This document shows positions 1-42,688 of a stretch of DNA of 42,688 nucleotides, piece by piece (the first letter of the stretch is position 1; each line of letters starts with the position of its first letter). Where the stretch lies: the NCBI GenBank assembly GCA_035251235.1, contig DATFEJ010000131.1, positions 1 through 42,688 of the forward strand, read 5' to 3'. A program made the translations under genes and the position numbers. The notes beneath the pieces were generated by a model. It was not told the origin of the DNA. It saw only the letters and a list, made by a program, of their open reading frames with translations, and made no database searches. This stretch comes from Burkholderiales bacterium (GTDB taxonomy: Bacteria > Pseudomonadota > Gammaproteobacteria > Burkholderiales > SG8-39).

Positions 1-250
1 CCCAGTAGGCGAGGCCGCCGGAATCCACGCCCAGGCGCGTGCTGGCGTCGGCGTCGGTGATGCCCGCCACCCGGCGCAGCACGCGCGCGTCGCGGTCGGC
101 CTTGTCCAGCGCGCCGCCGGGAAACACGTGCGCGCCGGCGAGGAACGCGGCGCTCCTGTTCCTCTGCAGCATGAAGGCCTCGGGCCCGAGGCTGCCATCG
201 CGCAGCAGCAGCAGCGTCGCAGCGGGGCGCGGGGCGAGCTTGTCGGCCAT
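1..250 (-). CDS. NUDIX hydrolase family protein (N-terminal part; gene runs off the left edge)
   Basis: This ORF is not in the track because it is truncated. Manual reverse translation from the ATG at 248-250 gives MADKLAPRPAATLLLLRDGSLGPEAFMLQRNRSAAFLAGAHVFPGGALDKADRD... The LLLLRDG...MLQR...VFPGG..D pattern is typical of NUDIX-fold proteins. The gene starts 8 nt downstream of the SDR stop, so it is probably co-transcribed. Confidence 0.55.
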   Translation of the reverse strand, partial: MADKLAPRPAATLLLLRDGSLGPEAFMLQRNRSAAFLAGAHVFPGGALDKADRDARVLRRVAGITDADASTRLGVDSGGLAYW

Positions 251-258
251 GCGCGCGC

Positions 259-1134
259 TCAGCCGGCCCGGCCGGCGCGGTCCTTGTCGTTCTGCGCCTT
301 GATGAGCGCGCGCGCCTTCTGCCAGTCGGCGTCGCTCATCTGGTCGAGCTCGGTGAAGGAGGCGCCGGTGGCGAGGTAGCCGCCGCCGTCGATTGCGATC
401 GTCTCGCCGGTGAGCCATTCGCAGCCGTCCGCCATGAGGAAGGCGGCCAGGTTCTGCAGCTCCGCCATCCGGCCGATGCGCCGCATCGGGTTCGCCTTGG
501 TGGAGTCGCCGAAATCCGCGCCCGGGCGCAGGCGCTTGGTCGCGCCCTCGGTGGGGAAGGGGCCCGGCGCGATGGCGTTCAAGCGGATGCCGTGCTTGCC
601 CCATTCGACGGCGAGCGACTTGGTCATGACGTGCAGTCCCGCCTTCGACATGGCAGAGGGCACGACGTAGGGCGAGCCCGTCCACACCCAGGTGACGAGG
701 ATCGAGATCACCGAGCCCGGGCGGCCGCCGTCGATCCAGCGCTTGCCGACCGAGTGCGTGACGTAGAAGCTGCCGTGGAAGACGATATTGGCGATGGCGT
801 TGAAGCCGTTCGGCGTCAGGTCCTTGGTGGGGCTGATGAAGTTGCCGGCGGCGTTGTTCACCAGGCCGGTGAGCGGCCCGGACTCGTCCCAGATGCGCTG
901 CGCCATCGCGTCCACCGCGGCGAAGTCGCGGATGTCCACGGCATGCGTGCGCACGCGCCCGCCGTGTTGCGCCATCAGCTCCCTGGCGGCCGCCTCCAGC
1001 ACCCCCGCGCGCCGGCCCGCGATCCAGACGTCCGCCCCGAGCTGCAGGTACTTGGCGGCGATCTCTTTCCCGAGGCCGGTGCCGCCCCCGGTGATGAGGA
1101 TGTTCTTGCCCTTGAGCAGGCCGTCCCGGAACAT
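259..1134 (-). CDS. Short-chain dehydrogenase/reductase, 2,4-dienoyl-CoA reductase-like
   Basis: From ORF 259..1161. It has the Rossmann motif ITGGGTGLG, NNAAGNF and a peroxisomal/mitochondrial DECR-like layout. I chose the internal ATG (MFRDGLLKGKNILITGGG) at 1134 as the start. Confidence 0.85.
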   Translation of the reverse strand: MFRDGLLKGKNILITGGGTGLGKEIAAKYLQLGADVWIAGRRAGVLEAAARELMAQHGGRVRTHAVDIRDFAAVDAMAQRIWDESGPLTGLVNNAAGNFISPTKDLTPNGFNAIANIVFHGSFYVTHSVGKRWIDGGRPGSVISILVTWVWTGSPYVVPSAMSKAGLHVMTKSLAVEWGKHGIRLNAIAPGPFPTEGATKRLRPGADFGDSTKANPMRRIGRMAELQNLAAFLMADGCEWLTGETIAIDGGGYLATGASFTELDQMSDADWQKARALIKAQNDKDRAGRAG

Positions 1135-1169
1135 GCGCTTCTCCCGCGTGCAGGAGCGCACATTCTAAT

Positions 1170-1571
1170 TCACGCGGGCGCGGCCTCCGCGGGCGCGTAC
1201 GAGGCGATGCCGTTGCCGAACGACCAGTTCTCGCGCGCCACCTCGACGAGGTTCACCCAGACGTCCTGCGGCCGCAGGCCCACGGCCTGCGCGAGGTTGT
1301 CGGCGATGCGCCGGTAGAGCGCGCGCTTCTGCTCGAGCGAGCGGCCGGCGGTCAGCGTGATCTGCACCAGGACGATCTCGTCGCTGCGCTCGATGCCGAG
1401 GTACTCGGCGTCGTATACCAGGTCGCCGCGCGCGTGCTGCGTGATGACCTGGAAGCGGTCGCGCGCCGGCACGCCGATCGTCTCGACCAGCGCCCGGTGC
1501 ACCGCGTCACCGACGCGGCGCCGGTCCCCGGGCGTCAGGCCCTCGACGAGCGAGATGCGTACGAGCGGCAC
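1170..1571 (-). CDS. Tautomerase family protein (4-oxalocrotonate tautomerase-like, about 130 aa type)
   Basis: This is the C-terminal 133 aa of the artefactual 578-aa ORF. It reads (V/M)PLVRISLVEGLTPGD...ENWSFGNGIASY, with the Pro1-type N-terminus and NWSFG motif typical of this family. The start is GTG at 1569-1571, preceded by AGGA. Confidence 0.8.
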   Translation of the reverse strand: MPLVRISLVEGLTPGDRRRVGDAVHRALVETIGVPARDRFQVITQHARGDLVYDAEYLGIERSDEIVLVQITLTAGRSLEQKRALYRRIADNLAQAVGLRPQDVWVNLVEVARENWSFGNGIASYAPAEAAPA

Positions 1572-1723
1572 GCGTCCTGCGTCCCGGTCCGGCGGCCGAG
1601 CAGCGCCTGCGCCGAGCGGGCGAGGAACGCCTGCACGGCGAGGGCGCGCTCGCGATGCGCGTCGCGCTCCAGCTGCGCGCGCAGCTCGTCGTCGCGCAGG
1701 TAGCCAGCGTATTGCAGATCCAT
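1535..1723 (-). CDS. Hypothetical small protein (62 aa)
   Basis: A strong SD (AAGGAGAG) lies 5-6 nt upstream of the ATG, and the ORF begins 18 nt after the DUF2917 stop. The N-terminal 40 aa look helical and protein-like. The 3' end overlaps the tautomerase start by 37 nt. I recognise no family. Confidence 0.4.
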   Translation of the reverse strand: MDLQYAGYLRDDELRAQLERDAHRERALAVQAFLARSAQALLGRRTGTQDACRSYASRSSRA

Positions 1724-1741
1724 GGCGGCTCTCCTTGCGGG

Positions 1742-1969
1742 TCAGGCGAGCGCCACGGTGGCGTCGCCGAAAGCGTGCACCAGGGCGAGGCCCTTGCGGC
1801 TGAGGCGGTAGCTCGCCCCGGCCTCGAGCACCACGTCCTTGTTCATGTTCTCCTCGGTGATCCACACGCTGCCTTGGTCGCAGCGGATGGTGCTGCCCAG
1901 GGCGTCCACCACCCTGAGCGTCTGCCCGCGCGCGAGGCGCAGGGCGCCGGGTTCCAGTTCGATGCGCAT
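1742..1969 (-). CDS. DUF2917 domain-containing protein
   Basis: The tail of ORF 1742..2251 reads MRIELEPGALRLARGQTLRVVDALGSTIRCDQGSVWITEENMNKDVVLEAGASY, matching the short DUF2917 pattern (G.vWvT....D..L..G). The ATG at 1969 has AGGAG 6 nt upstream. The gene is divergent from a LysR gene, as is common for this family. Confidence 0.75.
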   Translation of the reverse strand: MRIELEPGALRLARGQTLRVVDALGSTIRCDQGSVWITEENMNKDVVLEAGASYRLSRKGLALVHAFGDATVALA

Positions 1970-1997
1970 GACCATCTCCTGTCGGGTTGCGTTTGGC

Positions 1998-2012
1998 ATG
2001 CGCATGGTGCAT
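1998..2012. promoter_or_regulatory. Candidate LysR-type T-N11-A box (ATGC-N7-GCAT)
   Basis: The dyad atgcGCATGGTgcat lies in the 85-nt divergent region between the LysR gene and the DUF2917 operon. Confidence 0.3.
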
Positions 2013-2054
2013 CCTGCCCGTCGCGCTCTCAAACGGTAAGAATTCAGGCTTTGC

Positions 2055-3005
2055 ATGAACAATGGGAATGTAAGGCTGCCGTCCCTGGACCTGCTGCGCG
2101 GCTTCGAGGCCTCGGCGCGGCTGCTGTCGTTCACGCGCGCCGGCGAGGAGCTGCACCTCACGCAGTCCGCGGTCAGCCGGCAGATGCAGGAGCTCGAGGA
2201 GCAGCTCGGCGTGAAGCTGTTCGAGCGCCGCCATCGGGCGCTCGCGCTCACCGACGCCGGCCAGCAGTTCTATCCGGCCGCGGCGCAGGTGCTGGCGACC
2301 ATGCGCGCGGCCACCGACCGGCTGCGCGCGCAATCCGGCCGGCGCGCGCTCGCCGTGACCACCACGCACTCCTTCGCCGCGCTGTGGCTCATCCCGCGCC
2401 TCGCGGGCTTCACGCGCGCCCACCCCGGCGTCGACGTGCGCATCTCCGCCGACACGCGCGTGCAGGACCTGGAGCGCGACGGCCTCGACGTGGCGATCCG
2501 CCACGGACCGGCGAGCCTCGCCGGGCCGGGCGCCGAGCGCCTGTTCGGCGAGCGCGTCTTCCCGGTGTGCAGCCCGAAGCTGGCGCGCGATGCGCGCCGC
2601 CCGCTCAAGGAGCCCGCCGACCTGCGCCACCACGTGCTGCTGCAGTACGACGATCCGGATGCGCGCCATCCTTGGCTGCACTGGCGCTCGTGGCTCGAGG
2701 TGGAGCGCCTGGCGGAGTTGAAGCCCGCGGGGCGCCTGTCCTTCTCCGGCTACGAGCAGATCATCGCCGCCGCGATCGCCGGGCACGGCGTGGCGCTCGG
2801 CCGCAGTCCGCTCCTGAAGGACGCGCTCGAAGCGGGGGACCTCGTGGCGCCGTTCAAGCGCAGCGCCGACCCGGCGCGCGCCTACTACGCGATCGCGTCG
2901 AGCCACGCGCAGGGCCGGCCGGAAGTGGCCGCGTTCGTCGCCTGGCTGAAGCGCGAGGCGGCCGGCGCGGAGGCTAGCGCAGCGCCGCGGAAGAAACGCG
3001 CCTGA
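2055..3005 (+). CDS. LysR family transcriptional regulator (GcvA-like)
   Basis: The N-terminal wHTH reads LPSLDLLRGFEASARLLSFTRAGEELHLTQSAVSRQMQELEEQLGVKLFERR. A LysR substrate-binding domain follows. Confidence 0.92.
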   Translation: MNNGNVRLPSLDLLRGFEASARLLSFTRAGEELHLTQSAVSRQMQELEEQLGVKLFERRHRALALTDAGQQFYPAAAQVLATMRAATDRLRAQSGRRALAVTTTHSFAALWLIPRLAGFTRAHPGVDVRISADTRVQDLERDGLDVAIRHGPASLAGPGAERLFGERVFPVCSPKLARDARRPLKEPADLRHHVLLQYDDPDARHPWLHWRSWLEVERLAELKPAGRLSFSGYEQIIAAAIAGHGVALGRSPLLKDALEAGDLVAPFKRSADPARAYYAIASSHAQGRPEVAAFVAWLKREAAGAEASAAPRKKRA

Positions 3006-3597
3006 CGCCGGCCTTTTTCATGCCCTGCCAGGCGGCGGCGAGCGAGCCGCCGGTGTCGATCGCGCGGCACGCATCCTCGATCACCACGGCCTGCAGACCG
3101 AAGCGCCGCGCATCCATCGTGCTCCAGGCGACGCAGAAGTCGGTCGCCAGCCCCGCGCAGAAGACACGCTGCACGCCGCGCGATTTCAGGTAGCCGTCGA
3201 GGCCGGTCTTCGTCCTGCGGTCGGCCTCGAGGAACGCCGAGTAGCTGTCCACCTTCCGGTGGTGGCCCTTGCGGAGGACGAGCTGCGCGTGCGGGATGTC
3301 GAGGTCCCGATGGAAGGCTGCGCCCGGCGTGCCCTGCACGCAGTGATCGGGCCAGAGGATCTGCTCGCCGTAGGGCAGACGGATCCTGTCGTAGGGCTTG
3401 CGGCCGGGATGGCTCGAGGCAAACGACGCATGGCCCGCGGGGTGCCAGTCCTGCGTGAGCACCACGACGGCGAAGTCCGCGGCGATGCGGTTGACGAGCG
3501 GCACGATCTCGTCGCCGCGCGGCACGGCGAGCGCGCTGCCCGGCATGAAGTCGTTCTGCACGTCGACGACCAGGAGGCAGTCCGTCGAGCGGCGCAT
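2974..3597 (-). CDS. pncA: Nicotinamidase/pyrazinamidase (isochorismatase fold)
   Basis: The C-terminal 207 aa of ORF 2974..4053 read MRRSTDCLLVVDVQNDFMPGSALAV...QDWHPAGHASF...LWPDHCVQGT...GLATDFCV. The catalytic Asp/Lys/Cys and metal-site motifs of PncA are present. Confidence 0.9.
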   Translation of the reverse strand: MRRSTDCLLVVDVQNDFMPGSALAVPRGDEIVPLVNRIAADFAVVVLTQDWHPAGHASFASSHPGRKPYDRIRLPYGEQILWPDHCVQGTPGAAFHRDLDIPHAQLVLRKGHHRKVDSYSAFLEADRRTKTGLDGYLKSRGVQRVFCAGLATDFCVAWSTMDARRFGLQAVVIEDACRAIDTGGSLAAAWQGMKKAGVRRVSSAALR

Positions 3598-3602
3598 GTA
3601 TG

Positions 3603-4580
3603 TCAGAGCGTGAGGACGATCTTGCCGATGTGCGCGCTCGACTCCATCAGCCGGTGCGCCTCGGCGGCCTGCTCGAGCGGGAAGGTCCGGTAGATCACCG
3701 GCCTGATCTTGCCGGCGTCGATCAGCGGCCAGATGCGGCTGCGCAAGCTCGCGGCAATCGCGCCCTTGAACTCGATCGGACGCGGGCGCAGCGTCGAGCC
3801 GGTGAGGGTGAGGCGGCGGCGCATCAGCTCGTTCACGTCGAGCTCGGCCTTGGGTCCGCGCAGGAAGGCGATGAACACCAGGCGTCCGTCGTCGGCGAGC
3901 GCCTTCAGTTCCTTCGGCACGAAGTCGCCTGCCGCCATGTCGAGGATCACGTCCACGCCCTTGCCGCCGGTGGCCGACCGCACGCCCGCGACGAAGTCCT
4001 CGGTCTTGTAGTTGAAGGCCGCCTCGGCGCCGAGCTGCAAGCAGGCGGCGCACTTCTCGTCCGTGCCGGCGGTGGCGAAAACGCGGTTGCCGGTGGCCTT
4101 CGCCATCTGGATGGCGGTGACGCCGATGCCCGAAGTGCCGCCCTGCACGAGCAGCGCTTCGCCCGGGGCGAGGCGGGCGCGATCATAGACATTGGACCAG
4201 ACGGTGAAGAAGGTCTCGGGGAGCGAAGCGGCCTCCACCATGGAAAGGCCCCTGGGCACCGGCAGCGCCTGCACTTCCGGCGTCACGCAGAACTCCGCGT
4301 AGCCGCCGCCATGCGTGAGCGCGCACACCGCATCGCCCGGCTTCCACATCGTTACCGCAGCGCCGCATGCGACGACCTCGCCGGCGACCTCCAGGCCGGG
4401 CAGGTCCGAGGCGTCGGGCGGCACGGCGTAAAGGCCCATGCGCTGCAGCACGTCGGGGCGGTTGACGCCCGCCGCCGCCACCTTGACGAGGATCTCGTGG
4501 GTTTTGGGCACCGGGCGCGGGCGCTCCGCGGGACGCAGCGCCTCGGGCCCGCCGGGCTTGTCGATCTGGATGGCGCGCAT
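3603..4580 (-). CDS. qor: NAD(P)H:quinone oxidoreductase (zeta-crystallin/PIG3 MDR family)
   Basis: MRAIQIDKPGGPEAL...GVNRPDVLQRMGLY...GGTSGIGVTAIQMAK...GKIVLTL. I chose the start at ATG 4580; ATG 4592 is also possible. Confidence 0.88.
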   Translation of the reverse strand: MRAIQIDKPGGPEALRPAERPRPVPKTHEILVKVAAAGVNRPDVLQRMGLYAVPPDASDLPGLEVAGEVVACGAAVTMWKPGDAVCALTHGGGYAEFCVTPEVQALPVPRGLSMVEAASLPETFFTVWSNVYDRARLAPGEALLVQGGTSGIGVTAIQMAKATGNRVFATAGTDEKCAACLQLGAEAAFNYKTEDFVAGVRSATGGKGVDVILDMAAGDFVPKELKALADDGRLVFIAFLRGPKAELDVNELMRRRLTLTGSTLRPRPIEFKGAIAASLRSRIWPLIDAGKIRPVIYRTFPLEQAAEAHRLMESSAHIGKIVLTL

Positions 4581-4617
4581 GAAGGCGCGCATCTTAACGC
4601 AAGCGCCACGGCACATT

Positions 4618-6543
4618 ATGATGCTCGCCTCCATGCCGCGCGTTTTCGCATTCCTGGCCGTGCTTATCTTCGCGTCCGCGGCGCACGCGCGAGAGACGGC
4701 GCCGCTGCCGAGCGAACGCGGCTTCACTTCGCTCGGCGCCTACGTCGAGGTGCTGGAGGATCCGTCGCGCGCCCTGCGGCTGGAGGACGTGCGCGCGCCC
4801 GGGCACACGGAGCGATTCTCGCGCCCGGGCACCGATCCGCTCAATTTCGGCTACTCGCGCTCGGCGTGGTGGCTGCGCTTCCGGCTGCCGGGCGGCGCAC
4901 CCGCCGGCGAGGAATTGCTGCTCGAGGTGGCGTTCCCGAGCATCGACCGCATCGAGCTGCACCGGCCCGAGGCGCAGCCGGGCGGCGAGGCGCGCTACTG
5001 GGCGCGCCTGGCGGGGGACACGTTTCCCTGGGACGCGCGCGAGGTGCGCCACCGCAACTACGTATTCCGCTTTCCGGCGCCGACCGCCGCCGGCGATCAC
5101 GAGTATTACCTGCGCGTGGAATCGAAAAGCGTGGTGACCGTGCCGCTCACGCTCTGGCGCCCGGAAGCCTTCGCGGAACAGGGGCGCAGCTCGCAGCTGG
5201 TGCTCGGGCTGTTCTACGGCCTGGCGCTCGCGCTCATCCTCTACAACCTGATGCTGTTCGTCGCCGTGCGCGACGGCGTCTACGCCTACTACGTGGCGTA
5301 CGCCGTGGCGTTCGGGCTGTTCCTGTTCAGCTACGACGGGCTGGCGTACCAGTACCTGTGGCCGAACAGCGTCTGGGCGGCCAATCACGCGGTGGCGATG
5401 ACGCTGTGCCTGACGCTCGCCCTGGGCGTGCTGTTCGCGCGCGGCTTTCTCGCCACGCGGCGCGTGGCGCCGCGGGCCGACCTCGCCCTGCGCGCCATCG
5501 CCGCCACCGGCGGCACGTTGGCCCTGTTCGCCGCCACGGGCTGGGTGCTCGACTACGGCACCGTGCTGCGCATCATCTCCGTGCTCGGCTTCGCGGCCGC
5601 GGCGCTCGCCACCTACGTCGCGGTGCGCGCGCTGGTCGCGGGATACCGCCCGGCGCGCTACTTCCTGCTCGCCTGGTCGGCGCTGCTGGTGTTCATCGGC
5701 GTCGGCGCGCTGCGCAATTTCGCGCTGGTGCCGACGACTTTCGTGACCATCTACGGCCTGCACATCGGCTTCGCCCTGGACGTGCTGCTGCTGTCCTTCG
5801 CGCTCGGCGACCGCATCGGCATCCTGCGGCGCGAGCGTGCGGTGGCCCAGGCCGAGGCCCTGCAAGCGCAGCGTCGGCTGCTCGAGGCGACGCGCGAGAG
5901 CGAGCGCGAGCTCGAGCTGCGCATCGCCGAGCGCACGGCGGAGCTGAATCGCGCCAACGAGCGGCTGCGCGCCGAGGCGGGCGAGCGCGAAGGGCTGATG
6001 GCGCTGCTGCGCAACCAGGAGGAGCACCTGCGCTTCATGGCGCAGCACGACCCGCTGACCGGCCTGCCCAACCGGCTGTCGATGCAGCAGCGGCTGGCGC
6101 TCGCCATGGAGCTGGCCAAGCGCAACCGCAAGAAGCTGGCGGTGATGCTGGTCGACCTCGACGGCTTCAAGTCCATCAACGACACGCGCGGCCACCCGGC
6201 CGGCGACCAGGCGCTGGTGCAGCTCGCCTCGCGCCTGCGCACCAGCGTGCGCGGCTCGGACACCGTGGCGCGCTACGGCGGCGACGAGTTCGTCATCCTC
6301 GCCGGCGAGCTCGATCGCACCGAGGACGCCTCGATGATCGCCGAGAAGGTCGCCGACATGGTGCAGCTGCCGCTCGCGCTCGCCGGCGGGCCGACGAGCG
6401 TGTCCTGCTCCATCGGCATCAGCGTCTTTCCGGACGACGCCGAGGACGCCGAAACGCTCATCGCGCTCGCCGACAAGGCGATGTACGCGTCCCGCTCGGC
6501 GAGCGGGCAGCGCTTCGCGTTCTTCGCGCGGGCCGAGCCCTAG
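4618..6543 (+). CDS. Diguanylate cyclase with 7TMR-DISMED2 periplasmic domain, 7TMR-DISM membrane module, coiled coil and GGDEF domain
   Basis: A signal/TM segment is followed by ...NFGYSRSAWWLRFRL... (DISMED2), then seven hydrophobic helices. The GGDEF domain carries an intact RYGGDEF and an RGSD (RxxD) I-site 5 residues upstream. The start is ATG 4618 or 4633. Confidence 0.88.
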   Translation: MMLASMPRVFAFLAVLIFASAAHARETAPLPSERGFTSLGAYVEVLEDPSRALRLEDVRAPGHTERFSRPGTDPLNFGYSRSAWWLRFRLPGGAPAGEELLLEVAFPSIDRIELHRPEAQPGGEARYWARLAGDTFPWDAREVRHRNYVFRFPAPTAAGDHEYYLRVESKSVVTVPLTLWRPEAFAEQGRSSQLVLGLFYGLALALILYNLMLFVAVRDGVYAYYVAYAVAFGLFLFSYDGLAYQYLWPNSVWAANHAVAMTLCLTLALGVLFARGFLATRRVAPRADLALRAIAATGGTLALFAATGWVLDYGTVLRIISVLGFAAAALATYVAVRALVAGYRPARYFLLAWSALLVFIGVGALRNFALVPTTFVTIYGLHIGFALDVLLLSFALGDRIGILRRERAVAQAEALQAQRRLLEATRESERELELRIAERTAELNRANERLRAEAGEREGLMALLRNQEEHLRFMAQHDPLTGLPNRLSMQQRLALAMELAKRNRKKLAVMLVDLDGFKSINDTRGHPAGDQALVQLASRLRTSVRGSDTVARYGGDEFVILAGELDRTEDASMIAEKVADMVQLPLALAGGPTSVSCSIGISVFPDDAEDAETLIALADKAMYASRSASGQRFAFFARAEP

Positions 6544-8186
6544 AAGCTGGACTTCGATTCCATCGTCAGCTGGTACGAGTCCAACCCGGGCTCGCGTCTG
6601 AGGGGGAAGGCGATGTCCAGGTGCAGCGTGGTGCCGGTCGCGGAGCGCGCGCTGAGCAGCCGCAGCCCGAAGCCGACGTTCGCGGACCAGTGCGCGTCCG
6701 GGAAATTCTGGTAAGGCTCGCCCCAGGCCCGGCCCACGTCGTAGAAGACGGCGCCGCCGACGCGGATCAGCCGCAGCGGATACCAGTCGCTGTACAGGCG
6801 CTGCTCGGCGGTCAGCAGCACCCGCCGGCTGCCCAGCTGGTAATTGGAGGGATAGCCGCGCAGGCCGGTATCGCCGCCGAGAGACAGGTACTGCGTGGCG
6901 TCCGAGAACTCGGTCGCGTCACCGGAGAGCGCGACGTAGAGCAGCGCCCCGCTGCCGCGGCGCTGGTAGTAGCGCAGCGCACCGCCCAGCACGACGCGGT
7001 CGTTTTCGCCGTTGGCGTACTCTCCCGACACCGCCGCGGAGGCGAGCAGCGTGCGATCGCCGTGGAAGCGGAATCCTTGGCTGACGCCGGCCGCGTACCA
7101 GGTGATCAGGTCCGTGGAGCCGAGGCCGGGCGTGGAGCGCCCCACCTGCACGCTCGCCTGCAGGCCGAGCGCCTGGTATTCCGGACGCCCGATGCTTTGG
7201 ACGTTGGTGACTTCACGGAAGTCGTCCTCGACCACCTCGTAGCGCAGATACGGGCCGGCCCGCAGGCGGTCGCCCGGCAGCGTCGCCGGCGCGCGCGGGT
7301 CGTTCTCGTACCGGTCGCGCAGATAGCTCAGGCCGAGCGAGAAGCGGTTCGCCCAGCCGTTCACCAGGCCCGGCGACCATCCGCCGGAGACGTCCGCGCT
7401 TTCCGTGCTGCGGTAGAACCGCCCGGCCTCGGCGCCGCCGGCATACTGGGTGAGCAGCCGGTTGTCGGTGGCGACCGAGAAGTTGCCCGCGCCGCGCGCG
7501 TCGAGCGCGTAGAACGGGCGCGTCACGTTGAACGAGCGGCTGTCGCCGTCGTCGAAGTTCGCCTGCGCATAGGCGACGGTCGTGCGACCGTCGAACGCAT
7601 ACGGGTAGCTCACGCCGAAGTCCACGCCGCTCGGCGTTCCGCCGGCGGTGGTGACCTCCGTGGTCGAGCGTGTCGACAGGGTCAGCCGCGCGCCCGTGCC
7701 GAAGAGGTTGTACTCGCTAATGCGCGCGCCGCTGGTGGTCGTGCCCCCCGCGCTCTCGAGGCTCGCGCCGAACTGCAGGGTCCAGGAATCTCGCGTGCGC
7801 ACCTCCAGGTCGACGACGCCGTCGCGCCACGCGATCGGCCGGATGCTCGCCTGGTACAGGTAGCGGTTGCCGCGCAGCAGGCGCTCGGATTCGAGCACGC
7901 GCTGCGCGACGAGCTTCTCGCCGCTGCGGAACAGCAGCTGATTGCGGATCACGTGGGGCCGGGTCTGGATGTGGATGCCATTGGCGAGCCGGAAGAGCCA
8001 GTTGTTCTCCGCCGGATCGTCGAGGTTGAAGACGTCGTCGGCGGCGATGCGGATCTCGCCGATGACCGCGCCGGCGGCCTCCAGTTCCGCCAGGGAAGGC
8101 AGCGCGGCCGGCGTGGGCGCCTCCTCGGCGTTAACGGCGCACGCGATGAAGGCGAGCAGCGCGGCAGCGAGCGCGCGCGGGCGCAA
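6540..8186 (-). CDS. Omp85-family outer membrane protein with a single POTRA-like N-terminal domain
   Basis: The signal peptide reads MRPRALAAALLAFIACAVNA. A POTRA-like segment follows, then a beta-barrel with alternating hydrophobic pattern, the LGGDTGLRGY loop-6 motif and a C-terminal Phe. Confidence 0.8.
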   Translation of the reverse strand: MRPRALAAALLAFIACAVNAEEAPTPAALPSLAELEAAGAVIGEIRIAADDVFNLDDPAENNWLFRLANGIHIQTRPHVIRNQLLFRSGEKLVAQRVLESERLLRGNRYLYQASIRPIAWRDGVVDLEVRTRDSWTLQFGASLESAGGTTTSGARISEYNLFGTGARLTLSTRSTTEVTTAGGTPSGVDFGVSYPYAFDGRTTVAYAQANFDDGDSRSFNVTRPFYALDARGAGNFSVATDNRLLTQYAGGAEAGRFYRSTESADVSGGWSPGLVNGWANRFSLGLSYLRDRYENDPRAPATLPGDRLRAGPYLRYEVVEDDFREVTNVQSIGRPEYQALGLQASVQVGRSTPGLGSTDLITWYAAGVSQGFRFHGDRTLLASAAVSGEYANGENDRVVLGGALRYYQRRGSGALLYVALSGDATEFSDATQYLSLGGDTGLRGYPSNYQLGSRRVLLTAEQRLYSDWYPLRLIRVGGAVFYDVGRAWGEPYQNFPDAHWSANVGFGLRLLSARSATGTTLHLDIAFPLRREPGLDSYQLTMESKSSF

Positions 8187-8201
8187 CGCGCTTCCTATCC
8201 G

Positions 8202-9161
8202 CTAGCGGGCGGACAGCTGCTTCGCCGCCCAGCCGAGATCGACGTTGCCCCCGGAAATCACCACCCCGACCTTCCTGCCCTTCGCATCCAGCTTGCCCGC
8301 CAGCAGCGCGCACGCGGCCAGCGCGCCGGTGGGCTCGACCACGATCTTCATGCGCTCCCAGAGAAAGAACATCCACCGCAGGAGCTCGTCATCGGTCACC
8401 GTGAGGAAATCGCTCACGTTCTTCTGGATGATGGAGAAGGTGAGCTTGCCGAGCGACATCGTGCGCGCGCCGTCGGCGATGGTGTCCGGCAGCGGCACGC
8501 TCTCGAGCTTTCCGGAGCGGAAGGAGCGCAGGCCGTCGTCGCCCGCCGCCGGCTCCACGCCGATGACGCGGCACTGCGGCGAAAGATGCTTTGCCGCGAT
8601 GGAGCAGCCCGACAGCAGCCCGCCGCCGCCGCACGGCACCATCAGGAGGTCGAGCGGCCCCGCTTCCTCGATCAGCTCCTTCGCCGCGGTGCCCTGGCCC
8701 GCGAGGATGTGCGGGTGATCGAATGGCGGGATCACCGTGAGGCCGCGCTCGGCGGCGAGCCGCTCTGCGATCTTCTGGCGGTCCTCGTTGCTCGCGTCGT
8801 AGAGCACGACCTCGGCGCCGTAGCCGCGCGTCGCCTCCAGCTTCACCTTCGGCGCGTCGGTCGGCATGACGATGGTGGCGGGCACGCCGAGCAGCTTGCC
8901 GGAGAGCGCCACTGCCTGCGCATGGTTGCCCGAGGAGAAGGCGACGACGCCTTGCTTCTTCTGCTCGGGCGAGAGCTGCGACAGCGCGTTGTAGGCCCCG
9001 CGGAACTTGAAGGCGCCCATGCGCTGGAAGTTCTCGCACTTGAAGTGCACCCTGGCGCCGGTGAGCGCGTCGACGGTGCTCGAGGTGAGCACCGGCGTGC
9101 GCTTGGCGAACGGCTTGATGCGCTCGTGCGCAGCGGCGACGTCGGCGTAGGTCACGTCCAT
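8202..9161 (-). CDS. PLP-dependent threonine/serine dehydratase family (threo-3-hydroxyaspartate ammonia-lyase / serine racemase-like)
   Basis: It has FKCENFQRMGAFKFRGAYN (PLP lysine motif), SSGNHAQA and GGGGLLSG. I chose the start at MDVTYADV (ATG 9161). Confidence 0.88.
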   Translation of the reverse strand: MDVTYADVAAAHERIKPFAKRTPVLTSSTVDALTGARVHFKCENFQRMGAFKFRGAYNALSQLSPEQKKQGVVAFSSGNHAQAVALSGKLLGVPATIVMPTDAPKVKLEATRGYGAEVVLYDASNEDRQKIAERLAAERGLTVIPPFDHPHILAGQGTAAKELIEEAGPLDLLMVPCGGGGLLSGCSIAAKHLSPQCRVIGVEPAAGDDGLRSFRSGKLESVPLPDTIADGARTMSLGKLTFSIIQKNVSDFLTVTDDELLRWMFFLWERMKIVVEPTGALAACALLAGKLDAKGRKVGVVISGGNVDLGWAAKQLSAR

Positions 9162-9201
9162 GTCGGCACGTATGTCGGGGTGATCATGCCCGGATTGTAG
9201 A

Positions 9202-10023
9202 ATGCCACGCATGGACTACTCCAAATACCAGGACCTGAACTGCCGGCTGATCGAGCCGGGCATCCTCGAGATCGTGATGGGCGACGAGGCGAGCGGCAAG
9301 CTCTCCACCGCCGGCCGGCGCATGCATGCCGAGCTCGCCGAGATCTGGCGCGACGTGGACCGCGACCCCGCGGTGCGCGTCGCCGTCCTGCGGGGCGCGG
9401 GCAAGGGCTTCTCGGCGGGCGGCGATTTCGGCCTGATCGAGGACATCATCCAGGATTTCGAGACGCGCGCGCGCGTCTGGCGCGAGGCGCGCGACCTCGT
9501 CTACAACATCATCAACTGCTCGAAGATCGTGGTCTCGGCGATGCATGGTCCCGCGGTAGGTGCGGGACTGGTGGCCGGGCTGCTTGCCGACATCTCCATC
9601 GCGGCGAAGAACGCGCGCATCATCGACGGCCACACGCGCCTGGGCGTCGCCGCGGGGGACCATGCGGCGATCGTCTGGCCGCTGCTGTGCGGCATGGCGA
9701 AGGCCAAGTACTACCTGCTCACCTGCGAGCAGGTGTCGGGCGAGGAGGCGGAGCGCATCGGCCTGGTGTCGCTTTGCTGCGAGGAAGCCGAGCTGCAGGC
9801 CAAGGCGCTGGAGGTGGCGCGCAAGATCGCGCTGGGCGCGCAGACGGCGCTGCGCTGGACCAAGTACAGCCTGAACAACTGGCTGCGCATGGCCGGCCCG
9901 ACGTTCGACGCTTCGCTCGCGCTGGAGATGCTGGGCTTCACCGGGCCAGAAGTGCGCGAGGGCGCCGCATCGCACCGCGAGAAGAGGAAGCCCGTCTTTC
10001 CGCCGGAGCCGAAGGACTTCTAG
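9202..10023 (+). CDS. Enoyl-CoA hydratase/isomerase (crotonase) family protein
   Basis: [14 protein letters not shown]...[10 protein letters not shown]...[13 protein letters not shown] are classic crotonase fold motifs. Confidence 0.9.
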
Positions 10024-10286
10024 GCGGCGAGCAGGCGCTCCAGGTCGCGCGCCACCACCGCCGGGTCGGGCGGCACGCGGCCCTGGGTGGTGAGCAGCAC
10101 GCGCACCGGCAGGTCGACCAGCGTGGGCTCGGGATGATCGCGCAGGTGCGCGAGGTTCTGCAGCATCGGCAGGATATGCTGGCTCTTGGTCCCGGCCATC
10201 GCGCTTTCCACCCCCTGGATGATCGCGTGCTGGGCGCGCGCGATGCCGATGAGAAGTTCGGCGAGCTGTTGCGCGGAAATTTCCAT
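10020..10286 (-). CDS. Hypothetical protein (88 aa)
   Basis: The internal ATG ([12 protein letters not shown]...) is preceded by GGGGGAGAA. The composition is non-repetitive and protein-like. I recognise no family. Confidence 0.45.
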
Positions 10287-10336
10287 GGTGTTCTCCCCCT
10301 CGGCGGATGTCGCGCCGATGGTAGCATCGAGCATTG

Positions 10337-10849
10337 ATGCTGCGTCGCCCGGTTGCCGCCCTCGCCCTGGTCGTCGCCGGCGCGGCAACGGGCCTGGCGC
10401 TGCACCTTGCTACCGTGCAGGGGGACACGATGTTTGCCGGAAAGCGGCCCACCTATCTCGGCGTCAAGGACGGACGCCTGCCGCGACCGCGGAGCACGCC
10501 CAACTGCGTGTCGAGCCAGGCCGATCCTGCTGACAAGGTGCATTACATCGAGCCGATCCGCTTCGAGGGCACGGCGCCCGAGGCGTTGGCCATGGCGCGC
10601 AAGGCCGTGGAGGGCATGCCGCGTGCCACCGTCATCCGGCACGAGGGCAACTACCTCTACGCGGAATTCCGCTCCAGGGTGATGGGCTTCGTCGACGACG
10701 TGGAGTTCACCTACGACGAGAAGGCGCAGGCGCTGCACGTGCGCTCGTCCTCGCGGCTCGGGCGCCGCGACTTCGGGGTCAATCGCAAGCGCGTCGAGGC
10801 CTTGCGCTCGCGCATCGAAGGCCAGCGCAAGGCCCAGGCGCGCCGGTGA
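10337..10849 (+). CDS. DUF1499 domain-containing protein
   Basis: An N-terminal TM/signal segment is followed by ...PNCVSSQA...YIEP...EFRSRVMGFVDDVEF...VRSSSRLGRRDFGVNRKRVE, which is the DUF1499 signature. The stop overlaps the next start (GTGA). Confidence 0.8.
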   Translation: MLRRPVAALALVVAGAATGLALHLATVQGDTMFAGKRPTYLGVKDGRLPRPRSTPNCVSSQADPADKVHYIEPIRFEGTAPEALAMARKAVEGMPRATVIRHEGNYLYAEFRSRVMGFVDDVEFTYDEKAQALHVRSSSRLGRRDFGVNRKRVEALRSRIEGQRKAQARR

Positions 10850-11844
10850 CGACCATGGCCAACGCGTTGCGCATCCTGCTCGTCGCGCTCGGATTGTGCG
10901 CGGGGCCAGCGGCGGCGCAGCGCCCGTCCGACGCCGAGGTGCAGGCCACGCTTTCCGCGGTGGTGCACGTGCAGTCCCGGATCCTTCCCGACGCGCGCAC
11001 CGCGCAGTCGCTGGGCATGCGCCGCGAAGGGACGGGCATCCTGGTGCGCGAGGGCTACGTGCTCACCATCGGCTATCTGGTCATCGAAGCCGAGTCGGTC
11101 GAGGTCACCTCCGCCAGCGGCGCCACGGTGCCCGCGTCGCTCGCCGCCTACGATCATGCGAGCGGCTTCGGGCTGCTCAAGCTGGCCGCGCCGCTCGCCG
11201 GCAAGCCGTTGCCGCTGGGTGATGCGTCGGCGCTTGCCGAGCGCGACGCCGCGATGGTGGTCGGTTACGGCGGCCGCGATGCGCTCAATCTCGTGTACGT
11301 CGTGTCGCGCCGCGCGTTCGCGGGCAGCTGGGAGTACCTGCTCGACTCCGCGATCTTCACGTATCCGCCGGTGCAGAGCTGGTCCGGTGCCGCGCTGATC
11401 AGCGCGCGCGGCGAGCTGCTCGGCGTGGGTTCGCTCATCGTGCCGGACGCCGGCGGCCCGGGCACGCAGACGCCGGGCAACCTGTTCGTGCCGGTCGACC
11501 TGCTCAAGCCCGCGCTCGACGACCTGATCGCCCACGGTCGCGCCGCTGGTCCGATCCGTCCCTGGCTCGGCCTGAACGCGGAGGAGCTGCGCGGACGGCT
11601 GTACGTCTCGCGGGTCTCGCCGGAGGGGCCCGCCGACCGTGCGGGACTGCGCAGCGGGGATCTCCTGCTCGCCGTGGGCGGCGAGGATGTCGGCTCGCTC
11701 GCCGATTTCTATCGCAAGCTGTGGGCGCGCGGCGCTGCGGGCACCGAGATTCCCCTGCGCGTGCTGCAGGGATCGCAGACAAAGGAGTTGCGCGTGCGCT
11801 CGATCGACCGGCTCGAGTACCTGCGCCGCAAGCCGAGCTATTGA
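10846..11844 (+). CDS. S1C (HtrA/DegP-like) trypsin-fold + PDZ protein, catalytic triad apparently degenerate
   Basis: It has a signal peptide, a trypsin-like core (GTGILVREGYVLTIGYLV...SGFGLLKL...SWSGAALIS) and a C-terminal PDZ (LYVSRVSPEGPADRAGLRSGDLLLAVGG). The start is GTG 10846 or ATG 10855. Confidence 0.8.
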   Translation: MTTMANALRILLVALGLCAGPAAAQRPSDAEVQATLSAVVHVQSRILPDARTAQSLGMRREGTGILVREGYVLTIGYLVIEAESVEVTSASGATVPASLAAYDHASGFGLLKLAAPLAGKPLPLGDASALAERDAAMVVGYGGRDALNLVYVVSRRAFAGSWEYLLDSAIFTYPPVQSWSGAALISARGELLGVGSLIVPDAGGPGTQTPGNLFVPVDLLKPALDDLIAHGRAAGPIRPWLGLNAEELRGRLYVSRVSPEGPADRAGLRSGDLLLAVGGEDVGSLADFYRKLWARGAAGTEIPLRVLQGSQTKELRVRSIDRLEYLRRKPSY

Positions 11845-12734
11845 TGTCCCCGGGGCGGCGGGACGCGGCGCAGCTGCGCGTCCTGGCCCGCGCGCGCCAC
11901 GACCAGCGCGTAACGCGCGTTCTGCTGCATCGCCTGCAGGTAGAGATTCTGTCCGCCGAAGTGCCGCGCGGCGAAGTCGTAGGCGCGCGCGAGCTGCAGG
12001 TCCAGCCGCTGCGTCGCGACCATGCAGAAGGCGTGCGTGCGCCGCACCAGGTCGATGCCCGAGCGCGCCAGCCGGCCCGCGAGCCCACCGGCGACGAGCT
12101 CCGGGTAGAGGCGGTCGCGGCGCTTCTCCAGGTAGCAGCGGTCCGACATCTGCGCGATCAGGTCCGCGGTGCCCAGCATCTGGCCCACGCGGCGCAGCAG
12201 CGTATCGTCGACGCGGATCGATTCGGCGCGGCGCTCGTGCCCGGTGTAGTGCACCAGCGCCGCCGCATCGTCGGCATGCTGCGCAAAGCCCGCCACGCGC
12301 AGGTACGCGCGCAGGAACGTCGCGCTCCTGCTCACGCGGGACAGGGTGTAGCGCGCGCCATGCCCGTGGCGGCGGTCGCTGCGGCGCCGCAAGTAGCCGA
12401 CGTCGTGGAACAGCGCGCTCAGCACGCCGACATGGAAGGCCGCGGGGGGCAGCTGCGCGCACCCCCGGCGGCCGCGCTCGTAGCCGTCCATCAGGCGCGC
12501 CATGGCGAGCGTCGCGTCGAGCACATGCTGCAGGTCGTGGAACTCGGTGTCGCAGGCATGGAAGGCGGGGTGCCGGCCCTGGTAGAGCTGCACCGCGTGG
12601 TCGAATCCCTGCTGCAGGGGATCGGCGGGCGCGCCCGGATACAAGGCGCGATAGATGCGCAGGACCTCCGTGCCGACCGCGCTCGCATCGGTCGTCCGTA
12701 CGGTATCGGTCACATCGTGATCGTTGCGGCGCAT
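11838..12734 (-). CDS. HD-domain metal-dependent phosphohydrolase
   Basis: The H...HD...D pattern is present: TEFHDLQHVLD ... SALFHDVGYL ... GTADLIAQMSD. Confidence 0.75.
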   Translation of the reverse strand: MRRNDHDVTDTVRTTDASAVGTEVLRIYRALYPGAPADPLQQGFDHAVQLYQGRHPAFHACDTEFHDLQHVLDATLAMARLMDGYERGRRGCAQLPPAAFHVGVLSALFHDVGYLRRRSDRRHGHGARYTLSRVSRSATFLRAYLRVAGFAQHADDAAALVHYTGHERRAESIRVDDTLLRRVGQMLGTADLIAQMSDRCYLEKRRDRLYPELVAGGLAGRLARSGIDLVRRTHAFCMVATQRLDLQLARAYDFAARHFGGQNLYLQAMQQNARYALVVARAGQDAQLRRVPPPRGHQ

Positions 12735-12898
12735 CGCTTGCCCGACCCCCTATGCGCACCTGCGCGGAGGCGCTAGGATGCTCGGCACCGGCCCATGGAT
12801 GCGGTGAACTTTTTCACGGCCCGCGGCAAAGGCGGGCAAGCGATCGTCATCCGGCGCGGGTGGTGCCGGCACGGGGCAGGGCGGGCCGCGTGAGCAAC

Positions 12899-13111
12899 AT
12901 GCCGTTGACTGCCGAGGAGCGCGCGCAGATCGAGGCGCGCATCGAGGTCCTGGAAACCGAGCACCGCGACCTGGACGACGTCATCGCGCGCCTGGCCGCC
13001 GATCCGACGCAGGATCAGTTGCAGCTGCGGCGCATGAAGAAGAAGAAGCTCCTGCTGAAGGATCTGATCGCGCGGCTGCGCGACCGTCTGATTCCCGACA
13101 TCGTCGCGTGA
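12899..13111 (+). CDS. DUF465 (YdcH-like) small protein
   Basis: It reads [32 protein letters not shown]...[20 protein letters not shown], the characteristic DUF465 pattern. This is the tail of an artefactual 490-aa ORF. The stop overlaps the dtd start (GTGA). Confidence 0.8.
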
Positions 13112-13563
13112 TTGCCCTGTTGCAGCGCGTCGCCGAGGCGCATGTGGCTGTCGCCGGCGAGGAGGTGGCGCGCATTGGCCACGGGATGCTGGCGCTGGTC
13201 GGGGTCGAGCGCGGCGACTCGCCGCGCGAGGCCGAGCGGCTCGCCGAACGGGTGCTCGGCTACCGCATCTTCGCCGACGCCGAGGGCCGCATGAACCTCG
13301 CGCTGGCGGATGTCGGCGGCGCGCTGCTCGCGGTGCCGCAGTTCACGCTCGCCGCGGACACGCGCAGCGGTACGCGGCCCGGCTTTTCCACCGCGGCGGT
13401 CCCGGAGGCGGGCCGCGCCCTGTTCGATGCGTTCGTGCACGCCTGCCGTGCGCGGCAGGCGGAGGTCGCCTGCGGGCGGTTCGGTGCCGACATGCAGGTC
13501 AGTCTCGTGAACGACGGGCCCGTGACTTTCTGGCTGCAGGTTTCTCCGCGTCCCGCGTCTTGA
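13108..13563 (+). CDS. dtd: D-aminoacyl-tRNA deacylase
   Basis: [13 protein letters not shown]...GMLALVGV...VLGYRIF...MNLAL...LAVPQFTL...G.RPGF...[19 protein letters not shown] is canonical Dtd. Confidence 0.92.
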
Positions 13564-13918
13564 AGTCCGCCGGCGCGACCACCTCGATCATCTCCAGGTC
13601 CGGCGAGTGGCGGATCTCGCGGTGGCGGATGTTGGGCGGCTGGTAGAAGCAGGTGCCCGCCTTCATGCGCACGCGGCCGACGCCCTCGTACTCGAACACC
13701 GCCCAGCCCTTCAGCACGTAGACGAACTGCACCCGGCAGTCGTGCCGGTGCCACTGGCCGTGCGGCGCCTTGCCGCGCCGCGCGCGGATGACATGCGCGA
13801 CGACCTTGCCGCGCGTCGCCCGGCGGATGCCGAGATCGCGGTACTCGAAGTAGCTGCGCAGGCCGCGACGGGCGAACTTCGCGCGCGCCCGGTGGCTGAC
13901 CATGAAGCCGTGTTTCAT
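13499..13918 (-). CDS. Cupin domain-containing protein
   Basis: [23 protein letters not shown]...[15 protein letters not shown] are cupin motifs 1 and 2. The 3' end overlaps dtd convergently by 65 nt. Confidence 0.75.
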
Positions 13919-13952
13919 GCGACGTTCCTCCCCGGATGGCTTGCCGGCGGCC

Positions 13953-16658
13953 TCAACGATACTCCGGCTGCACGCGCGTCAGGTAGTCCTCGAGCTGCGC
14001 CGCCAGGCCGCTGACGGCGGCGGCATCTTCGCGCTTGGATCGCTCCTCGATGGCCTTGCCGATGCGCGTGATCTCGTCGAATCCATAGCTGCCGCCGACG
14101 CCGCTCAGCGAATGCCCGATGGCGCGCGTGGCGGAGAAGTCGCCACCGTCCAGCGCCGAGCGCAAGCGCAGTACGTCGCGCCCGCAGTTGGAAAGAAAGC
14201 GCACGGCGAGCGCGCGCAGGCGAGCGTCCACGGTGACGCGGATCGCGTTCGCGCCGGCGGCCGGCGCGGGCGGCGCGGCGCCCTCGGACAGCGGCGCCAG
14301 CAACTCGCGCAGGCGTTCCGGGGAAACGGGCTTGCTGATCACATCGTCGCAGCCCTCGATCAATGCCCGCTCGACGGGAGCCCCGGCCTGGTGCGCCGTG
14401 AAGCCGATCACCGGGCGCGTGTAGCCGCGCTCGCGCAGCACGCGCACCGTCTCGTAGCCGTCCATGAACGGCATGTCCATGTCGAGCAGCACCACGGTGT
14501 AGGGCTCGGCGAGGGCTGCCTCGATCGCCTCGAGCCCGTCGCCGACGGCCTTGCAGGCGAAGCCGATGTCCGCGAGCTGCGCCTGCACCAGGTCGCGCAG
14601 GTCGGCATTGTCGTCGGCGAGCAGCACGCGGCCGGAAAGCCTGGCGGGTGCCGGCGCGGGGGCCGGGGCGGGTGCCGCCGCGGGTGCCGGAAGCCGCGCC
14701 TCGGGGGCCGGGATGCGCACCTCGAAGCTCGAGCCCACGCCCACCTGCGAGCGCGCGTGCAGCGCGCCGCCCATCAGCTCGACCAGCCTCTTGGTAATCG
14801 ACAACCCCAGTCCCGTTCCCGCGGCCGTCACGCCGGGCGCGCGCTGGAAGGGGACGAAGATGCGCTCCAGGCTGTCGGCGGGAATGCCCGGGCCGGTGTC
14901 GCGCACTTCGCAGCGCAGCTCGCCGTCGCGCCAGGTGGCCGTCAGCGTCACCGTCCCCGCGGCCGTGAACTTGATCGCGTTGCCCAGCAGATTGATGAGC
15001 ACCTGGCGCACGCGGAACGCGTCGAGCATGAGCGCCACGGGCACCTCGGCGGCCACGTCCTGCTCCAGCGCGAGCTGCTTCTCGTGCGCCATCACCCGCA
15101 GGGTGGCCACGACGTCCTCGATCAGCGCGCGCGCCTCGTGCGGCGTGCGGTTGAACGTGAACTGGCCCGCTTCCATGCGCGCCAGATCGAGGTTGTTGTT
15201 GACCAGCGCCAGCAGGTGCTCGCAATTGCGCGCGATGATGCCGCTGTGGCGCAGGCGCTGCTCCTTGCCGATGTCGTCGCCGTACAGGTTGAACTTGTTG
15301 AACCCCATGATCGCCGTGATCGGCGTGCGCAGCTCGTGCGTCATGTGGTTGAGGAACTCGGTCTTCAGGCGCGTGGCTTCCAGGGCGGCGGCCTTCTCGT
15401 AGTGCAGGCGCTGCCTTTCCTGGTGGAGCGCGAACAGCCAGGCGGCGAGCGCCGCGGCGTATGCGCCCAGTCCCGCGACGGCCGCGAACAGCCAATGCGA
15501 CTGCTGGGCAGCCATTGCCAGGCCGAGGACGGCGCCGATCAGCACGAGCGCCAGGGCGCCCAGCCCGAGGGCGAAGTCCCGCGGCGGCGGAGCGGCGCCG
15601 CGGAACGCCAATCCTGCGGGCAGCGCGAGCGCGATCAGCACGAGCAACGCGTTTAGCCACGCCCGCGGCGGGCCCAGTACCTTGCCGGCGCGCAGGCTCT
15701 CTACGATGAGCGCGTTGACGTACAGGCCCGGCAAGCGCCCGACCGGCGTCTGCGCGAAGTCGCCGAGCACGGCGCTCGAGCTGCCGACGAGGACGATGCG
15801 ATCGCGCACCAGGTCGGCGACATGCGCGGTCCCCGCGGCGCCGTCCGCGGCATCCACGATCTGATGGAAGGGGATGACGGACAGCGCGGAGAGGTTGGCG
15901 GGAAGGCGCGGCGCGATGCTGCCGTCATCGGCCATCGGCCAGGACAGGTCGCCGGCGTGCAGGCGAGCGCCGACGATCCGCAATTGCCGGCTGGGCTCCG
16001 CCGCCAGCAGCGCCGCGACGGAAAATGCGGGCAGGACCCTGCCATAGGCAAGGTGCAGCGGCCTGACGCGCCGCACGACGCCATCGTCGTCGGCCGCCGT
16101 GCTGAAGACCGCCACGCGCGCTCCGGAGTCGCGCGTCAGTTGCGCGAGCGGCAGCGTCAGGTCGTTCCAGGCGTATGCGTGTGCGGCGACGTCCGGGGCG
16201 GCCGAAGCTTCCAGCGGCGCCACGGCGGCAAGATGCTCCAGGTACTGCCGGGATCGCACGTAGGGATACGGCAAGGCTGCGGCCGCCAGCACGCCGCGCC
16301 GGTCGAGCGCGGCGGCGAAGGCATCGTCGCCTTCGCGCGGCTCGGCGAACAGGATGTCGTAGGCGACGGCGCGCGCGCCGCTTCCTGCGAGAAAGCGGTG
16401 CGCCTTGGCATAGACGTCGCGGCCATACGGCCAGGCGCCGATTTTCGGCTGCAGATGCTGCATCGATGCTTCGTCGACGTCCACCACCACGACGCCGTCG
16501 AGCGGCAACGCGGCGGCAAGCCGCCGCTGCAGCGCATCATCGACCCACCAAGACAGGCGCGGGAAGAGATCGGAGTAAGCGAACAGGGTCGCCAGCGCCA
16601 GCCCGGCGGCGGCCACGGCCAGCACGCGCACCCAAGGCAGGTAGGAACGCGATTGCAC
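13953..16658 (-). CDS. CHASE2-domain hybrid sensor histidine kinase (CHASE2-TM-HisKA-HATPase-REC-Hpt)
   Basis: The N-terminal TM is followed by VVVVDVDEASM...WPYGRDVYA...AYDILFAEP (CHASE2), then three C-proximal TM helices. The kinase core has the H-box HELRTPITAIMGF, N-box LINLLGNAIKFT, and G-boxes DTGPGIP and GTGLGLSI. A Pro-Ala linker leads to the REC domain (VLLADDN...LLDMDMPFMDG...KP) and an Hpt domain (HSLSGVGGSYG). The start is GTG. Confidence 0.9.
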   Translation of the reverse strand: MQSRSYLPWVRVLAVAAAGLALATLFAYSDLFPRLSWWVDDALQRRLAAALPLDGVVVVDVDEASMQHLQPKIGAWPYGRDVYAKAHRFLAGSGARAVAYDILFAEPREGDDAFAAALDRRGVLAAAALPYPYVRSRQYLEHLAAVAPLEASAAPDVAAHAYAWNDLTLPLAQLTRDSGARVAVFSTAADDDGVVRRVRPLHLAYGRVLPAFSVAALLAAEPSRQLRIVGARLHAGDLSWPMADDGSIAPRLPANLSALSVIPFHQIVDAADGAAGTAHVADLVRDRIVLVGSSSAVLGDFAQTPVGRLPGLYVNALIVESLRAGKVLGPPRAWLNALLVLIALALPAGLAFRGAAPPPRDFALGLGALALVLIGAVLGLAMAAQQSHWLFAAVAGLGAYAAALAAWLFALHQERQRLHYEKAAALEATRLKTEFLNHMTHELRTPITAIMGFNKFNLYGDDIGKEQRLRHSGIIARNCEHLLALVNNNLDLARMEAGQFTFNRTPHEARALIEDVVATLRVMAHEKQLALEQDVAAEVPVALMLDAFRVRQVLINLLGNAIKFTAAGTVTLTATWRDGELRCEVRDTGPGIPADSLERIFVPFQRAPGVTAAGTGLGLSITKRLVELMGGALHARSQVGVGSSFEVRIPAPEARLPAPAAAPAPAPAPAPARLSGRVLLADDNADLRDLVQAQLADIGFACKAVGDGLEAIEAALAEPYTVVLLDMDMPFMDGYETVRVLRERGYTRPVIGFTAHQAGAPVERALIEGCDDVISKPVSPERLRELLAPLSEGAAPPAPAAGANAIRVTVDARLRALAVRFLSNCGRDVLRLRSALDGGDFSATRAIGHSLSGVGGSYGFDEITRIGKAIEERSKREDAAAVSGLAAQLEDYLTRVQPEYR

Positions 16659-16771
16659 ACTGTCCTATCGGGGCATAGTGAGCGACAATTCTAGAGGAAT
16701 TCCTCAGCGCGGCCGTCCGCCCCGGGGGCGTCGGCGATGGCTGCCCAACGGCGCCGGGATTCAACACACTC

Positions 16772-18118
16772 ATGCGCCGTCGTGCCAGAGAAGTCGTATT
16801 GTTGTTGCTCGTCGCCTTGTCGATGGCGATGAGCGGCCGCGTTGCCGCGCAGACTCCGCTCGAAGAAGTTCTCGCCAGGGCGGCCGCGCTGACTGCCGCG
16901 GGCCAGCACACCGAGGCCTACGCGCTGCTTTCCGCGGAAGAGGACACTCATATCGGCGAGATCAAGTTCGACTACGTGCTCGGGCGCGCGGCGCTTTTCG
17001 CCGGGCGCCCGGATCGGGCGACGATCGCGTTCGAGCGCGTGCTGGCGCTCGATCCGGGCCATGCCGGCGCGCGCATCGACATGGGGCGCGCGTACCTCGC
17101 GCTCGGCAACCTGGCGCAGGCGGAAGTCGCGTTCCAGGCGCTGCTCGACATGGATCCGCCGCCAGCGTTGCGCGCGCAGTTGCTCATCTACCTCGGCGAA
17201 GCACGCGCGGACCGAAAGCGCAAGGTGGCTGCCCGGGGCTACCTGAGCGTGTTTGCCGGCGCGAGCTCCAACGTCAATCAGGCGCCCGGCCAGGGACAGT
17301 TCTTCGTGCCGGGATTGCTCGCGGTGCTGCAGCTCGCTGACCAGAACATCGCCAAGGACGACACGTTCGCGGGGATCGGTGGCGGCGTCGAGGCGGCGAG
17401 GCCGCTGAGCGGACGTTACTCGCTGATCGCGGCCGCCGAGTTTCTCGCCCGCCAGAACACGCACTATTCCGACTTCGACGTGGGCGGAATCTGGGGAAGC
17501 ATGGGCATTGCGCATACGGGCGACCTGCACGTGGTGCGCGCGCAGTTGCAGCTCGTGAATGGCACGCTGGGTGGAGACACGAGCCGCAGGGTCGAGGCGG
17601 TAAGCGTCGACGTGACGGAGACGTCCGCGGCTGACGGCTCGCTGGGCTGGATGTTCGCCTTTGCGCACGCCGGCCGGACCCGGCATCCGCCGGCCGACCT
17701 GCAGATTTTCGATGCCGACTTCCTTACTGTCGGCATCGGTGCAAACCTGAAATTTGACGAGAAATCGACAGCGAGTGTCGCCTTCCTGGCGGGTGGCGAC
17801 AACGACCAGGGCGGAAATCCGAGCGGCGACCGTTTCGGGATCGGATTTCGCCTTGCAGGCGAAAGGGTTATTGCGCCTGGATGGCGATTGTTCGGCTTGC
17901 TTGGAGCGTTGAATTCGCGCTACGACGGGTTTGACCCGTCCTTCCTCGTGTATCGCGAGGACCGGCGCTGGGATCTGGAACTCATTGTTCGGCATGACCT
18001 TTCCAGGGACCTTGAACTGCGTGTCGGGGCCATACGCACGGTCCAGGATTCGAACGTCCCGATCTATGAATACACGCGGACGGACTGGTCGATCGGCCTG
18101 CGGTACCAGTTCAACTGA
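16772..18118 (+). CDS. TPR + DUF560-like 14-strand outer-membrane barrel (Slam / type XI secretion system-like outer membrane protein)
   Basis: The signal peptide is ...SGRVAA/QTP. About 130 aa of TPR repeats follow (AGQHTEAYALL..., LDPGHAGARIDMGRAYLALGNLAQAEVAFQALL). The barrel opens with GYLSVFAGASSNVNQAP and ends ...RTDWSIGLRYQFN. Length and architecture match Slam/NilB-type proteins. Confidence 0.65.
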   Translation: MRRRAREVVLLLLVALSMAMSGRVAAQTPLEEVLARAAALTAAGQHTEAYALLSAEEDTHIGEIKFDYVLGRAALFAGRPDRATIAFERVLALDPGHAGARIDMGRAYLALGNLAQAEVAFQALLDMDPPPALRAQLLIYLGEARADRKRKVAARGYLSVFAGASSNVNQAPGQGQFFVPGLLAVLQLADQNIAKDDTFAGIGGGVEAARPLSGRYSLIAAAEFLARQNTHYSDFDVGGIWGSMGIAHTGDLHVVRAQLQLVNGTLGGDTSRRVEAVSVDVTETSAADGSLGWMFAFAHAGRTRHPPADLQIFDADFLTVGIGANLKFDEKSTASVAFLAGGDNDQGGNPSGDRFGIGFRLAGERVIAPGWRLFGLLGALNSRYDGFDPSFLVYREDRRWDLELIVRHDLSRDLELRVGAIRTVQDSNVPIYEYTRTDWSIGLRYQFN

Positions 18119-18227
18119 GGGTGGGTCAGAATTTGTCAGGGCGAGGTACCCTGGGGCTGTCCACAGGCCTGATAGTTGCTGCATTGTTCATGCGACGTCA
18201 GCCAATCCAATTGCGGGTGGAGGCTAT

Positions 18228-19634
18228 ATGAGAAAAGGTCTCATCTTTCTAGGTCTGGTGGTCGGTGCCGCGGGCGCTGGCCAAGCGCTTGCGCAAACCG
18301 CGGGCGTCATCCAGTTCGCTGCTGGCGCGGTCAAGGTCGTGGCGCCTGGCGGCGCCGAGCGCGAGGCCCGCAAGGGCGTGGCGGTCAACGTGGGCGATAC
18401 CCTGACGACGCCCGCCGGCGGCCTTGCCCAACTGAAAATGGGCGACGGCGCGATCGTCGTCGTGCAGCCCGAGTCCCGCCTGACCGTGGCCGAGTTCCAC
18501 TATGCCGGCGTCGAAGACGGCAACGAGAAGGTGCGCTATCGCCTCGAGCATGGCGGCTTCCGCGCGGTGACCGGCGCCATCGGCCGCACCCACAAGAAGA
18601 ACTACCTGATCGAAACGCCGATCGCCCACATGGGCGTGCGCGGCACCGACCACGAGTCCTATTACTTCCCGGCCACCGGGCCGGTGAGCGGCGATGGCGT
18701 GAAGCCCGGCGCCTTCAACAAGGTGAACACTGGCAGGACCTACCTGCGCACGCAAGCGGGCGAAGTCGAGATCGAGCCGAACCAGGTGGGCTTCGTCGCC
18801 AGCGCCGGCGAGGTGCCCACGATCCTGCCGAGCGTCCCGGAGTTCTTCAATCGCTCCATCGCCCCGCGCAACGCGGGTCGCTCGCCGAAGCACATCCCGG
18901 ATGCTGCCGAATTGGCGCTCGTGGAGCGGGCGCCCGATGAAAGTTTGGCCAACGAGGTTCGGCTTCTTCGCACGCGTGGACCGAGAGTCACGCCAGGAAG
19001 CGGAGAAGGCCCGCTGGTCGCTTTCTCGAAGCAGGTGGGGAAAGATGGGGGCTTCGGCGAATCCGGCAATGGCGTGACGGTTGAAGTGCACGACGCGCAG
19101 TCGACCACGGGCAGCTTCGGAACCGCCATCAACTGGACGACCTGGTCCGGCGGAGAGGTGAAAGTCGGCGGTGTGAAGACGGCCGGTGCGACGCAGGTCA
19201 TCTCGACGACGGACAAGACGGACCTCCTCGCGGCACTGCCGGCGCTCCCCGTCAGCGCGACGTATTCGTACAGCGGCGTCGGTCCGGCTCCGACCAACCA
19301 GGCGGGCACGTCGGGCGTGATCAATTCGCTGAACGTGGGCGTCAGTTTCAGTACCCAGAAGATCACCAGCTACGACCTCAACGCAACGGCTGGCGGAACC
19401 ACCTGGAATTCGAGCTTGAACACCACGGCCCCGCACTCGATCACGAATTTCACCGATGCTGGGGGGATCCGCTTGACCGGGACCTGCACCACGTGTGGGG
19501 GCACGACCGCCGGTACCGCGCACGGCACCTTCGTTGGCTCGCAGGCGGAGAACCTGATCACCACTTTCGGCTTGAGCGGCTCTGCAAGCCAGTCTCTGAA
19601 CGGAGCGGCGGTCCTCAGCCGCCCGCTGCCGTAA
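18228..19634 (+). CDS. Secreted FecR-domain protein with C-terminal TbpB-like (Slam/T11SS cargo-type) beta-barrel domain
   Basis: GGAGG lies 4 nt upstream of the ATG. The Sec signal ends ...AGQALA/QTAG and has no lipobox Cys. The FecR domain spans aa 26-145 (VKVV..G..R.A.KG..VNVGDTLTTPAGGLAQLKMGDGAIVVVQPESRL...IETPIAHMGVRGTDH). The C-terminus spans aa 296-466 (W..W...ALPVSATYSYSGVG...INSLNVGVSFSTQKITSYDL...GTAHGTFVGSQAENLITTFGLSG...LNGAAVLSR). Confidence 0.7.
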   Translation: MRKGLIFLGLVVGAAGAGQALAQTAGVIQFAAGAVKVVAPGGAEREARKGVAVNVGDTLTTPAGGLAQLKMGDGAIVVVQPESRLTVAEFHYAGVEDGNEKVRYRLEHGGFRAVTGAIGRTHKKNYLIETPIAHMGVRGTDHESYYFPATGPVSGDGVKPGAFNKVNTGRTYLRTQAGEVEIEPNQVGFVASAGEVPTILPSVPEFFNRSIAPRNAGRSPKHIPDAAELALVERAPDESLANEVRLLRTRGPRVTPGSGEGPLVAFSKQVGKDGGFGESGNGVTVEVHDAQSTTGSFGTAINWTTWSGGEVKVGGVKTAGATQVISTTDKTDLLAALPALPVSATYSYSGVGPAPTNQAGTSGVINSLNVGVSFSTQKITSYDLNATAGGTTWNSSLNTTAPHSITNFTDAGGIRLTGTCTTCGGTTAGTAHGTFVGSQAENLITTFGLSGSASQSLNGAAVLSRPLP

Positions 19635-19645
19635 GACGCAACCCC

Positions 19646-20086
19646 GTGGCCGCCACCCCAGACCGCCGCAACGTCCTGATCGTCGACGATCACGAGCCGA
19701 CGCGGCTCCTGATCGGCCGCATCGTGACGCAGGAAATGGGCGCGCGTGTCATGCTGGCCGGCACCTGCGAGGAGGCGCTGCACCTCGCGCTGCAGACGAA
19801 GTACGACATCATCCTGCTCGACCTGCTCATGCCCGGCATCGGCGGATATGAGGTGCTGCGGCGCCTGCGCGCCGAGGGCGCCAACCGCGCGACGCCGATC
19901 CTGGTCGTGTCGGTGATGTCGGACCATGACTCGATCGAGCGCTGCCGGCTGCTCGGCGCGACGGCCTTCGTCGCCAAGCCGGTGGACCGCGAGCTGGTGA
20001 CGACCATGCTGCGCAGCCTGCTCGCGCCCAAGCACGCGGACGCGCAGCCGGCGAAACGTACCGACCTGCGGGACAACGGCAACTAG
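19646..20086 (+). CDS. Single-domain response regulator (CheY-like receiver, no output domain)
   Basis: NVLIVDDHEPTRLL...DIILLDLLMPGIGG...PILVVSVMSD...AFVAKP gives a full receiver with acidic pocket, phospho-Asp, Ser/Thr and Lys. I chose the GTG start 11 nt after the upstream stop; it has no clear SD. Confidence 0.8.
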   Translation: MAATPDRRNVLIVDDHEPTRLLIGRIVTQEMGARVMLAGTCEEALHLALQTKYDIILLDLLMPGIGGYEVLRRLRAEGANRATPILVVSVMSDHDSIERCRLLGATAFVAKPVDRELVTTMLRSLLAPKHADAQPAKRTDLRDNGN

Positions 20087-20108
20087 CGTAGCCCGGGAGT
20101 TTCTGGGC

Positions 20109-20133
20109 GCGGAGCTTCTCGGGTAAGCTCCGC
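20109..20133 (+). other. 9-bp perfect stem-loop (GCGGAGCTT-7 nt-AAGCTCCGC) ending 3 nt before the next ATG
   Basis: The inverted repeat is read directly from the sequence. No U-tract follows. Confidence 0.3.
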
Positions 20134-20136
20134 GGC

Positions 20137-21207
20137 ATGTTCGAGCAGTTCATCGGCGTCAAGCCGGTCGAGGAACGGCACCGCTTCGACGCCGGCCGAC
20201 TGGCGCTTTACCTGCGCGGCAAGATCGAGGACTGGCGCGGCGACCTGACCGTCGAGCAGTTCAAGGGCGGCCAGTCCAACCCCACCTACCGCATCACCGC
20301 AGGCGGCAAGCGCTATGCGCTGCGCCGCAAGCCGCCCGGCAAGCTCCTGCCTTCGGCGCACGCCGTCGAGCGCGAGTACAAGGTGATCAAGGCGCTCCAC
20401 GGCGTAGGCTTTCCTGTGGCCAGGCCCTGGGTGCTGTGCGAGGACGAGTCGGTCATCGGCACTGCCTTCTACGTCATGGACTGCGTCGAGGGGCGCGTGC
20501 TGTGGGACCAGGCGCTGCCCGGCATGACGCAGTCCGAGCGCGGCGCGATCTGGGACGAGCTCAATCGCGTCATCGCGCAGCTGCACGGCATCGATTACCG
20601 GGCCGTCGGCCTGGGGGATTTTGGCAAGCCCGGGGACTACATCGCGCGCCAGGTCTCGCGCTGGACCAAGCAGTACCAGGCCTCCGAGCTGGAAAGGATC
20701 GACGAGATGGACCGCCTGATCGAGTGGCTGCCGAACAACATCCCGGCGGGCGACGAGACCTCGGTGGTGCACGGCGACTTCCGCCTGGACAACACCATAT
20801 TCCATCCCGCCGAGCCGAGAATCCTCGCCGTGCTCGACTGGGAGCTGTCCACGCTCGGGCACCCGCTCGCCGATTTCGCCTATCACTGCATGAGCTGGCA
20901 CATCGCGCCGGGCAAGTTCCGCGGCATCGCCGGCCTCGACCTGGCGGCGCTCGGCATCCCGAGCGAGCGCGAGTACGTCGAACGCTACTGCAAGCGCACG
21001 GGGCGCAAGGGCATCGACCCTTCGACCTGGGACTACTACATGGCTTATAACCTCTTCCGCATCGCCGCGATCACGCAGGGCATCGCCAGGCGCGTGGTGG
21101 ACGGCACGGCGGCGAGCGAGTACGCGCGCGAGGCCGGCTCGCGCACGCGGCCGCTGGCCGAGCTGGGCTGGGCGCAGGTGCAGAGAATTCTCAAGAGAGC
21201 TGCCTAG
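20137..21207 (+). CDS. Phosphotransferase (APH/ChoK-like kinase) family protein, ACAD10/11 N-domain- and LvaA-like
   Basis: GGQSNPTYRI..G..YALRRKP is the nucleotide-binding region. VVHGDFRLDNTIF is the catalytic loop and LDWELSTLGHPLADF is the DxE/D motif. Confidence 0.88.
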   Translation: MFEQFIGVKPVEERHRFDAGRLALYLRGKIEDWRGDLTVEQFKGGQSNPTYRITAGGKRYALRRKPPGKLLPSAHAVEREYKVIKALHGVGFPVARPWVLCEDESVIGTAFYVMDCVEGRVLWDQALPGMTQSERGAIWDELNRVIAQLHGIDYRAVGLGDFGKPGDYIARQVSRWTKQYQASELERIDEMDRLIEWLPNNIPAGDETSVVHGDFRLDNTIFHPAEPRILAVLDWELSTLGHPLADFAYHCMSWHIAPGKFRGIAGLDLAALGIPSEREYVERYCKRTGRKGIDPSTWDYYMAYNLFRIAAITQGIARRVVDGTAASEYAREAGSRTRPLAELGWAQVQRILKRAA

Positions 21208-21216
21208 GAGAAGCGC

Positions 21217-22458
<1,242 letters not shown>

Positions 22459-22459
22459 C

Positions 22460-23230
22460 ATGGAGCTGAAGGGCAAGGTGGCGGTCGTCACCGGCGCGGC
22501 GAGCGGCATCGGGCGCGCCGCGGCGCTGCGCTTTGCCGCCGAAGGCGCGGCCGGCCTGGTGCTCGGCGACCTGAACGCGGAGGCCCTGCGCGCCGTGGCG
22601 GCCGAGGTGAAGGGCCTGGGCGTGCCCTGCGACGTGAGCAAGGAAGCCGACATCGGCCGGCTGGTCGGCGAGGCCGAGAGCGAGTACGGTCGCGTCGACG
22701 TCTACTTCTCCAACGCGGGCGTCATCAGCCGTGGCGGGCTGGAGTCGAGCGACGCCGAGTGGGAGCGCAACTGGAAGATCCACGTCATGGCGCACGTCTG
22801 GGCGGCGCGCGCCGTGGTGGAGAAGATGGTGGCGCGCGGTGGCGGCTACTTCCTGGTCACCGCGTCCGCGGCCGGCCTGCTCAACATCGTCGAATCCCTG
22901 ACTTACGGCGTGACCAAGCATGGCGCCGTGGCCTTCGCCGAGTGGCTGGCGATCGCCTACGGACGGCGGGGCTTGCACGTGTCGTGCCTGTGCCCGCAGG
23001 CGGTGATGACCGGCATGTACACGGGCGGCGGCGGCTCGGCGGGCGTGGACGGCGCGCTCAGCGCGGAGCAGGTGGCCGAGGAGATCGTGAAGGCGATGGC
23101 CGCGGAGACGTTCCTCATCCTGCCGCACCCGACCGTGCTGCAGTACATGCGCAACAAGACCGCCGACTACGACCGCTGGATCGGCGGCATGCAGAAGCTC
23201 TTCGCAAAGCACCAGGGAGGCAACACGTGA
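22460..23230 (+). CDS. Short-chain dehydrogenase/reductase
   Basis: It has VVTGAASGIGRA, NAG and Y..TKHGAV (YxxxK). It starts 1 nt after the ACAD stop. Confidence 0.88.
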   Translation: MELKGKVAVVTGAASGIGRAAALRFAAEGAAGLVLGDLNAEALRAVAAEVKGLGVPCDVSKEADIGRLVGEAESEYGRVDVYFSNAGVISRGGLESSDAEWERNWKIHVMAHVWAARAVVEKMVARGGGYFLVTASAAGLLNIVESLTYGVTKHGAVAFAEWLAIAYGRRGLHVSCLCPQAVMTGMYTGGGGSAGVDGALSAEQVAEEIVKAMAAETFLILPHPTVLQYMRNKTADYDRWIGGMQKLFAKHQGGNT

Positions 23231-23868
23231 TCAAGCTGTGCGGGTTCCGGATCAGCAACTACCACAACAAAGTGCGCATCGCCTTGCTGGAGAAGGGCAT
23301 CCCGCACGAGGAGAACGAGAGTGTCAAGCCGTCGCAGGAAGACACCCACCTGGAGAAGAGCCCGATGGGCAAGGTGCCTTACCTCGAGGTCGACGGCGAG
23401 TGCCTGCGCGAATCCGCGGTGATCATGGAGTACCTGGAGGAGGCGTATCCGGCCAAGCCGCTGCTGCCCCGCGATCCGCTGGCACGCGCGAAAGTGCGCG
23501 AGCTCAATACGTTCATCGAGCTGCACCTGGAGCTCGTAGTGCGGCCTCTGTACCGGCACCTCGGCGGCAAGCCCGTGCCGGATGAACTGCGCCAGCGCGT
23601 GGAGAAGGACGTCGCCAAGGGTGTGCGCTCGCTGAAGGCGGTGGCGAAGTTCGAGCCGTTCATCGCCGGCAAGGAATTGACGATCGCCGACTGCGCCGCG
23701 TTCGTGCACCTGCCGCTCGTCACGCTGGTGACGAAGAATTTCCTCGGCCGCGACTACCTCGAGGATATTCCGCAGGTCAAGCCGTATCTCAAGATGCTGG
23801 GCGAGCGCCCGGCGTTTGCCCAGGTGAACGAGGACCGCAAGGCGGCGAGCGCCGCCGCGAAGAAGTGA
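23227..23868 (+). CDS. Glutathione S-transferase family protein
   Basis: The GTG start overlaps the SDR stop (GTGA). It reads IKLCGFRISNYHNKVRIALLEKGIPHE...GKVPYLEVDG..L.ES.VIMEYLEE, followed by a C-terminal alpha domain. Confidence 0.85.
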   Translation: MIKLCGFRISNYHNKVRIALLEKGIPHEENESVKPSQEDTHLEKSPMGKVPYLEVDGECLRESAVIMEYLEEAYPAKPLLPRDPLARAKVRELNTFIELHLELVVRPLYRHLGGKPVPDELRQRVEKDVAKGVRSLKAVAKFEPFIAGKELTIADCAAFVHLPLVTLVTKNFLGRDYLEDIPQVKPYLKMLGERPAFAQVNEDRKAASAAAKK

Positions 23869-24494
23869 GCAGCGCCGCCGACTACCTGCGCTTTTTCGTC
23901 ACGCTGACCGCGGTCGTCGATCCCTTCCTCGCGGTCCCCTTCTTCCTCAGCTTCACCGCCTCCCGCAGCGAGGCCGAGCGGCGGCGCCTCGCGCAGGTGG
24001 TGGCGTTCATCGTGTTCGTCGTGCTCGCGGTGGCCGTGTTCGTCGGCGAGGCGCTGTTGCACTTCATTGGCGCGAGCCTGCCGGCGTTCCGCGTCGGCGG
24101 CGGCCTCGTGCTGCTGCTCATGGCGCTCGCCATGCTCAACGCACAGGCGGGCGGCGTGCGCCAGTCGCAGGCCGAGGCGCGCGAGATGCAGGAGGGCGAG
24201 CTGCAGGGCGTCGTGCCGCTCGCCATGCCGCTGCTCGCCGGCCCCGGCGCCATCAGCACCGCCATCATCGCGGCGGAGGGCGGCAGCCCCGCACACCAGG
24301 CGATGATCGTGCTGTGCATCGCGGCGGTGTGCGTGCTGTCGTGGATCACGCTGCGTGCGGCGCACCGCATTGCGGCGCGCATGGGCACCACGGGGCTGAA
24401 TGTGGCAACGAGGATCCTCGGGCTGCTGCTGGCCGCCATGGCGGTGCAGACCATGGCGGTGGGGCTGAAGCAGCTGTTTCCGGGGCTGGGCTAG
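23865..24494 (+). CDS. marC: MarC family (NAAT) integral membrane protein
   Basis: The GTG start overlaps the GST stop. It has six hydrophobic helices, with FFVTLTAVVDPF...VPLAMPLLAGPGAIST, typical of MarC/UPF0056. Confidence 0.85.
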   Translation: MSSAADYLRFFVTLTAVVDPFLAVPFFLSFTASRSEAERRRLAQVVAFIVFVVLAVAVFVGEALLHFIGASLPAFRVGGGLVLLLMALAMLNAQAGGVRQSQAEAREMQEGELQGVVPLAMPLLAGPGAISTAIIAAEGGSPAHQAMIVLCIAAVCVLSWITLRAAHRIAARMGTTGLNVATRILGLLLAAMAVQTMAVGLKQLFPGLG

Positions 24495-24497
24495 GGG

Positions 24498-25346
24498 CTA
24501 TCGCCCTTGCAGCCAGTCGGCCGCATCGCGCCACAGGCTGTCCTTGAGCCGCTCGCGGAAGAACCCGAAGTGCCCAATCGGGCCGCCGCCGATGGCCGTC
24601 GCGTCAACGTGCTCGACTTTGCGTGGCGCGTTCGGGTAGAACCCGAGGAACGCGTCCACCGCTCGTGGCGGCGCATAAGCGTCGTCCGAGATGGCGTAGA
24701 TCCGTAGGGGAGCTGTGAACCGCGCATAGGCTTCCTGCGCCCCGAGCGCGCCGACGACGTACCCGGGATGCCGGCACCAGCGCGCCCACTCGGCGGCCAC
24801 GCCTCCCGGCAGGTCCTCGCCCTGCCCGATGACGCGCGCAGGGACGTAGCCCATCGACCACGACACGCCCGGCAACAGCAGGTGCGTCAGGAACCACATG
24901 CCGATCCTTCCCGCGCCGCTCCAGTGCTTCCAATAGCCGCTCTGCGCGCCCACGGTCATCGCCGCGACATAGCGCTCGTTGCCCGGCACGAGGCCGAACA
25001 CCTGCCCGCCGAAGCTGTGCCCGACGCCGATCAGGCGAGCGCCATTCGTGGCGCGGGCGAGGTAGTCGAGCGCGCCGGCGATGTCCTTGTCCGCCCAGTC
25101 GCGCATGCGCGCCTGAAAGCCGCGCAGCGACGGCGGGCGCGAGCGGCCGATGCCGCGATAGTCGAAGGTGAGCGCGGCAAAGCCGCGGCTGGCGAGGTAG
25201 GCGGCGAATTTGCCGTAGTACTCCTGCCGCACGCCCGTGGCCGCATGGATGAGGACGGCGCGGCGGTTCGGCGTGGCGGGGCGGTACAGCGCGCCCGCAA
25301 GCCGGTAGCCGTCGCGCGCGGGAAACTCGACTGCCGTGCCGCTCAC
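24498..25346 (-). CDS. Alpha/beta hydrolase
   Basis: It has the nucleophile elbow GHSFGG, HAATGV and an Asp/His region near the C-terminus. The GTG start overlaps the thioesterase stop (GTGA). Confidence 0.85.
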   Translation of the reverse strand: MSGTAVEFPARDGYRLAGALYRPATPNRRAVLIHAATGVRQEYYGKFAAYLASRGFAALTFDYRGIGRSRPPSLRGFQARMRDWADKDIAGALDYLARATNGARLIGVGHSFGGQVFGLVPGNERYVAAMTVGAQSGYWKHWSGAGRIGMWFLTHLLLPGVSWSMGYVPARVIGQGEDLPGGVAAEWARWCRHPGYVVGALGAQEAYARFTAPLRIYAISDDAYAPPRAVDAFLGFYPNAPRKVEHVDATAIGGGPIGHFGFFRERLKDSLWRDAADWLQGR

Positions 25347-25753
25347 TTCGGCACGGGGCGGGGCCGGCCGTTGGCGTCGATCGCCACGTAGGTCAGCGTC
25401 GCCTCGGTGACCTTGACGACGCGCGCGTCGGCGCGGCCGCGCTCGGCGAACACCTCGACGTTGACCGTGATGGACGTGTTGCCGATGCGCACGACGTCCG
25501 CGTACAGCGACAGGATGTCGCCGATCTGCACCGGCTGCTTGAAGACGAAGGAATTCACCGACACGGTGGCCACGCGCCCGCGCGCCACGCGCCCGGCCGC
25601 GGTGCCGCCGGCCACGTCGACCTGCGCCATGATCCAGCCGCCGAAGATGTCGCCGTTGTGGTTGGCGTCGGCCGGCATCGGCACGACGCGCAGCGCGGGG
25701 ATCTTGCCCTTGGGCAGCTTCAGGCCCGGGGGCTGGTGCGAGGCGCGGCCCAT
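25343..25753 (-). CDS. yciA: Acyl-CoA thioesterase (hotdog fold, YciA-like)
   Basis: It reads MPADANHNGDIFGGWIMAQVDVAG...VSVNSFVFKQPVQIGD. Confidence 0.85.
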   Translation of the reverse strand: MGRASHQPPGLKLPKGKIPALRVVPMPADANHNGDIFGGWIMAQVDVAGGTAAGRVARGRVATVSVNSFVFKQPVQIGDILSLYADVVRIGNTSITVNVEVFAERGRADARVVKVTEATLTYVAIDANGRPRPVPK

Positions 25754-25755
25754 GC

Positions 25756-27711
25756 TTACTTCGCGTTCGAGGCGAGGTAGTGCAGCGGGCCGCCGCGGAA
25801 GGGCGCGAAGCCGGTGCCGAAGATGAGCCCGGCGTCGATCAGCTCGGCGTCCTGCACGATGCCCTCGGCGAGGACGGCCTGCGCCTCCTGGAGGTACGGA
25901 TCGATGAGCGCGTCGATCAGGCGCTGGTCCCAGGCGCCCGGCTGGTCCTTGACCGCCTTGCCGCTCTCATAGCGGTAGATGCCCTGGCCGGACTTCTTGC
26001 CCAATTGCCCGAGCGCGACTTTGTTGAGCAGCACTTGCGGGGCCTCGGGCTCGCCGTGCTTGCCCGGCTTCGCCAGTTCTTTTCCGGCCGCCAGGCAGAT
26101 GTCCAGTCCGACCGTGTCGGCGAGCTCGATCGGGCCCATCGGCATGCCGAAGGCTTCCATCGCCGCGTCGATCGTCTCGGGCTTCATGCCCTCGTCGAGC
26201 ATGCGGAACGCATTCTGCATGTAGGGCCCGAGCACGCGATTGACGAGGAAGCCGGGCGAGTCCTGGACGGGCAGCGGCAGCTTGTCGATCTGACGCACGA
26301 AGGCGATCGCCTTCTTCGTCATGTCCTCGCGCGTGCCTGCGCCCGAGACGACTTCCACCAGCTGCAGCTGCGGCACCGGGTTGAAGAAGTGGATGCCGAC
26401 CAGGCGCGAGGGATCCTTGAAGCCCGCGGCGACGTCCGCGAGCTTCAGGCTCGAGGTGTTGGTGGCGAGCACCGCGTCCGGCCGCGCGATCGCTTCCACC
26501 TTCGCGAACAGCGCGCGCTTGGCCTGCAGGTTCTCGTAGATCGCCTCGATCACCACGTCGGCGCGCGCGGCGCCCGTGCCGGCGACATCCGGAATCAAGC
26601 GGTCCATGGCATCGCGCTCCCGGCGCTTGTCGCGCAGCCGCTTGGCGAAGAGCTCGGCGGCGCGCTTCACCGCCGGTGCGATACGCTCGGGCGACGTATC
26701 CTGCAGCGTCACCGTGATGCCGCGCATCGCGCACACGGCGGCGATGTCGCCGCCCATGACGCCCGCGCCGATCACATGCACGTGGCGCGCCTTGAAGTCG
26801 GTGCCCTTGGCGAGGCCCTTCATGCGCTCCTGCAGGAAGAAGATGCGGATCAGGTTGCGTGTCGTAGGGTGGCTGGAGAGCGCCTCGATCGAGCACAGCG
26901 GGTCCGCCGGGTTGGCGAACGGATCGCCGTCGTACTTCACCCAGGCGTGCAGGATCGCGTAGGGCGCGGGATAGTGCTCGCGGCGCGCGCGCTTCGCCAC
27001 CTGCTTCCTCGCCTGCGCGGCGACGAAGCTGCGCCCGATACCGAGCATCAGGCGGTCGGCGAGGCCGAGCTTGCGCGGCGGCTTCGCTTCCAGGGTCACC
27101 ATGCGCGCCGTGTTCTCCAGGATGCGCAGCGGCACGGCCTCGGTGGCGAGGCCCATCTTCTTCGCGCGGCGCGCGTCGATCGCGCGCCCGGTGAGGATCA
27201 TGTCGAGCGCCGCCGCAGGGCCCACGAGCTTCGGCAGCCACTGCAGGCCGTGCCAGAAGGGCCAGATGCCGAGCATCACTTCGGGGAAGGCAAAGCGCGT
27301 CTTCGGATCGTCGAGCGCTACGCGATAGGTGCAGGCGAGCGACATTTCCAGCCCGCCGCCCATGCAGAAGCCGTTCACCATCGCGGTGGTCGGGAAGGGC
27401 AGGTCGCGCAGCTTCTGCATCGTGTCCCAGCCCAGGCGCGTGAACTCGACCGCCTCCGCCGGCGTCTTGAAGCTCACGAACGTGTTGATGTCCGCGCCGG
27501 CGATGAAGTTCTCCTTCGCCGAGCGGATGACGAGGCCCCTGGGCTTGGCGCCGGCGATGGCGTCGAGCGCCGCGCCGAGCTCTTCCAGCGCCTCGCGCGA
27601 GAAAGTGTTGGTCGACTCGCCCTGCTTGTCGAACGTCAGCCAGGCGAGGCCGTCGCGTTCCTTCTCCCAGCGCCAGTGCTTGAGCATGGCTGCAGTCTGC
27701 GCGCGTTCCAT
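25756..27711 (-). CDS. fadB: Fatty-acid oxidation alpha subunit (enoyl-CoA hydratase + 3-hydroxyacyl-CoA dehydrogenase)
   Basis: It has an N-terminal crotonase (FIAGADI...NGFCMGGGLEM), a Rossmann VIGAGVMGGDIA and the HFFNPV motif. The start MERAQ... lies 2 nt after the thiolase stop. Confidence 0.9.
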   Translation of the reverse strand: MERAQTAAMLKHWRWEKERDGLAWLTFDKQGESTNTFSREALEELGAALDAIAGAKPRGLVIRSAKENFIAGADINTFVSFKTPAEAVEFTRLGWDTMQKLRDLPFPTTAMVNGFCMGGGLEMSLACTYRVALDDPKTRFAFPEVMLGIWPFWHGLQWLPKLVGPAAALDMILTGRAIDARRAKKMGLATEAVPLRILENTARMVTLEAKPPRKLGLADRLMLGIGRSFVAAQARKQVAKRARREHYPAPYAILHAWVKYDGDPFANPADPLCSIEALSSHPTTRNLIRIFFLQERMKGLAKGTDFKARHVHVIGAGVMGGDIAAVCAMRGITVTLQDTSPERIAPAVKRAAELFAKRLRDKRRERDAMDRLIPDVAGTGAARADVVIEAIYENLQAKRALFAKVEAIARPDAVLATNTSSLKLADVAAGFKDPSRLVGIHFFNPVPQLQLVEVVSGAGTREDMTKKAIAFVRQIDKLPLPVQDSPGFLVNRVLGPYMQNAFRMLDEGMKPETIDAAMEAFGMPMGPIELADTVGLDICLAAGKELAKPGKHGEPEAPQVLLNKVALGQLGKKSGQGIYRYESGKAVKDQPGAWDQRLIDALIDPYLQEAQAVLAEGIVQDAELIDAGLIFGTGFAPFRGGPLHYLASNAK

Positions 27712-27713
27712 GG

Positions 27714-29012
27714 TCAGGCTGCCTCCAGCAACATCGCGCCGCCCAGGCCGCCGCCGATGCAGATCGAAGCCATGCCGCGCTTCGCGTTCTTGCGCTTGAG
27801 GAGCTTGAGCATGTGCAGCACGATCCTTGCGCCCGAGGCGCCCACCGGATGGCCGAGCGCCACCGCGCCGCCGTCCACGTTGAGCTTCTCCTCGTCGAGC
27901 TCGCCCATGGCGCGCTCGAGGCCCAGCTGCTCCCTGCAATACTTGTCGTCCTTCCACGCCGCCAGGCAGCCCAGTACCTGGGCGGCGAAGGCCTCGTTGA
28001 TCTCCCAGTAGTCGAGATCGGCGAGTCCCAGGCCGTGGCGCTGCAGGATCGGCGTGGCCGCGTGCACGGGGCCGAGGCCCATCTGCGCCGGATCGAGTCC
28101 CGCCCACTGCGAATCGACGATGCGCCCGATCGGCGCGAGGCCGTGCTTGCGCACCGCTTCCTCGGAAGCAAGGATCAGCCAGGCCGCGCCGTCGGTGATC
28201 TGCGAGCTGTTGCCCGGTGTGACGTTGCCGTACTTGCGGTCGAAGAAGGGCTTCAATTTCGCCAGCCCCTCCATCGAGGCGTCGCGCCGCACGCCGTCGT
28301 CCAGCGGGTAGGCGTTGCCCTTGGCGTCATAGAGCGCCTCGACTTCGCCGCCGCCCGACTTGAGCGGACCCTCGTCCTGCGCGCGTGCCACGCGCTGGTG
28401 GCTGCGCACCGAGTAGGCGTCCATCTGCTCGCGCGTGATGCCGAAGCGGTGCGCCAGGTTCTCCGCGGTCTGGCCCATCAGCAAGCCCACCATCGGGTCG
28501 GTGAGGCCCTTCATGATGCCGATCACGGGCGCGAGCAGCGCCTTGAACGGCATGCGCGCGAAGAGCGCCATGCGCTGCCCGGTCGACCTGGCTGCCGCCA
28601 TGTCCGAGAACCAGCTCACCATCTGGTCGTTGTAGAGCAGCGGCGCGCGCGAGAGCGCGTCCACGCCGCCGGCGAGCACCAGCTGCGAGCGCCCGGCGAG
28701 GATGTTGTTGACGCCCGAGTCGAGCGCCTGCATGCCGCTCGCGCAGTTGCGCATCACCGTCCAGCCCGGCACCTTCTCGCCGCAACCCATGCGCAGCGCG
28801 GCGACGCGGCCGATGTTCACCTCGTCCACCGAGGGCGCGGCGCAGCCGAGGATCACCTCGTCGAGGTCCTGGGGCGCGAACTTCTGCCGCACGAGCAGCG
28901 CGCGCCCCGCCTGCACGGCCAGGTCGCCCGCCGCGAACGGCCCGGGACGGTTCTTGGATTTCAGGAACGGCGTGCGCGCGCCGTCGACGACGTACACGGG
29001 TCGGTGGCTCAT
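27714..29012 (-). CDS. fadA: Acetyl-CoA C-acyltransferase (3-ketoacyl-CoA thiolase)
   Basis: It has NCASGMQA (active Cys), NVDGGAVALGHPVGASG and ASICIGGG. Confidence 0.92.
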   Translation of the reverse strand: MSHRPVYVVDGARTPFLKSKNRPGPFAAGDLAVQAGRALLVRQKFAPQDLDEVILGCAAPSVDEVNIGRVAALRMGCGEKVPGWTVMRNCASGMQALDSGVNNILAGRSQLVLAGGVDALSRAPLLYNDQMVSWFSDMAAARSTGQRMALFARMPFKALLAPVIGIMKGLTDPMVGLLMGQTAENLAHRFGITREQMDAYSVRSHQRVARAQDEGPLKSGGGEVEALYDAKGNAYPLDDGVRRDASMEGLAKLKPFFDRKYGNVTPGNSSQITDGAAWLILASEEAVRKHGLAPIGRIVDSQWAGLDPAQMGLGPVHAATPILQRHGLGLADLDYWEINEAFAAQVLGCLAAWKDDKYCREQLGLERAMGELDEEKLNVDGGAVALGHPVGASGARIVLHMLKLLKRKNAKRGMASICIGGGLGGAMLLEAA

Positions 29013-29013
29013 G

Positions 29014-31494
29014 TCAGGCTGCCTTGGCTTGTGCGGGCTTCTCGCTGCCGAGCTTGTGCAGGACTTCGGCGCGGCCGTAGTCCTGCGGGAAGTCGTCCAC
29101 CATGATGACGCGCTTGCGCAGCGCTTCCTTGCGCTGCCACTGCGCGTGCTCTTCCGCGGTGATGATGCCCTGCTCGCGCGCCGCCTGCGCGGTATCCACG
29201 CCGGCGCGGGTCTGCAGCGCGCCGCTCTTCACGGCCTCGCGGAACTTCTTCTCGATCGGCTCGCAGGCGACGCTGGCGAGAAACGCCGACTCGAGCACGC
29301 CGGTGGCGTCCGCTTCGCCCCTGGGCAGGTAGACGCCCGCGGTCAGGCGGTCGCGCGCCGCGCCCGGCTCGAGCACCAGCCTCGCGCACTCGTGGTTGCG
29401 CGAATCGAGCGGCGGCCGGAACGGCATGCCGAGCGGGAAGATCGTCCAGCGCAGCAGCGTGGCGAGCGCCTTCACCGGGAAATTGGACAGCACCTGGTCG
29501 ATCGCCTGCTGCGCGCGGTACAGCGCGTTGCGCACCGACCAGCGCACGAGCGGCAGATCGGCTTTGAGGCGGCCCTGGTCCTCGTAGCGCTTGAGCGTCG
29601 CGGAGGCGAGGTACATCATCGACAGCACGTCGCCCAGGCGCCCGGAGATCTTTTCCTTCCTCTTCAGCGCGCCGCCCATCGCCAGCATCGACACGTCGGC
29701 GAGGAAGGCGAACGCCGCGGACAGGCGCGTGATGTGGCGATAGTAGTGGCGCGTGTCCGGCGCGGTGGCGAGCGGCGCCGCGGCGAACATCGAGCGCGTC
29801 AATCCATGCACGAAGGCGCGCACGCCGTTGGACAGGGTGTGGCCGACGTGCGCCGTGAAGGCGTCGTCGAACTCGCGCGAGGCCTCCTCGCCCCGCAACT
29901 CCTTGGCGGCGCGCATTTCGCGCAGCACGTACGGATGGCAGCGGATGGCGCCCTGGCCGAAGATGATGAGCGTGCGCGTGAGGATATTGGCGCCCTCTAC
30001 CGTGATGCCGACCGGCAGCACCTGGTAGCCGCGGCCCACCCAGTTGTTCGGACCGAGGCAGATGCCCTTGCCGCCGTGGATGTCCATGGCGTCGTTCACG
30101 CAGGCGCGCGCGCCTTCGGTCATGTGGTACTTGGCGATCGCCGAGATCACCGAGGGCTTCTCGCCCTGGTCCACGGCGCCGGCGGTCATGACGCGCGTCG
30201 CTTCCATCATGTAGGCGTTGGCGGCGATGCGGCCGAGGGCCTCCTCGACGCCCTCGAGCTTGCCGATCGGCGTGCGGAACTGGCTGCGCACGCGCGCGTA
30301 GGCGCCCGTCACGCGCGCCAGCGCCTTCGCGCCACCCGCCGAGGAGGCGGGCAGCGAGATCGAGCGGCCCGCGGCGAGGCAGTTCATGAGCATCATCCAG
30401 CCCTTGCCCGCGTATTCGCGCCCGCCGATGATCCAATCGATCGGCGCGAACACGTCCTTGCCCCAGTTGGGGCCGTTCTGGAACGCGCCATTCAGCGGCA
30501 GGTGGCGCCGGCCGATGTTGACGCCCGGCGTCGCGGTCGGAATGAGCGCGCAGGTGATGCCCAGGTCTTCCTTGCCGCCCAGCAGCTGCTCGGGGTCGTA
30601 CAGCCGGAACGCCAGGCCAAGCAGCGTCGCCACGGGTCCGAGCGTGATGTAGCGCTTGTCCCACGTGAGCCGCATGCCGAGCACTTCCTTGCCCTGCCAG
30701 GTGCCCTTGCACACGACGCCGAAGTCCGGGATGGAGGCGGCGTCCGAGCCTGCCTCCGGGCTGGTGAGCGCGAAGCAGGGAATCTCCAGGCCTCTCGCCA
30801 GGCGCGGCAGGTAGTGGTTCTTCTGCTCTTCGGTGCCGTAATGCAGCAGCAGCTCGGCGGGTCCGAGGGAGTTCGGCACCATGACGGTGACGGCGAGCGC
30901 GTTGCAGCGCGACGACAGCTTGGTGACCACCTCGGAGTGGGCGAGCGCGGAGAAGCCCAGGCCGCCGTACTTCTTCGGAATGATCATGCCGAAGAAGCCC
31001 TTGTCCTTGAGGAACTGCCAGAGATGCGGCGGCAGGTCGAAGCGCTCGTGCGTCACCTCCCAGTCGTCGGCCATGGCGCAGGCCTCTTCCACCGGTCCGT
31101 CGACGAACGCCTGCTCCTCGGCGCTCAGGCGCGGCGCGGGCGTGCCGAGCAGGCGCTCCCAGTCGGGCCGCCCGGAAAACAGATCCGCGTCCCACCACAC
31201 GGTGCCCGCGTCGATGGCCTCCTTCTCGGTCGACGACATGTCGGGCAGCATGCGGCGGTAGGCGGCGAGCACCGGATCGCTCAACAGCCGCCGGCGCAGC
31301 GCCGGCAGGTTGAGGACCAGCGCCACGGCGAGGAACGCGGCGGCGAGGGCGGCGTTCGTGGCCGCGCCCAGGCCGAGAATCACCGCCCAGGTGCCGCCCA
31401 TGACCCCGGTGGCGGCGGTCCAGACGAAAATCGGCGCGCGAAAGAACGCGAGGCCGGCCAGTACGGCGACAGTAGCGATGGCGAAGGTCGTCAC
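29014..31494 (-). CDS. fadE: Acyl-CoA dehydrogenase, large membrane-associated FadE type
   Basis: It is 826 aa with two N-terminal TM helices, then ...FFGMIIPKKYGGLGFS...ALTSPEAGSDA...GANILTR..IIFGQGAIRCHPY..., the E. coli FadE-type layout with a C-terminal DUF1974-like extension. Confidence 0.92.
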   Translation of the reverse strand: MTTFAIATVAVLAGLAFFRAPIFVWTAATGVMGGTWAVILGLGAATNAALAAAFLAVALVLNLPALRRRLLSDPVLAAYRRMLPDMSSTEKEAIDAGTVWWDADLFSGRPDWERLLGTPAPRLSAEEQAFVDGPVEEACAMADDWEVTHERFDLPPHLWQFLKDKGFFGMIIPKKYGGLGFSALAHSEVVTKLSSRCNALAVTVMVPNSLGPAELLLHYGTEEQKNHYLPRLARGLEIPCFALTSPEAGSDAASIPDFGVVCKGTWQGKEVLGMRLTWDKRYITLGPVATLLGLAFRLYDPEQLLGGKEDLGITCALIPTATPGVNIGRRHLPLNGAFQNGPNWGKDVFAPIDWIIGGREYAGKGWMMLMNCLAAGRSISLPASSAGGAKALARVTGAYARVRSQFRTPIGKLEGVEEALGRIAANAYMMEATRVMTAGAVDQGEKPSVISAIAKYHMTEGARACVNDAMDIHGGKGICLGPNNWVGRGYQVLPVGITVEGANILTRTLIIFGQGAIRCHPYVLREMRAAKELRGEEASREFDDAFTAHVGHTLSNGVRAFVHGLTRSMFAAAPLATAPDTRHYYRHITRLSAAFAFLADVSMLAMGGALKRKEKISGRLGDVLSMMYLASATLKRYEDQGRLKADLPLVRWSVRNALYRAQQAIDQVLSNFPVKALATLLRWTIFPLGMPFRPPLDSRNHECARLVLEPGAARDRLTAGVYLPRGEADATGVLESAFLASVACEPIEKKFREAVKSGALQTRAGVDTAQAAREQGIITAEEHAQWQRKEALRKRVIMVDDFPQDYGRAEVLHKLGSEKPAQAKAA

Positions 31495-31515
31495 GGAAGC
31501 TCTCCTTGGCTTGCG

Positions 31516-32199
31516 CTAGGCGGCGATGCGGACCTGGTGCGCGCCCGGAAGCGGGGCGAGCAGGCCTGCGCTCATGAACGCGACCAGCCGGTCTTCCAGC
31601 ACGCGCGCGTCGTAGCGGTCCTCGGGCTTCGCGCCGGCGATCAGTTGCACGGTGTCGGTGGCGGCGAGCGTGTAGGCGAGGGTGCCGAACATGAAGTGCA
31701 TGCGCCACACCAGTTCGTCCCTGGGCAGCTCGGGCAGCGCGCGCACGAACGCCGCCTTGAAGCGCTCCATGACCGGCGCGTACATGCGCCCGATCAGCTG
31801 GCGGATCGTCTTCGCCGGCTCGGTATAGGCGCGGCCGAGAAGTCGCGTGAAGTTGCGCCCGCCGCTGCGCGTGTCTTCCACCATGCGCAGGCTGGCGCCG
31901 AGAAAGGCGCGGATGATCGCCTCGGGCGCGAGCGCTTTGCCGCCGGCCTCGGCCTCCAGCCGGTCGAGCTCCGCGGCGCGCTCGGCGTTCATCGGGTCGA
32001 GTCGCCGGCGGAACACCGCCTCGATGAGCGCATCCTTCGAGCCGAAGTGATAGTTCACGGCCGCGAGGTTCACGCCGGCGCGCGCGGTCAGCATGCGCAT
32101 GGACGCGCCCTCGAAGCCGTGCTGCATGAACATCTCCTCGGCGGCGTCGAGGATCCGGGTCTGGGTCTCTTTGAGGGGCTTCAGGGCGCGAAGACTCAT
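31516..32199 (-). CDS. TetR family transcriptional regulator (PsrA/FadR-like)
   Basis: This is the C-terminal 227 aa of an artefactual 834-aa ORF. It has the HTH TRILDAAEEMFMQHGFEGASMRMLTARAGVNLAAVNYHFGSKDAL. It is the first gene of the fad operon. Confidence 0.9.
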   Translation of the reverse strand: MSLRALKPLKETQTRILDAAEEMFMQHGFEGASMRMLTARAGVNLAAVNYHFGSKDALIEAVFRRRLDPMNAERAAELDRLEAEAGGKALAPEAIIRAFLGASLRMVEDTRSGGRNFTRLLGRAYTEPAKTIRQLIGRMYAPVMERFKAAFVRALPELPRDELVWRMHFMFGTLAYTLAATDTVQLIAGAKPEDRYDARVLEDRLVAFMSAGLLAPLPGAHQVRIAA

Positions 32200-32211
32200 G
32201 GTGGCAGCCTT

Positions 32212-32231
32212 ATTCAAACGAACGTTTGAAT
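32212..32231. promoter_or_regulatory. Perfect 9-2-9 palindrome ATTCAAACG-AA-CGTTTGAAT; fits the PsrA-type CAAAC-N4-GTTTG operator
   Basis: The palindrome is read directly from the sequence. It lies 13 nt upstream of the TetR start, in the 102-nt region shared with the divergent ABC exporter gene. Confidence 0.6.
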
Positions 32232-32301
32232 GATAGTCAGGCAGTTCCTTGTGCGTCAAGGGGTTCGGCGGATGCGGCTGCATTAGAATCCGCGCCTTCC
32301 C

Positions 32302-34122
32302 ATGGCCGCGCACCCCCTCGGTTCTGCGCCCCCGCCGGCTGCCGGCGGGGGCGACTGGCGCGTGCTGCGCATGCTGCTGCCCTACCTGTGGGAATACCGC
32401 GGGCGCGTGGTCGTGGCGCTGGTGTTCCTCGTCTCGGCCAAGCTCGCCAACGTGGCCGTGCCGCTGGTGCTGAAGGAGGTGGTCGACGGGCTCGACCCCA
32501 CCCTCGCCGTGCTGGCGGTGCCCGCCGCGCTGCTCGCCGCCTACGGGCTGCTGCGCTTCTCGACGACGCTGTTTGCCGAGCTGCGCGACGTCGTGTTCGT
32601 GCGCGTGGCGCAGCGCGCGATCCGCCGCGTCGCGCTGGGCGTGTTCCGCCACCTGCACAGCCTGTCGCTGCGTTTTCACCTCGAGCGCCAGACCGGCGGC
32701 ATGACGCGCGACATCGAGCGCGGCACGCGCGGCATCTCGACGCTGCTCTCCTACCTCATCTTCTCGATCCTGCCGGTGATCCTCGAGTTCGCGCTGGTCG
32801 CCGCGGTGCTGCTGGCGAAGTTCGACTGGCGCTTCGCCGCCATCACCTTCGGCGCCGTCGCCGTCTACCTTGCCTACACGTTTCTCGTGTCGGAGTGGCG
32901 CATCGCCATCCGCAAGCGCGCCAACGAGCTCGACTCCAGGGCCAATACGCGCGCCATCGACAGCCTGCTCAATTACGAGACGGTGAAGTACTTCGGCAAC
33001 GAGGAGTTCGAGGCCGGCCGCTACGACGAGAGCCTGCTGCGCTACGAGAACGCCGCCACCACCAGCGAGGCCTCGCTCGGGCTGCTCAACATCGGGCAGA
33101 GCCTGATCATCGCCGTCGCGGTCACGGCCCTCATGTTCCTCGCCGCCGAAGGGGTGGCGCTGCGCAACCTGTCGCTGGGCGACCTCGTGCTGGTGAACGC
33201 GCTTCTGATCCAGCTGTACATCCCGCTCAATTTCCTCGGTATGGTGTACCGGGAGATCAAGCAGTCCATGGCCGACATGCAGCGCATGTTCCGCCTGCTC
33301 GGCGAGCACCTCGAGGTGCGCGACAAGCCGGACGCGGTGCCGCTGGCCGCCGGTCCGGCCGCGGTCGAGTTCCGCGACGTCGACTTTTCCTACGAGCCCG
33401 CGCGCCAGATCCTGCACGGCGTGAGCTTCGAGATCCCGGTCGGCCACCGCGTGGCGGTGGTCGGGCACTCCGGGTCGGGGAAATCGACGCTCGCGCGCCT
33501 GCTGTACCGCTTCTACGACGTCGGCGGCGGCTCGATCCGCGTGAACGGCGTCGACATCCGCGACCTGACGCAGAAGAGCCTGCGCGCGGCCATCGGCATC
33601 GTGCCGCAGGACACGGTGCTGTTCAACGACACGATCCTGTACAACGTCCGTTACGGCCGGCCCGGGGCGAGCGAGGCCGAGGTGATCGCGGCGGCGCGCG
33701 CGGCGCACATCCACGATTTCATCGAAAGCCTGCCGCAGAAGTACCAGAGCACGGTCGGCGAGCGCGGGCTGAAGCTCTCCGGCGGCGAGAAGCAGCGCGT
33801 GGCGATCGCGCGCGCCATCCTCAAGAATCCGGCCATCCTCATTTTCGACGAGGCGACCTCGGCGCTCGACTCCACGGCCGAGCGCGCCATCCAGGCCGAG
33901 TTGGAGCGCATCGCCCGCGGGCGCACGGCGCTGGTCATCGCGCACCGCCTGTCCACGGTCATGGACGCGGACCAGATCCTGGTGCTGGACCATGGCCGCA
34001 TCGTGGAGCGCGGCAAGCACGGCGAACTGCTGGCAGCCAACGGCGAGTACGCCCGCATGTGGGCGCTGCAGCGCGAGGCAGCGCAGGCCGAGGCGGTGCT
34101 GCAGCGCACCAAGGCAGCGTAA
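32302..34122 (+). CDS. ABC transporter, fused permease/ATPase, Atm1/HMT1-type exporter
   Basis: A six-TM domain (LNYETVKYFGNEE is typical of the Atm1 clade) is followed by Walker A GHSGSGKST, the signature LSGGEKQR and Walker B ILIFDEATSALD. Confidence 0.9.
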   Translation: MAAHPLGSAPPPAAGGGDWRVLRMLLPYLWEYRGRVVVALVFLVSAKLANVAVPLVLKEVVDGLDPTLAVLAVPAALLAAYGLLRFSTTLFAELRDVVFVRVAQRAIRRVALGVFRHLHSLSLRFHLERQTGGMTRDIERGTRGISTLLSYLIFSILPVILEFALVAAVLLAKFDWRFAAITFGAVAVYLAYTFLVSEWRIAIRKRANELDSRANTRAIDSLLNYETVKYFGNEEFEAGRYDESLLRYENAATTSEASLGLLNIGQSLIIAVAVTALMFLAAEGVALRNLSLGDLVLVNALLIQLYIPLNFLGMVYREIKQSMADMQRMFRLLGEHLEVRDKPDAVPLAAGPAAVEFRDVDFSYEPARQILHGVSFEIPVGHRVAVVGHSGSGKSTLARLLYRFYDVGGGSIRVNGVDIRDLTQKSLRAAIGIVPQDTVLFNDTILYNVRYGRPGASEAEVIAAARAAHIHDFIESLPQKYQSTVGERGLKLSGGEKQRVAIARAILKNPAILIFDEATSALDSTAERAIQAELERIARGRTALVIAHRLSTVMDADQILVLDHGRIVERGKHGELLAANGEYARMWALQREAAQAEAVLQRTKAA

Positions 34123-34246
34123 GCCTGGCCGCGGACGGCGAATAGTTCATCTTTTTTCTAGAACTCTTGGTGTACCGCCTTATTTTTACTTGCGTTTCCC
34201 GTTTACCCTGCTTACACTCCGCCGCTCCAGTAGGGGAAACAGCGTA

Positions 34247-35113
34247 ATGCGCTCAGGGGAACGCAGGCTCCACTCGCTCGAGAAGATCGTCGCCATCGGC
34301 GCGCTGGCGGCGGTGCTGTTCGTCAGCATCGGCTTCGCGCGCGCGGGCGACGGACCGAAGTTGCGTTCCGCGGTCGCGCTCGTGCAGGACGCCGAGAGCG
34401 GCGAGACCCTGTACGAGAAGAACAGCGACACGATCCTGCCGATCGCCTCCATCACCAAGCTGATGACGGCGGTCGTGGTGCTGGAGCGCGGGCTGGATCT
34501 GGAGCAACGCGTCGCGGTCAGCGCCGAGGACCTCAAGGCCACGCGCAGCTCGCGCGTGCGCGGGCGGCTGCGCCCGGGCTCCATGCTGACGCGCGACGAG
34601 CTGCTGTTGCTCGCGCTCATGGCTTCGGAGAACCGCGCGGCGGCCGCGCTGGCACGCACCTATCCCGGCGGCACCGAGGCTTTCGTCGCGGCGATGAACG
34701 ACGAAGCCGCGCGCCTCGGCCTGCACGACACGCGCTTCGCCGACCCGACGGGCCTCTCGCCGGACAACGTGTCCAGCGCGCAGGACCTCGCCCGGCTGGT
34801 GAAGGCCGCGCACGGCTATCCGCTGATCCGCGATTATTCCACGCGCTCGAGCGCGCAGGTGCGCGCGCGCGACGGCACCGTCGGCTTTCGCAACACCAAC
34901 AGCCTCGTGCGCTCCGATCGGTGGGACATCGAGCTGTCCAAGACCGGCTACATCAGCGCCGCGGGCCGCTGCCTCGTGATGCACATGCGGGTGGCGTCGC
35001 GCGACCTGGTGGTCGTGCTGCTCGACTCGTGGGGCAAGTACACGCGCATCGCAGACGCCCGGCGCATCCGCCAGTGGCTCGAGTCCAGCGCCGCGCGCGA
35101 GCCGAACGGCTAG
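34247..35113 (+). CDS. pbpG: D-alanyl-D-alanine endopeptidase/carboxypeptidase (peptidase S11, PbpG-like)
   Basis: It has a signal/TM segment, SITKLMT (SxxK), SEN and KTG motifs. Confidence 0.85.
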   Translation: MRSGERRLHSLEKIVAIGALAAVLFVSIGFARAGDGPKLRSAVALVQDAESGETLYEKNSDTILPIASITKLMTAVVVLERGLDLEQRVAVSAEDLKATRSSRVRGRLRPGSMLTRDELLLLALMASENRAAAALARTYPGGTEAFVAAMNDEAARLGLHDTRFADPTGLSPDNVSSAQDLARLVKAAHGYPLIRDYSTRSSAQVRARDGTVGFRNTNSLVRSDRWDIELSKTGYISAAGRCLVMHMRVASRDLVVVLLDSWGKYTRIADARRIRQWLESSAAREPNG

Positions 35114-36069
35114 GCCGCACGCGGTTCTACGGGTCGGTCGCGCCCGCGGACAGCTTCCGCGAGGACGTCATCGAGGGCCTGTCGCAGCCGCAGAAGTCCC
35201 TGCCGCCGAAGTATTTCTACGACGCCGAGGGCAGCCGCCTCTTTGATCTGATCTGCCGGCTGCCCGAGTACTATCCGACGCGCGCCGAGCTGGCGCTCAC
35301 GCGCCGGCACCTTGCGGACATCGCGCGCTTCGCGGGGCGCGGCTGCGAGCTGATCGAATACGGCAGCGGCGAGAGCCATAAGACGCGGCTGCTGCTCAAG
35401 GCACTGCGCCCGGCCGTGTACGTCCCCGTGGATATCTCGTCCACGGCGCTCGCGGGCGCCGCGCGGCGCCTGTCGGCGGAGTTCGCCTGGCTGCACATCT
35501 TCGCGGTGATCGGGGATTTCTCGCAGCCGCTGCGCCTGCCCGTGTTCCGCCAGCGCGCCGGGCGCCGGCGCGTGGTGTATTTCCCCGGCTCCACCATCGG
35601 CAACCTGGCGGTGCCGGAAGCGCAGGCGTTCCTGTCGATGAGCCGCGCCCAGGTCGGCGCGGACGGCGCCATGCTGATCGGCGTGGACGTGAAGAAGGAC
35701 GCCAACGTGCTGCACGCCGCGTACAACGACGCGAGCGGCGTCACCGCACGCTTCAACCTGAACCTGCTCGTCCGCGTCAATCGCGAGCTTGGCGCCGACT
35801 TCGACCTGCGGCGCTTTCGCCACTACGCGTTCTACAACGCGCCGCTCGGGCGCGTGGAGATGCACCTGGTGTCGCTCGCGCGCCAGGCAGTGCGCATCGG
35901 CCGGCACCGCTTCGAGTTCGAGCGCGGCGAGACCATCCACACGGAGAATTCCCACAAGTACGCGGTCGAGGAGTTCCGCGCGCTCGCCGCCGAGGCGGGT
36001 TTCCGCGGCGCCAAGCTCTGGCAGGACCGCCAGGGCCTGTTCTCCCTGCACGGCCTGGTGGCGGACTAG
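35074..36069 (+). CDS. egtD: EgtD-like SAM-dependent L-histidine N-alpha-methyltransferase family protein
   Basis: FREDVIEGLSQPQKSLPPKYFYDAEGSRLFDLICRLPEYYPTRAE...EYGSGES.KTR.LL...YVPVDIS...FPGSTIGN...ENSHKY matches the EgtD family pattern. The only in-frame canonical start before the domain is GTG 35074, which overlaps pbpG by 40 nt. Confidence 0.75.
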   Translation: MARVQRRARAERLGRTRFYGSVAPADSFREDVIEGLSQPQKSLPPKYFYDAEGSRLFDLICRLPEYYPTRAELALTRRHLADIARFAGRGCELIEYGSGESHKTRLLLKALRPAVYVPVDISSTALAGAARRLSAEFAWLHIFAVIGDFSQPLRLPVFRQRAGRRRVVYFPGSTIGNLAVPEAQAFLSMSRAQVGADGAMLIGVDVKKDANVLHAAYNDASGVTARFNLNLLVRVNRELGADFDLRRFRHYAFYNAPLGRVEMHLVSLARQAVRIGRHRFEFERGETIHTENSHKYAVEEFRALAAEAGFRGAKLWQDRQGLFSLHGLVAD

Positions 36070-36081
36070 CGTGCCGCGCCG

Positions 36082-36810
36082 CTAGGGCCTGCGGGCCGGG
36101 CCGCCGGTCCGCGCCGGCGAACGAATCGCGCGCGTGACGTTGTCGATGGTGCGCAGCTGCATCCTCTTCACCGGCGAGGGCGGGCTCTTCTCGTCCGGAA
36201 TCTCGGTGCCGTAGCCCGGCTTGTCGATGACCACGCTGCCGAACTGGTTCTCCACGACGATGGCGCTGGGCGCATCCGCGCCCTCCGGCTCCAGCAGCGC
36301 CACCTTGGCGGAGGCGTCCACCATCGCCCCGTCCTTCTCCTGCCGCTCGATCACTTCGCCTTCGACATGCGTGCCGCGAATGCCGATCGTGGCGACGCTC
36401 ACGCTGACGCGCATGTCCTTTCTCTTGGTGCGCGCCACCAGGCCGGAAACGAAGCGGAAGGCCCCCTTGAAGATCCTGGAGTGGAACGACTCCTCCTCAG
36501 CGGCACCGCCCGTGGCATGGCTGTAGCGCGACACCTCGAACTCCGCGTTCGGTCCCAGCGTGAAGCGCGTCTTGTCCGTGAACTCGATCTGCAGCACGGT
36601 CCCGGCCCCGGTGCGAATGCGCTCACCGGCGAAGACGGCATCGCCCGCCGCCAGCTTGCGCGCGGGCGCGCCCGGCGCCTGCGCGTTGCCGAGCCGGTCG
36701 CCCGTCATCTGCGACACCCGCCCGATGGACGGCGTCGCGGCCACGGCGAGCGCGGGCAGCAGCGACAGGCAGAGAGCAACCAGCCTCAATCCAACAAAGG
36801 GGAGTTTCAT
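36082..36810 (-). CDS. FecR-domain protein (secreted/periplasmic, no TbpB-like tail)
   Basis: AAGGAG lies 7 nt upstream of the ATG. The signal peptide is ...LPALAVA/ATP. The FecR pattern is GRVSQM.G...L.AGDAVFAGERIRTGAGTVLQIEFTDKTRFTLGPNAEF...SVATIGIRGTHVEG. Confidence 0.8.
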   Translation of the reverse strand: MKLPFVGLRLVALCLSLLPALAVAATPSIGRVSQMTGDRLGNAQAPGAPARKLAAGDAVFAGERIRTGAGTVLQIEFTDKTRFTLGPNAEFEVSRYSHATGGAAEEESFHSRIFKGAFRFVSGLVARTKRKDMRVSVSVATIGIRGTHVEGEVIERQEKDGAMVDASAKVALLEPEGADAPSAIVVENQFGSVVIDKPGYGTEIPDEKSPPSPVKRMQLRTIDNVTRAIRSPARTGGPARRP

Positions 36811-36857
36811 TGGCCCGCTCCTTGACGATTTCCTCGCGTGAGCCTGATTATCCAGCA

Positions 36858-38417
36858 ATGGGCGCTCGCGGGCACAAGTTCGCACTCCTGTTGTCCGTGA
36901 CGCTCACCGGCATGGCGGTCCTCGTCGTCGAGATCTCCGCCGTGCGCATGCTGGCGCCCTATTTCGGCAACTCCATCTTCACCTTCTCGAGCGTCATCGG
37001 CATTGTGCTGGCGGCGCTGAGCCTTGGCTACTACGTGGGCGGCAGGCTCGCCGACCGCAAGCCGTCCGAGGCGTGGTTCTACTCGCTGATCGTGCTCTCG
37101 GGCTTCTCGGTCCTGGTGCTGCAGGTCCTCAATGCGGTCCTGCTGCCCGCCATCGCCTACAAGCTGTCCATGGTCAACGGACCGCTGCTCGTTTCCCTGC
37201 TGATGTTCTTCGTGCCCGCCCTGTTCCTGGCGATGCTGTCGCCGTACGCCATCACGCTCTTGCACGCGCGCGCCACGGGCGGCGGCGTGGGCAACGCCTC
37301 CGGGCTGGTGTTCTTCTGGTCCACGCTCGGAAGCATCGCGGGCAGCCTGGGCACGGGCTTCCTGCTGATCCCGCACTGGGGCATCGGCAGCATCATGATC
37401 GGCGTGGGATCGGGCCTGGTGCTGCTGGGCGGCGCGGGGCTGCTGGCGGCGCGCGGGATGCCGAGAATCTATCCGGCGGGCCTGATGCTCCTCGGCCTCA
37501 TATGCGCCATGGCGCTCAGGCAGATCGCCGCCGAGGAGCGGGCGGACGTCGTCTACGCCGCGGAAGGCCTGTATGAACGGATCGTCGTGCGCGACATGCG
37601 GCACCAGGGCCGCCCGGTGCGCATCCTCTGGCAGGACCGCAACATGAGCAGCGGGCAGTTCCTGGACGACGGCGGCATGGCGTTCGAGTACACGAAATAC
37701 TTCGAGCTGTACCGGCTGTTCGTCCCCGAGCTGAAGGCCGCCCTGGCGATCGGCGGCGGCGCGTACAGCGTGCCGAGGTCCATCCTGCAGGACGCGCCGC
37801 GGGCGATCGTGGACGTGGCGGAGATCGAGCCGACTCTGCACGAGCTGGCGGTGCGGTACTTCGAGCTGCCCGAAGATGCCCGGCTGCGAAACCACGTGAT
37901 CGACGGGCGCCGGTTCCTGCACGACACGACGCAGCGCTACGACCTGATCTTCTCCGATGCGTACAGCTCCTTCGTCTCGATGCCGCCGCAATTCACGACG
38001 CGCGAGTTCTTCGCGCTCGCCAGGAGCAGGCTGTCGGAGAACGGCGTGCTGATTGCCAACTATTACGGCAGCCTGGCGCCGGAAACCCGGTCGATGATCT
38101 ATTCCGTGCTGAGGACGATGAACGCCGTCTTCCCGCAGGTCTACGCGGTTGCGACGGAGGGGCCGACGAGCGAGAAGCTGCAGAACTTCATCTTCATCGG
38201 GCACAACGCGGTGCCGCCGGGCGGACGCGTCGACCTGCGGCGGGCGGCGGACGTGGAATTCGTCCATCCGATGCTGAAAGGCGTCGCTGCGCTGGAGCTT
38301 CGTCCCGCGCAGGCCCTGCTCGAGGCCTACCCGGTGCTGACCGACGATTTCGCTCCGGTCGAGAACTACGCGGCGAACGCCATCCGCCGGTACGACGCCG
38401 TGCGCAAGCGGCGTTGA
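36858..38417 (+). CDS. Membrane-fused spermidine synthase-like (SpeE-fold) protein
   Basis: About 210 aa with 6-7 TM helices are followed by a SpeE-like methyltransferase-fold domain (ALAIGGGAYSVPR..., VAEIEP, DLIFSDAYS, ENGVLIAN). I prefer the start at ATG 36858 over TTG 36810. Confidence 0.75.
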   Translation: MGARGHKFALLLSVTLTGMAVLVVEISAVRMLAPYFGNSIFTFSSVIGIVLAALSLGYYVGGRLADRKPSEAWFYSLIVLSGFSVLVLQVLNAVLLPAIAYKLSMVNGPLLVSLLMFFVPALFLAMLSPYAITLLHARATGGGVGNASGLVFFWSTLGSIAGSLGTGFLLIPHWGIGSIMIGVGSGLVLLGGAGLLAARGMPRIYPAGLMLLGLICAMALRQIAAEERADVVYAAEGLYERIVVRDMRHQGRPVRILWQDRNMSSGQFLDDGGMAFEYTKYFELYRLFVPELKAALAIGGGAYSVPRSILQDAPRAIVDVAEIEPTLHELAVRYFELPEDARLRNHVIDGRRFLHDTTQRYDLIFSDAYSSFVSMPPQFTTREFFALARSRLSENGVLIANYYGSLAPETRSMIYSVLRTMNAVFPQVYAVATEGPTSEKLQNFIFIGHNAVPPGGRVDLRRAADVEFVHPMLKGVAALELRPAQALLEAYPVLTDDFAPVENYAANAIRRYDAVRKRR

Positions 38418-38424
38418 GGGCGCG

Positions 38425-39519
38425 CTACAGCTCGAGGCGCAGCGTCATGGCCACGCCCCATTCGTTGACCTGCTCCTGCGCCACGCGCGAACTGAACAGG
38501 AAACTCGCCGTCAGGCCCTTGCCGAAGTGGCGCCAGCCGGCGGTGAGCAGGACGCTGTCGGGATCGTTGGCCGGCTGCTCGCCGGTCGCGAACTCGACCT
38601 TCTGAGGATCGCGCGTGTTCTCGTACATGGCGCCGAAGAAGGCTTCCGAGGGGCCGGCGCCGTAGGCGAGCTCGCCCAGCACGTTGTATTGCTCGACGGT
38701 TTGCTTCGAGCTGGCGACGGGAATACCGATGCTTTCCGTGTAGGCATCCTGCTCGCGCCGCGTGGCCAGCGCACCCAGTGATGACGTCAGCTTCCAGTTG
38801 CCCCAGTTCGAGACATTGGTCAGGTTCAACGAGGCAAAACCGCGCGTCGAGTCAAACTCGCTGTCCACGGCAATCGCGGTGAGCGGCCCGGTTCCCAACG
38901 TCCTGGATTGGCGGGTGTTGAACTGGCCGTACCCCAGGCTCGCGTCTAAGCTCCAGGAATCGGACAGCAAGAGGGCGAAATAGGGGCTTACGTTGTAGCC
39001 GCGCGTCTTCTCGTTGCCGAAATTGAAATTGGTGACGTAATTGCTCGCCTCATAGCCCAGCGCGACGCCGAGGATGTACTTGTCCGAACGCGTGAAGTCG
39101 TAGCCGGCGAGCACGTTCTGGGTCGAGCCATAGAAGCTGGTGCGCCAGAACTCGTTTTCCAGCGCGTTGTACGCGGTGCTAATCCACAGGCTGCTGCTGT
39201 CGCCGCCGAGGCCGCCCGCGCCGGAAGAGTCACCGGCGGCCGCGAGGTACTGGTAGTCGCTGCGGATGTCCGCATGCGCGTTGGCCGCCAGGAGGCGTCC
39301 CGCCTGCGTCACCTTGTCGCTTTTCTTGCCGCGCCGCTGGCTGAGCATTTGCATGCGGATCGTGCTCACGACCGGCTGCACCTGTGTCTCGAGGGTGGTT
39401 GCTTCAGTGATGGTATTACTGGGGGCTAGCAGCTCGGGGATAAGCGTAAATGCCAGGGCGTTTCCGCCGTACAGCAACAATGCACATCCGACAATCCTGC
39501 CGAGGGTTTTCTGGCGCAC
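38425..39519 (-). CDS. Autotransporter-type beta-barrel outer membrane protein lacking a passenger domain
   Basis: The signal peptide is ...GGNALA/FTL. A short helical linker (VSTIRMQMLSQRR) follows. About 270 aa have an alternating beta-strand pattern typical of the autotransporter beta-domain (LWISTAYNALE..., YILGVALGYE, SPYFALLLS, WSLDASLGYG). Confidence 0.6.
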   Translation of the reverse strand: MRQKTLGRIVGCALLLYGGNALAFTLIPELLAPSNTITEATTLETQVQPVVSTIRMQMLSQRRGKKSDKVTQAGRLLAANAHADIRSDYQYLAAAGDSSGAGGLGGDSSSLWISTAYNALENEFWRTSFYGSTQNVLAGYDFTRSDKYILGVALGYEASNYVTNFNFGNEKTRGYNVSPYFALLLSDSWSLDASLGYGQFNTRQSRTLGTGPLTAIAVDSEFDSTRGFASLNLTNVSNWGNWKLTSSLGALATRREQDAYTESIGIPVASSKQTVEQYNVLGELAYGAGPSEAFFGAMYENTRDPQKVEFATGEQPANDPDSVLLTAGWRHFGKGLTASFLFSSRVAQEQVNEWGVAMTLRLEL

Positions 39520-39603
39520 GGCGTTCTCCCAAAATATGGACGCAGTCCCTTAGGGCGCGGCCAGAATAGTCCAAGTCAAGGGCAGTGACAACGTGGACGA
39601 TTG

Positions 39604-40404
39604 TCAGACCGCGCCGATGCGCGCCTCGCGCGGCCGGTGGCCGATGGCGCGCGACACGCGCTCGGCGGTCTCCTTGATGAGCGCGCCCCACTGCGGCTTC
39701 ATGCGGTCGGCGGGCGTGGACAGCGACAGCGCCGCGATCAGCTGGCCGTTGTCGTCGCGCACGCCCGCGGCCACGCAGCGCACGCCGAGCTCGGCCTCCT
39801 CGTTGTCGGTGGCCCAGCCCTGGCGCTGGGTGCGCTCCAGGTCGCGCTCGAGCAGCTGCGGGCTGCTGAGCGTGTTCTTGGTGTGCGCCGCGAGCCCCGT
39901 GCGCTTGGCGTACTCGCGCAGGCGCGCGAAGCCGTCCTCCAGCAGGAAGAGCTTGCCCGCGGCCGTGACGTGCAGCGGCGCGCGCGCGCCGATGGCATGC
40001 ACGATGCGCATCGCCGAGCGGCCGGAGGACGTGCGCTCCACGTACACGATCTCGTCGTCATGGCGCACGGAGAGGTTCACCGTCTCGCCGGTCTGCGCGT
40101 GCAGCTCGCGCATCACCGGCAGCGCCAGCTCGCGCACGCTGATCCGCGAGCGCACGCGGTTGCCGAGCTCGAGCAGGCGCATGCCCAGGCGGTAGCTGCC
40201 GGGATCGAGCCGGTCCACGAGGCGCCCGCCCGCCATCGCCGAGAGGATGCGGTGCGCGGTGGACGGATGCAGCCCCGCGTACTGCGCGATCTGCTTCAGC
40301 CCGAGCGGCTCGGGATGATCGCCGAGCACGTCGAGCAGCTTCATCATCCGGTCGATGACCTGGATCGGTCCCTTCGCAAGGTCCTTCGCTGCCATGCGGG
40401 CCAT
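39604..40404 (-). CDS. IclR family transcriptional regulator
   Basis: It has the wHTH IQVIDRMMKLLDVLGDHPEPLGLKQIAQYAGLHPSTAHRILSAM and an IclR effector domain (HATAAGKLFL...E.ELGVRCVAAGV). Confidence 0.9.
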   Translation of the reverse strand: MARMAAKDLAKGPIQVIDRMMKLLDVLGDHPEPLGLKQIAQYAGLHPSTAHRILSAMAGGRLVDRLDPGSYRLGMRLLELGNRVRSRISVRELALPVMRELHAQTGETVNLSVRHDDEIVYVERTSSGRSAMRIVHAIGARAPLHVTAAGKLFLLEDGFARLREYAKRTGLAAHTKNTLSSPQLLERDLERTQRQGWATDNEEAELGVRCVAAGVRDDNGQLIAALSLSTPADRMKPQWGALIKETAERVSRAIGHRPREARIGAV

Positions 40405-40445
40405 TCTATCTCACGATGTGAAATGCCCATGCTAGTATCGGTTCC

Positions 40446-41585
40446 ATGCCGGTGGTGACCTGCATCGAGGATCTGCGGCGCATGGCGCAGCGGCGCGTGG
40501 CCAAGGCGGTATTCGACTACGTCGAGCGCGGCTCCTACGACGAGCAGACGCTGCGCGCCAACCGCGCCGACCTCGAGGCGCTGCATTTCCGCCAGCGCGT
40601 GGCGATCGACGTCGACAACCGCTCCACCCGCACCACGATGGCCGGGCAGGAGGTGACGATGCCGGTGGCGATCGCGCCGGTCGGCCTGACGGGCCTCAAT
40701 TGGGCCGACGGCGAGATCCTCGGCGCGCGCGCCGCGGAGAAGTTCGGCATTCCCTTCACGCTCTCGACAATGTCCATCTGCTCGATCGAGGACGTCGCGG
40801 GCGCAGTGACGAAACCTTTCTGGTACCAGCTCTACGTGTTCCGCGACCGCGGCTTCGCCGCCTCGCTCATCGAGCGCGCGAAAGCGGCCAAGTGCTCGGC
40901 GCTCGTCCTCACGCTCGACCTGCAGATCCAGGGCCAGCGCCACATGGACCTGAAGAACGGCCTCACGGTGCCGCCGCGGCTCACGCTCGGCACCATGCTC
41001 GACGTGATGCGCAAGCCCGGCTGGGCGCTCAACGTGATCGGCGGGCGGCGCAAGTCCTTCGGCAACCTGGAGGGCCAGATCAAGGGCGCCGACACGCTGC
41101 TGACGCTCGCGCAGTGGATCGCCGGCCAGTTCGACCCGACGCTGTCCTGGAAGGACGTGGAGTGGGTGAAGAAGCTCTGGGGCGGGAAGCTCATCCTGAA
41201 AGGCATCCTGGATGCCGAGGACGCGAAGATCGCCGCTGCCACCGGCGCGGACGCCCTCATCGTCTCCAACCACGGCGGCCGCCAGCTCGACGGCACGGTG
41301 TCCTCGATCCGCGCGCTGCCCGAGGTAGTGCGGGCAGTGGGCGACAAGATCGAGGTGTGGTTCGACGGCGGCATCCGCTCGGGGCAGGACGTGCTGCGCG
41401 CGCTCGCGCTCGGCGCGCGCGGCACGATGATCGGCAAGTCCTTCGCCTACGGACTGGGCGCGATGGGCGAGGCGGGCGTCACCAAGGTGCTGGAGATCAT
41501 GCAGAAGGAACTGGACGTCACCATGGCCCTGTGCGGCCTGCGCGACGTCAAAGACGCGAGCCCGGCGATCCTGCGCGGCGCTTAG
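40446..41585 (+). CDS. lldD: FMN-dependent alpha-hydroxy acid dehydrogenase (L-lactate dehydrogenase/glycolate oxidase family)
   Basis: It reads FDYVERGSYDEQTLR.N...PFWYQLYV...LVLTLD...KGIL...VSNHGGRQLD...DGGIRSGQDV. It is divergent from the IclR gene. Confidence 0.88.
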   Translation: MPVVTCIEDLRRMAQRRVAKAVFDYVERGSYDEQTLRANRADLEALHFRQRVAIDVDNRSTRTTMAGQEVTMPVAIAPVGLTGLNWADGEILGARAAEKFGIPFTLSTMSICSIEDVAGAVTKPFWYQLYVFRDRGFAASLIERAKAAKCSALVLTLDLQIQGQRHMDLKNGLTVPPRLTLGTMLDVMRKPGWALNVIGGRRKSFGNLEGQIKGADTLLTLAQWIAGQFDPTLSWKDVEWVKKLWGGKLILKGILDAEDAKIAAATGADALIVSNHGGRQLDGTVSSIRALPEVVRAVGDKIEVWFDGGIRSGQDVLRALALGARGTMIGKSFAYGLGAMGEAGVTKVLEIMQKELDVTMALCGLRDVKDASPAILRGA

Positions 41586-42688
41586 CCCGCAGCGCGAAGC
41601 GCCCGGGCGCGAGCGCGTCGGCGAGCGCGACTTCCAGCGGCAGGGGCTCGCCCTCCATCTGGCTGGCGAGCAGTTCCGCGCCCAGTCCCGCCCACAGCAG
41701 CCCGCGCGACCCGTAGGCGAGCGCACCGTACAGTCCCGGCGCAGGCTCGAGCGCGCCGACCAGCGGCAGCCGGTCGCGAGCGACGGTGCGAAACGACGTC
41801 CGGCCGGCGAGCTGGCGCGGATCGAGTCCCGCCGACGCCCCGGGCACGATGCGTTCCAGGCGCTCGAGATTTCCCTCGTGGCTCTCGGCGCGCACCGACG
41901 CGTCGGTGTCGTCCAGGTCGAAGCTCGCACCCGTGACCGTCACGCCGTCGATCGGCGGCAGCACCATGCCGCCGCGCAGCAGCACGCAGCGCAGCGAGCC
42001 CATGGGCGGCAGGTAGGTGAGCTGGCCGCGCACGCGGCGCAGGCGGATGTGCTCCGACGGAGCGAGACGAAGCGCATCCGCCGCGTTGGCGAGCACCACC
42101 GCGCCCGCCTCGGCGAGCGCCTCGCCCTCGCGGTCGCGCAGGATCCAGCGTGATCCCGCCTGCTCGAGCGCCGCGACCTCGCGGCCCAGCAGCTGTCTCG
42201 CGCCGGAGCGCGCGAGCAGGGCGCGCGCGTAGCTGCGCGGCCGGATCCAGCCGGCTTCGGGAAACCACAGTCCGCCTGCGGCCACGTTCACGCCGGCGCA
42301 TTTGCTCGCCTGGCGGGCGTCGAGCCGCTGGGCATAGTCGAGCGGCGGGGCGAGCGCGTCGATGGCCGCACGCTGCGCGGCTTCCTCGCGCGCATCTCGC
42401 GCGAGCTGCAGCACGCCGCAGCGCTGCCACTCGGGCGCCGCGCCGATGGCGTCGAACTGGCGCCAGTGCTCGAGCAGGAAGGTGAACGCCGCGCGCGTAA
42501 GGCGCGCGAGGTGGCTGTCATCCGAGGACAGCACGGGGTGGAAGGTGCCCGCGTGATTGCCCGAGGCCTCCAGCGCGGGCTCCAGGTGCCGCTCGACGAG
42601 CGTCACTTCCCAGCCGCGCGCCGCCAGGCGTTCGCAGGCGGCGGCGCCGGCAATGCCGCCGCCGATCACTGCGGCCGAGCGCTCCGCG
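41548..42688 (-). CDS. mnmC: tRNA 5-methylaminomethyl-2-thiouridine biosynthesis protein MnmC, FAD-dependent oxidoreductase domain (5' part off the right edge)
   Basis: VIGGGIAGAAACERLAARGWEVTLVE...ASGNHAGTFHPVLS.DD..L.R....AF.F resembles the C-terminal DAO domain of MnmC. The reading frame stays open to the window edge (AERSAAVIGGG), so the true start lies outside the window. Confidence 0.7.
   Translation of the reverse strand, partial: AERSAAVIGGGIAGAAACERLAARGWEVTLVERHLEPALEASGNHAGTFHPVLSSDDSHLARLTRAAFTFLLEHWRQFDAIGAAPEWQRCGVLQLARDAREEAAQRAAIDALAPPLDYAQRLDARQASKCAGVNVAAGGLWFPEAGWIRPRSYARALLARSGARQLLGREVAALEQAGSRWILRDREGEALAEAGAVVLANAADALRLAPSEHIRLRRVRGQLTYLPPMGSLRCVLLRGGMVLPPIDGVTVTGASFDLDDTDASVRAESHEGNLERLERIVPGASAGLDPRQLAGRTSFRTVARDRLPLVGALEPAPGLYGALAYGSRGLLWAGLGAELLASQMEGEPLPLEVALADALAPGRFALRAKRRAGSPGSRL

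Follow-up and report, generated by a model that had tools for sequence, protein, structure and literature searches.

How might a sensor kinase of the orphan CHASE2 family, held in the inner membrane, come to read events at the cell surface? The question is raised by a locus in the window (the whole stretch of 42,688 nucleotides that was analysed), where the gene for a CHASE2 hybrid kinase lies beside genes for a predicted Slam/type 11 secretion system (T11SS) pore and its FecR-domain cargo, an arrangement of uncultured soil bacteria from which a testable route to cell-surface signals can be proposed for this sensor family. A preliminary description had proposed that the FecR domain is delivered entirely to the surface and acts there as a co-sensor for the kinase. 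The four open reading frames that it listed are all present, and its domain calls hold for all four proteins when HMM searches, structure models and homologues are taken together; the topology that we favour is a different one, in which the FecR domain would remain in the periplasm.

The divergent locus

The kinase gene (13953–16658, minus strand; 901 aa from a GTG start, with an identical gene returned by an independent gene caller) encodes, in this order, CHASE2 (~15624–16601; 135 bits), HisKA (15165–15365; 49 bits), HATPase_c (14703–15023; 98 bits), a receiver domain (Response_reg, 14298–14627; 80 bits) and Hpt (13968–14201; 35 bits), all above their Pfam gathering scores and placed from the Pfam residue ranges. 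Hydrophobic stretches, read by eye from the sequence rather than computed, number one before CHASE2 (before residue 30) and three after it (~345–420), and on this reading the kinase is an inner-membrane protein whose CHASE2 domain is flanked by transmembrane segments.

The gene for the outer-membrane protein (OMP; 16772–18118, plus strand, 448 aa) has its start 113 nt from that of the kinase gene, exactly as had been claimed. In the divergent region between them (16659–16771), DNA from seven loci whose proteins are merely ~55–70% identical aligns with a nearly invariant block of ~55 nt (16659–16712) that contains the palindrome GAGGAATTCCTC; the block is probably a shared promoter or operator. 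It has no match in Rfam, no covariation was found in it, and a consensus sigma-70 scan of the intergenic region returned nothing.

Downstream of the OMP lies the gene for its predicted cargo (18228–19634, plus strand, 468 aa), the true start of which is the ATG at 18228, preceded by GGAGG and chosen also by the independent gene caller, and then that for a stand-alone receiver (19646–20086, plus strand, 146 aa; Response_reg, 80.8 bits, with no second domain in Pfam), whose start is most likely the GTG at 19646, where the gene caller again agrees. The three plus-strand genes had been described as a tight operon, which is true of the second junction, where the receiver starts 11 nt past the cargo stop codon, and not of the first, where a spacer of 109 nt separates OMP and cargo. 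By Pfam and the gene calls, the four-gene module has no gene for a DNA-binding regulator, and the gene-called stretch holds no sigma factor and no TonB-dependent receptor over ~10 kb upstream and 2.7 kb downstream.

The predicted outer-membrane pore and its cargo

Because Pfam fails on the window's own proteins at these two points, the assignments of the OMP to DUF560 and of the cargo C-terminus to the TbpB-type barrels are drawn from homologues and predicted structure. The OMP has a signal peptide, a periplasmic TPR domain (~16856–17203, with Pfam TPR matches over residues 68–134) and a predicted 14-strand beta-barrel (~17228–18112); Pfam also gives a weak OMP_b-brl match. The DUF560 profile itself (PF04575, gathering score 22 bits) does not match the window protein at E<=1, and the DUF560 likeness first claimed for it stands through its relatives and its modelled fold. 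Homologues P0104 and P0107 (47–49% identical) score 25.0 and 26.8 bits, the OMPs of loci L018 and L019 score 23.1 and 39 bits, that of L017 covers profile positions 11–288 of 288 at 51.0 bits (E 1.9e-13), and those of L027 and L028 pass as well; the window barrel matches the L017 protein at E 3e-21 and the PF04575-passing homologues overall at E 3e-21 to 1e-51. Membership of the window OMP in PF04575/SlipAM/DUF560 is by transitive homology only. The AF2 model (pLDDT 83) contains nine helices at residues 29–144 and 14 strands at 153–447, and thus both the TPR domain and the barrel that the preliminary description expected; with the Pfam TPR matches it gives the T11SS/Slam architecture of a TPR domain followed by a 14-strand barrel. 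By target-normalised TM-score the best matches are the 14-strand barrels CymA and OmpG, and no Slam structure is among the PDB matches. Within the family the TPR domain is 70% identical, versus 50% for the barrel, and a loop between strands 1 and 2, S-N-V-N-Q-A-P, is invariant. Homology and model together support a Slam/T11SS-like OMP.

The cargo begins with a Sec signal peptide (18228–18293; MRKGLIFLGLVVGAAGAGQALA/QT), read from the sequence and not by a predictor, that fits the T11SS cargo class of lipoproteins and soluble proteins; a cysteine lipobox is absent here and in all 34 cargo homologues. The FecR-like N-domain (18294–18863) matches PF04773 at 30.6–31.1 bits (cut-off 24), and the match recurs in all 34 homologues. 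A low-complexity linker (18864–18992), predicted to be disordered, separates it from a handle subdomain (18993–19244) and a C-terminal barrel (19245–19631) with nearly invariant C420-x-x-C423 and H432. In the AF2 model, confidence is low over residues 116–251, and residues 260–468, taken in 10-residue blocks, mostly exceed pLDDT 85; strands at 263–327 form the handle and eight strands at 343–464 the barrel, which places the T11SS cargo fold at the extreme C-terminus and agrees with the eight strands originally foreseen. In a Foldseek search of the PDB with the C-domain, the top 47 matches are TbpB, fHbp, HphA, hemophilin or NHBA (E 7.5e-6 to 1e-2), and a diversified C-domain profile matches the TbpB C-lobe structures 5kkx (E 0.001) and 4qq1 (E 0.006). 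What did not bear out the TbpB-type claim is the Pfam profile: PF01298 (gathering score 26 bits) does not match the window cargo, and the best relatives reach 18.4 bits (E 0.001–0.003), below that score; the sequence matches to TbpB are thus weak, though specific. A C-terminal TbpB-type handle plus 8-strand barrel is nonetheless supported by fold prediction and profile similarity. Among 136 distant representatives, 109 carry between one and eight TbpB-like lobes and reach lengths of up to 3351 aa; 92 of these 109 end with their final lobe, the position that a C-terminal secretion signal should occupy.

Conservation within the module is highest in the N-domain (80–83% identity within the family, against 48% for the linker and 47–57% for the C-domains). 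The N-domain also resembles the LapA-type retention module NF033682 (25.9 bits, E 8.9e-6, where the NCBIfam cut-off is 50), and residues 20–92 match PDB entry 5ix9, a template for modelling the LapA retention module, at E 0.004; in sequence, the likeness to the LapA/MpIBP module is a resemblance only. Further weak NCBIfam matches are to the Leptospira FecR-domain proteins Lsa33 and LipL45, named a surface adhesin and a lipoprotein, which implies that a FecR domain can be extracellular.

The pair resembles Slam/T11SS systems (Slam1-TbpB, Slam-fHbp, HrpB-hemophilin, NilB-NilC, TepS-Pls), where the OMP likewise has a DUF560 barrel of 14 strands behind a TPR domain at its N-terminus, the cargo gene adjoins the OMP gene (here 109 nt downstream), the cargo ends in a TbpB-type handle and 8-strand barrel, and a non-lipidated cargo class (hemophilin) is known. 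It differs from them in that the N-terminal 'effector' of the window cargo is a FecR-like domain, that OMP and cargo fall below Pfam thresholds, that the carriers are environmental Betaproteobacteria rather than the animal-associated cluster 1, and that a two-component relay is associated with the pair. Two T11SS surveys list no FecR-like cargo, FecR occurring there only as a neighbourhood domain with ECF sigma factors, and the searched literature contains no description of a FecR-type T11SS cargo.

Distribution of the pair and of its CHASE2 neighbour

The four-gene arrangement is found again on over 20 independent contigs and so is not due to chance; the cargo FecR domains encoded there are 60–84% identical to that of the window, and whole cargo proteins are as little as 46% identical. 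All known carriers are uncultured. In the window's subclade of uncultured Burkholderiales, the kinase adjoins the OMP in every locus with enough flank, and a CHASE2 gene lies beside the pair in 7/7 metagenome loci and all 16 others. In most subclade loci the receiver follows the cargo; in L004, L005 and L006 it is truncated. Some loci adjoin giant DUF11/SdrD or TPS proteins.

The pair itself extends much further. The OMP precedes the cargo in 58 of the 63 metagenome loci with enough flank, and even where the FecR domains are only 39–50% identical it is immediately upstream in 48/51, whereas none of 34 such distant loci has a CHASE2 gene within 10 kb. The co-conservation that had been claimed for all four genes thus holds within the window's clade and breaks down beyond it. 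OMP and cargo form an ancient, widespread core unit; the CHASE2 kinase accompanies them in the window's subclade only. As the pair is far commoner than its link to CHASE2, it must have a function of its own, to which the kinase is a lineage-specific addition, and the FecR domain does not depend on CHASE2. A CHASE2 cyclase joins a homologous pair at the independent locus L030, from a gammaproteobacterium of the Chromatiales, where the order is OMP, CHASE2 cyclase and two-lobed FecR cargo. The CHASE2 domain of L030 shares only 26% identity with that of the window, and because the protein is a cyclase and not a kinase, the element in common is the sensor domain rather than the output domain.

A proposed route from the cell surface to the kinase

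The preliminary description stated that FecR genes are often found near CHASE2 genes, which published work bears out (PMC5192318, PMC9239204). It went too far in holding that no such module had been described experimentally: in Sinorhizobium meliloti, genetic work is reported to show that the CHASE2 cyclase CyaK needs the outer-membrane protein NsrA in order to signal (PMC7529298, PMC13001267), and in Campylobacterota a CHASE2 cyclase, a FecR-domain OMP and a TPR protein are clustered (PMC9239204). Involvement of a T11SS is, as it stated, absent from the searched literature, which contains no description of a T11SS-CHASE2 link. As in these modules, where the inner-membrane CHASE2 sensor depends on or clusters with outer-membrane, FecR-domain and TPR proteins, the CHASE2 gene in the window adjoins genes for FecR-domain and outer-membrane barrel proteins, and L030 contains exactly an OMP, a CHASE2 cyclase and a FecR cargo. 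The output here is a hybrid kinase instead of a cyclase, and whereas NsrA is reported to be a single protein of ~1200 aa with a fused barrel, the window has separate genes for a DUF560 barrel and a TbpB-like cargo. A search of a plasmid collection gave no similarity to S. meliloti replicons.

It seems likely to us that the two genes encode a T11SS OMP-cargo pair and that this pair is functionally coupled to the CHASE2 relay, given the co-occurrence throughout the subclade, the L030 locus and the published links between CHASE2, FecR and outer-membrane proteins. Were the pair instead an independent surface adhesin or nutrient-capture protein, with the relay merely co-regulated through the divergent promoter and the cargo outside perception, its wide occurrence without CHASE2 (0/34), the adhesin-like look of relatives with up to eight tandem lobes and 3351 aa, the giant neighbours at some loci and the strong conservation of the divergent intergenic block would all be accommodated. 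We regard this as rather unlikely, since the module encodes no DNA-binding regulator by which the relay might regulate the pair, the cyclase gene inserted between the homologous OMP and cargo genes of L030 speaks for a connection made through the sensor domain, and the association of CHASE2 with FecR is recurrent in published systems.

How, then, might the two be coupled? The best explanation overall, which we find plausible while hesitating to call it probable, is that the cargo exposes its C-terminal lobe through the pore and keeps a periplasmic FecR domain that reports to CHASE2; the trans-outer-membrane topology of the cargo, taken by itself, is more tentative. The cargo would reach the periplasm by Sec, and the OMP would recognise the C-terminal TbpB-type barrel and place the C-terminal lobe on the cell surface, while the FecR-like N-domain would fold and stay in the periplasm, serving there for both retention and signalling and joined to the surface lobe by the linker, ~45 residues running through the pore. 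There it could touch both the TPR domain of the OMP and the CHASE2 domain, so that ligand binding to the surface lobe, or its being pulled or lost, would alter kinase activity, with phosphate passing from HisKA to the internal receiver, to Hpt and to the stand-alone receiver. To our knowledge, retention of an N-domain is without precedent among T11SS cargo; a periplasmic position is favoured here because of the conservation pattern and the likeness to the LapA/MpIBP retention module.

The same two features fit poorly with the proposal that the T11SS exports or displays the FecR-TbpB-like protein in its entirety as an extracellular ligand-capture co-sensor for the kinase, which we consider improbable. 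Characterised T11SS cargo do cross entire, those of the non-lipidated hemophilin type among them (PMC8406197, PMC12282271), the Sec signal peptide without a lipobox and the co-conservation of the four genes in the subclade are compatible with such export, and FecR-domain proteins of Leptospira carry surface-adhesin annotations. However, a FecR domain delivered fully to the surface could not touch CHASE2, because CHASE2 is periplasmic: the outer membrane would part the two, and no return path is encoded. It would also be unusual for a surface-exposed part to be the most conserved domain, and for the FecR proteins of other CHASE2-FecR systems a periplasmic location is predicted (PMC5192318). That nothing is secreted, the OMP being the surface sensor as proposed for NsrA and the FecR protein a periplasmic TPR-CHASE2 adaptor whose TbpB-like barrel binds a small ligand, would suit the conservation of the TPR and FecR domains, the invariant OMP loop between strands 1 and 2 and the reported requirement for the NsrA barrel in CHASE2 cyclase signalling but is likewise improbable, as the C-terminal TbpB-type barrel in 92/109 relatives and the strict order of DUF560 OMP then cargo are signatures of T11SS export, and multi-lobe proteins of two to three thousand residues are hard to imagine as periplasmic adaptors.

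A surface lobe reporting through a periplasmic FecR domain would share elements with several known systems. In Burkholderiales, operons of the BiofilmReg/PA4032-PA4036 type (response regulator, LysM-FecR, CHASE2-PAS kinase, DUF4136; PMC5192318) also combine neighbouring genes for an exported FecR protein, a response regulator and a CHASE2 histidine kinase, but there the FecR protein has a LysM domain and a predicted periplasmic location, the OMP and TbpB-like domain present in the window are lacking, and a non-hybrid kinase is paired with a DNA-binding OmpR/CreB-type regulator instead of a hybrid kinase with a REC-only receiver. With LapA-LapE and MpIBP the cargo shares an N-terminal beta-rich module beside a flexible linker, weak retention-module sequence similarity (below the curated threshold), conserved termini around a variable middle and relatives with many repeats; LapA, however, leaves by type 1 secretion through a TolC-like pore rather than by Sec and T11SS, and the LapG/LapD c-di-GMP release circuit is absent here. 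RcsF spans the outer membrane through the lumen of a beta-barrel and feeds envelope events into the Rcs relay of hybrid kinase, Hpt and response regulator, and so offers a parallel for the barrel-threaded sensor and multi-step relay proposed here, although the proteins are unrelated, assembly is by BamA without a dedicated secretion pore, and the polarity is opposite, the lipid anchor of RcsF being outside and its signalling domain periplasmic. As in FecA-FecR-FecI, a FecR-family periplasmic domain would stand between an outer-membrane barrel and an inner-membrane signalling protein, but the signal would pass to a CHASE2 kinase, the locus has neither an ECF sigma factor nor a TonB-dependent transducer, and the cargo lacks a cytoplasmic anti-sigma domain and a transmembrane helix, its FecR domain directly following the signal peptide. 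Within the cargo motif R-G-T-D-H-E, the invariant G-T is reminiscent of the self-cleavage site of FoxR.

The four genes and their conservation

The four open reading frames named in the preliminary description are all present in the window, whose G+C content is about 70%. On the minus strand, a 901-aa kinase (13953-16658) matches CHASE2, HisKA, HATPase_c, Response_reg and Hpt, all above the Pfam gathering scores, and 113 nt separate its start from the ATG of a 448-aa outer-membrane protein (OMP; 16772-18118, plus strand) in which Pfam finds several TPR matches and a weak, generic outer-membrane barrel match. The next plus-strand gene, for a predicted cargo protein of 468 aa, begins at an ATG at 18228 with GGAGG ahead of it and encodes a signal peptide (MRKGLIFLGLVVGAAGAGQALA/QT, without a cysteine) followed by a FecR domain (30.6 bits; cut-off 24). 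The fourth gene, also on the plus strand, encodes a 146-aa protein with a receiver domain only and most likely starts at a GTG at 19646, 11 nt past the cargo stop. The FecR domain is taken as residues 23-212 of the cargo, the periplasmic region of the kinase as about residues 30-345 and the TPR domain of the OMP as residues 28-148. The 901-, 468- and 146-aa products were also found by an independent gene caller in two other assemblies of identical sequence. CHASE2 and FecR, as first proposed, thus exceed their gathering scores; PF04575 (DUF560/SlipAM) and PF01298 (TbpB_B_D), proposed with them, gave no match on the window's own OMP or cargo in Pfam and NCBIfam searches, and these two proteins were therefore assigned through homologues and structure.

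Homologous loci were gathered by look-ups of OMP and cargo homologues and by a scan of species-representative genomes (narrow search patterns; 16 loci, all from MAGs), and were mapped by local phmmer and HMM searches. At every locus where the cargo is 46-100% identical to that of the window and enough flank is available, the minus strand carries a kinase running from CHASE2 to Hpt and the plus strand the OMP, the cargo and, in most cases, the receiver, which bears out the co-conservation expected of the four genes in related genomes; the parts of the module and their conservation are in this sense directly established. In the clade's more divergent half, Hpt is encoded on its own and there is a second receiver, and the downstream receiver is truncated at three loci (L004, L005 and L006). 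The genes flanking these subclade loci are housekeeping genes and partly syntenic, and the carriers are all MAGs of uncultured Betaproteobacteria or Burkholderiales. Two module-bearing MAGs (L013 and L015) are titled 'uncultured Enterobacteriaceae bacterium', labels that are probably wrong; all other carriers found are MAGs of Betaproteobacteria or Burkholderiales.

In the divergent intergenic region between kinase and OMP, seven loci with proteins that share only about 55-70% identity have almost the same sequence over a block of about 55 nt (16659-16712). The block reads ...GTGAGCGACAATTCTAGAGGAAnTCCTCAGCGCG... and holds the palindrome GAGGAATTCCTC and a TGTCC-N5-GGACA-like repeat. A promoter and terminator scan of the locus found nothing above shuffled background. 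As an RNA element the block has no Rfam match and no covariation, and it is therefore probably a shared operator or promoter.

The outer-membrane protein and its predicted cargo

A search of 5.8 billion proteins returned 229 OMP homologues; among the 120 matches listed, most are about 420-470 aa, a few being longer or fragments, and where source names are given they are called TPR or outer-membrane proteins. Two homologues that are 47-49% identical to the window OMP, P0104 and P0107, match PF04575 at 25.0 and 26.8 bits (gathering score 22). The decisive profile evidence comes from more distant homologues that adjoin homologous FecR genes: the OMPs of loci L017, L019 and L018 match PF04575 at 51.0, 39.0 and 23.1 bits with the whole profile covered, those of L027 and L028 have PF04575 matches on record with E at most 1e-5, and the window barrel is clearly homologous to these distant proteins (E 3e-21 to 1e-51). 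An AlphaFold2 model (31 homologues; pLDDT 83) has helices at residues 29-144 and then exactly 14 strands (153-447), the TPR-plus-barrel architecture that had been anticipated; T11SS OMPs have been described with 14 strands as opposed to 16 in PgaA (PMC8406197). In Foldseek searches, the closest superpositions of the barrel are with CymA and OmpG, which have 14 strands, and the TPR-plus-barrel layout resembles BcsC, a 16-strand protein that gives the best E-values; there is no Slam entry among the PDB matches of the model, so that Foldseek supports only a generic 14-strand barrel with TPR. The OMP profile retrieved TPR proteins only from PDB sequences, and BBP2_2 matches weakly at the last strands in 20 of the 31 homologues. 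The reading of the OMP as a polysaccharide exporter (BcsC, PgaA, PelB or BBP2/EpsL) was rejected on three grounds: the barrel has 14 strands, homologues match SlipAM over its full length, and the adjacent gene encodes a protein cargo. From transitive homology and topology we conclude that the OMP is a putative divergent member of the DUF560/T11SS family, a likeness that holds through its relatives and strand number and not through a PF04575 match of its own.

Between barrel strands 1 and 2 of the OMP (residues 163-197; window 17258-17362) there is a run of invariant residues, G-x-S-x-N-V-N-Q-x-P-x-Q ... P ... L-x-x-Q-N, in a stretch of low model confidence, and a Chromatiales OMP carries a similar D-S-N-V-N-S-A-P; this segment may be a plug or gating loop.

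The AlphaFold2 model of the cargo (34 homologues) is confident over residues 260-468 (mostly pLDDT > 85 per 10-residue block), where a small beta subdomain (263-327) precedes eight strands (343-464); confidence is moderate for the first half of the FecR domain and low for residues 116-251. The top 47 Foldseek PDB matches are only to TbpB, the TbpB C-lobe, fHbp, HphA, hemophilin and NHBA (E 7.5e-6 to 1e-2), and for a profile of 20 diversified C-domains the best two PDB sequences are the TbpB C-lobe 5kkx (E 0.001) and TbpB 4qq1 (E 0.006), with alignments that span the barrel motifs. The early guess of a TbpB-type C-terminus was therefore right in fold, even though the domain stays below the Pfam threshold, PF01298 giving weak matches in four of the 34 homologues.

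Two motifs of the cargo are worth recording. A C420-x-x-C423 with H432 after it (LTGTCTTCGG...AHG; residues 420-432, window 19485-19526) is nearly invariant. This motif sits in a loop region of the barrel at the C-terminus, recurs as LTGTCTGC in both lobes of the Chromatiales homologue, and might form a disulfide or bind a metal or a ligand. In the FecR domain, an invariant R-G-T-D-H-E (residues 138-143; window 18639-18656) contains a G-T pair (G139-T140) reminiscent of the self-cleavage site G191-T192 of the FecR-family anti-sigma factor FoxR (PMC11637429).

A widespread pair and its link to CHASE2

The OMP-cargo pair is older and wider than its link to the kinase. At distant loci (31-42% identity; Gallionellaceae, 'Ca. 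Ferrigenium' and other MAGs) the OMP and a FecR protein are kept with no CHASE2 gene within 8 kb; this is also true of a Zoogloeaceae MAG, which has two such pairs, and of 'Ca. Ferrigenium straubiae'. A scan of JGI metagenomes with an alignment of the FecR-like N-domain (FecR-N) yielded no fewer than 590 relatives; 80 loci were retained and mapped locally. In the window's subclade (at least 60% identity) the OMP is immediately upstream in 10 of 12 JGI loci and CHASE2 is in the locus in 7 of 7; among the others (39-50% identity) the corresponding counts are 48 of 51 and 0 of 34. When 1.84 billion cluster representatives were searched exhaustively with HMMER, 737 clusters (at 50% identity) passed E ≤ 1e-30 and 4886 passed E ≤ 1e-10, with lengths up to 3351 aa. 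FecR-N is present in 132 of 136 new representatives, and one to eight copies of a TbpB-like lobe (handle plus eight-strand barrel) in 109, the last lobe ending at the C-terminus in 92 of these; in six giant relatives Pfam annotates a FecR domain only, and the lobes were detected with a custom HMM only. Taken together, the JGI, cluster and lobe counts show that proteins with FecR-N and TbpB-like lobes, encoded right after a DUF560 OMP, form a large family, of which we found no description in the literature searched. A tblastn search of 72,556 plasmids with the OMP and cargo, aimed at S. meliloti nsrA and at cultured carriers, gave one marginal FecR match for the cargo and none for the OMP.

At one distant locus, L016 (472-7854 and 9382-15552), the frame of the TPR-barrel OMP stays open over 2460 upstream codons, which include DUF11 and SdrD_B domains, and the gene after the FecR gene encodes a 2056-aa DUF7933/DUF11/SdrD_B protein; either a giant surface protein is truly fused to the OMP here or the arrangement is an assembly artefact. 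At L029 ('Candidatus Symbiobacter mobilis' CP004885.1, 194724-210142) a FecR-domain relative lies between a giant TPS exoprotein (TPS and ESPR domains) and a POTRA_2/ShlB transporter, so that FecR domains of this kind occur with type 5b secretion as well.

A common sensor domain of bacteria, CHASE2 has, to our knowledge, no known ligand, and the only genetics we know of that tie it to the cell surface are those of NsrA-CyaK in one rhizobium. Three lines of observation indicate that its link to the OMP-cargo pair is meaningful: it is invariant in the subclade, the triad recurs elsewhere, and the literature provides independent links. In a Chromatiales MAG (L030), a CHASE2-adenylate/guanylate cyclase lies between homologues of the OMP (barrel HMM E 3.9e-26) and of the FecR protein, the latter with two lobes (E 5.5e-12 and 2e-13). 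The CHASE2 domain of this cyclase shares just 26% identity with that of the window; the triad therefore exists in another class with a different output domain. A Burkholderia operon combines a response regulator, a LysM-FecR protein and a CHASE2-kinase (PMC5192318), a Campylobacterota cluster combines a CHASE2 cyclase, a phosphodiesterase, a FecR-domain OMP and a TPR protein (PMC9239204), and signalling by the CHASE2 cyclase CyaK has been proven genetically to need the outer-membrane protein NsrA (PMC7529298; PMC13001267). The locus points to a concrete protein partner for the CHASE2 sensor, in a partnership seen with two outputs, kinase and cyclase. In a Gallionellaceae MAG (L018), a cytoplasmic GAF-GAF-PAS adenylate/guanylate cyclase (13534-15822, minus strand) directly follows two FecR genes that flank an OMP, a possible signalling link without CHASE2.

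Topology, mechanism and alternatives

The T11SS is a recently defined secretion system whose known cargo are nutrient-capture or host-interaction proteins. In the 2021 T11SS survey, its nine environmental clusters have no characterised members; the main text of the two T11SS survey papers mentions neither FecR-domain cargo nor CHASE2 nor histidine kinases, and the sole mention of FecR in the survey supplement is in a list of neighbourhood domains, together with sigma-70 r2/r4. The earlier interpretation, in which a dedicated T11SS delivers the FecR protein to the surface as a co-sensor for the CHASE2 kinase, is supported in part. On a wholly computational basis, we read the locus as a T11SS whose cargo belongs to a new class and which is probably coupled to a CHASE2 relay. 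It brings T11SS and CHASE2 together and suggests that environmental T11SS have a large, unannotated family of FecR-domain cargo; the bacteria that carry the CHASE2-linked form are uncultured.

As for topology, we favour a FecR domain that would stay in the periplasm, both because CHASE2 is on the periplasmic side of an inner-membrane protein and because of the following features. Within the family FecR-N is 80-83% identical, as compared with 48% for the linker, 47% for the handle and 57% for the barrel, and the periplasmic TPR domain of the OMP is 70% identical versus 50% for its barrel, so that the periplasm-facing parts are the constrained ones. The two halves of the cargo are separated by a poorly conserved linker of about 45 residues with low model confidence. 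Over its first 70 residues the mature cargo is similar to the LapA/MpIBP retention module (NF033682 E 8.9e-6; PDB 5ix9 E 0.004), which stays periplasmic and tethers an adhesin through an outer-membrane pore (bioRxiv 10.1101/198937). It is tempting to speculate that the T11SS serves here to build a signalling device across the outer membrane and not to release a protein: the cargo would remain lodged in the pore, the TbpB-like lobe exposed outside and the FecR domain facing inward as the direct input to CHASE2. We advance this proposal tentatively and regard it as possible but rather doubtful. On the favoured reading of a periplasmic FecR domain, the surface lobe would sense or bind something, the FecR domain would pass that state to CHASE2, and the signal would run from HisKA through REC and Hpt to the stand-alone receiver; the closest working analogies are NsrA-CyaK, FecA-FecR, LapA-LapE and RcsF-OMP.

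Full export of the cargo is the first rival, as known T11SS cargo cross the outer membrane completely and Leptospira FecR-domain proteins are annotated as surface proteins; the retention-module likeness and the constrained FecR-N argue against it. Alternatively, the cargo might be a surface adhesin with which the CHASE2 relay is merely co-regulated: the pair occurs without CHASE2 in most lineages, which counts against direct FecR-CHASE2 coupling, but the link is invariant in the subclade and recurs in L030. An all-periplasmic complex would also accommodate the constrained periplasm-facing parts, and would place the TbpB-like lobe in the periplasm as well. Classical FecIR signalling was rejected, the locus having no anti-sigma domain, sigma factor or TonB-dependent receptor.

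If the cargo does span the outer membrane in this way, the orphan CHASE2 family would gain a defined kind of partner, and proteins with FecR-N and one to eight TbpB-like lobes (the 737 clusters) would make up a large class of T11SS cargo, so far undescribed, among environmental Proteobacteria; if the FecR domain stays periplasmic, this would be the first T11SS cargo anchored through its own pore.

Elsewhere in the window, a second, short FecR-domain protein (36082-36885, minus strand; 267 aa; PF04773 at 34.5 bits) has no CHASE2 near it among the scanned ORFs of at least 200 aa. An EgtD-like histidine methyltransferase (34921-36069) lies close by, and about 1.5 kb away is a gene for an OMP with an autotransporter beta-domain (38425-39519, minus strand), a spermidine-synthase-like gene on the opposite strand lying between it and the short FecR gene.

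Follow-up and report, generated by a model that had tools for sequence, protein, structure and literature searches.

Introduction

Type 11 secretion (T11SS) is a route by which host-associated bacteria are known to export proteins of nutrient capture and immune evasion. The periplasm is where characterised FecR domains work, as in the FecR/FecA system, and what the CHASE2 sensor domain senses has, to our knowledge, been an open question since the domain was defined. The Slam partner outer membrane protein (OMP) combines a TPR domain with a 14-stranded barrel (PMC5449769), and the cargo known for T11SS, TbpB and hemophilin among it, is exported in one piece, N-terminal effector domains included (PMC12282271). 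On the sensor side, an operon of Burkholderia ('BiofilmReg'; PA4035-like, COG4254) has side by side the genes for a secreted LysM-FecR protein, a CHASE2 kinase and a response regulator (PMC5192318), a cluster of the Campylobacterota combines a CHASE2 cyclase with a FecR 'outer membrane protein' as well as a TPR protein (PMC9239204), and the CHASE2 cyclases of S. meliloti depend on the outer-membrane barrel NsrA when they sense a protein signal from outside (PMC7529298, PMC13001267). In the adhesin LapA, a folded N-terminal module stays in the periplasm and anchors the protein (PMC10990149).

Here we describe a locus in a 42,688-nt stretch of Burkholderiales DNA (the window, taken at its whole length) that brings these elements together. 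A predicted secreted protein with a FecR-like N-terminus and a TbpB-like C-terminus, which we call the cargo, is encoded next to a Slam-type pore and in one module with a CHASE2 kinase, which suggests that T11SS is used here for envelope-crossing signalling. An earlier note on this DNA had described the protein as a FecR/TbpB-barrel chimera; the CHASE2 kinase context, absent from that note, is what makes the locus interesting.

Results

The cargo ORF at positions 18228-19634 of the forward strand translates into 468 aa followed by a TAA stop, with an RBS-like GGTGGAGG 5' of its ATG. Since 319 homologues have the same architecture, we ruled out a chance ORF in high-GC DNA and regard the gene as real. 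Its first 22 residues (18228..18293, +) are a predicted Sec signal peptide for signal peptidase I, MRKGLIFLGLVVGAAGAGQALA/QTAG, in which an A-x-A site (read by eye from the translation) places the predicted cleavage at ALA/QT without a lipobox; aa 5-21 were modelled as a helix by AF2. The first Cys of the cargo is residue 420, so the signal is of the soluble rather than the lipoprotein type, and the translation agrees with the Cys-free, non-lipoprotein Sec signal ending ALA/QTAG that had been read previously. A leader Cys occurs in two of the 38 aligned homologues (position 11 of P0043 and position 12 of P0111), and on our reading of the sequences neither appears to lie in a lipobox.

Downstream of the signal peptide, a FecR-like beta-sandwich domain spans aa 24-207 (18297..18848, +). 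Pfam FecR matched aa 57-142 (31.1 bits, E=3.3e-7; cutoff 24), and the homologue alignment together with the AF2 model gave a conserved fold block wider than this match, at ~aa 24-207; the FecR-type N-terminal beta-sandwich earlier placed at aa 26-145 is thus confirmed with broader limits. This domain is the best-conserved part of the cargo (mean pairwise identity 0.82), and the invariant segment THKKNYLIETPIAHMGVRGTDHE is poorly modelled in the monomer prediction. Below threshold, the domain also matched the NCBIfam models retention_LapA, Lsa33 and LipL45. The retention_LapA model (NF033682) scored 26.3 bits (E=6.8e-6), under its 50-bit cutoff, and was matched by 46 of 54 relatives, again below the cutoff, while the 'surface adhesin Lsa33' model resembles the domain in 47 of the 54. 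The T1SS context of a LapA-type retention module is absent at the locus. Pfam found no LysM domain in the cargo; weak LysM matches were seen in 5/54 relatives, and one subgroup carries weak LysM-like N-terminal extensions.

The FecR-like domain is followed by a disordered linker at aa 208-262 (18849..19013, +), with a pLDDT below 50 over aa 208-251 in the AF2 model. Its length varies from 46 to 81 aa among close homologues and has a median of 119 aa over 89 representatives. The linker of ~150 aa proposed earlier was too long: the disordered, variable stretch covers only ~55 aa, after which come a folded handle and then the barrel. The beta-rich handle, or pedestal, domain (aa 263-340; 19014..19247, +) has AF2 strands at aa 263-327 with a pLDDT of ~90 and is the most variable folded part of the cargo (identity 0.45).

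The C-terminus was modelled as an eight-stranded TbpB/hemophilin-like beta-barrel at aa 341-465 (19248..19622, +), an assignment based on AF2 and Foldseek. All eight strands lie within aa 343-464, PLP and the stop codon follow directly, and the C-terminal ~200 aa were modelled at a pLDDT of ~90. When the cargo model was compared with the PDB by Foldseek, the matches were almost all Slam/T11SS cargo, namely TbpB (the best match, E=1.2e-6, probability 1.0), HphA, the TbpB C-lobe, the LbpB N-lobe, fHbp, NHBA and A. baumannii hemophilin, with 8gm3_A and 7re4 as the hemophilin/HphA-type entries. TM-scores to single-lobe cargo, computed on the whole cargo model, were 0.35-0.55. With Pfam FecR above its cutoff at one end and Slam cargo as the structural matches at the other, the chimeric architecture originally proposed holds. 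The strand pattern that had been likened to TbpB/HpuA/hemophilin is also present and conserved in 38 homologues, in which G429, A431, G433, F435, V436, G437, A440, F447, G448 and G459 are invariant. Within the barrel, conservation is highest in the last three strands (0.64 identity), and the final strand, which ends in G-A-A-x-L-x-R, presumably resembles the C-termini of TbpB and fHbp.

At the sequence level, no such relation was detected for the window cargo. Pfam TbpB_B_D (PF01298) gave no match at E<=1, Pfam and NCBIfam searches returned no match in the C-terminal domain, a profile of this domain built from 21 sequences retrieved no TbpB from the PDB sequences and only chance polyketide-synthase matches, and phmmer of the cargo against the PDB returned a single chance-level match, to a carbohydrate-binding module. 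Because these searches failed, the link to TbpB is drawn from structure and from weak TbpB_B_D matches in three of 54 relatives (best E=0.0017). The resemblance, as modelled, is therefore structural; of the similarity to TbpB-type barrels that the earlier note expected, the structural part was found and a significant sequence-profile similarity of the window cargo was not. Known T11SS cargo families likewise lack mutual sequence similarity (PMC5449769). The sole cysteines of the cargo, C420 and C423, make up the CTTC motif (19485..19496, +) and are kept as a pair in 35 of 38 homologues. In the AF2 model, C420 is at a strand end and C423 in the next hairpin turn, in keeping with the loop position previously assigned to this lone Cys pair, which probably forms a disulfide.

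Upstream of the cargo, with 109 nt between the end of one gene and the start of the other, lies the gene for a Slam/T11SS-type OMP of 448 aa (16772..18118, +). It consists of a signal peptide, a TPR domain (Pfam TPR_16 and TPR_19, E ~1e-11; modelled helices at aa 30-146) and a 14-stranded beta-barrel, for which DSSP assigned exactly 14 strands over aa 153-447 of an AF2 model with a pLDDT of 84. Pfam SlipAM (PF04575) gave no match for this OMP; among 42 close family members only three reached its threshold, and 16 matched BBP2_2 instead. Two proteins that are 47-49% identical to the window OMP (P0224 and P0227) both pass SlipAM. Furthermore, a profile of the OMP family matched the OMPs of the distant loci L014, L017 and L015 over their full length (E=9e-108, 1e-100 and 7e-41, respectively), and these three OMPs align with the whole SlipAM model at 31-39 bits, above the cutoff of 22. 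The window OMP, which itself misses the SlipAM cutoff, would be a divergent member of the Slam family, and its full-length homology to SlipAM-passing proteins supports reading its neighbour as T11SS cargo. Among the best Foldseek PDB matches of the OMP model there was no Slam structure; they were generic barrels (BcsC, porins, OmpG and CymA), with the best TM-scores going to the 14-stranded OmpG and CymA.

Divergent from the OMP gene is that of a 901-aa hybrid sensor histidine kinase (13953..16658, -) with a CHASE2 periplasmic domain (aa 40-340; E=3.6e-39) followed by HisKA (7e-13), HATPase_c (6e-28), a receiver (Response_reg, 3e-22) and Hpt (2e-8). The 113 bp that separate the kinase gene from the genes of OMP, cargo and receiver (16659..16771) presumably hold the promoters. 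A sigma-70 consensus scan found nothing, so the promoters placed there are ones that we infer, and the search of the module for promoters and terminators yielded no usable signal. Downstream of the cargo, a stand-alone receiver (REC) protein of 146 aa (19646..20086, +; Pfam Response_reg, E=1e-22) likely begins at a GTG 11 nt past the cargo stop, as judged by the DNA sequence and the point at which homologue alignments begin.

The module is conserved. Kinase, OMP and cargo genes were found in all nine related loci, with the kinase in the same position, and tblastn placed the receiver directly downstream of the cargo in six of them (L002-L006 and L009), the sequence of the other three breaking off inside the cargo match or no more than ~750 bases from it. 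Among the genes conserved around the cargo there was no ECF sigma factor or TonB-dependent receptor, and the conserved module contains no haem-uptake or TonB-receptor genes. Across the nine loci, mean identity to the window was 0.79 for the FecR-like domain and 0.76 for the OMP TPR domain, 0.59 for the OMP barrel, and 0.45 and 0.55 for the cargo handle and barrel; the FecR-like value (~0.8) matches that of the kinase catalytic core. One homologue (P0020) is 99% identical to the window cargo in the FecR part and only 38-50% beyond it. Between alleles the C-terminal cassette has been exchanged, and the cargo has evolved as a mosaic.

The domain fusion recurs well beyond these loci. Of 99 complete representatives with the C-terminal module, 95 also had a FecR-like N-terminus, and the gene usually lies directly downstream of a SlipAM OMP, so the fusion and its neighbourhood, which the earlier note had pointed to as a check, are both recurrent. 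Family members carry one to eight modules in tandem, the giant relatives reaching eight, with PT-rich linkers of >100 aa in the family, and the C-terminal module ends a median of 1 aa from the protein end. At 50% identity, the family falls into at least 431 clusters, whose present labels go no further than 'FecR domain-containing protein' or 'hypothetical'. A homologous OMP stands directly 5' of the cargo in six distant loci (L011, L014, L015, L017, L021 and L022), five of them SlipAM-positive; pairs of distant members include 12-nt gaps, and in L013 OMP and cargo are fused in frame. At L015, a CHASE2 guanylate/adenylate cyclase comes after the OMP-cargo pair, which makes this locus the one of four distant loci with several kb on both flanks at which CHASE2 adjoins the pair; at L014, L017 and L021 it is absent. 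A survey of T11SS cargo lists about ten architectures, none with FecR, which appears there only as a neighbourhood Pfam family. We found no published T11SS cargo of the FecR-TbpB-like type, in line with the earlier note, to which no described T11SS cargo with a FecR N-domain was known.

Discussion

We propose, with a probability of roughly 55%, that the cargo is a non-lipidated client of the Slam/T11SS OMP and serves a CHASE2 phosphorelay as its outer arm. The cargo would be exported by Sec and cut by signal peptidase I after ALA. The OMP, with its TPR domain and 14-stranded barrel, would then recognise the C-terminal handle and eight-stranded barrel and bring both into the outer membrane or across it. 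The FecR-like domain would contact the cell's own machinery, likely the CHASE2 domain of the kinase and/or the TPR domain of the OMP. Events at the swappable C-terminal cassette would be relayed to the kinase and on through Hpt to the stand-alone receiver. In the topology that we prefer, the folded FecR-like domain would be a periplasmic plug or tether, with the disordered linker running through the pore.

Several observations stand against this proposal. The retention_LapA matches are sub-cutoff (26 vs 50 bits), the TM-scores of the whole model to single-lobe cargo reach only 0.35-0.55, the window OMP is under the SlipAM threshold and the window cargo lacks a TbpB_B_D match, and CHASE2 is missing at three of the four well-flanked distant loci. 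Moreover, characterised T11SS cargo crosses the outer membrane whole, which argues against retention of an N-terminus in the periplasm. This last point would fit an ordinary T11SS cargo, the whole of which crosses the outer membrane with the FecR domain as an outside effector or adhesin, while the CHASE2 kinase and the receiver only regulate its expression or are unrelated. The Lsa33 resemblance in 47 of 54 relatives, the look of surface fibres in relatives with up to eight modules and the several distant OMP-cargo pairs without an adjacent CHASE2 gene are also consistent with full secretion, which we nonetheless judge rather unlikely. The N-terminus is the best-conserved part of the protein (~0.8) and the C-terminus is variable and recombining, the reverse of what an exposed N-terminal effector would show; the CHASE2 link recurs with two output domains and in the literature; and the FecR domains that have been characterised work in the periplasm.

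A distinctly less probable reading makes the cargo a purely periplasmic co-sensor that would never be translocated, its barrel binding a ligand and the OMP serving either to let that ligand in, as a channel, or to keep the complex at the outer membrane, as a scaffold. Small eight-stranded barrels can bind ligands as soluble proteins, and the divergence of the window OMP, below the SlipAM cutoff, would suit such a role, as would the FecR partners of CHASE2 sensors that exist without a Slam-type OMP (PMC5192318). The pairing of OMP and cargo, however, is tight across very distant members, down to 12-nt gaps and an in-frame fusion, and the module always closes the protein at its C-terminal end, with final strands that are conserved, which is what a targeting domain would be expected to show. 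Structurally, the cargo is matched best by Slam cargo and not by periplasmic binding proteins, and up to eight tandem modules with PT-rich linkers of >100 aa suit an extended surface structure. The above-threshold Pfam FecR domain could in principle mark a classical FecR anti-sigma regulator, a reading that we rejected as having next to no probability: only a cleavable signal peptide precedes the FecR domain, which leaves the protein with neither a cytoplasmic anti-sigma domain nor a transmembrane helix, and kinase, OMP and receiver are the conserved neighbours in place of an ECF sigma factor or a TonB receptor.

Returning to the phosphorelay proposal, we tentatively extend it to a general, and clearly less certain, idea: a Slam-type pore, a FecR-TbpB-like protein and a CHASE2 sensor may together form an envelope-spanning receptor, in which a TbpB-like cassette at the surface would be tethered through the linker to a periplasmic FecR plug that switches the kinase, or the cyclase elsewhere. 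If true, type 11 secretion would have a signalling role, and CHASE2 would respond to a protein partner and not to a small-molecule ligand. Such pore-barrel pairs would then be wired to a two-component or cyclic-nucleotide sensor, and the pore-plus-barrel logic, here joined to a signalling domain, occurs in free-living Burkholderiales as well as in many other Proteobacteria. A conserved, encoded partner with a putatively outward-facing, fast-evolving cassette makes CHASE2 sensing directly testable, and a family of at least 431 clusters receives a working description.

Compared with known systems, the cargo shares with hemophores of the hemophilin/HphA type a Sec signal without a lipobox, a handle with a C-terminal eight-stranded barrel, and a gene adjoining that of a TPR-DUF560 OMP. 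It differs in its N-terminus, where a FecR-like domain and a disordered linker are present and not just a haem-binding handle, and in its neighbours, a CHASE2 kinase and a receiver in place of haem-uptake and TonB-receptor genes; with the hemophilin and TbpB families it has no sequence-level match. TbpB, LbpB and fHbp, which are paired with Slam1 and Slam2 in Neisseria, give the best Foldseek matches with their handle and eight-stranded barrel and likewise have a variable, recombining ligand-facing part. In contrast to them, the window cargo is not a lipoprotein, comes from environmental Burkholderiales rather than host-restricted pathogens, and shows the reverse conservation, with a conserved N-terminus and a variable C-terminus; its OMP, unlike Slam1 and Slam2, lies under the SlipAM threshold. 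As in LapA-type adhesins, an N-terminal beta-rich domain precedes a long part that would be exported through an outer-membrane pore, whereas the route here would be Sec plus T11SS and not T1SS, retention is our hypothesis, and no LapG or LapD genes were seen.

Parallels on the signalling side are the LysM-FecR operon and the Campylobacterota cluster. As in the former, the window and nine of nine related loci encode a secreted FecR-domain protein beside a CHASE2 kinase, whereas that operon lacks a Slam-type OMP and is not known to encode a TbpB-like domain, and the window cargo has no LysM domain. The Campylobacterota cluster, compared by its description, has the same three kinds of partner, of which L015 is the cyclase version; in the reports on it and on S. 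meliloti the TPR protein is not called a T11SS OMP, nor the FecR protein a TbpB-like cargo, and NsrA, with ~1200 aa, may be unrelated. Finally, as in FecA-FecR-FecI, a FecR-family periplasmic domain would be positioned between an outer-membrane barrel and an inner-membrane output and would relay inward. That system's anti-sigma domain, transmembrane helix, ECF sigma factor and TonB-dependent transducer are absent from the module, in which the partners are instead a Slam-type OMP on the outside and a CHASE2 kinase on the inside.

The cargo and its C-terminal half

The locus brings together three parts: a Sec-exported, non-lipidated FecR/Slam-cargo-like protein (the cargo), an adjacent Slam-type outer-membrane protein (OMP), and a CHASE2 phosphorelay that is conserved with both. 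The cargo gene is real. The ORF at 18228-19634(+), with an RBS-like GGTGGAGG upstream of its ATG, translates into 468 residues followed by a TAA stop. The N-terminal sequence, MRKGLIFLGLVVGAAGAGQALA/QTAG, follows the n-h-c layout and includes the A-x-A site found in signal peptidase I substrates, and a lipobox is impossible because the first cysteine is residue 420. This agrees with the earlier note, which had claimed a Sec signal peptide without a lipobox and a FecR pattern, and had counted two cysteines. C420 and C423 are indeed the sole cysteines (the pair is retained in 35 of 38 aligned homologues), and Pfam FecR matches residues 57-142 with 31.1 bits against a threshold of 24. A search of 5.8 billion proteins returned 319 homologues. 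Betaproteobacteria or Burkholderiales metagenome bins are the source of the best 120 of these, which are mostly ~460 aa with a few shorter fragments. Pfam FecR is present in all but one of the 120, and the fullest name among them is 'FecR domain-containing protein'.

An AlphaFold2 model, calculated from a 38-sequence alignment, consists of a signal-peptide helix (residues 5-21), a beta-sandwich (24-190), a disordered stretch (208-251, pLDDT below 50), a beta-rich handle (263-327), a short helix and an eight-stranded part (343-464), with pLDDT about 90 across this C-terminal half. From these boundaries, the true linker is ~55 residues long and not ~150 as noted earlier, since the longer stretch had taken in the handle as well as the last part of the FecR fold. 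Residues 116-140 (GAIGRTHKKNYLIETPIAHMGVRGT, window 18573-18647) are the most invariant stretch of the cargo, yet have pLDDT below 50; to judge from the model, they may be an interface that becomes ordered only upon partner binding.

The best Foldseek matches to the cargo model in the PDB were TbpB (4o3w_B, E=1.2e-6, probability 1.0), followed by Vibrio HphA (8gm3), the TbpB C-lobe (5kkx), the LbpB N-lobe (4u9c) and fHbp (8bk2), and by A. baumannii hemophilin (7re4) and the NHBA barrel (6cuj, TM 0.55 on target). TbpB/HphA/LbpB/fHbp/NHBA/hemophilin-type proteins made up all of the top 37 matches. Against single-lobe cargo, whole-model TM-scores were modest (0.35-0.55). TbpB, LbpB, fHbp and hemophilin are established cargo of Slam/type 11 secretion (T11SS). 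The defining features of such cargo are a handle and an eight-stranded barrel, and mutual sequence similarity is low (PMC5449769; PMC12282271). The C-terminal half of our cargo matched nothing in Pfam or NCBIfam, a profile of the C-terminal domain recovered no TbpB from the PDB sequences, and TbpB_B_D matches were weak and confined to 3 of 54 diverse relatives (best E=0.0017). The relationship to TbpB-type barrels claimed for this half was seen by comparison of the predicted structure and missed by sequence methods on the cargo itself; its TbpB-type fold is well supported by the predicted model, and its homology to TbpB-type barrels is likely but unproven.

Neighboring genes

The OMP gene (16772-18118(+)) lies directly upstream of the cargo gene. 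Its product has a signal peptide and TPR repeats (Pfam), and its model (pLDDT 84) contains exactly 14 beta-strands; TPR plus a 14-strand barrel is the Slam architecture (PMC5449769). The OMP falls short of the Pfam SlipAM/DUF560 threshold, which 3 of 42 members of its family pass, and BBP2_2 is matched by 16 of 42. The family profile matches, from end to end, the OMPs encoded at three distant loci, L014 (E=9e-108), L017 (1e-100) and L015 (7e-41), and these OMPs span the entire SlipAM model with 31-39 bits against a cutoff of 22. On this profile comparison we place the window OMP in the T11SS OMP family, as a divergent member. A long loop between its barrel strands 1 and 2 (aa 165-191, window 17264-17344) carries an invariant S-x-N-V-N-x-x-P ... 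P motif and is modeled as disordered (pLDDT below 50); it may serve as a plug or contact the cargo.

Divergent from the OMP gene, on the opposite strand (13953-16658), lies a gene whose 901-aa product, a hybrid kinase, combines CHASE2, HisKA, HATPase, receiver and Hpt domains (Pfam). A stand-alone 146-aa receiver protein (19646-20086(+)) starts 11 nt past the cargo stop codon and is the sole dedicated response regulator of the module. Since this receiver is bare, without an output domain, and the kinase has its own receiver and Hpt, the module does not encode the relay's final output. In each of the nine related genome loci obtained, the genes for the kinase, OMP and cargo stand in one and the same order, and six of these loci, namely those with the downstream flank covered, also have the receiver gene.

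Elsewhere in the window, a 1866-aa ORF (3600-9200(+)) without a Pfam match is overlapped by several long minus-strand ORFs and is probably spurious, arising from high-GC DNA. In a 578-aa ORF (1170-2906(-)), tautomerase domains are confined to residues 447-564, and the true start probably lies well downstream of the mechanical one.

Regional conservation and cassette exchange

Mean pairwise identity among close homologues was 0.82 in the FecR-like domain (aa 24-207), 0.52 in the linker (aa 208-262), 0.45 in the handle (aa 263-340) and 0.56 in the whole barrel (aa 341-465), with 0.53 for barrel strands 1-5 (aa 341-424) and 0.64 for the last three (aa 425-465). Across nine genomes, the FecR-like domain (0.79) and the OMP TPR domain (0.76) were about as conserved as the kinase catalytic core (0.78), and the OMP barrel (0.59), cargo handle (0.45) and cargo barrel (0.55) were less so. 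The homologue P0020 shares 99% of residues 24-207 with the window protein, with 38% identity in the linker and 50% beyond it, and P0002 shows the reverse trend, with 83% identity at the N-terminus and 89% over the linker and C-terminus. At the related locus L002, identity to the window is 79-96% for the kinase, OMP and receiver, against 44-51% for the cargo handle and barrel. The cargo is, as far as sequence identities tell, a mosaic (window 18297-19622; P0020, P0002, P0026, L002). Because the identities of its two halves are uncorrelated (r=0.10), the patterns of P0020, P0002 and L002 point to the linker-handle-barrel part being exchanged as a cassette while the FecR base stays constant. Exchange of this kind would be expected where a conserved, inward-facing domain carries an outward-facing one that sets specificity.

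The wider family

A handle-plus-barrel profile searched against 1.84 billion representative proteins matched 431 clusters at E<=0.001. The earlier note had suggested looking for the same FecR-barrel fusion and its neighbors; among the best 149 clusters, 95 of 99 complete-looking representatives have a FecR-like start, mostly almost directly after a Sec-type signal peptide and in a subgroup after an N-terminal extension of 100-200 aa. In this same set the handle-barrel module occurs in 1-8 copies per protein (largest protein 2735 aa), and a median of one residue separates the final copy from the C-terminus. Linkers in the family are often long (median 119 aa) and Pro/Thr/Ala-rich, for example at L010 and L012. 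Extensions of 130-220 aa before the FecR domain in P0326, P0335, P0378 and P0330 give weak LysM-like matches, which hint at a connection with the LysM-FecR (COG4254) proteins that partner CHASE2 kinases. The giants P0254 (2735 aa), P0250 (2412 aa), P0248 and P0252 contain up to eight tandem modules; P0254 (locus L011) has a SlipAM OMP directly upstream, and no FecR-like N-terminus was found in P0250.

Among about a dozen distant loci, chosen unsystematically, six (L011, L014, L015, L017, L021 and L022) have an OMP homologue encoded right before the cargo gene, and in five of these it is SlipAM-positive. At L013 (3192-6911), a TPR-plus-barrel Slam-type OMP is fused in frame to three modules (P0342, 1239 aa), which is either a real fusion or a frameshift/assembly join; an HbpS-like gene follows. 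Tandem FecR-module paralogues occur at L010 (3-1619 and 1842-4004), L012 (3-908 and 1128-2600) and L022 (3617-5260 and 5325-5453), those of L010 and L012 with Pro/Thr/Ala-rich linkers >100 aa. A CHASE2 guanylate/adenylate cyclase follows the OMP-cargo pair at L015, and cyclic-nucleotide-binding proteins flank the pair at L015 (6112-7275 and 11863-14076) and L022 (1007-2056); the L015 cyclase suggests a cAMP/cGMP version of the module. No CHASE2 gene was found in the flank examined at L014, L017 or L021. From these contexts, the OMP-cargo pair is the constant core, and the CHASE2 link is recurrent but not universal.

Topology and comparison with known systems

We consider it somewhat probable (about 0.55) that a T11SS cargo is here functionally tied to CHASE2 signaling. 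The OMP would recognize the C-terminal barrel of the cargo, whose last strands are best conserved, and expose it, and the FecR-like domain would contact the CHASE2 and/or TPR domains in the periplasm. The literature supports a FecR-CHASE2 axis: a LysM-FecR protein is encoded in a CHASE2 kinase operon controlling biofilm in Burkholderia (PMC5192318), and sensing of an external protein by S. meliloti CHASE2 cyclases depends on a barrel protein of the outer membrane, with a FecR domain carried by a neighbor of cyaD1 (PMC7529298, PMC13001267, PMC5498481).

Alternatively, the cargo may cross the outer membrane whole, as characterized T11SS cargo does. The topology we favor, in which the FecR-like domain is retained in the periplasm, draws on the conservation pattern and on matches to the NCBIfam LapA retention-module model in 46 of 54 diverse relatives (best E=6e-9, below the model cutoff). 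In LapA, a retention module that folds on the periplasmic side keeps the adhesin anchored in its pore (PMC10990149). The N-terminal domain (aa 24-96, window 18297-18515) also matches Leptospira Lsa33 (47/54) and LipL45 (40/54), and all of these matches are below curated cutoffs. With whole-cargo crossing as the precedent, periplasmic tethering is a tentative proposal to which we give rather low odds.

The earlier interpretation of a FecR/TbpB-barrel chimera is supported, and the kinase context, together with a broad family and a mosaic cassette, extends it. Its author knew of no T11SS cargo with a FecR N-domain, and none is among the about ten architectures of the T11SS cargo survey, whose supplement has FecR only as a Pfam family co-occurring in gene neighborhoods. 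Nothing on FecR fusions, CHASE2 or histidine kinases appears in the earlier T11SS papers; a CHASE2-FecR-TPR cluster has already been noticed, where the reading as T11SS with a TbpB-like cargo is absent. A FecR anti-sigma factor was considered and rejected, the cargo being without an anti-sigma domain, a transmembrane helix, an ECF sigma factor or a TonB-dependent receptor. Among known systems, hemophilin with its T11SS OMP resembles the present pair in fold and secretion pairing, and FecA-FecR surface signaling resembles it in signaling logic.
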